From: Promethearchaeota archaeon
Lineage (GTDB): Archaea > Asgardarchaeota > Lokiarchaeia > Sigyniarchaeales > SOKP01
NCBI GenBank assembly: GCA_048939015.1
Contig: JBHLPW010000058.1
Coordinates: 1 to 29,110 of the forward strand
Direction of reading: 5' to 3'
Length of the DNA: 29,110 nucleotides
Under the pieces are notes generated by a model. The model made no database searches. It was not told the DNA's origin and saw only the letters and a list, made by a program, of their open reading frames with translations. Shown here one piece after another: positions 1 to 29,110 of the stretch (position 1 is the first letter of the stretch; every line of letters begins with the position of its first letter). Both the position numbers and the translations under genes were made by a program.

Positions 1-869
1 CAAAAAACAATTATTTCACTTCTATGAAGTAGAATGGAAAATAATAATGTAAGGAACGGTTCAATATACAAAAATGAAGCAACTTTTGAAGATTTTAATT
101 TTTTTTGAGAGTTTTGCCATATATAATAACCTAAAACATAACATCCAAGACCTAAATATAATGCGGAGATTAGCAATGAGATATTTAAAAAGTTCTCGAA
201 GAAAATAGTAATCTCGCGATTTATTAAGACAAAAACAAACAATTCAAGAGTTCCAAAATATGCAATATATTTATTCATAACGAAACTGGAACTATGCTTC
301 GAGATTTTTTTTGTCAATGTAGAATAAATAGCCCACAATAAAGGGGTTAATAATGCAAATAGATATCCCAAGAAATTAGGAGAATTTGGGGAAAGAGTAT
401 TAATATTACCTCCAGTTATTAATAAAAAACCGCCAATTGTTGCAATAATAAAACCAATTATTTTTAATTTACTCACATTTTCTTGGAAGACAAATAAAGC
501 TAATATCGTAATTATTACAGGAGTAATTAGACAAACAAATAGAGCAGGTAGTGATGGACCGATAATTTCAATAGCAGTATATTGGGCAAGAAAAAAAAAT
601 GATACACCTGTAAAACTCGCTATTATAATTAACAACCATCCATTTTTAGTGAATTTATTTTGATTCAAATCTGATTCATTCTGGTGGAGTTCCCTTCTTT
701 TTGTTAATTTGTAATAGATGTCAACTATTAAAAATGATAACGACGCAATTATAAATCGATAAAATGCTATAGATAGCGGTGGAACAAATTCTACAGCAAG
801 ATCTACAACAACAAAAGAAAAACTCCAGACTAAAACCATAAAAGTTAGAGCAAGATATACCAATAGCAT
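1..869 (-). CDS. DMT/EamA family transporter (3' end beyond window edge)
   Basis: Not in ORF track. ATG at 869 reads MLLVYLALTFMVLVWSFSFVVVDLAVEFVPPLSIAFYRFIIA. The same frame gives FFFLAQYTAIEIIGPSLPAL near 541-600 and WQNSQKKLKSSKVASFLYIEPFLTLLFSILL near 1-120, typical of two EamA repeats. Only these segments were translated by hand; the frame is still open at position 1. Confidence 0.9.
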   Translation of the reverse strand, partial: MLLVYLALTFMVLVWSFSFVVVDLAVEFVPPLSIAFYRFIIASLSFLIVDIYYKLTKRRELHQNESDLNQNKFTKNGWLLIIIASFTGVSFFFLAQYTAIEIIGPSLPALFVCLITPVIITILALFVFQENVSKLKIIGFIIATIGGFLLITGGNINTLSPNSPNFLGYLFALLTPLLWAIYSTLTKKISKHSSSFVMNKYIAYFGTLELFVFVLINREITIFFENFLNISLLISALYLGLGCYVLGYYIWQNSQKKLKSSKVASFLYIEPFLTLLFSILLHRSEIIVF

Positions 870-980
870 GGAGATCAAAGTAGTTTTAGAAATTAGTTAT
901 CATTTAATCAAAAGCGTTCTACTATAATAATTTATTAAAATAAATTAATAATAGAAAATTAAGAAAAATAATAATTACTT

Positions 981-1580
981 TTGGTAAAAAACTTCTTGAA
1001 GAAAATTAGCTATAGTGTGCGCATTGGGATAATTGGAAAGAAAAAAAATATTGAAGCCATTTTTTTTGAAGGTTTAAAGCTTACAGCTATAAAATCTAAA
1101 ATTACAAATGAAGACTATGAATTTTTTATTGTCTTTAAACAAATTCCAATTAAGATTAGGATATTTATTGCAGAAAAAATAGAAGATTTGGTAGATCATT
1201 TCGATAAAATTCAGAAACTTGATGTTCTAATTATCCCTTTAAATTTAAATGAACCTGCTTCACTTCAAACTATTACTAAGCAATTAGTAGATGAATTTAA
1301 TGAAGTATTCTCCTTTCAAGGATTATCAATATTAGTTGGAGTTGATTTTGAAAATGTGTTTAATAGATCTTCTTCCAAGAAGTTTAAAGTAAGTAGATAC
1401 CAATTAGAAAAAATCACTAAAGATCTAAACTTAATCTATTGTTTTGAGATTATAAACAATAACAGCGATATAAATGAGATCTATAATACTATTTTTACCG
1501 AATTTATCATAAGATTCCAGTATTCAAATCCAGAATTATTCGAAATTGCAAAGAATTATGGTAAAAAACTTCTGAGTTAG
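981..1580 (+). CDS. Degenerate Ras/Rab-like small GTPase-fold protein (putative pseudo-GTPase)
   Basis: Element order resembles small GTPases (VRIGIIG, IKIRIF, LDVLIIPLNLNEPASL, ILVGVD, VSRYQLEKITKDLNLIYCFEI, INEIYNTI), but GK[ST], DxxG and NKxD are absent. TTG start. Confidence 0.55.
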   Translation: MVKNFLKKISYSVRIGIIGKKKNIEAIFFEGLKLTAIKSKITNEDYEFFIVFKQIPIKIRIFIAEKIEDLVDHFDKIQKLDVLIIPLNLNEPASLQTITKQLVDEFNEVFSFQGLSILVGVDFENVFNRSSSKKFKVSRYQLEKITKDLNLIYCFEIINNNSDINEIYNTIFTEFIIRFQYSNPELFEIAKNYGKKLLS

Positions 1581-1631
1581 TCGAATAATTTTATTAAATT
1601 ACATACTATTACTTTAAAAAAAATACAAAAT

Positions 1632-1647
1632 CGAAAAGTTATAAAAA
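1632..1647 (+). promoter_or_regulatory. Putative archaeal BRE-TATA promoter
   Basis: CGAAAAG-TTATAAAA about 75 bp upstream of the 1720 ATG. The AT-rich background weakens the signal. Confidence 0.35.
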
Positions 1648-1719
1648 CAATAAGAAACAAATTTAAATATATTTATTAAAAAAACCAATCGATTAGAATT
1701 TTTAGGAAGGAGTTAAATA

Positions 1720-1917
1720 ATGGGAGAAGAACCAAATGGGTTATTAACAATAGAAAGGGATGAAAGCACCAGAAGAAAATGCCCAAGTTGTGGGGAAGAA
1801 AATAAAAACATGATTCACGAATCGACAGATAAAACGAATATAATAAATGACTATCCTAGAGTGTACGGAAAGAAGTACCGTTGCGGACGCTGCGGTCAGG
1901 AATGGCGCGAAAAATAA
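1720..1917 (+). CDS. Small Zn-ribbon protein (CPSC...CGRC)
   Basis: 65 aa with two CxxC knuckles and a terminal CGQEW; purine-rich RBS-like GGAAGGAG upstream. Confidence 0.8.
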   Translation: MGEEPNGLLTIERDESTRRKCPSCGEENKNMIHESTDKTNIINDYPRVYGKKYRCGRCGQEWREK

Positions 1918-2051
1918 TTTTTCAACAAATTCTTTGAAATTTGCTTTGTAAATATTTATCTTTTAGATTTAAGTAAATATTTATAATTGCACTTTTAATT
2001 TTATAAATAGCTATAATTTAATTTTTTATACAATATAGGTATATAACCGTA

Positions 2052-2744
2052 ATGGATTTTGCCAGAATTATTCAAATCTATGTAGTACAAGGTTTTTTTG
2101 CTTTATTTTTTCTCTATATGGCTTACTTAGTATTGAAAAGGGGAAAAAAATCACTTAATATTCATATAAGTAGTTTCTACATATGTGTGACGATCGCAGG
2201 TATTTTAAATATGATTTATGCGAATATTTTTAATCAAACAATCGTATATTTTTTGCATTTCATGACATATTATCTCTATTGTCTTGCAATGATTTTTCTG
2301 TTAATATTTATAATTATCCTTATAAAACCAAAACAGAAATTTAGTATTAATCTACAGTTTTTGATAATAATAATTTATGGATTGTTATTATTAGGATTAC
2401 TACTTATTCCAGAAGGAATTACAATAAATGCTAGTACTAATTGGAAACCAAAATGGAATTGGATGTTTTTTCTTTATTCTATTATAGTTTGTAGCGTTCT
2501 AATAATCATACCATCAATTTATTACTCTATTAAGATATTTATTGGATTCGAAAGTGATTATCTTAAAAGAAAATGGAAATTCTTCCTAATTGGAATTAGT
2601 GCTTACTTTTTTCTTTTTTATGGAACAGTAGTTTCAAATACTTTGAATAATGACACTTTTAGATTTATATGGTCATTAATTTCATTACCAACCCTTATAG
2701 CCTTATATTTAATTTATTATGGAATAGGGCGTCAACTTGAGTAA
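2052..2744 (+). CDS. Stand-alone 7TM membrane protein (HisKA_7TM-like sensor fold), paralogue 1
   Basis: Seven hydrophobic segments and no soluble domain; shares NASTNWxPxW, KWKFF and GRQLE with the next gene. Confidence 0.75.
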   Translation: MDFARIIQIYVVQGFFALFFLYMAYLVLKRGKKSLNIHISSFYICVTIAGILNMIYANIFNQTIVYFLHFMTYYLYCLAMIFLLIFIIILIKPKQKFSINLQFLIIIIYGLLLLGLLLIPEGITINASTNWKPKWNWMFFLYSIIVCSVLIIIPSIYYSIKIFIGFESDYLKRKWKFFLIGISAYFFLFYGTVVSNTLNNDTFRFIWSLISLPTLIALYLIYYGIGRQLE

Positions 2745-2858
2745 ACTTTTAAAAAGTGAGTAAGTAGTATATAAGGAGAAAAGACAACAATAATAAATAT
2801 AAAACAATAAAATATTACTATAACAAAAATTTTAACAAAACTACATAATTACGGTAGC

Positions 2859-3605
2859 GTGAGTATTATGGTATTTTATCAATTACCATTGGAAAGTCCA
2901 ATGCGGGTAATAACAATTTATGGTGCACAAGGAATTGTTTTTGCTTGGTTTTTATATCTAGCGTATCGTATCCTTAAACGAGATAGAAAAAGATTGAATA
3001 TGATTTTCGCGGGATTTTATTTATCAGTAGTAGTGGGGACTCTTTTTAATTTTATCTATGGACCTATTGCGAACGAACAGGTGGTTCTTATTCTAAACTA
3101 TCTAACTAACTTTGGCGCTTTTTATGCTCCTATCTTTTTCGTTGTGTTTAATCTTATTTTACTGAAATCAGAAAAAGTGATCACTCCAATGAAACAGTAT
3201 TTTGTCTTTATTGGATATGGGATTTATATATTTTGTATGATCTTTTTTGTATTAGCTGGAGAAGGGTGGGGTGTTTCACTTAATGCTTCTACAAATTGGT
3301 CTCCGGTTTGGCATTTACCTTTCTTCCTTTATATGTTCTTAGGAGTGACATTATTCGCAATTATACCTTTATTGTTCTTATCATTTCAGGTCTTTAAGAA
3401 ATTTGAAGATGAACAATTAAAACAAAAGTGGAAATTTTTCATACTTGGAGTAATTTGTTTAATTGGATTTATGTATGCAATTTTCTTTGCAAATTTCCTA
3501 AATATCGCAGAATTAAGAACCGGTATAGGACTAGTTGGTTTAGTCCTAAATCTAATCGGTGGATACCTTATGTATATCGGCGTGGGTAGACAACTGGAGA
3601 AATAA
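2859..3605 (+). CDS. Stand-alone 7TM membrane protein, paralogue 2 (start may be ATG 2868)
   Basis: Seven hydrophobic segments; colinear similarity with 2052-2744 (IYxxQG, LNMI/LNIH, NASTNWSPVW, KQKWKFF, GVGRQLEK). Confidence 0.75.
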   Translation: MSIMVFYQLPLESPMRVITIYGAQGIVFAWFLYLAYRILKRDRKRLNMIFAGFYLSVVVGTLFNFIYGPIANEQVVLILNYLTNFGAFYAPIFFVVFNLILLKSEKVITPMKQYFVFIGYGIYIFCMIFFVLAGEGWGVSLNASTNWSPVWHLPFFLYMFLGVTLFAIIPLLFLSFQVFKKFEDEQLKQKWKFFILGVICLIGFMYAIFFANFLNIAELRTGIGLVGLVLNLIGGYLMYIGVGRQLEK

Positions 3606-3616
3606 TCTCTTAATTC

Positions 3617-3644
3617 TTTTATTTTATTTTTTTTTTTTTGTTTT
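3617..3644 (+). terminator. Oligo-T archaeal terminator
   Basis: Long T-tract just after the stop of the second 7TM gene. Confidence 0.55.
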
Positions 3645-3767
3645 ATCAACTTAAATTTTATTTTGACTAATTAACATTATTATATATAAATAGAATCAAA
3701 ATAAGCTTTAAAAATAAAAGTTCCATAAATAATAATTTTTCTCCTTAAATCTTGAATTTGTGCATCA

Positions 3768-4118
3768 TTGATGATTGATGAATTGATACGGGTAAGAGGT
3801 ATTGGTCCTACAGCGGCAGAGAGGTTGATAAATGCTGGTGTGAAAAGCATTGAAGAAATTTCAGATTCTAAACCTGAACAATTAGCTTGGATTAAAGGAA
3901 TTGGGATGATCTCTGCAAAAAATATAATACAAAATGCAAAAGAATTACTCAATTTAGAAAAAGGGATACAAAAAGTATTGAATTCAATCAAGGAAAACTT
4001 TGCAAAAAGTTGTCCTAAGTGTGGAGGAGATATGAATGAAAGATTGATAATTCTTGGACCAGAAAGGAGATTAAGAGCAAATCAATGTGTTTTATGCAAA
4101 TTTTATTTGCCAAAATAG
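3768..4118 (+). CDS. Helix-hairpin-helix protein with C-terminal Zn ribbon
   Basis: Two HhH motifs (VRGIGPTAAERL, IKGIGMISAKNI) followed by CPKC...CVLC. Confidence 0.85.
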   Translation: MMIDELIRVRGIGPTAAERLINAGVKSIEEISDSKPEQLAWIKGIGMISAKNIIQNAKELLNLEKGIQKVLNSIKENFAKSCPKCGGDMNERLIILGPERRLRANQCVLCKFYLPK

Positions 4119-4206
4119 TTATTTTTAATTAGTTTACCATAAAAATGATTTCAACAGAAAAGAGAGAAAATTTGTAATAATTCCAAATAAAAGAGATTGA
4201 TGTATT

Positions 4207-5187
4207 TTGTTAAAAGAAGACGAAATTTATAAAGGAGATAAAAAAGGAATACAATTAATTTGTCCTATATGCCATAAAGAAAAAATTGTGGAAGTCCCTA
4301 TAAAAGTGGTGGAAGACTCTAAGACTCTTTTAACTATTTCAGTTCCTTCGAATTATATATGCCAACATGGCTTTCAAGCATATGTGGATAAATGGTTTGT
4401 GGTCAGAGGTTATCAGAGTTCTGACCTTGAATTAAAAAACCTTGAAATTTATGAAACAGGCAGTAAGAAGATTGATGATATTGTTACTTATACTGTATCT
4501 TTAGTTATTAAAAAAATAATTAATAATTTAAAGAAGAATGAGGAAGAGGGTGTAATTTTGGGCGGCTCACTCTTTAACCAAAAGGGATACGTTTTATATT
4601 TTTCTCTACCTGATGAAATATTTCTTAATATGATAAAACAATTTGAACTGCAAAAAGTAAACGGGGAACTCAAATTGAAAAAAATGATTATAGAATTAGA
4701 GAATAATCAAAAAATTTTTACCGAATTTCTAAAAGTGGAAGATTCAACTTTAACAATGGTTATCCTTTTTCCTTCTGTTATTAGTATCACTGATGCAGAA
4801 TCCTATATGAATGTTTTTAAAAAATTTGTCATGACTCATGATGATCCTAAAGAATTAAAAAAAAGGGAGCAATTACGAATGAAAAAAATAGAGGAAGCTC
4901 AAAAACGAAAAAGTACACGGAAAGCACCATCTAATTATTGGATCTATTCTAAAATAACTTGTGATAAACCTATAGAGGAGCTAGATAGTATTCCTATTGA
5001 TGAATTAGGGATTGATATCGACAAAAAAAACATTTTAAATCTAGAAGAAATCGTCCAAATTAGTAAAAGTCGAACATTTAAAGGAAAGATCTATTTCTCT
5101 GAGAAATTCATACAGCTAATGGAAGGTTTAGCATTAACTATGAAAGATGCTTCCACATTATTAAGTAAATTAAATAAAAAGCCATAA
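4207..5187 (+). CDS. Hypothetical protein: N-terminal Zn-binding domain plus roadblock/profilin-like domain
   Basis: CPIC...CQH at the N-terminus; central ILGGSLFNQKGYVLYFSLP strand-turn-strand pattern; charged coiled-coil linker; C-terminal domain unassigned. Confidence 0.55.
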   Translation: MLKEDEIYKGDKKGIQLICPICHKEKIVEVPIKVVEDSKTLLTISVPSNYICQHGFQAYVDKWFVVRGYQSSDLELKNLEIYETGSKKIDDIVTYTVSLVIKKIINNLKKNEEEGVILGGSLFNQKGYVLYFSLPDEIFLNMIKQFELQKVNGELKLKKMIIELENNQKIFTEFLKVEDSTLTMVILFPSVISITDAESYMNVFKKFVMTHDDPKELKKREQLRMKKIEEAQKRKSTRKAPSNYWIYSKITCDKPIEELDSIPIDELGIDIDKKNILNLEEIVQISKSRTFKGKIYFSEKFIQLMEGLALTMKDASTLLSKLNKKP

Positions 5188-5212
5188 TTGTAATTATATA
5201 TCAAACGATGGT

Positions 5213-6187
5213 TTAAATTCTTATCCAGAATGTAAAAAGAAAGAAATAAGATAGAAAATAAAGTGAAATAAATAGAATTCCAGCTTTCTTATCTATTTTT
5301 CTTCTTACTGCGATTGTAATAAATACAATAAAACTAACCATTAAAGTATATAAGACTGTAGGAACAGCAAGTGAGGATGTTATATAATTGGGATTTCGAT
5401 TAAATACAACATGTCCAATACCAATAGATAAGGTTGAGTCTACAATACAGGAACCTACAATGTCTCCTATAGCAATTTGATGGTGTCCCAACCGTAATGC
5501 ATTGATATCAACTGCCAATTCGGGGAGAGATGTACCCACAGCAACTATAAAAAAACTTATAATATATTCATGTATATTTAAGATACTTGAAAGAAATATA
5601 ACAGATTCAACAATCATATAGGCTGCTATTGTTACACCAATAAATCCTATTACTGCTATAAAGAGGTGATATTTTTTACTTTTAGGAGTTTCTATTTTCT
5701 CAATCATTTCTACTCTTTCTAGAATACTTTTCTTATTAGCATTATAAATTAACCAAATATAAATCCCTAAACACCCAACCATTAAAATGGCATCAAGTCG
5801 TGTAATATATCCTTTTTCAACTATAGTAAAGATTAAAATTAATGATAAAATTTCACAAGCTCCTAAAATAGTTGTATCTCTTCGATGAACGTAGAACATT
5901 CCAGAAATTAATGGCAAAAGTCCAAAAATCAAGGTAAGTTGAGTCAAATCTGAACCCACAGAATCACCAATATCAATATCTCCATGTCCTAATGAGACAG
6001 ATATAAGTGAATTAAAAATTTCAGAAATATCTGTTCCTATAGATACTAATGATACTCCAATTATTAAAGGAGAAATTCCTAGTGAAGCAGCAAGAATAGC
6101 AGAATGTTTTACAGCTTTCATACTGGAATAAATAATAAGAGATATTCCACCAATGAGAATAAATATTGCTAATAATATACTTATCAT
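5213..6187 (-). CDS. Cation/Ca2+ antiporter (CaCA, YrbG/NCX-like)
   Basis: About 10 TM with alpha-repeats GTDISE...GDSVGSD and GTSLPE...GDIVGSC. Confidence 0.92.
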   Translation of the reverse strand: MISILLAIFILIGGISLIIYSSMKAVKHSAILAASLGISPLIIGVSLVSIGTDISEIFNSLISVSLGHGDIDIGDSVGSDLTQLTLIFGLLPLISGMFYVHRRDTTILGACEILSLILIFTIVEKGYITRLDAILMVGCLGIYIWLIYNANKKSILERVEMIEKIETPKSKKYHLFIAVIGFIGVTIAAYMIVESVIFLSSILNIHEYIISFFIVAVGTSLPELAVDINALRLGHHQIAIGDIVGSCIVDSTLSIGIGHVVFNRNPNYITSSLAVPTVLYTLMVSFIVFITIAVRRKIDKKAGILFISLYFLSYFFLFTFWIRI

Positions 6188-6360
6188 TTTTTGATTAAAA
6201 ATTTTTATTATATATATTTATTGTCTTAAGTGTATACATTGGATTTATTGACTGAATGGAACTTCTCAATTATATATCAATGAAAGTTAAATTTTCACTT
6301 TAACAATGTTTTTGAGTAATTCTTTCTGCAGTTCTTATAGATATTTTCTCATATATAAAA

Positions 6361-6398
6361 TTATCCATTTTTTATCCGGAATGATCCATAGATTATCC
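6361..6398. repeat. Four helically phased T(T/G)ATCC boxes
   Basis: TTATCC 6361, TTATCC 6372, TGATCC 6382, TTATCC 6393; spacing 11/10/11 bp. Confidence 0.6.
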
Positions 6399-6420
6399 AA
6401 GACTTCGTAAACTTCTTATA

Positions 6421-6444
6421 TAAAACTAATTAAAACTAATTAAA
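6421..6444 (+). repeat. Short tandem repeat TAAAACTAAT x2.4
   Basis: TAAAACTAAT TAAAACTAAT TAAA runs into the RHH start codon. Confidence 0.7.
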
Positions 6445-6599
6445 TGGAAAATGAAAAACATGAATTCCATATTTCTATTGAAAAAGACGTATTTGAGAAA
6501 CTAGAAGCAATTAAAGATTATCATGGTATTAAGAACATAACCGAAATTATCCGATTTTTAATTACTAAAGAACATAGAGAAATAAAAAAAGCAGAGTAA
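6444..6599 (+). CDS. Small ribbon-helix-helix (CopG/MetJ/Arc-like) DNA-binding protein, 51 aa
   Basis: Not in ORF track. MENEKHEFHISIEKDVFEKLEAIKDYHGIKNITEIIRFLITKEHREIKKAE: alternating strand FHISI, helix A, G-turn, helix B with TEIIR. Confidence 0.8.
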   Translation: MENEKHEFHISIEKDVFEKLEAIKDYHGIKNITEIIRFLITKEHREIKKAE

Positions 6600-6629
6600 A
6601 TATCCAAAATAAATTCCGAGCTTAGATCC

Positions 6630-7385
6630 TTAAGATTTTATTATTTTAAGCAATTCAGTAAATATTTCACCGGCACTCCCTTTTAGAAATACATCTGCTA
6701 AATCATCCATAATGGTATTTTCTCGATTTATAAAGATAAGTCGAGCTCCATATTGCTTAGCAATAGAAGGCATATAATTAGCAGGTGTTACTAATAGAGA
6801 ACTGCCTACTACAATTAAACAATCTGCATTAGCGGATTCATGCATTGCACCCTCTAGAATACCATGGGGGAGAGATTCACCAAATAAAACTACTTTAGGT
6901 TTGATATATCCTGAACACTCACATACAGGATATTCAACACTTTTTGTATCTATTTCATTAATGTTAAATTCCTTTTGGCATTTAATACAATGTAATTTAC
7001 CATACTCTCCATGTAATTGGTAAATCTTTGCTCCACATTTACCACTTCCTGCTTTCTGATGCAACATATCTATATTCTGAGTAATAATAGCCTTAACCTT
7101 ACCCATCTTTTCTAATTCAGCAATAGCGCAATGTGCCTGATTAGGTTCTGCTGTGTCCATTAGATTATCAACTTCCTTTTGCATTTTCCAAAAAAAAGAA
7201 GGATCCTGTAAAAAATATTGATAACTTGCATAAATATTGGGGTCAAATCTATCCCACAATCCTCCCGGACTACGGAAGTCGTCAATTCCAGATTCTGTCG
7301 ATATACCTGCTCCAGTAAACACGACTATATAATTAGAATTTTTGATTATTAGAGCGGCATCAAATAGTTTTTCTTGTTCAATCAT
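6630..7385 (-). CDS. cobB: NAD-dependent protein deacylase, Sir2 family
   Basis: GAGISTESGIDDFR, TQNIDMLH, catalytic HG, Zn cysteines CIKC/CEC, KPKVVLFGE, GSSLLV. Confidence 0.95.
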   Translation of the reverse strand: MIEQEKLFDAALIIKNSNYIVVFTGAGISTESGIDDFRSPGGLWDRFDPNIYASYQYFLQDPSFFWKMQKEVDNLMDTAEPNQAHCAIAELEKMGKVKAIITQNIDMLHQKAGSGKCGAKIYQLHGEYGKLHCIKCQKEFNINEIDTKSVEYPVCECSGYIKPKVVLFGESLPHGILEGAMHESANADCLIVVGSSLLVTPANYMPSIAKQYGARLIFINRENTIMDDLADVFLKGSAGEIFTELLKIIKS

Positions 7386-7421
7386 ACCAGAAGTATTTAA
7401 GTATTATTATAATTATTTCAA

Positions 7422-8084
7422 TTAAAAATTATAAAATTTTCCCTTATCCTTTAGATAATATAACCCAAATCTTTCTGTTCGTCTCAATCTCATAGCTTCA
7501 GTTTGCCAACCCATATCTTTTGTATAAAATTGTGATTTGTGTAATTTTAAAGCTTCATACACTCGAAATCTTAAATCTCCAACCTTAATTTTAACAAGAT
7601 TTTCTCCTTGAGCCTTTAAAGGATTATATAGATAATAAATATAAAATTTTAATTCATTCAAATTAAGCTTTTCTGCCACTTTAACAGCAATATCATGAGT
7701 TGCTTGATGATCAGGATGTTTGTTATTATCACTTGGAATAACAAATACATCTGAATCTTTAACTATATTTATGATTTTTTCAACAGCGTCATCAATATGA
7801 TCTTTTAATTTTTGATCATAAAATTTGAGAAAATGTCTAAATTCTTTTTTTACTCCTAAAAATTCACCAGCAGCATCTGCCTCAGCTAACCTTATTTTTG
7901 CAAGTTCATCATCTGTAATTCTTGTTTCTTCACAATCTTCTAGTGTATTTTCTTCTCTCGCTTTTTTGTAACCCGCTCTACCATCAGTAAACCAAATTAT
8001 ATGAAGTTCATGACCTTCTTCAAGCCACTTTATAATTGATCCCCCTGCACCATAACTTTCATCATCAGGATGAGGGGCAAACAC
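7422..8084 (-). CDS. PIG-L/LmbE family deacetylase (start codon uncertain)
   Basis: APHPDDE, TDG, RLAE and HPDH motifs. Confidence 0.9.
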   Translation of the reverse strand: MFAPHPDDESYGAGGSIIKWLEEGHELHIIWFTDGRAGYKKAREENTLEDCEETRITDDELAKIRLAEADAAGEFLGVKKEFRHFLKFYDQKLKDHIDDAVEKIINIVKDSDVFVIPSDNNKHPDHQATHDIAVKVAEKLNLNELKFYIYYLYNPLKAQGENLVKIKVGDLRFRVYEALKLHKSQFYTKDMGWQTEAMRLRRTERFGLYYLKDKGKFYNF

Positions 8085-8402
8085 TATTATCTTAAAGATA
8101 TATCACCAATTGAATTGGTTATTCCTATATCAAAATAATTACGTATAGCATTAAAAATAGTTGATTATATTTTTAATAGATTAAGATTATTATACTTTTT
8201 AATCTTTATTCATGAAAACTTTATCATATTGCGATCAAAAAGTGTAATTTGTTGTAATAGTAAATATTTAAATAAAAATTTTATTATCAAATATGTATAA
8301 CTTTTGTATAGGAATATAAGATTTATTATAATTATCCATACAAAATATATAAGTTACTACAAAAAATGATAATTTTTTATAAAGAATAAAAGGTGTAAAT
8401 AC

Positions 8403-10127
8403 ATGAACATTGGAAGAAGAATGGTCTTTGGATTTTCTGTTCTGATTTTATTGTGTAGTGTAATAGGAATTGTTGGAATCTTTCAAATAAATGCTGTCAA
8501 TGCAAATATTCAAACAATAACAAATAAATATCTTATAACCGTTGAAGATTCAAGAGAGATTAAATATCATGGAGATGCAATGTCCCATTTGATGCATGAA
8601 TATGAATTAGGAGAAATAAATGGTACAGAAGTTGCATTTGATGATGAATCTGAAGAATTAGATGAGCACTTAACAGAATTAGAAGTTAAACTTCCTGAAT
8701 ATGAACATGAATTAGAACATATTAGAGAACACTATATGATAATGGCAAATACATGCAAAGCCCAAAATACAGGTATGTTTGATTTATTTGATGAAGCTTT
8801 TGAAGATATACATTATATCCATGAAATTGTTGAATCTTGGGAAGCAAGCCTCTTTTACATAAGAAATAATGCTCAATCTAATTTGACTATAGAAACCGCT
8901 AATTATATGCTATATCTGAGAGATGTTGAAGAACATGCGATGCATGAATATATTTTAAATAGAGAAATAGGTGCTAGCGTTGATGCAATAACAGATTCTG
9001 AAACAGAATTCAGTAGTTTAATACCAACATTAAAAACAGATTTAAATGCTTCAATGGTAGCAGAAATTGACACTCTTTTATATTGGCATGAAAGAACTGA
9101 TGGTGAAGGCGCTGTTGACAGAATTTTAGAATTAATATCTCATTACGATGATTCTTGGGAAGCCAGCGAGGTTCTTGAAGAAAATTATGATGAAATGAAA
9201 GAACATTTGGAAGAATTGGTCGTTTTACTTAATGGGGCAGTTGATGGGGCAGTCAATAATGCCAATTTTACCGTTTTTACAGCAATATTGGTTAGTATTA
9301 TAAGTCTCTCGACGGCAGTAGTACTAGGTATAGCAATCGCAATCCCGACAACTAGAGGGATCGTAAAGGTTACTAATAATATGGAGAGAGTATTAGCAGC
9401 AGGATCTAATGCAAGCGTTAATGTAGCAAATATGGCGACAGAATTGGCTGCAAGTGCTAGTGAAGTAAATGCCGCATCTGAAGAAATTGCATCTACAACT
9501 CAGGAAGTTTCAATGAATACGCAAGGTCAAGTAAATTCACTTGTAGAAATCAGTAAAATGTCGAGTAACATCAATGATCTTGCCCATGAAATCATGAAAT
9601 CAACTAACGATATAAATAGGATAATGGATCTGATAACCAGTATTTCAGATCAAACGAATTTATTAGCATTGAACGCAAGCATTGAAGCCGGTAGAGCTGG
9701 CGAGTACGGCCGAGGTTTCGCTGTAGTAGCTGACGAGGTTCGAAAGCTAGCTGAAGAATCTAAAAATGCAACTGATGACACTGCTACTCAAGTATCAGAT
9801 ATAACCAACCGTATAAGGTCTACTGTTGAATTAATAGGATCTATTACTCAGGATATTGAAAGTGCAACTGCAGCTGGAGAAGAAAATTCACGTGCACTTG
9901 AAGGAATTAGTGCCTCTTCAGAACAACAAACGGCTTCAATGGAAGAAATAACAGCAACAGCTAATAGACTTGGTACTTTAGCAGAAGATCTAAAGAATCA
10001 ATTAAAAGAACATGGAGATAATGGCAAAGTAAAAACTCAAAAACAGAAAATCGAAACAAGAAAAAGAATTTTAAAAGTACCTACCACTATAAAAAAATCA
10101 AAACAAATTCATAGCTATAAAGAATAA
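8403..10127 (+). CDS. Methyl-accepting chemotaxis-like receptor with large helical extracellular domain
   Basis: Two TM segments; hairpin tip [35 protein letters not shown]; methylation-type motifs [15 protein letters not shown]. Confidence 0.93.
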
Positions 10128-10148
10128 ATAGGTGATCATTAAATATCA

Positions 10149-10158
10149 TTTTTTTTTT
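10149..10158 (+). terminator. Oligo-T terminator
   Basis: T10 run about 20 bp after the MCP stop. Confidence 0.5.
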
Positions 10159-10247
10159 ATTATTAAATTTAATTGTCATGATAAAAATAAAAGTTAATAA
10201 TTACGCTCATCAAATGAGAACGCAAATCCTATAAATCCCTTTCTAAA

Positions 10248-10280
10248 AATAGGGGTTTGTCTTAGTGATAAACCCCTATT
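10248..10280. repeat. 14-bp inverted repeat / stem-loop
   Basis: AATAGGGGTTTGTC-TTAGT-GATAAACCCCTATT; 13 Watson-Crick pairs plus one G-U on the + strand. Confidence 0.8.
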
Positions 10281-10472
10281 ATATTATAAAATATAAAATT
10301 TTGAACTATAGTATATTTTTAAAATAAATATAAATAAAGGTGTAATAATTTTGTTAATTAGAATTTCAAGAATTTATTATAATTTTTAAATTTCTATTCC
10401 AATATTTTATAATAACTAGTATAAAAAGTAATAAATGGGGAATTATAACTATTTAAAGGAGTATTCCATAAA

Positions 10473-11201
10473 ATGACCAAAAAAAATAATTCAAAAGAAA
10501 AAGAAAGAATTACAATATTAGTATCTGATGCTACAAAGAATAGATGGCAAGATTTTAGTAAAACAAAAAAATACTCTACATTATCAAAATTAATAAGAGA
10601 ATCTGTAGAATTCTTTATTGACTTTAGTTCAAAACCAAATCCCATAACCACTATTTCAAAATTATCACACGATTTAAAAGAACCTTTAACTGCCATTAAA
10701 GGCTTTTCACACTTATTAATTGAAAATTATAAAGATAGACTTGATTGGGGAACTTTAACAAAGATTAAACAAGTCTATGATCAGAGTATAATTCTTGAAG
10801 ACATTATTAAAGGTGTTTTAGATGATTATCAATATGATAAAGTTCAGTATGATATATTGATTGTTGACGATGATAGTTCCACTAATAATGTATTGCTTGA
10901 TTTTTTTCAATTAAAAGGATACTCTTGTAAAGATTTTACTTTAGGATTGGAAATTTTTAAAGAATTAGAAATAATTAAACCAAAAATAATTCTTTTAGAT
11001 ATTCTACTCCCAGATTTAAATGGATATGAAATCTGTAAAAAAATAAAATCAGATGAAATATTTAATGATATTCTTGTTTTTTATATATCTGCTGTTCCGG
11101 AAAGTGAAATTATGCAGCATATGGAAGAAACTATGGCAGATGGGTATTTCTTGAAACCTTTTAATTTCCTTGAATTCGAAAAATTATTTAATTTTTTATA
11201 A
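10473..11201 (+). CDS. RHH-HisKA(DHp)-REC fusion response regulator lacking an HATPase domain
   Basis: RHH pattern RITILVSD...STLSKLIRESVE; H-box SHDLKEPLTAIKGF (H66); receiver IVDDD, LLD176ILLP, S206, K228PF. Confidence 0.85.
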   Translation: MTKKNNSKEKERITILVSDATKNRWQDFSKTKKYSTLSKLIRESVEFFIDFSSKPNPITTISKLSHDLKEPLTAIKGFSHLLIENYKDRLDWGTLTKIKQVYDQSIILEDIIKGVLDDYQYDKVQYDILIVDDDSSTNNVLLDFFQLKGYSCKDFTLGLEIFKELEIIKPKIILLDILLPDLNGYEICKKIKSDEIFNDILVFYISAVPESEIMQHMEETMADGYFLKPFNFLEFEKLFNFL

Positions 11202-12642
11202 ATTGAGCTTTATATAATCTCAAAGTAAAAGTAGATCCGCAGTTTCTACCAGATGATTCAACAAATAAGTGACCTTCATGTAATTCTACAATTTCTTTAG
11301 ATAAATAGAGTCCAATACCAGTACCATCAATATCAACATTTAAATTTTTACCATACCTTTCTATTTTTCCAAATGGTGTAAATAACATTTCAATCTCTTC
11401 TTGAGTTAACCCTATACCATTATCTTTAATTCTTAAATCTACATGATTATTATTTTCAATTGTACTTATTTGAATTTCTCCCTCAGGTGGAGTATTTTTT
11501 ATAGCGTTTGAAAGAATATTTATTATAACTTGTTCTATTCTAAGGCGATCAATATTCAGAAATAAAGAGTCAGATAATTCTGATTTTAATGTTAAATTAC
11601 GTTTTATAGCCAAAATAATAATCTCATCAATACAATTTTGGATTACTTCAGAAAGGTTTGTTTTCTTCTTTTTTATTATTAACTTTCCAGATTCTAACAT
11701 AGAAATATCTAAAATATTTTCAACTAAAGCATTTAGTCTCAACCCTCCTTTATGAATCGTATCAATAAATCGAATTATATGAAAATTGATATCATTTTTA
11801 TAATTAGTTAAAAGGTGTTGAGTGGCACTTTGTATTGAATTTAAAGGTGTTTTTAATTCATGTGAAACTCGTGTAATTAAGTTTTTTCTAAATTGATCAA
11901 GTTCCTGTAATTTTTTGTTTTCTTCTATTATCATTTTTTCTGCTTTAACTTTTTCAGTGATATTTTTACAATAATTTATAATTCCTATCATTTCTGTGGT
12001 ATCTTGATCAAATAAAGGAAAAGAGAAAATTTCTACCCAGTCAATTTCATTATTATTCTCATTATTTACAGCATGAATTTTACTTTTTATTAATTTATTT
12101 TTAATTAGACTTAAATTAGGACAGTCTTCACAGCCTTTATTCCTATTTTCATAAATTTCATAACATTTTTTCCCTATTATTTGATTTTTATGAGAATACC
12201 ATTTTTCAATTGTAGGATTTATATGTAAAATATTAAGATCTTTATCAAGAACTACTATTCCATCTTGAATACCGGAAAATAAATCATAAGCTCCAGATAT
12301 TAATCGTAAATATGCTTGTTCAGATTCTTTAATTACGCGATCAAGGATTACTTGTTTTTTAATAATAAAATTTCCAAAAATATAAATAATGACAAAAAAA
12401 GTTAAAATAATCAGATATGTCCAAAACTCATGAAAATTTAAAGTAAAAATTGATTTATGTAAATCTCCCCCATGATGAATAAAGAGATCGATGAATGTAT
12501 AAATTATTAGAATTATTAAAATGGAGAGGATTAATACTAATTTTAATTTTTTTAGCAGACATTTGGTTTCTTCTTTTAAATTTACAGCAAGAAAAGACTT
12601 ATATTCCCTGATTTGATCAGAGTTATTTTCTTTGTTATTCAT
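11188..12642 (-). CDS. Membrane PAS-domain sensor histidine kinase
   Basis: Two TM; PAS (DGIVVLD...NP...GKKCYE); H-box SHELKTPL; N-box NILSNAIK; G1 DNGIG; F-box LFTPF; G2 GTGIGL. Confidence 0.95.
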   Translation of the reverse strand: MNNKENNSDQIREYKSFLAVNLKEETKCLLKKLKLVLILSILIILIIYTFIDLFIHHGGDLHKSIFTLNFHEFWTYLIILTFFVIIYIFGNFIIKKQVILDRVIKESEQAYLRLISGAYDLFSGIQDGIVVLDKDLNILHINPTIEKWYSHKNQIIGKKCYEIYENRNKGCEDCPNLSLIKNKLIKSKIHAVNNENNNEIDWVEIFSFPLFDQDTTEMIGIINYCKNITEKVKAEKMIIEENKKLQELDQFRKNLITRVSHELKTPLNSIQSATQHLLTNYKNDINFHIIRFIDTIHKGGLRLNALVENILDISMLESGKLIIKKKKTNLSEVIQNCIDEIIILAIKRNLTLKSELSDSLFLNIDRLRIEQVIINILSNAIKNTPPEGEIQISTIENNNHVDLRIKDNGIGLTQEEIEMLFTPFGKIERYGKNLNVDIDGTGIGLYLSKEIVELHEGHLFVESSGRNCGSTFTLRLYKAQFIKN

Positions 12643-12849
12643 CCCTTCCTCAAATTAAATTCAATAAAAAAAATTTAAATCTTTAAAATTAAACCCTTAA
12701 GGTGTTAAAATACTCTCTTAATGCTCTTAATTCAGTAGTATTAGAAGTGTTATTTATATCTTTTTAAAAGCTTAATTGAGAAGAATATAAGTAATTTAAA
12801 GACTTTTTCTAACTAAAGTATAAAATAAATTTAGGAAGAGAGATAAAAT

Positions 12850-14250
12850 TTGGTTGAAAAATGTGATATTCTTATTGTGGGTGCTGGAACTGCGGGCACC
12901 TATTTAGGATGGCTTCTTGCTAAAAAAGGATTATCCGTAATTATTATTGAAAAGGATAAGAGAAGTGGAGTAGGAAAAAGACTGGATGTGATTCATTTTG
13001 AGACTGATAGGGTTGAAGAAGCAGGAATTCCACCATTTCAAGTAGGAGAACCTGATTGTATTGAAATTAGAGATACTTCTATAGCGGTCACACCCGATTT
13101 TAAGACAGAAATTAAAATAAGAGCTCTTCAAACAATTGTAAGATTAACACCATTTTTAAATCGGATGTATAAAGTTCTGGAATCAGATGGGGCAAAATTG
13201 GAATTCTCATGTGAATTTAAAAAGTGTATTTTTGAAGAAAATCAATTAGTTGGTCTAGTTGCCGAAAAAGAAGGAGTTAATGTGGAATATAGGTCAAAAA
13301 TGATCATCGATGCTTCCGGTAAGAGTGCGGTAATAAGAACTTCTTTACCAGAAGATTATGGGGTTGAGACTTTCAAATTAGGTCCCAACGATGTAATGTA
13401 TGTCCTTTTACAATATATTAAATGGAAAAATCCAGATGAACCTCATCCCGTACCAGATACAGGATATCAATGGTGGTTATTGTGGTTTGGCCCCTCTTAT
13501 CAGAAGAATGGAGCAATTTTAGGAGTAGGACAACCTGGATCATTTGAAAATGCGAGATTAGCACGAGAGGATTTTTTAAATAGAATGGATCTTCCAGCTT
13601 ATGAAATAATCAAAAAAGAACAAGGAAGTACTCCTTATAGACGACCCCCTTATTCCTTAGTGGGAGATAGATTTTTATGTATTGGAGATGCTTCGGTGAT
13701 AACTTATCCTTTTTCAGGTCATGGCGTAACAGCAACTTGGATGTTATGTATGATTGCATCAAAAGTTATAGAAAATGCCTTTAAGACTGGAAAAGAATTA
13801 AGTAGAGACGTACTCTGGGAAATTAATGTGAAATATTTTAGAGATCAAGGAGCTAAATTTGCTAGTCTTTTTACACAATTATCAGGAGTTTTGAATTTCA
13901 ATGAAAAGGAATGGAATTATTTTCTGAAAAAAGGATTAATTTATCAGACTGGAGAGGGAGACGATATTCCTGAACCAAATAAAGAATATGAAGAAGAAAT
14001 GAGTGTAGGTGAAATGTTGAAATTTATTATCAGAATTTTAGGAGGATTAATCCGAAGAAAATTATCCTTCAAACACATGAAAAGATTACTTCAAGCTAAT
14101 GGTCTTGCAGGAAAAATCAAAAAACATTATGAAAATTATCCAGATAATTTTAAGGAGTTCAAAGAATGGATTAAAAATGCAGAAGAATTATGGAATCAAA
14201 AGAAAAAGGCAATTAAGAAACTCTCCACAGTGGAAATTGAATACTATTAA
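12850..14250 (+). CDS. FAD-dependent oxidoreductase, geranylgeranyl reductase-like
   Basis: GAGTAG Rossmann motif, IIEK, IDASG, IGDA...PFSGHG. Confidence 0.8.
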   Translation: MVEKCDILIVGAGTAGTYLGWLLAKKGLSVIIIEKDKRSGVGKRLDVIHFETDRVEEAGIPPFQVGEPDCIEIRDTSIAVTPDFKTEIKIRALQTIVRLTPFLNRMYKVLESDGAKLEFSCEFKKCIFEENQLVGLVAEKEGVNVEYRSKMIIDASGKSAVIRTSLPEDYGVETFKLGPNDVMYVLLQYIKWKNPDEPHPVPDTGYQWWLLWFGPSYQKNGAILGVGQPGSFENARLAREDFLNRMDLPAYEIIKKEQGSTPYRRPPYSLVGDRFLCIGDASVITYPFSGHGVTATWMLCMIASKVIENAFKTGKELSRDVLWEINVKYFRDQGAKFASLFTQLSGVLNFNEKEWNYFLKKGLIYQTGEGDDIPEPNKEYEEEMSVGEMLKFIIRILGGLIRRKLSFKHMKRLLQANGLAGKIKKHYENYPDNFKEFKEWIKNAEELWNQKKKAIKKLSTVEIEYY

Positions 14251-14419
14251 AATCACTTTTTTAGAATTTTTATATAAAAATCATTCTATACATCGCATAA
14301 ACTATTATATATCTTAATGTTTAAAACTTATTTAATATTTAATTTTAAAAAAAAAACATATACTTCTCAAAAATACAAACTGTATGTGTTCTTAATATAA
14401 ATAATATGAGTTTTGGAAA

Positions 14420-15838
14420 ATGTCAGATGTTAGAAATGAAGAAGTTATTTATAAAAAACGTATAATGGCTTCATATGGATCAAGAGAGCTTTTTGGACAA
14501 TGGATTAGTGCTGCTTTTGGATTTTATGTATTTTTTTTCTATGAAAACGTAATTGAATTACCAGTTACATTACTAGCTTTAGCTTTTACTTTGTACTCTA
14601 TTTGGAATGCGGTGAATGACCCTTTGATCGGTTGGTTAATGGAAAAAATACATATGCCCTGGGAGAAAAAGGGGTATAGAAGGTTTCCTTGGATGATTAT
14701 TGGAGCTATTCCATGGTTGATTTGCTATTTGTTAATTTTTCTCGTACCAGAAGCGTGGCAAGCAGATCCAATAGGTAATCAATGGTTAATATTTGGTTGG
14801 TACTTAGGTGTTCTTATACTTTATGACACTGTTTTGACTTTATATGATGTAAATGTGATTTCATTATTTCCAGATAAATTTAGAGGATTAAAAGAACGAA
14901 GAACAGTCCAAGGATTTGGTACAATGCTAGGAATTTTGGGTCTTGTTCTTGCATTTATCCTTCCTGGTCTTTTTATGGATGAAACGGTTGCCTCAACATA
15001 TGTAAACGCTGCAATATTTAGTGTTATCATGGGATTTGTTTTATTTCTATTTATCCTTCCCGGAGTATTTGAAGATAAAAAAGTTAGAGATTTATATCGA
15101 CAAAGAAAAGAAACACACCAAGAAGTAGAGCTAGAACCTTTCTTAAAGTCATCAGTCACTGTTTTGAAAGATAGAACATTCATGATGAAAGTTGTTTTTT
15201 TCTTTGGATATCAAGTTGGAGGTGTAATGATACAAACATCAGCATTGTATGTTTCCTTTAATTTATTACTAATGGGAAATGATGCAATTATGTACTTACT
15301 AGGTGCTATGCTTGTAGGTGCTTTAATATCAACACCTATATGGACAACCCTTACGATAAGAGTTAACGATAATAGAAAAATGAGTATAGTAGCCGGTATT
15401 TTATTGTTTGTTACCTTCTTACCTCTAATTTTTGCGTCAGGTTTAATAAGTTGGATGATTTTCTTACTGTTTTTTGGTATAGGAATAGGAGGTCACTGGT
15501 ATATCGATCCACCTACAATGGGAGATGTGCTTGATGATATAGCTGTCAGAACTGGAAAAAGTCAACAATCAATATATTATGGTTTTCAGTCATTCATAAT
15601 CAAATTTGGTCAAGCATTTATCGCCATAACAATAGCAATGAGTCATGTCCTTACAGGGTATGTACCAGGTCAAGCGGCCCAGGATGGTTTAGCTTTATTT
15701 GGTGTTCGCCTTCATACTGCAATAGTGCCTGCCATTCTTGTTCTGATCACATTAATCTTTTTCTGGAAATACTATAAGCTCTCACCTGAAAAAGTTGCTG
15801 AAAATAAGAGAAAGTTGGAAGAAATGCGTTTAAGATGA
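14420..15838 (+). CDS. MFS transporter, glycoside-pentoside-hexuronide (MelB-like) family
   Basis: About 12 TM; WNAVNDPLIG, GYRRFPW, GDVLDD...TGKSQQSIYYG. Confidence 0.88.
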   Translation: MSDVRNEEVIYKKRIMASYGSRELFGQWISAAFGFYVFFFYENVIELPVTLLALAFTLYSIWNAVNDPLIGWLMEKIHMPWEKKGYRRFPWMIIGAIPWLICYLLIFLVPEAWQADPIGNQWLIFGWYLGVLILYDTVLTLYDVNVISLFPDKFRGLKERRTVQGFGTMLGILGLVLAFILPGLFMDETVASTYVNAAIFSVIMGFVLFLFILPGVFEDKKVRDLYRQRKETHQEVELEPFLKSSVTVLKDRTFMMKVVFFFGYQVGGVMIQTSALYVSFNLLLMGNDAIMYLLGAMLVGALISTPIWTTLTIRVNDNRKMSIVAGILLFVTFLPLIFASGLISWMIFLLFFGIGIGGHWYIDPPTMGDVLDDIAVRTGKSQQSIYYGFQSFIIKFGQAFIAITIAMSHVLTGYVPGQAAQDGLALFGVRLHTAIVPAILVLITLIFFWKYYKLSPEKVAENKRKLEEMRLR

Positions 15839-15845
15839 ATTTTAA

Positions 15846-15858
15846 TTTTTTTTTTTTT
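15846..15858 (+). terminator. Oligo-T terminator
   Basis: T13 run just after the MFS stop. Confidence 0.55.
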
Positions 15859-16019
15859 ATATTTATTGAAATAAAACTCCTTTATACAAAATTTTCTAAA
15901 GAATTTTTAATTATTTTTCTCGAAATTAATATACTATCAAAATTAAAAATTAATTATCTGAGAAAGCAAAGATAGATTTTCATTATTAATCTATTAAACT
16001 GTTATTGAAGTGCTTAAAA

Positions 16020-16649
16020 ATGGACGTTTTTAATAAAATAAAAGAATTAAAACTAATACCAGTTGCGGTCATAGATAACGTAAATAATGCTATTCCTTTA
16101 GGGAAAGCATTAGTTGATGCGGGACTCCCAATTATTGAAATAACTTTTAGAACAGATAATGCAGTAGATTCTATTAAAAGATTAACTAAAGAATTACCAG
16201 ATATGTTGATAGGTGCTGGAACCGTTCTAAAAATTGATCAAGTGAAGAATGCCGTGAAAGCTGGAACTCAATTTATTGTAACTCCTGGTTTCAATCCAAA
16301 AGTTGTTGATTATTGTATAGAGGGTAAAATTCCAATAATTCCTGGTGTAAATACTCCTACAATGGTGGAGTGGGCACTTGATAGAGGTTTAAATATATTG
16401 AAATTTTTTCCCGCTGATCTTTCTGGAGGACCAAAAATGCTTAAGAGTTTATTAGGGCCTTATCCAGATGTAGGATTTGTGCCTACTGGAGGGATAAATA
16501 TTGATTCTTTAAAAAATTATTTGGAATTACCAAATGTTATCGCATGTGGAGGAAGTTGGATAGTGAATAAAGATCTAATTTCAAATGGAAAGTTTAATGA
16601 AATAAAAAGTTTAACAAAAGAAGCGCTTAAACTTATTAAATCAAATTAA
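16020..16649 (+). CDS. eda: KDPG/KHG aldolase (bacterial-type Eda)
   Basis: IEITFRT, GAGTVL, FIVTPG, PGVNTPT, Schiff-base KFFPA, PTGGI. ATG 16020 preferred to TTG 16005. Confidence 0.93.
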   Translation: MDVFNKIKELKLIPVAVIDNVNNAIPLGKALVDAGLPIIEITFRTDNAVDSIKRLTKELPDMLIGAGTVLKIDQVKNAVKAGTQFIVTPGFNPKVVDYCIEGKIPIIPGVNTPTMVEWALDRGLNILKFFPADLSGGPKMLKSLLGPYPDVGFVPTGGINIDSLKNYLELPNVIACGGSWIVNKDLISNGKFNEIKSLTKEALKLIKSN

Positions 16650-16676
16650 GGATCCTAAATTTTACAAATTTAAGAA

Positions 16677-17315
16677 TTACCCGTAAAACAAACGATATAA
16701 TTCATGATATAATTCAGCTAACTTAGAAATCTTATCGTTATCATTTTCTCGTAATGCATAATAGATGTAGCTGTAGAGACCTTCTTGGTGTTTCATCCAT
16801 TCAATAAATCCTTCAATTTCAGCTTTAAGGTATGGATCAATTGAGGGTTTAGATAATGAAGTTTGAGGCATTTTAGCCGTGGAAGCCTCATCATCTGCCA
16901 AATTCACGTCTGTTTCAATAAATTGGGATTGCGAACCTTTTTTCATCATTGCTGTGGCTCTTGCTACCGCCGGATATGCCATGTGAAACCACCCTTTAGC
17001 CTTTGCTTTCACGTGTGCAATCATAAATTTATCACCATCTGGAGTAGCTGCTCCTATTAAATGTCCCTTCTTATGAAGATTGGTCCCGATAAACCTTTCT
17101 GGTTCCATTTGAAGGATTGAATACCTAATTTCGTTAATTTCTACTGACTGAGCAGTCCCACTGGCCCAGTTTGCGAGAAATGCTTTAAGATCTCCCTTAA
17201 CATCCCATTTTGGAGTAGAAAAAAGAACTTTCCCATTCTTACTAATGATTGCTACATCTATAGCGTCAGGATAATGTTTTTGAAGACTTTTTACAATAGA
17301 CTTATAATTAGTCAT
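16677..17315 (-). CDS. Asgard-type profilin domain with about 85-aa C-terminal extension
   Basis: Residues 1-126 show AIISKNGKVLFSTPKW, SVEINEIRYSIL, ERFIGTN, KGHLI, matching my recollection of Lokiarchaeal profilins; then a polar linker and a helical domain. Confidence 0.75.
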   Translation of the reverse strand: MTNYKSIVKSLQKHYPDAIDVAIISKNGKVLFSTPKWDVKGDLKAFLANWASGTAQSVEINEIRYSILQMEPERFIGTNLHKKGHLIGAATPDGDKFMIAHVKAKAKGWFHMAYPAVARATAMMKKGSQSQFIETDVNLADDEASTAKMPQTSLSKPSIDPYLKAEIEGFIEWMKHQEGLYSYIYYALRENDNDKISKLAELYHELYRLFYG

Positions 17316-17634
17316 AATTTATTAGTTCCATTTCACTCTGATTCTGATAAATTTATCTATTTCTCTAGTGATTCTAACAATATGAATTTTTTTTAGAGTT
17401 TTAAACGAATTTATAGTTCTATAATTAAATTTTTGCAGTTTTAATATATATTTTTTTGTTGAATATCTTCGTAATTTTAGTTATAAAGAATGTTTTTAAA
17501 TTTAAGTCAATTATATTTTTTTATATACTAATTTTGAGAGATGAAAATGCTATAAGCAATAAGAAATATTATTACCAATTTTATTTGTAATAATCTTTTT
17601 TGAAATTAAAGCATCTCAATAACGATATTTTCAA

Positions 17635-18543
17635 ATGAAAGGTATAATATTTGACATTCAAAATTACGCAATATATGATGGACCTGGCATAAGAACTCTA
17701 ATCTTTTTGAAAGGATGCCCTTTAAAGTGTGTTTGGTGTCAAAATCCAGAATCACAAAAACTTACTCCTCAAATATCTTATTTTGAAGAAAAATGTGTAA
17801 AATGTGCAACTTGCATTAATGCTTGTCCTAATAATGCTCTTCAACTACATAAAAATAAAATTGTTAGGAATGAGGAACTTTGTACAACTTGTGGAACTTG
17901 CGTCGAAGTTTGCCCAAATCAGGTTATGGAAATGGTTGGAAAAGAAATATTAGTGGAAGAACTAGTTGAAATTGTAATTAGAGATAAACCTTTTTTTGAT
18001 AATTCTGGAGGTGGTGTGACAATTTCAGGAGGAGAACCTACAATGCAGATACGATTTCTTTTAGAAATACTTAAAATTCTGAAAGAAAAGGGGATCCATA
18101 CAGCAATAGAAACATGTGGCTATTTCAACGATGATATATTAGAAGAATTAACTAAATATGTCGATTTGTTTTTATTTGATATTAAGCATATTGATTCTTT
18201 AACTCATAAAGAATACACAGGTGTAGCGAATGATAAAATTTTGGCTAATTTCTCTGCATTATATTTAAAAATTGGCAATGAAAGAATTATTCCTCGCATT
18301 CCAGTAATTCCTGGAGTAAATACGGATGAAGATACTATAAGAAGTATAGCATCCTTCTTAAATAATTTAAATTATAATGGCCCTATACATCTTATGCCGT
18401 ATAATAAATTAGCAAAAACAAAATATGAAAAAGTTGGAATGGGAAATTTATATAGAGATATGGATGAACTTTCGGAAGAAGATCTCCAAAATATTACACG
18501 TATATTCCAGCAATATTCTTATCATGTTGTTATTAACCACTAG
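17635..18543 (+). CDS. Glycyl-radical enzyme activating enzyme (radical SAM with ferredoxin insert)
   Basis: DGPGIRT, CPLKCVWCQNPE, two CxxCxxCxxxCP motifs, SGGEP, ETCG. Confidence 0.95.
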   Translation: MKGIIFDIQNYAIYDGPGIRTLIFLKGCPLKCVWCQNPESQKLTPQISYFEEKCVKCATCINACPNNALQLHKNKIVRNEELCTTCGTCVEVCPNQVMEMVGKEILVEELVEIVIRDKPFFDNSGGGVTISGGEPTMQIRFLLEILKILKEKGIHTAIETCGYFNDDILEELTKYVDLFLFDIKHIDSLTHKEYTGVANDKILANFSALYLKIGNERIIPRIPVIPGVNTDEDTIRSIASFLNNLNYNGPIHLMPYNKLAKTKYEKVGMGNLYRDMDELSEEDLQNITRIFQQYSYHVVINH

Positions 18544-18705
18544 GTTATAGGAAGTTCTTGACCTCTTTATATGTTCCAAAATACTAAATTATAAATATTC
18601 CTACTATATAATTTTTAATTAGTTATTAGAAAGATTGATTTATTTCTAAGAGTTTTATGAAATTCCTAATCCTTAAAAAAAAATTATAGGATGTGGTAAG
18701 AAATT

Positions 18706-21288
18706 ATGGAATTTATTGATAACGCTAGTGAAAGAATAAAAAGGATAAGAAGAAGATTCCTTGATGATATTCCTTTGATTTCTATAGAGAGAGCTAAACT
18801 CTATACTGAGAAATGGAAAAAAACTAATAACAATGGATTACCTCTTGGTGTAAGAGTTGCTCTTTCAATGAAAAATGTTCTTGAAAACATGACTCTATAT
18901 ATAGATCCTGATGATCGAATAGCAGGAAAATGGACAGAAAATTTCATCGGAATACCTGTTGACATTGAGCGTGGAATATGGAACAGAGTTTTTGAAATTG
19001 AACTTGATGAAAAAGCAATGAAAAAGTATATGAAAGAAAGTAATAAGAACTATATGTCATATATGGTAAGTAAAATTGGACCTGATGGTCTCCGTGAATT
19101 ACTCGAAAAAACCAAAAAAATAGGAGCTCTTATTACAACTCTAGGAACGGATACGTTAAAGCAAAGAAAAATAAATCCATATACTATTAAAGAGGAGGAT
19201 AAAAAACTCCTACTTACAGAACTTATTCCTTATTGGAAAGGAAAAACACTCGCTGATATTTTAGAAAAAAAATATACTAATTCTGAAGTATATACTGGTG
19301 AAGCATATGAATTCCTATCTAATTTACCATTAAAAACTGCTCAAAATGATATAGTAATATCTCCTTGTGCGGTGATTGGTGTATGGCAAGGTCATTTAGT
19401 TCTTGATTTTGAAACAATCTTAAGAAAAGGACTATCCATTATGTTGAGGGAAGTCCAAGATGAAATAGAAGAAAATAAAGATTTAACTAATGAACAAAAG
19501 GATTTTTTACGTTCTATTGAAATAACACTTGAAGCTGTAATAATTTATTCACGTAGATTGGCAGAAAAACTAAAAGAAGAATTAAACAAGACTAATGAAG
19601 TTGAGAGAAGAAGAGTATTATCAACTATGTATGAAACGTCTAAGAAAATCCCAATTTATCCCCCTACTACATTTAGAGAAGCAGTGCAACTATTTTGGAT
19701 TGTTAAAACAACCGTGGATTTAGCAATACCATTTAATGTCCATGGACCAGGTCGTTTAGATCAACTTTTTTATCCTTTTTACAGTTCAGATATTAATAAA
19801 GGTCTCATCACTCGAGAAGAAGCACGAGAATTACTTGAAGAATTAGTTTTGAATATAATGAGTCATAATATCCGTCCTTATTCTAATGCGGTAAGTGATT
19901 TTAGCCAACGATTTGAAGGTTCAGAACCTGTGACAGTAGGGGGTTTAAATGAAGAAGGAGAAGACGCTACAAACGATCTTACATATCTTATATTAGAAGC
20001 AGCAGATAGATCAAAAGCTTCTCTTAATTTCGCTGTTCGTTTTCATGATAATAGCCCTGAAGAATTATATTTGAAGGTTGCTGAGATCCAATATAATGGA
20101 TATTCAAGTATATCTATGTTAAATGATACTGTATGTATTGAAGCACTAAAGAAACGAGGTATTACTGAAAAAGATGCGAATGCCTATTCAATCACAGGAT
20201 GTGTGGATATGTGTAGTCCAGGAAAAACTGGAGGAATTGGTTTTTCAGCACTTTTATTGTGTAGAACCTTGGATATGACCCTTCGGAATGGTAACTGCTT
20301 GACAATTGGAGGTCTAGTAAAGGATGTAGGGTTGAAAACTGGTAATCCTGATAATTTTGACACGTTCGATGAATTTCTTGATGCATTGCACCAACAAATA
20401 AGTTTTGTTATTCAAAAAATAGTAGAAGCAACTACTATACGTGATAGATTATTTGCAAATTATTTTCCTGCACCATTCATATCTGCATTCATGCGAGGAT
20501 GCTTTAAGCACAAAAAAGATGTAACTCAAGGAGGTGCTTATTACGATGCTGAAGGAATTCTAATAATGAATAGCATTGCCAACATGGTTGATTCTTTATA
20601 CGTGATTAAAAAACTCATATTTGAGCAAAAAAAATTCAAATTTAAAGAGTTAATTGAAGCAATTGATAATAACTTCACTGGTGAATATGAACCAATTCAC
20701 AAAATGATCTTAGGTCTCGAAGGAAAATGGGGAAATGGAAACCCTGAATGTGATGAACTTGCTCGTAAAGTTACAACTCAAATATTTGAGGAAACCTATG
20801 ATTATAAAACATATAGAGGTGGAGTTTACGCCCCTTTTATTATTTCAATGACATCTCACACATATGATGGAAGAATAGGTATGGCTACACCAGATGGCAG
20901 ACTTGCTGGTAAACCTTTTGCAGCAAGTTGCAATCCATATAATGTTGAGAAGAACGGACCAACAGGTGTCATGCGATCAGTCGCCGCACTTGATTTTGAG
21001 CATGTTTGTGGTTGTGCAGTTAATATACGAATGCATCCCTCTGGGATTGGTAAAACAATGGAAGCTAGAAAAAAATGGATCTCACTATTAAAAACTTATT
21101 ATAGTTTGGGAGGTCAACAGCTTCAACCTACTGTAGTATCTACAGAAGTACTTAAAGCAGCTCAATTGAACCCAGAACCTTATAGAAATATAATCGTAAA
21201 AGTTGGAGGCTATTCTGCTTACTTTACAGATTTAGGAAAAGAAATTCAAGATGAAGTCATTTCGAGAACTGAACATATCACAATATAG
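18706..21288 (+). CDS. Glycyl radical enzyme (non-PFL, PFL2/eliminase-like), substrate unknown
   Basis: GRLDQ, Cys loop GC499VD, ATPDGR, Gly loop KVGG835YS; adjacent activase. Confidence 0.92.
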   Translation: MEFIDNASERIKRIRRRFLDDIPLISIERAKLYTEKWKKTNNNGLPLGVRVALSMKNVLENMTLYIDPDDRIAGKWTENFIGIPVDIERGIWNRVFEIELDEKAMKKYMKESNKNYMSYMVSKIGPDGLRELLEKTKKIGALITTLGTDTLKQRKINPYTIKEEDKKLLLTELIPYWKGKTLADILEKKYTNSEVYTGEAYEFLSNLPLKTAQNDIVISPCAVIGVWQGHLVLDFETILRKGLSIMLREVQDEIEENKDLTNEQKDFLRSIEITLEAVIIYSRRLAEKLKEELNKTNEVERRRVLSTMYETSKKIPIYPPTTFREAVQLFWIVKTTVDLAIPFNVHGPGRLDQLFYPFYSSDINKGLITREEARELLEELVLNIMSHNIRPYSNAVSDFSQRFEGSEPVTVGGLNEEGEDATNDLTYLILEAADRSKASLNFAVRFHDNSPEELYLKVAEIQYNGYSSISMLNDTVCIEALKKRGITEKDANAYSITGCVDMCSPGKTGGIGFSALLLCRTLDMTLRNGNCLTIGGLVKDVGLKTGNPDNFDTFDEFLDALHQQISFVIQKIVEATTIRDRLFANYFPAPFISAFMRGCFKHKKDVTQGGAYYDAEGILIMNSIANMVDSLYVIKKLIFEQKKFKFKELIEAIDNNFTGEYEPIHKMILGLEGKWGNGNPECDELARKVTTQIFEETYDYKTYRGGVYAPFIISMTSHTYDGRIGMATPDGRLAGKPFAASCNPYNVEKNGPTGVMRSVAALDFEHVCGCAVNIRMHPSGIGKTMEARKKWISLLKTYYSLGGQQLQPTVVSTEVLKAAQLNPEPYRNIIVKVGGYSAYFTDLGKEIQDEVISRTEHITI

Positions 21289-21309
21289 TATTTAAATTTC
21301 TCTAACTCT

Positions 21310-22236
21310 TTAATTTAAATTTTTAAGCCATGTAATGATTCTTGTTAAAACTTCTTCGATATTTTCTTGGAAAATTAGATGTGATGCACCATCCAAAATC
21401 TCCAAACTTTTATTTTCACATGTTAACCTATCATATATTTCAGTCATATAATCTATTGAAAACAAATCATCTTCGGTTCCATTTATTATCATTGTGGGTA
21501 CTTTTATTTCTTCTATAGGAATTGGTAATGGATCTCTCATCTGGGTTCTAAGGGCTCTAAGTGTGTACTTAAGGCTTATTAGTGGATCCTTTAATAGAAA
21601 ATTTATTCCTTCTAATACTTTTTCAGTTTTAGCTAGTTTATCAAAATCTAAGTATAGTGTTGTACTCAATTTTAATTTGGGAATAACTTTGGCGACAAAA
21701 GGTACTAAATAAATTAATAATTTTAAGAATCCATGTAAATTGATTATCTTCTTATACGCCTTTTCATTAAATATAGCAGCATTATGACATATTGCACCTT
21801 TAAATCTATTATCATAAGCAACGGAATAAAGGGTATTAATCCCTCCCAAACTAGAACCCATTAAAATATTTTTCTTACTATAATTTTCAATTACATAAGA
21901 ATTAACATCGTATACAGTCTTCTCAAATTGTTCCATGGTAAAATTACCTCTAACACCTTCGCTTAAACCGTGTCCCACCATATCAGGTGCTATAACTCGA
22001 TAACCCTTTCTAAAGAGGTTATATAAAAACTCAGCATAAAACCTGCTATACACAGAAGTACCATGCAGGAAAATTATTGTCCCTTTAATCGATTTCTCAT
22101 TATCATCATAAATATCTAAATGGATTTTCAATCCTTCAGACCATATATATTCTTCTTTAATTAATTTTTTAATCTCTTGGGGATCTATCTCAAAACAGTA
22201 ATTAAACCAATAATCATTATATTCTAATATTGGCAT
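21310..22236 (-). CDS. Alpha/beta hydrolase, monoacylglycerol lipase/lysophospholipase-like
   Basis: FLHG, DMVGHGLSEG, nucleophile GSSLGG, GTEDD, ASH. Confidence 0.88.
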   Translation of the reverse strand: MPILEYNDYWFNYCFEIDPQEIKKLIKEEYIWSEGLKIHLDIYDDNEKSIKGTIIFLHGTSVYSRFYAEFLYNLFRKGYRVIAPDMVGHGLSEGVRGNFTMEQFEKTVYDVNSYVIENYSKKNILMGSSLGGINTLYSVAYDNRFKGAICHNAAIFNEKAYKKIINLHGFLKLLIYLVPFVAKVIPKLKLSTTLYLDFDKLAKTEKVLEGINFLLKDPLISLKYTLRALRTQMRDPLPIPIEEIKVPTMIINGTEDDLFSIDYMTEIYDRLTCENKSLEILDGASHLIFQENIEEVLTRIITWLKNLN

Positions 22237-22280
22237 ATTATCTATGAAATCCCTAAATATAGCATTCCTATTCTATTAAC

Positions 22281-22799
22281 TTAAAGTGCTATTCCACCTA
22301 TAAACCCTAAAGCTCCACCAGCAATACCTAAGAAAAAACCAATCCAAATTCCCCATGTATAGTCATATAGTATAGCAAAAAAATCTGCCCAATACCAGTT
22401 TTGAGACACAAAAATATCCAAATTGCCTTGAATAGCTCCAGCAAGCTCACTAATTCCCATTATAAAATCAATCACCATGAGAACAGGTGCTAAAAGCATC
22501 AGAATTCCGCCAAGAACACCCATACCTTTTGATTCCTTAACAGCTGCAACGATACATAAGATAGATCCAATAATTACTAGAGTTCCCCCAATTACCCCTA
22601 ATATGGAGATTCCCATAGAAGTAGTATTTCCAATATCAATAACCGTTCCAATCCCAGTAAGATAATATCCACCTGAAGATCCCATACCCGAAACTTCATA
22701 TCTATACCAACTAAATAATGCAGGCATAATAAAACCAAGAAGAATGCTTGCCAATCCTAAAATTGCAGCTATTATTGATACAACTTTACCAAATCCCAA
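22281..22799 (-). CDS. Four-TM Gly-rich membrane protein, claudin-like topology
   Basis: Four hydrophobic segments, two larger loops and a short KESK loop; TTG start with GAGAGG RBS. Confidence 0.65.
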   Translation of the reverse strand: MGFGKVVSIIAAILGLASILLGFIMPALFSWYRYEVSGMGSSGGYYLTGIGTVIDIGNTTSMGISILGVIGGTLVIIGSILCIVAAVKESKGMGVLGGILMLLAPVLMVIDFIMGISELAGAIQGNLDIFVSQNWYWADFFAILYDYTWGIWIGFFLGIAGGALGFIGGIAL

Positions 22800-22952
22800 T
22801 TTATTAACCTCTCTTTATTTAATTTCAATAATAATTTATTTCTTTTCAAATTGCTTAAAATCTGATAAATCTTATTTTTATCTAATTGTTAATAAAGTTT
22901 TCTGAAAGAGAACATATGTTTAAATTTCTAGATAAAAACTGTACTTTTAGGT

Positions 22953-23978
22953 TCACCAGCGCCAAAAGATATCTTCTGCATGACCTAATAGACTATTAAT
23001 ATGGATCTTTTCACCACTATCTAATACAATATCACCCGTATATAAACCGTGGAGGAGAGAAGAATTCAGATATATCAATCCAAAATTCAATTTCTCCCTA
23101 TGAGGAATCAGAGGTGTCAGAACCATATTAAATCGATCATCATTGCTCGTGAATTTCCAGGGCTTTGTAGGATCTCGATCTTCATGGTGAAAGCTTATTT
23201 CATCAATCTTATGAGCTTTTCCATCATAGAAAATTATATTTTCTGTATGAGTTGATAAGTCTCCGAATCCATATCCAATATTAAATGCAAGTGGTACATC
23301 ATTTACCATTCCACAAGCAGATCCCCATAACCAATGTGTATGGTAAGGCCAAATTCCACGCCCCCAATCCATCAAGCCAAAAGATGTTTCTGGTTCAAAA
23401 TTATAGTTTTTATCGCCAATCTGAATTGATCCTTCAGCGGGTATCATGTTGATTTTATGATTGTAATAAAATAATCGTGGATCTTCCTTATAACCTGTTA
23501 CGACTACTGTATTATCCCATTCTGGTTTATCATCAAGCTTAATAGTTCCTTTAATCCCCTTTTCGATAAAATTTGGATCATCAATAGTTAAAATTCTCTG
23601 ATTTCCTTTTTTTTCGATTATTGCTTTAAATTTCTTGGAAGGGAATTCAATTGTACTGTCTTCTAAAGAACTTAGTGGTAAGAGCTTAGATTTGGTAAAA
23701 AACTTAAATTGCCCTATTGATTCTCGTGCTTTGTTCTCAAAATCAAGCCATACATAGCTCATTTGAGTAAGATATCCAATATCTCCGATGGTTAGTTGAA
23801 ATCCATATTTCTTGTTTAATATAGAGAAGTGGTCCCACTCCTTAATACGAGACCACCCTTTTCCAATGTCTTCTTTATTATACTTTAATATTGGCTTTCT
23901 TGCCCATCCTCGCTGTGCAAGGGAACCATCTTTATTGAATAAATTTGAAGGTTCTGTAATTTCGTTTTGGTTTCCCAT
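22953..23978 (-). CDS. DUF2804 family protein
   Basis: GWARKP, RIKEWD, FYYNHK, DWGRGIWPY, WLW, FNIGYG, TEN, PWKF. Confidence 0.8.
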   Translation of the reverse strand: MGNQNEITEPSNLFNKDGSLAQRGWARKPILKYNKEDIGKGWSRIKEWDHFSILNKKYGFQLTIGDIGYLTQMSYVWLDFENKARESIGQFKFFTKSKLLPLSSLEDSTIEFPSKKFKAIIEKKGNQRILTIDDPNFIEKGIKGTIKLDDKPEWDNTVVVTGYKEDPRLFYYNHKINMIPAEGSIQIGDKNYNFEPETSFGLMDWGRGIWPYHTHWLWGSACGMVNDVPLAFNIGYGFGDLSTHTENIIFYDGKAHKIDEISFHHEDRDPTKPWKFTSNDDRFNMVLTPLIPHREKLNFGLIYLNSSLLHGLYTGDIVLDSGEKIHINSLLGHAEDIFWRW

Positions 23979-24046
23979 GATAATATCAAACTCTTTATCA
24001 ATTTAAAAGGATAATTTTAAAAAGATTTGAGTCAAAATAAAATTTA

Positions 24047-25309
24047 ATGTCTTCAGAATTTGAAAAAAACTTAGATAAATTCGCCGAGATAATAGTAAAA
24101 ATCGGTCTAAATGTTCAACCTGGACAGCGTTTACTGATTGGAGGACCCACAGCATATACTTACGGGACACCTATAGAATTAGCTCCTTTAGTAAGATTAA
24201 TAACAAAGAAAGCTTATCAAATAGGAGCGAGATTTGTAGAAGTTTTTTGGGATGATGATCAATTACGTAAAATTCGATTTGAACAAGCTCCAAAAGATTC
24301 TTTTGAAGAATATCCTGTTTGGCGAACTGATTGTCAATATCAATTTGGATCTGAAGGAGATGCAGTACTTATATTTGTTGCTTTTAATCCAGATTTACTC
24401 GAAGATCCAGATCCTGATTTAATGGCAACCACTTTTAATACTTATGCTAAACATAGAAAAACATTTGGTGATTTAATATCAAAAAGTGCTGTAAATTGGA
24501 CCGCAATCACAGCTCCAGTTGATGGATGGGCAGAAAAAGTATTTCCTAAAGTTCCCAAAGAGAATAAAAAAGCTAAATTTTGGGATACAATCTTTGACAT
24601 ATGTCGGGTTAAAAGTGAAAATCCAATTGCTATATGGGAAGAACATGTTAGACAATTAAGAGTCAGGAGTGATTTTTTAAATAAAAAGCGATATGAATCA
24701 TTAAAACTAACTGCTCCTGGGACAGATCTCACAATTGGACTTCCAAAGGATTATTTTTGGGGGAGTGCTCGATTTAAAACTCAGAGTGGTATTGATTTTA
24801 TTGCAAATATCCCTACTGAAGAAATATTCACAACAACTCATAAGGATAAAACAGAAGGTGTTGTAACATCAACAAAACCACGCCATACAGATGTTTTGAT
24901 TGATGAGGTTAGATTGACTTTTTCCAAAGGTTGCGTTGTAGAAGCAACTGCTAAAAAAGGAGAAGAAATGTTAAAAACATTACTTGAAACCGATGAAGGA
25001 GCAAAACGATTAGGAGAAGTAGCTCTTGTTCCCCATAGTTCTCCCATTTCACAGTCAGGCTTGATATATTACAATACTCTTATTGATGAAAACGCATCAT
25101 GTCACGTTGCTATTGGTCGAGGGTTCAAATTTGCAATAAAAAATGGGAATAAGATGTCTGATGACGAGTTTTCTGATATTGGAGGCAATATTAGTAAGAT
25201 ACACATAGATTTTATGATTGGTTCAGATAAAATAGATGTAGATGGCACCTTAAAAAATGGAAAAACAGAGCCAATAATGAGAAAAGGAGAATGGGCTTTT
25301 ACTGTTTAA
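24047..25309 (+). CDS. Aminopeptidase, M29 family (AmpS/AmpT/PepS-like)
   Basis: GLNVQPGQ, NIPTEEIFT, LGEVALV, YNTLIDENASCHVAIG, HIDFMIG. Confidence 0.95.
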   Translation: MSSEFEKNLDKFAEIIVKIGLNVQPGQRLLIGGPTAYTYGTPIELAPLVRLITKKAYQIGARFVEVFWDDDQLRKIRFEQAPKDSFEEYPVWRTDCQYQFGSEGDAVLIFVAFNPDLLEDPDPDLMATTFNTYAKHRKTFGDLISKSAVNWTAITAPVDGWAEKVFPKVPKENKKAKFWDTIFDICRVKSENPIAIWEEHVRQLRVRSDFLNKKRYESLKLTAPGTDLTIGLPKDYFWGSARFKTQSGIDFIANIPTEEIFTTTHKDKTEGVVTSTKPRHTDVLIDEVRLTFSKGCVVEATAKKGEEMLKTLLETDEGAKRLGEVALVPHSSPISQSGLIYYNTLIDENASCHVAIGRGFKFAIKNGNKMSDDEFSDIGGNISKIHIDFMIGSDKIDVDGTLKNGKTEPIMRKGEWAFTV

Positions 25310-25312
25310 AAT

Positions 25313-26719
25313 TCACTCTATTTTTTGACAAATATTATCAATTTTTTGAATTGTTCCATCAATAATTTCATCAGAATGAAGCATACAAGTGTAGAATCTA
25401 CTCCCAGCTACCGAGATAATCTCTTGGTCAACAAGTGCAGCTCCCATTTCACCCATAAAATCTTTTCTTTTAGGCAGCTCTCCAGCTTGTTTTGGATCCC
25501 CTAAATCAAGTCCAAATAAGCAACTTGTATGAAAATGTACTGTACCACCATAATTATAGGAAAACCATGGTAAGTCATAATTATCGAATACTTTATTTAA
25601 TCCATTTGATAATCTGGTACCAGCTTTTATAGCTTTTTCTGTAGCGTTTGTTTCTTCTACAAATTTTAATGCGTAAAAAGCTGCAGCGCATGTTAATGGA
25701 TTTGCTGCTATAGTTCCTCCAGAGTACGCTTTCTTACCTCCACTTACTCCTGCAGCGCACACGCTCATAACATCAGCTCTTCCCCCAATAGCTGCAGCAG
25801 ATGGAAAACCGTGTCCTATGATCTTTCCAAACACTGAAATATCAGGAGTATATCCGAAATATGCTTGTCCTCCACCTATATCCAATCTAAATGCACATAC
25901 TACTTCATCTGATATCATTAAAGCTTTATTTTCATGGCACAGTTCTTCTACTTCTTTATTAAATCCAGGTCTTACGGGAATACTTCCTGATTCTCCACCC
26001 ATAGGTTCAACTATAACAGCAGCAACTTTACGTTTTTCCTTAAACATTTGTGCTAGAGTCTCAATATCGTTTGGAGGGCATGAATCAATCCATTTAAATA
26101 CATTTTTTGGTATTCCATGAGATTCTAATAATTTAGTTCCTGGGACATGCATGTCATATACAAGTTGATCAGACCATCCATGGTAGGATCCTCCAATTTT
26201 TATTATCCATTTACGATTTGTAAAGGTTCTAGCAATTCTTATAGCAAGCATATCAGCTTCAGTTCCAGATTGTAGCCATCTGATGATTTCGCATGACGGA
26301 AAATATTGTTGAACTTTTTCAGCAGCTAGATATTCATATTCATTAGTTATTCCGTGACATGGTCCGTTGTTTTGAATCACTTCAACAACTTTATCTATTA
26401 ATGGTTTATATTGATGACCTAAAATAATTGGTCCACCACACATTAAATAATCAGTTAAAACAACATCATCTACGGTTTCCATATAGCAATCATATACTCT
26501 TTTGCTGGCTAAAGGGAATGGATGATTAAATGCAAGATTGTGTTCAACCCCACCAGGGATGATTTTACGTGCTCTCTCATATGCTTCTCTGGATTTTGGA
26601 TGATTTTTATGATATCTTTCAATTATTCCCTTAATTTCCTCTGCTTTAAATTTTTTAATTGGTTGATTGACAATATTTTCAATCTTAACTTTCATTTCTT
26701 CATAGTTCATACTAGACAT
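25313..26719 (-). CDS. Class III PLP aminotransferase (GSA-aminomutase-like)
   Basis: IPGGV, ILGH, SGTEA, YHG, IVEP, DEV, PLP lysine FGKIIG, GGT. Confidence 0.9.
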   Translation of the reverse strand: MSSMNYEEMKVKIENIVNQPIKKFKAEEIKGIIERYHKNHPKSREAYERARKIIPGGVEHNLAFNHPFPLASKRVYDCYMETVDDVVLTDYLMCGGPIILGHQYKPLIDKVVEVIQNNGPCHGITNEYEYLAAEKVQQYFPSCEIIRWLQSGTEADMLAIRIARTFTNRKWIIKIGGSYHGWSDQLVYDMHVPGTKLLESHGIPKNVFKWIDSCPPNDIETLAQMFKEKRKVAAVIVEPMGGESGSIPVRPGFNKEVEELCHENKALMISDEVVCAFRLDIGGGQAYFGYTPDISVFGKIIGHGFPSAAAIGGRADVMSVCAAGVSGGKKAYSGGTIAANPLTCAAAFYALKFVEETNATEKAIKAGTRLSNGLNKVFDNYDLPWFSYNYGGTVHFHTSCLFGLDLGDPKQAGELPKRKDFMGEMGAALVDQEIISVAGSRFYTCMLHSDEIIDGTIQKIDNICQKIE

Positions 26720-26805
26720 AATAACTCAAAATTAGTAGTATATTGGTAACTAAATTAATTAGTTAATAATAACATTGAAAATTAATCTTATTATTTTTAA
26801 CACAA

Positions 26806-29110
26806 TTATAAATTAGGTCTGATTAACTCGTGATTAATGAAAACTTGGACTGCATCAATAACGGCATCTTCACTCTTTTCACTGAACCTTTCAAGTAAAG
26901 ACATTAGTTTGAAGATCCTTTTTTCAGTCGTTATAAAAAGAAGTTCATTTAAGACTTTATATTGAAATTTATTCATATTAAATTTTTTCTTAATTTCATT
27001 TATGTCTGGTCTAGTAATGGCTAATCTAAAGAACTCTTTATAATAAAGACAGAAATAATCATTTAATAGCGGGGGGATTATGTCTCGAAATTGTTCTAAA
27101 CTATTATCCCATTCTTTTAATTGTTCCATAATTTTAAAATATAGATCTAAAGAAAAGTTAAACATTTGTTTCTTTAATCTTTTTGATGATTTATTTTTAA
27201 GTATTAGTACTGTACGTAATTCTTCAATGTCTAAAATAAGGCAAAAAAAGTGTTTAAAATCCAATTCATTTACTTTATATGCACTGAATTTATCATCAGA
27301 TTCTTTTAAAGAGAATCTACTAAACTTATCATTAGAGATTTCATCACTAACAAGAGAAACTGCTTGTAAAAACCCTGAAAAAATGGTTTTCTTTCCTTTC
27401 ATAATTTCAGAATAGTTTTTAGAAAAAATTGGTAACCCACTTTCAGTATGAACAAGTAGAATCCCTTCAATATTATTTGCATCTTTAAATATTTGAGTTC
27501 TCAATAATAATTCATTCCTTTTTTTAATCTTAAGAGGTGAGAAAACATAAGTTTTCAAACTTAAAGCAGTTAGAATTCCAATAATAATGAATGAAATAAT
27601 TGAAATAATAATAATTAGAAAAAACATTCCTTTATTAATTCCAGTTGGGTTATGGACTATTAAATTAAGTTCATAATGATTAAAACTGTAATTATCTCCC
27701 GCATATGCGGTAAAATTAATAGTGTACGTTCCAGAACTGCATTTTTTTAAAGTAGTTTCATATATTCCATCATTATTACTGTCTTCTAATATTCCAGTAC
27801 CAAATTTCCATGAATATTCAACAATTGCGCCTTTAATAACCTCATTTGATTCCAAATTGATTAATTTAAGTTCTATTTTAGGGATAGATCCAGCCTGTGT
27901 CTCAATTTTGGGTTCACCTGATAAAGTCCTCACTTGACAATTTATTCTTTCTACTTTAATATTTATCTGAATATCTATTGACTCATAATACTTTTTACTC
28001 GCGGATAAGATAAGAAAATTATTTCCAATTTTTAAGTCGGTTGTTTGAATCGTAATATTATATTGCTCTAAAATACTATTTTCAGTTAAATTTTTAGGGA
28101 ATCCAAGTCCTTCTAATTGTACTACGGCACTTTGAATAAATTGATTTAAATAATCTTTGTATTTGATTGAAATGTTCACAGAATTACCTATAGTAATATC
28201 AACTGTTTTTTCTAGAGTTTTATTTATATTTTCAATGAATAAATCTAATTTAGTCTTAGTTTCCACTACATTATCAATATAGGATATAATTAGGCTCGCA
28301 TTATCTATCGAGATAACAATGGTTTGATTTAAAGTAAATGAATCGGCTATATATACCTGTATAGAAACACTTATATTTTCTGCAGGTATAATTAAGTTTT
28401 TGACATCAAATCCCCCTATTTTTATGTCTTGAAATATAGATTTCGCAGTACTCAGTTTAACAGTTTCTGGATAAATCCTATCATTAAGATATACTCTAAT
28501 TTCTGAATTAGGAGAAGAAGTTGACCAATTACTACTAATTTTATATTTAAAATTCAATGTAGCATTTATGATATCAATACTAGTTCCTTCAAGCTTATTT
28601 CCAATCTGATTCCATGAAATAGAACTATATTGATCTATTTTTTTTTCATATGTAAAGGTCAAATTCACAAATTTAATATAAATTTCATCAAAAGTATCAA
28701 GATCCCAGTAATTCGCAACATTATCTTCACACCAAATTCTTATTCCTAAAGTAATGGTAAAATTATGATGATCACTTGAAAGAACAGAAGATAAATAAAA
28801 AATTAAATCTTCTTGGGAGACACTCGCCATATAAGAATCGTATAAATAATCTTTACCAGGAGGGTCACCACTTCCAATATATGTAGTTTGGTGATGAGCA
28901 ATCTCATAGACATTATTTTTTTCTAGATCTGAAATTAGTATATAATACTGAATAAAATCTCCAATACTATATGTATCTACATCGTAATTAGGATCAGTTC
29001 TTGCTAAATCTCCAGTTAAATAATCTTCGTAGCGATCTAGATTTTCATCTACAGTTGCATTAATAATTGATTGAATAGAAGCAGATTTAATTACATAATC
29101 TGACATATCA
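26806..29110 (-). CDS. Large single-pass membrane protein: beta-rich ectodomain, TM, cytoplasmic longin-like and winged-helix-like domains (5' end probably beyond window)
   Basis: Frame is open to the window edge (GAT precedes the ATG at 29106); many N-x-S/T sequons; TM MFFLIIIISIISFIIIGILTALSL; GILLVHTESGLPIFSK...IFSGFLQAV longin-like pattern. Confidence 0.75.
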   Translation of the reverse strand, partial: DMSDYVIKSASIQSIINATVDENLDRYEDYLTGDLARTDPNYDVDTYSIGDFIQYYILISDLEKNNVYEIAHHQTTYIGSGDPPGKDYLYDSYMASVSQEDLIFYLSSVLSSDHHNFTITLGIRIWCEDNVANYWDLDTFDEIYIKFVNLTFTYEKKIDQYSSISWNQIGNKLEGTSIDIINATLNFKYKISSNWSTSSPNSEIRVYLNDRIYPETVKLSTAKSIFQDIKIGGFDVKNLIIPAENISVSIQVYIADSFTLNQTIVISIDNASLIISYIDNVVETKTKLDLFIENINKTLEKTVDITIGNSVNISIKYKDYLNQFIQSAVVQLEGLGFPKNLTENSILEQYNITIQTTDLKIGNNFLILSASKKYYESIDIQINIKVERINCQVRTLSGEPKIETQAGSIPKIELKLINLESNEVIKGAIVEYSWKFGTGILEDSNNDGIYETTLKKCSSGTYTINFTAYAGDNYSFNHYELNLIVHNPTGINKGMFFLIIIISIISFIIIGILTALSLKTYVFSPLKIKKRNELLLRTQIFKDANNIEGILLVHTESGLPIFSKNYSEIMKGKKTIFSGFLQAVSLVSDEISNDKFSRFSLKESDDKFSAYKVNELDFKHFFCLILDIEELRTVLILKNKSSKRLKKQMFNFSLDLYFKIMEQLKEWDNSLEQFRDIIPPLLNDYFCLYYKEFFRLAITRPDINEIKKKFNMNKFQYKVLNELLFITTEKRIFKLMSLLERFSEKSEDAVIDAVQVFINHELIRPNL

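Follow-up and report, generated by a model that had tools for sequence, protein, structure and literature searches.

Spo0B and ChpT carry a DHp four-helix-bundle scaffold with a histidine but have no kinase activity, and they dock receiver (REC) domains. The regulator described here resembles them in combining a His-bearing DHp with the lack of kinase activity. In contrast, Spo0B and ChpT possess a degenerate ATPase-like domain, contain neither a REC nor a DNA-binding domain, and depend on their histidine, whereas in the regulator the DHp leads straight into a REC domain and the histidine was repeatedly lost, being absent in 21 of 281 family members. No alpha/beta domain of the Spo0B/ChpT pseudo-ATPase type was found after the DHp by Pfam or AF2, except for the REC domain itself. 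In the kinase-like DivL of Caulobacter, a Tyr occupies the position of the His, and the protein signals backwards upon sensing DivK~P. It provides a model for a DHp that senses a phosphorylated REC and signals towards the N-terminus, and Tyr is also the commonest substitute of the histidine here; the resemblance is a lead. Unlike the regulator, DivL keeps its PAS and ATPase domains, has its REC partner on a separate protein, and lacks a DNA-binding domain. NikR, one of the closest structural matches to the N-terminal domain, has an N-terminal ribbon-helix-helix (RHH) whose DNA binding is controlled by an oligomeric sensor at the other end of the protein. In NikR this C-terminal sensor binds nickel and forms tetramers, while that of the regulator would be a DHp bundle with a phospho-receiver.

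Archaea are largely without the DNA-binding response regulators of bacteria, so the route from two-component systems to transcription is an open question (Galperin et al., 2018; PMC5847659). Among the rare archaeal transcriptional regulators, LtrR (HTH-REC) and FilR1 (wHTH-DUF1724-REC) establish the order of an N-terminal DNA-binding domain and a C-terminal REC, which is shared by the regulator; they differ from it in using a helix-turn-helix instead of an RHH and in having no DHp stalk (PMC5847659). The same survey described archaeal proteins with a His-bearing HisKA but no HATPase, as well as REC-(PAS)n-HisKA proteins, and suggested a phosphoacceptor or phosphatase role for them. These proteins, from Archaeoglobi and Methanomicrobia, combine sensor domains with a C-terminal HisKA, and none of them carries an RHH.

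One sentence of that survey (Galperin et al., 2018, J Bacteriol, PMC5847659) also listed four Arc-type RHH-HisKA-REC proteins from a Lokiarchaeal genome (GC14_75), with no analysis or function given. The architecture is therefore not new. The two groups agree in their three domains, the domain order, and the archaeal group, and the matches found in this study include homologs named Lokiarchaeota or Promethearchaeota. The gene studied here is a short form, lacking the N-terminal extension of ~40 residues that is present in most members. Residue conservation, distribution, gene context, and a cis element are the new contributions of this study. The features identified in the window, i.e., the whole 29,110-nucleotide stretch of DNA that was analyzed, are listed in Table 1.

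Table 1. Features of the regulator locus, with positions in the window.
Feature	Position	Strand	Details and evidence
Methyl-accepting chemotaxis protein (MCP; 4HB_MCP + MCPsignal)	8403..10127	+	574 aa; directly upstream; Pfam
Conserved intergenic element	10222..10280	+	GCAAATCC box, AAATCCC box, then hairpin/palindrome with 14-nt arms at 10248-10280
RHH-DHp-REC response regulator gene	10473..11201 (end includes stop)	+	242 aa; ATG start; ORF list; Pfam HisKA + Response_reg; AF2
Ribbon-helix-helix domain	10500..10631	+	residues ~10-53; strand 11-17, helix 19-31, helix 37-53; AF2, Foldseek, VIA, profile
DHp (HisKA-type) helical hairpin	10641..10832	+	residues 57-120; Pfam HisKA; AF2 helices 57-86 and 92-120; no ATPase after
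Codon of H-box histidine H66	10668..10670	+	His in 260/281 members
Receiver (REC) domain	10854..11192	+	residues 128-240; Pfam, Foldseek, active-site conservation
Codon of phospho-acceptor D176	10998..11000	+	Asp in 280/281; aligns with DivK phospho-Asp
Membrane PAS-HisKA-HATPase histidine kinase	11188..12642	-	484 aa; convergent; Pfam

Domain architecture and distribution

The order of RHH, DHp, and REC without an ATPase was common to 281 non-identical full-length relatives, and 387 homologs were of like length. Conservation counts given below refer to these 281 sequences, which are related and non-independent and are dominated by one orthologous tandem pair. No HATPase_c match was obtained with Pfam in the regulator, and DHp helix 2 is separated from REC strand 1 by only ~10 residues. 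Both the three-domain architecture and the missing kinase catalytic domain, as claimed in the initial annotation, were correct.

An HATPase was likewise absent from all 281 full-length members and from the longer relatives scanned (whole-library HMMER and Pfam). For example, the 533-aa relative P0139 was found by Pfam to contain HisKA and REC without HATPase, and the remaining longer matches scanned were REC proteins without a HisKA match, including small-GTPase-REC fusions. The concern of the initial annotation that homologs usually keep an HATPase was not borne out. For an origin as a pseudogene, through mis-assembly, or by truncation of a hybrid kinase, no support was found except for the short annotation (175-179 aa) of some orthologs. 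These annotations are gene-calling effects, as the full frames are open throughout in the orthologous loci L027 and L036. In addition, contigs of independent metagenome runs from another study span positions 10283-11112 and 10818-11719 with no indels; they bridge the DHp-REC junction, which rules out that it arose during assembly. With the same architecture recurring in full-length members from many sources, an artefactual origin was refuted and is regarded as having next to no probability.

Among the genomes sampled, the architecture was not Asgard-wide: the family was present only in one GTDB family, where it was carried by 23 of 25 genomes, and it was found in none of 126 genomes elsewhere in the phylum. 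Most carriers encode two to five copies, while the host genome encodes 10(+2). Stand-alone REC proteins are also numerous in the host genome, which encodes a Che system as well.

RHH head and receiver domain

The AF2 model of residues 1-58 alone (pLDDT 87.5) consisted of an extended segment followed by two helices (19-31 and 37-53), and the RHH segment (extended at 11-17, with the same two helices) reached a pLDDT of 92-97. Foldseek and all-against-all VIA searches with this N-terminal model returned almost exclusively RHH proteins, with hardly any other protein among the top 50 rows. The top VIA rows ranged from Z 6.4 to 4.2 and included the PutA RHH (Z 6.4, rmsd 0.8 Å over 44 residues). NikR was matched by both methods (Foldseek TMq 0.70, rmsd 1.0 Å; VIA Z 6.3, rmsd 1.1 Å over 46 residues). 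The N-terminus thus models as an RHH, as initially claimed.

Sequence searches gave fainter signals. No Pfam RHH family was matched at E ≤ 10 when residues 1-60 and 1-120 were scanned. A family profile of residues 1-58 searched against PDB sequences ranked a CopG-family protein, ORF56, and a CopG/Arc/MetJ protein as its top three matches, all of them weak (E 0.06-0.9). Sub-threshold matches to RHH_8 and RHH_1 were obtained for another protein of the host genome (151 aa) in which the N-terminal module is also present. The full-length profile against PDB and Foldseek with the full model retrieved REC matches only, and were uninformative on the other domains.

The RHH residues were highly conserved among the 281 members, including R12 (252/281, 89%), W25 (99%), T36 (at least 90%), S38 (279/281, 99%), and R42 (99%). 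Features typical of DNA-reading RHH domains are retained, namely outward polar or basic residues alternating along the strand (R12 among them) and a Ser/Thr cap for phosphate contact at the start of helix 2 (T36 and S38). Between paralogs, the strand differs at positions 14 (S, T, G, M, or N) and 16, as would be expected if the paralogs recognize different operators.

The Pfam Response_reg model matched residues 128-235 with 57.3 bits (cut-off 30.2), and D132/D133/D134, D176, S206, Y225, and K228 were all in place, in line with the initial description of a receiver with all key residues. Conservation in the family reached 99% for D133, 99.6% for D176, 99.6% for T/S206, 93% for Y/F225, and 100% for K228. 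The best Foldseek matches of the domain were RpaA, CheY, Spo0F, and RR468, with an rmsd of 1.5-2 Å. By published criteria that separate output-controlling receivers from relay intermediates (PMC9981736), the domain appears to be of the output-controlling kind typical of terminal regulators, as the T/S-Y switch pair is kept and the FATGUY motif is absent from the REC.

DHp hairpin and H66

The DHp that was initially placed at residues ~60-117 was recovered as a Pfam HisKA match at residues 61-117 (28.2 bits, or 31.7 bits when the region was scanned alone; cut-off 26.9) and as a helical hairpin in the AF2 model. H66 is located within an S-H-D-L-K-E-P-L-T H-box, and the H-boxes of the family resemble those of the kinases of the same genome. 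Conservation of H66, the absence of which would have spoken against the initial proposal, gave a divided picture: the residue is kept in 92.5% of the members and in 128 of the 129 closest genomic relatives, but it changed at least 16 times independently on the family tree, and Tyr replaced it in 7 of the 21 members without it.

The residues next to H66 have diverged as well. The HisKA phosphatase motif, known from HisKA mutational studies, consists of an acid at H+1 and Thr or Asn at H+4. The pattern H-[ED]-x-x-[TS], which includes the phospho-acceptor His, is present in 27 of the 27 real kinases that the genome encodes. Among the family members, the H+1 residue is acidic in only 117 of 281 (42%) and H+4 is Glu in 249 of 281 (89%), and the protein of the window departs from the kinase and phosphatase signature with D67 at H+1 but E70 at H+4. 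Given the diverged catalytic neighbors, and a histidine kept in 92.5% with at least 16 independent changes as against 99.6-100% for D176 and K228, histidine chemistry does not appear to be the universal core of the family. At the same time, retention at this level, and in nearly all of the close relatives, makes some function of H66 likely.

Other positions of helix 1 are near-fixed across paralogs, with Thr at H+7 (95%), Lys at H+10 (93%), and Gly at H+11 (97%). The same positions specify the partner in real kinases and are variable among the kinases of the genome. The near-invariance of the DHp partner surface suggests a shared partner, which is probably internal. The RHH-to-DHp joint, which falls into two length classes (16 or 22/23 residues), was the least confident part of the AF2 model.

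Gene neighborhood

The regulator and kinase genes are convergent, with a 14-bp overlap of their 3' ends, and are not co-transcribed. A convergent kinase gene right past the regulator stop was found for 5 of the 10 paralogs in the host genome and at ~17 of 80 loci elsewhere, and the kinases adjoining regulators group in one kinase subfamily. The tight linkage of the regulator with a PAS histidine kinase is conserved, and judged from this gene arrangement the convergent kinase is probably the cognate kinase of the regulator. No kinase gene adjoins the tandem pair beside TFB, whose members are the most conserved of the family.

Six of the 10 paralogs in the host genome also lie within 500 bp of an MCP gene, where the genome total is 21 MCPs in 4.86 Mb, and an MCP gene is likewise found in the orthologous loci L026, L027, L036, and L076. 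The upstream MCP is a candidate target or partner of the regulator. The resulting module, in which an MCP gene is followed by the regulator and a convergent PAS-kinase gene (MCP -> RR -> <- PAS-kinase), has a close counterpart in the paralogous module C22: the regulator, kinase, and MCP of one module are mutually closest to their counterparts in the other, all at 52-53% identity. The whole module was duplicated en bloc.

Proposed function and alternative explanations

The family is best described as a lineage-specific archaeal response regulator, most likely an RHH transcription factor switched by Asp phosphorylation, with presumed DNA binding, dimerization, and kinase pairing; this reading is favored at somewhat above even weight. 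The DHp is best read as mainly a dimerizing and coupling stalk; phosphotransfer through the His may occur but is not common to all members. The DHp hairpins would form a constitutive four-helix-bundle dimer that keeps two RHH chains together, giving an obligate two-stranded ribbon for the DNA major groove. The neighboring PAS kinase would phosphorylate D176, and the T/S206-Y225 switch would then alter the packing of the REC on the DHp, on a second dimer, or both. Such repacking could change the geometry of the RHH or produce a dimer of dimers, and with it the occupancy of the operator. Likely local targets would be the promoter region of the regulator itself and the adjacent chemoreceptor gene, with the intergenic element of Table 1 as a candidate site. 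H66 may be an inherited kinase feature that is not needed for the core function of the family, and it may support a side reaction, either an Asp-to-His back-transfer (buffering) or a contact with the phosphorylated REC. A dimeric, phospho-controlled DNA-binding regulator, as initially proposed, stands as the best reading, while the RHH-on-DHp stack that accompanied it is unproven as a rigid unit given the low-confidence, bimodal joint. Counting against the main reading are the uncertain inter-domain arrangement of the full-length AF2 monomer (pLDDT 89.2, pTM 0.57), the lack of a Pfam RHH match together with the weak PDB sequence matches, the unexplained retention of H66, the convergent orientation of the kinase gene, the variable spacing within the upstream hairpin, and the non-independence of the sequences counted.

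Among the alternatives, the strongest is a built-in phosphorelay, which is rather unlikely but deserves weight. H66 would work as a phospho-His; it could be phosphorylated in trans by the ATPase domain of the neighboring kinase and pass the phosphate to D176, or take it from D176~P for another receiver, in the manner of a fused Spo0F and Spo0B-like step, and DNA binding would report the state of the relay. The good H-box, the exposed position of H66 on DHp helix 1, and the wide retention of the residue are consistent with this; HPt domains are rare in archaea, ATPase-less HisKA proteins have been proposed as phosphoacceptors (PMC5847659), and the stand-alone REC proteins and Che system of the genome could serve as acceptors. 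The REC site was kept, however, each time that the His changed, the H+1 acid is present in a minority of members, and Glu stands in place of the H+4 Thr. The T-Y allosteric pair of the REC is that of terminal regulators and not of relay intermediates. In addition, the partner-specifying DHp positions are invariant in the 10 paralogs of one cell, which would leave no insulation between relays. A separate and more doubtful reading regards the DHp as a repurposed internal reader, where REC~P docks on the invariant helix-1 face by H66 (or Tyr in some members) and signals backwards along the stalk to the RHH. The adjacent, co-duplicated chemoreceptor and kinase would complete a self-contained three-gene unit that tunes the expression of each chemoreceptor to its own signal, and the kept His might exchange phosphate with Che-type receivers. 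If true, a kinase signaling module would be run in reverse for the control of transcription.

Pairing with the neighboring kinase at the level of the DHp is improbable. The regulator would form a mixed four-helix bundle with the kinase DHp and act as a kinase subunit, inhibitor, or decoy, possibly as a tether to DNA or to the chemoreceptor. The two proteins are complementary, the kinase being without a REC and the regulator without an ATPase, and the tight linkage, co-duplication, and kinase-like H-box of the family are compatible with such a complex. Nevertheless, the RHH requires two copies of itself, which favors homodimers, and the most conserved members, i.e., the tandem pair, have no kinase beside them. 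The DHp of neighboring kinases also scored lower against the family profile (22.7-35.9 bits) than that of the unlinked C120 kinases (54-56 bits), which is weak evidence as a profile score only. Less credible still is a DHp dedicated to removing phosphate from a receiver, as a phosphatase or sink, with an RHH that has no regulated DNA-binding role. ATPase-less HisKA domains have been suggested as phosphatases (PMC5847659), and the initial annotation had offered this as its alternative, but it is disfavored by the loss of the motif, in which Glu replaces the H+4 Thr or Asn and the H+1 acid is inconstant. It would also leave the RHH, one of the best conserved parts, with strand residues that vary as for differing DNA specificities and no matching role.

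As a probable Asp-switched RHH transcription factor, the regulator family could plausibly explain how two-component signals reach transcription in one Asgard lineage, and it offers a compact natural experiment on a DHp stalk without an ATPase. Its putative functions can now be tested from what was a one-line catalog entry, through a candidate kinase, a candidate 60-bp element, the residues D176, H66, E70, and Y225, and natural His-less controls.

Upstream intergenic element

The conserved element between the MCP and regulator genes is located 190-250 nt upstream of the start codon. Its conservation extends to L026 and L027, where compensatory changes have occurred; it recurs in the paralogous C22 module and is specific to the module. 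The folding energy of the element was -19 to -24 kcal/mol (z -4.3 to -5.7). A search of Rfam with the element identified no family, only chance rows far below threshold. A generic terminator was rejected because the hairpin pattern occurs at just three places in the 4.86-Mb genome. The element is a candidate operator or leader RNA structure; since the spacing between the core arms of the hairpin varies from 5 to 7 nt, an RNA hairpin would fit no less well than an operator in double-stranded DNA.

Domain architecture and authenticity of the regulator

The initial annotation described a three-domain ORF with H66 in an H-box, a full receiver (REC) site and no HATPase, and this description was confirmed, with the ORF at the stated position. 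HisKA, here a helical hairpin (DHp), matched residues 61-117 at 28.2 bits (curated cut-off 26.9; 31.7 bits with the region scanned alone), Response_reg matched residues 128-235 at 57.3 bits (cut-off 30.2), and no HATPase_c match was found in the 242-aa protein. The H-box reads S-H66-D-L-K-E-P-L-T, and the receiver residues D132/D133/D134, D176, S206, Y225, and K228 are all present. Only about 10 residues separate DHp helix 2 from REC strand 1, which leaves no room for a hidden catalytic domain.

As no Pfam family matched the ribbon-helix-helix (RHH) even at E<=10, this domain was tested through a sequence profile, AlphaFold models, and structure searches. When residues 1-58 of 26 family members (alignment A4) were made into a profile and run against all PDB sequences, the three best matches were the CopG-family regulator 7by2 (E 0.058), pRN1 ORF56, and a CopG/Arc/MetJ antitoxin, all in register yet weak one by one. 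AlphaFold placed an extended segment at 11-17 and helices at 19-31 and 37-53 both in the full regulator (pLDDT 89.2) and in a separate model of residues 1-58 (87.5). The top Foldseek matches were NikR (TMq 0.70, rmsd 1.0 Å over 44 residues), CopA, PutA, PrpA, and CopG/DNA. VIA was run exhaustively over 48,161 representative chains, and RHH proteins filled almost all of its top 50 rows, led by PutA (Z 6.4, rmsd 0.8 Å over 44) and NikR (Z 6.3), with Arc, omega, ParG, AmrZ, and others below them. The small size of the domain explains the modest Z values. It is the consistency of the structural match list that decides for an RHH identity of the modelled N-terminus, which bears out the initial assignment. 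The strand residue R12 (252/281 family members) and the helix 2 N-cap, T36 and S38, are features typical of DNA-reading RHH domains that the family retains, and strand positions 14 and 16 differ between paralogues.

Homologues retaining an HATPase, or an assembly artefact, had been raised as a concern, and neither was seen. A word-index search returned 387 homologues of 175-292 aa, and HMMER, run over all 1.84 billion representatives, returned 48 proteins at E<=1e-30, of which the full-length matches were 240-320 aa; HATPase was absent from all longer HMMER matches scanned with Pfam. Contigs from three metagenome runs (two studies) span 10283-11112 and 10818-11719 without indels, bridging both domain junctions and the regulator/kinase overlap. 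It is thus hardly conceivable that the gene is an artefact.

The architecture was already stated for Lokiarchaeum sp. (Galperin et al., 2018; PMC5847659), and a 2023 Asgard kinase paper placed one such protein (HisKA; REC; 34 kDa) with sensor kinases without comment. A literature search on both architecture terms found nothing related besides Galperin et al. (2018). The architecture is published yet uncharacterised, so the regulator represents an unstudied known architecture rather than a new one. What is added to the published record is a narrow distribution, the family's expansion in the window's genome, a relaxed His in a drifted H-box, a partner face that does not vary, an MCP-regulator-kinase module (MCP, methyl-accepting chemotaxis protein) whose genes were duplicated together, and the candidate cis element.

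In the orthologous loci L027 and L036, the full frame is open and no ATG, GTG, or TTG precedes the RHH, so that gene callers begin at an internal Met. Called proteins of this type are 175-192 aa and lack the RHH and the His (cf. P0046, P0065, and P0073); the cause may be a non-canonical start or a mis-called gene.

Coordinates of features in the window and at related loci
Feature	Position	Strand	Remark
MCP gene	8403-10127	+	upstream of regulator
GCAAATCC box	10222		between MCP and regulator
AAATCCC box	10233		between MCP and regulator
Hairpin/palindrome	10248-10280		MCP-regulator gap
RHH-DHp-REC regulator	10473..11201	+	242 aa, ATG start
Membrane PAS-HisKA-HATPase kinase	11188-12642	-	3' end overlaps that of regulator by 14 bp
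Element, L013 (C22 module)	6811-6843		
Element, L026	~6777-6812		
Element, L027	~6742-6785		
Open frame, L027	6980-7729		
Open frame, L036	6980-7720		
Tandem-pair locus L014 (G000:C43)	4811-5704, 6246-7118, 7424-8389	-, +, +	
LAGLIDADG-like ORF, L014	8395-9249	-	after tandem pair
Extended member, L013 (C22)	13660-14508		
Divergent paralogue, L021	5239-6066		
Divergent paralogue, L022 (G000:C46)	4984-5829		
ABC-type ATPase, L023	2720-3895	-	392 aa
RHH protein, L024	2993-3445	+	151 aa
Arf/RagA-like GTPase gene, L016	152-1642		directly upstream of C116 paralogue

Distribution and variants of the family

At least 458 encoding loci were found when one genome of each species was scanned, and the best 80 of these carried Promethearchaeota or Lokiarchaeial names, with a few labelled Thor-, Hod-, Hermod-, or Sigynarchaeota. 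Two typical family loci among the 80 sit in MAGs with bacterial labels, Nanopelagicaceae and Anoxychlamydiales (L058, DATKTW010000106.1; L076, JAAKFN010000099.1); one of these contigs also has an MCP and kinases, and both are probably mis-binned Asgard contigs. In the genomes searched, the architecture was not found phylum-wide: among 151 genomes spread evenly over the phylum and scanned with a full-length and an RHH-only profile, both profiles detected the family in 23 of 25 genomes of the window's own GTDB family and in none of 126 genomes from 26 other GTDB families. Most genomes hold two to five copies, and that of the window holds 10 strong and two divergent ones.

In the divergent paralogues (L021 and L022), the RHH-helical-REC layout and the Asp remain, the H-box His is gone, and about 20 residues are inserted between RHH and stalk. 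Most members bear an N-terminal extension of about 40 residues (alignments A1 and A2; consensus Y-E-x-E-T-G-K-x-A-I-W-R-G..T-E-G-F-K-K-W-x-K-G-E-K-I-Y), which is missing from the window's regulator and its close orthologues. The same extension and the start of the RHH module head an ABC-type ATPase, and the module also occurs in a short RHH protein. Fusions of Arf/Ras-like small GTPases to REC (P0175 and P0186) are among the nearest REC relatives, and one paralogue lies next to an Arf/RagA-like GTPase gene.

Gene neighborhood and a candidate cis element

Within the window's genome, a convergent kinase directly follows the regulator in five of ten paralogues and lies one or two genes off in two more, and an MCP gene is found less than 500 bp from six of the ten (21 MCPs in 4.86 Mb). 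These six MCPs comprise three full-length membrane proteins and three short ones (276-375 aa); the contigs concerned are C51, C22, C99, C101, and C112. All three genes of the window are mutual best matches of those in the C22 module of the same genome (identity 53% for the regulator, 52% over 596 aa for the MCP, and 53% for the kinase core), which indicates that the triad was duplicated as a unit, and the adjacency counts are therefore not independent.

Elsewhere, a convergent kinase was present at about 17 of the best 80 loci, and an MCP at the orthologous loci L026 and L027 and at L036 and L076. The commonest context is not the MCP/kinase module: two family members stand in tandem as a pair, and in 40 of these 51 loci a TFIIB/TFB gene is transcribed divergently upstream of them. 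The pair also constitutes the most widespread members (L034-L104; L014). Downstream, 36/51 loci share a conserved 162-aa ORF, and the LAGLIDADG homing-endonuclease-like ORF of L014 has a homologue in only 4/51. CheA, CheW, CheR, and a CheY-like gene are encoded on other contigs of the window's genome, so the MCPs have an ordinary Che pathway for signalling. Control of the adjacent MCP gene's expression would be the simplest role of the regulator.

Both boxes between MCP and regulator are kept in L026 (87% protein identity); in L027 (70%) the GCAAATCC box is kept and the second has diverged. The hairpin is kept with compensatory changes in both. Its folding energy is -19 to -24 kcal/mol (z -4.3 to -5.7), and the C22 module has the same boxes with a GGGGG..CCCCC hairpin. 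The pattern GGGGnnnRTC-loop-GAYnnnCCCC occurs at three sites in the 4.86-Mb genome, two of them in the window and C22 modules (control pattern, 0), and none of the genome's other paralogues has the GCAAATCC box together with the hairpin upstream. No Rfam family matched the intergenic element. It could be an RNA hairpin (leader or terminator), in line with the compensatory changes and a loop that varies in length (5-7 nt), or an operator, which fits the module specificity and the site just downstream of a TATA-like box.

Residue conservation and proposed mechanism

Conservation was assessed in 281 non-identical full-length members, a set dominated by one orthologous tandem pair, so that the frequencies describe the sample and not independent events: Asp at D133 (279) and D176 (280), Thr/Ser at 206 (280), Tyr/Phe at 225 (261), Lys at K228 (281) and K69 (279), and Leu at L72 (280). 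The claim that H66 is conserved held in part. His is found in 260/281 members (otherwise Y7, R4, L3, and others); among the closest genomic relatives it is kept in 128 of 129, and is therefore not neutral; however, it is less conserved than its neighbors K69 and L72, and at least 16 His-state changes are needed on a FastTree tree with the His column left out. H+1 (the residue after H66) is acidic in 117/281 (Ala in 84) and H+4 is Glu in 249/281, whereas all 27 of the genome's HATPase-bearing kinases whose DHp could be detected have S/A-H-[ED]-[LF]-[KR]-[TS] (His, acid, and Thr/Ser each 27/27). Around the His, the catalytic environment has thus undergone a family-specific drift. A true His relay would draw on the retained His and sit poorly with its repeated loss, and is considered doubtful.

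Positions on DHp helix 1 set partner specificity in orthodox kinases, as studies of EnvZ and HK853 established, and paralogous kinases normally diverge there, which insulates them. In the family, these positions are almost fixed (H+7 Thr 95%, H+10 Lys 93%, H+11 Gly 97%, H+12 Phe/Tyr), also over ten paralogues of the window's genome, whose real kinases vary freely there. The invariant face suggests a common partner, for which the tethered REC would be the simplest candidate. Bruderlin et al. (2023; PMC9981736) tell terminal, allosteric receivers, with a conserved T/S-Y/F pair, from CckA-type relay intermediates, in which the aromatic varies and a FATGUY motif is present. The family REC has the pair (T/S206 and Y/F225) and T-A-[IV]-P in place of FATGUY, which favours a receiver of the output-controlling kind.

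The interpretation as a phospho-controlled regulator is partly supported, its architecture being the confirmed part. Phosphorylation-switched operator binding by the RHH through a dimeric DHp stalk is preferred, with somewhat better than even confidence; a role as a kinase-binding partner or decoy seems improbable, and action as a phosphatase or sink is given very little weight. In the preferred reading, the DHp would dimerise constitutively and so bring the RHH ribbon together, the adjacent kinase would phosphorylate D176, and the T-Y switch would alter REC packing on the stalk and/or a dimer-of-dimers, changing operator binding. Model confidence is lowest at the RHH-DHp joint (block pLDDT 67, break at 54-56), and the joint's length is bimodal, at 16 or 22/23 residues, a pattern compatible, on few independent events, with a helical connector.
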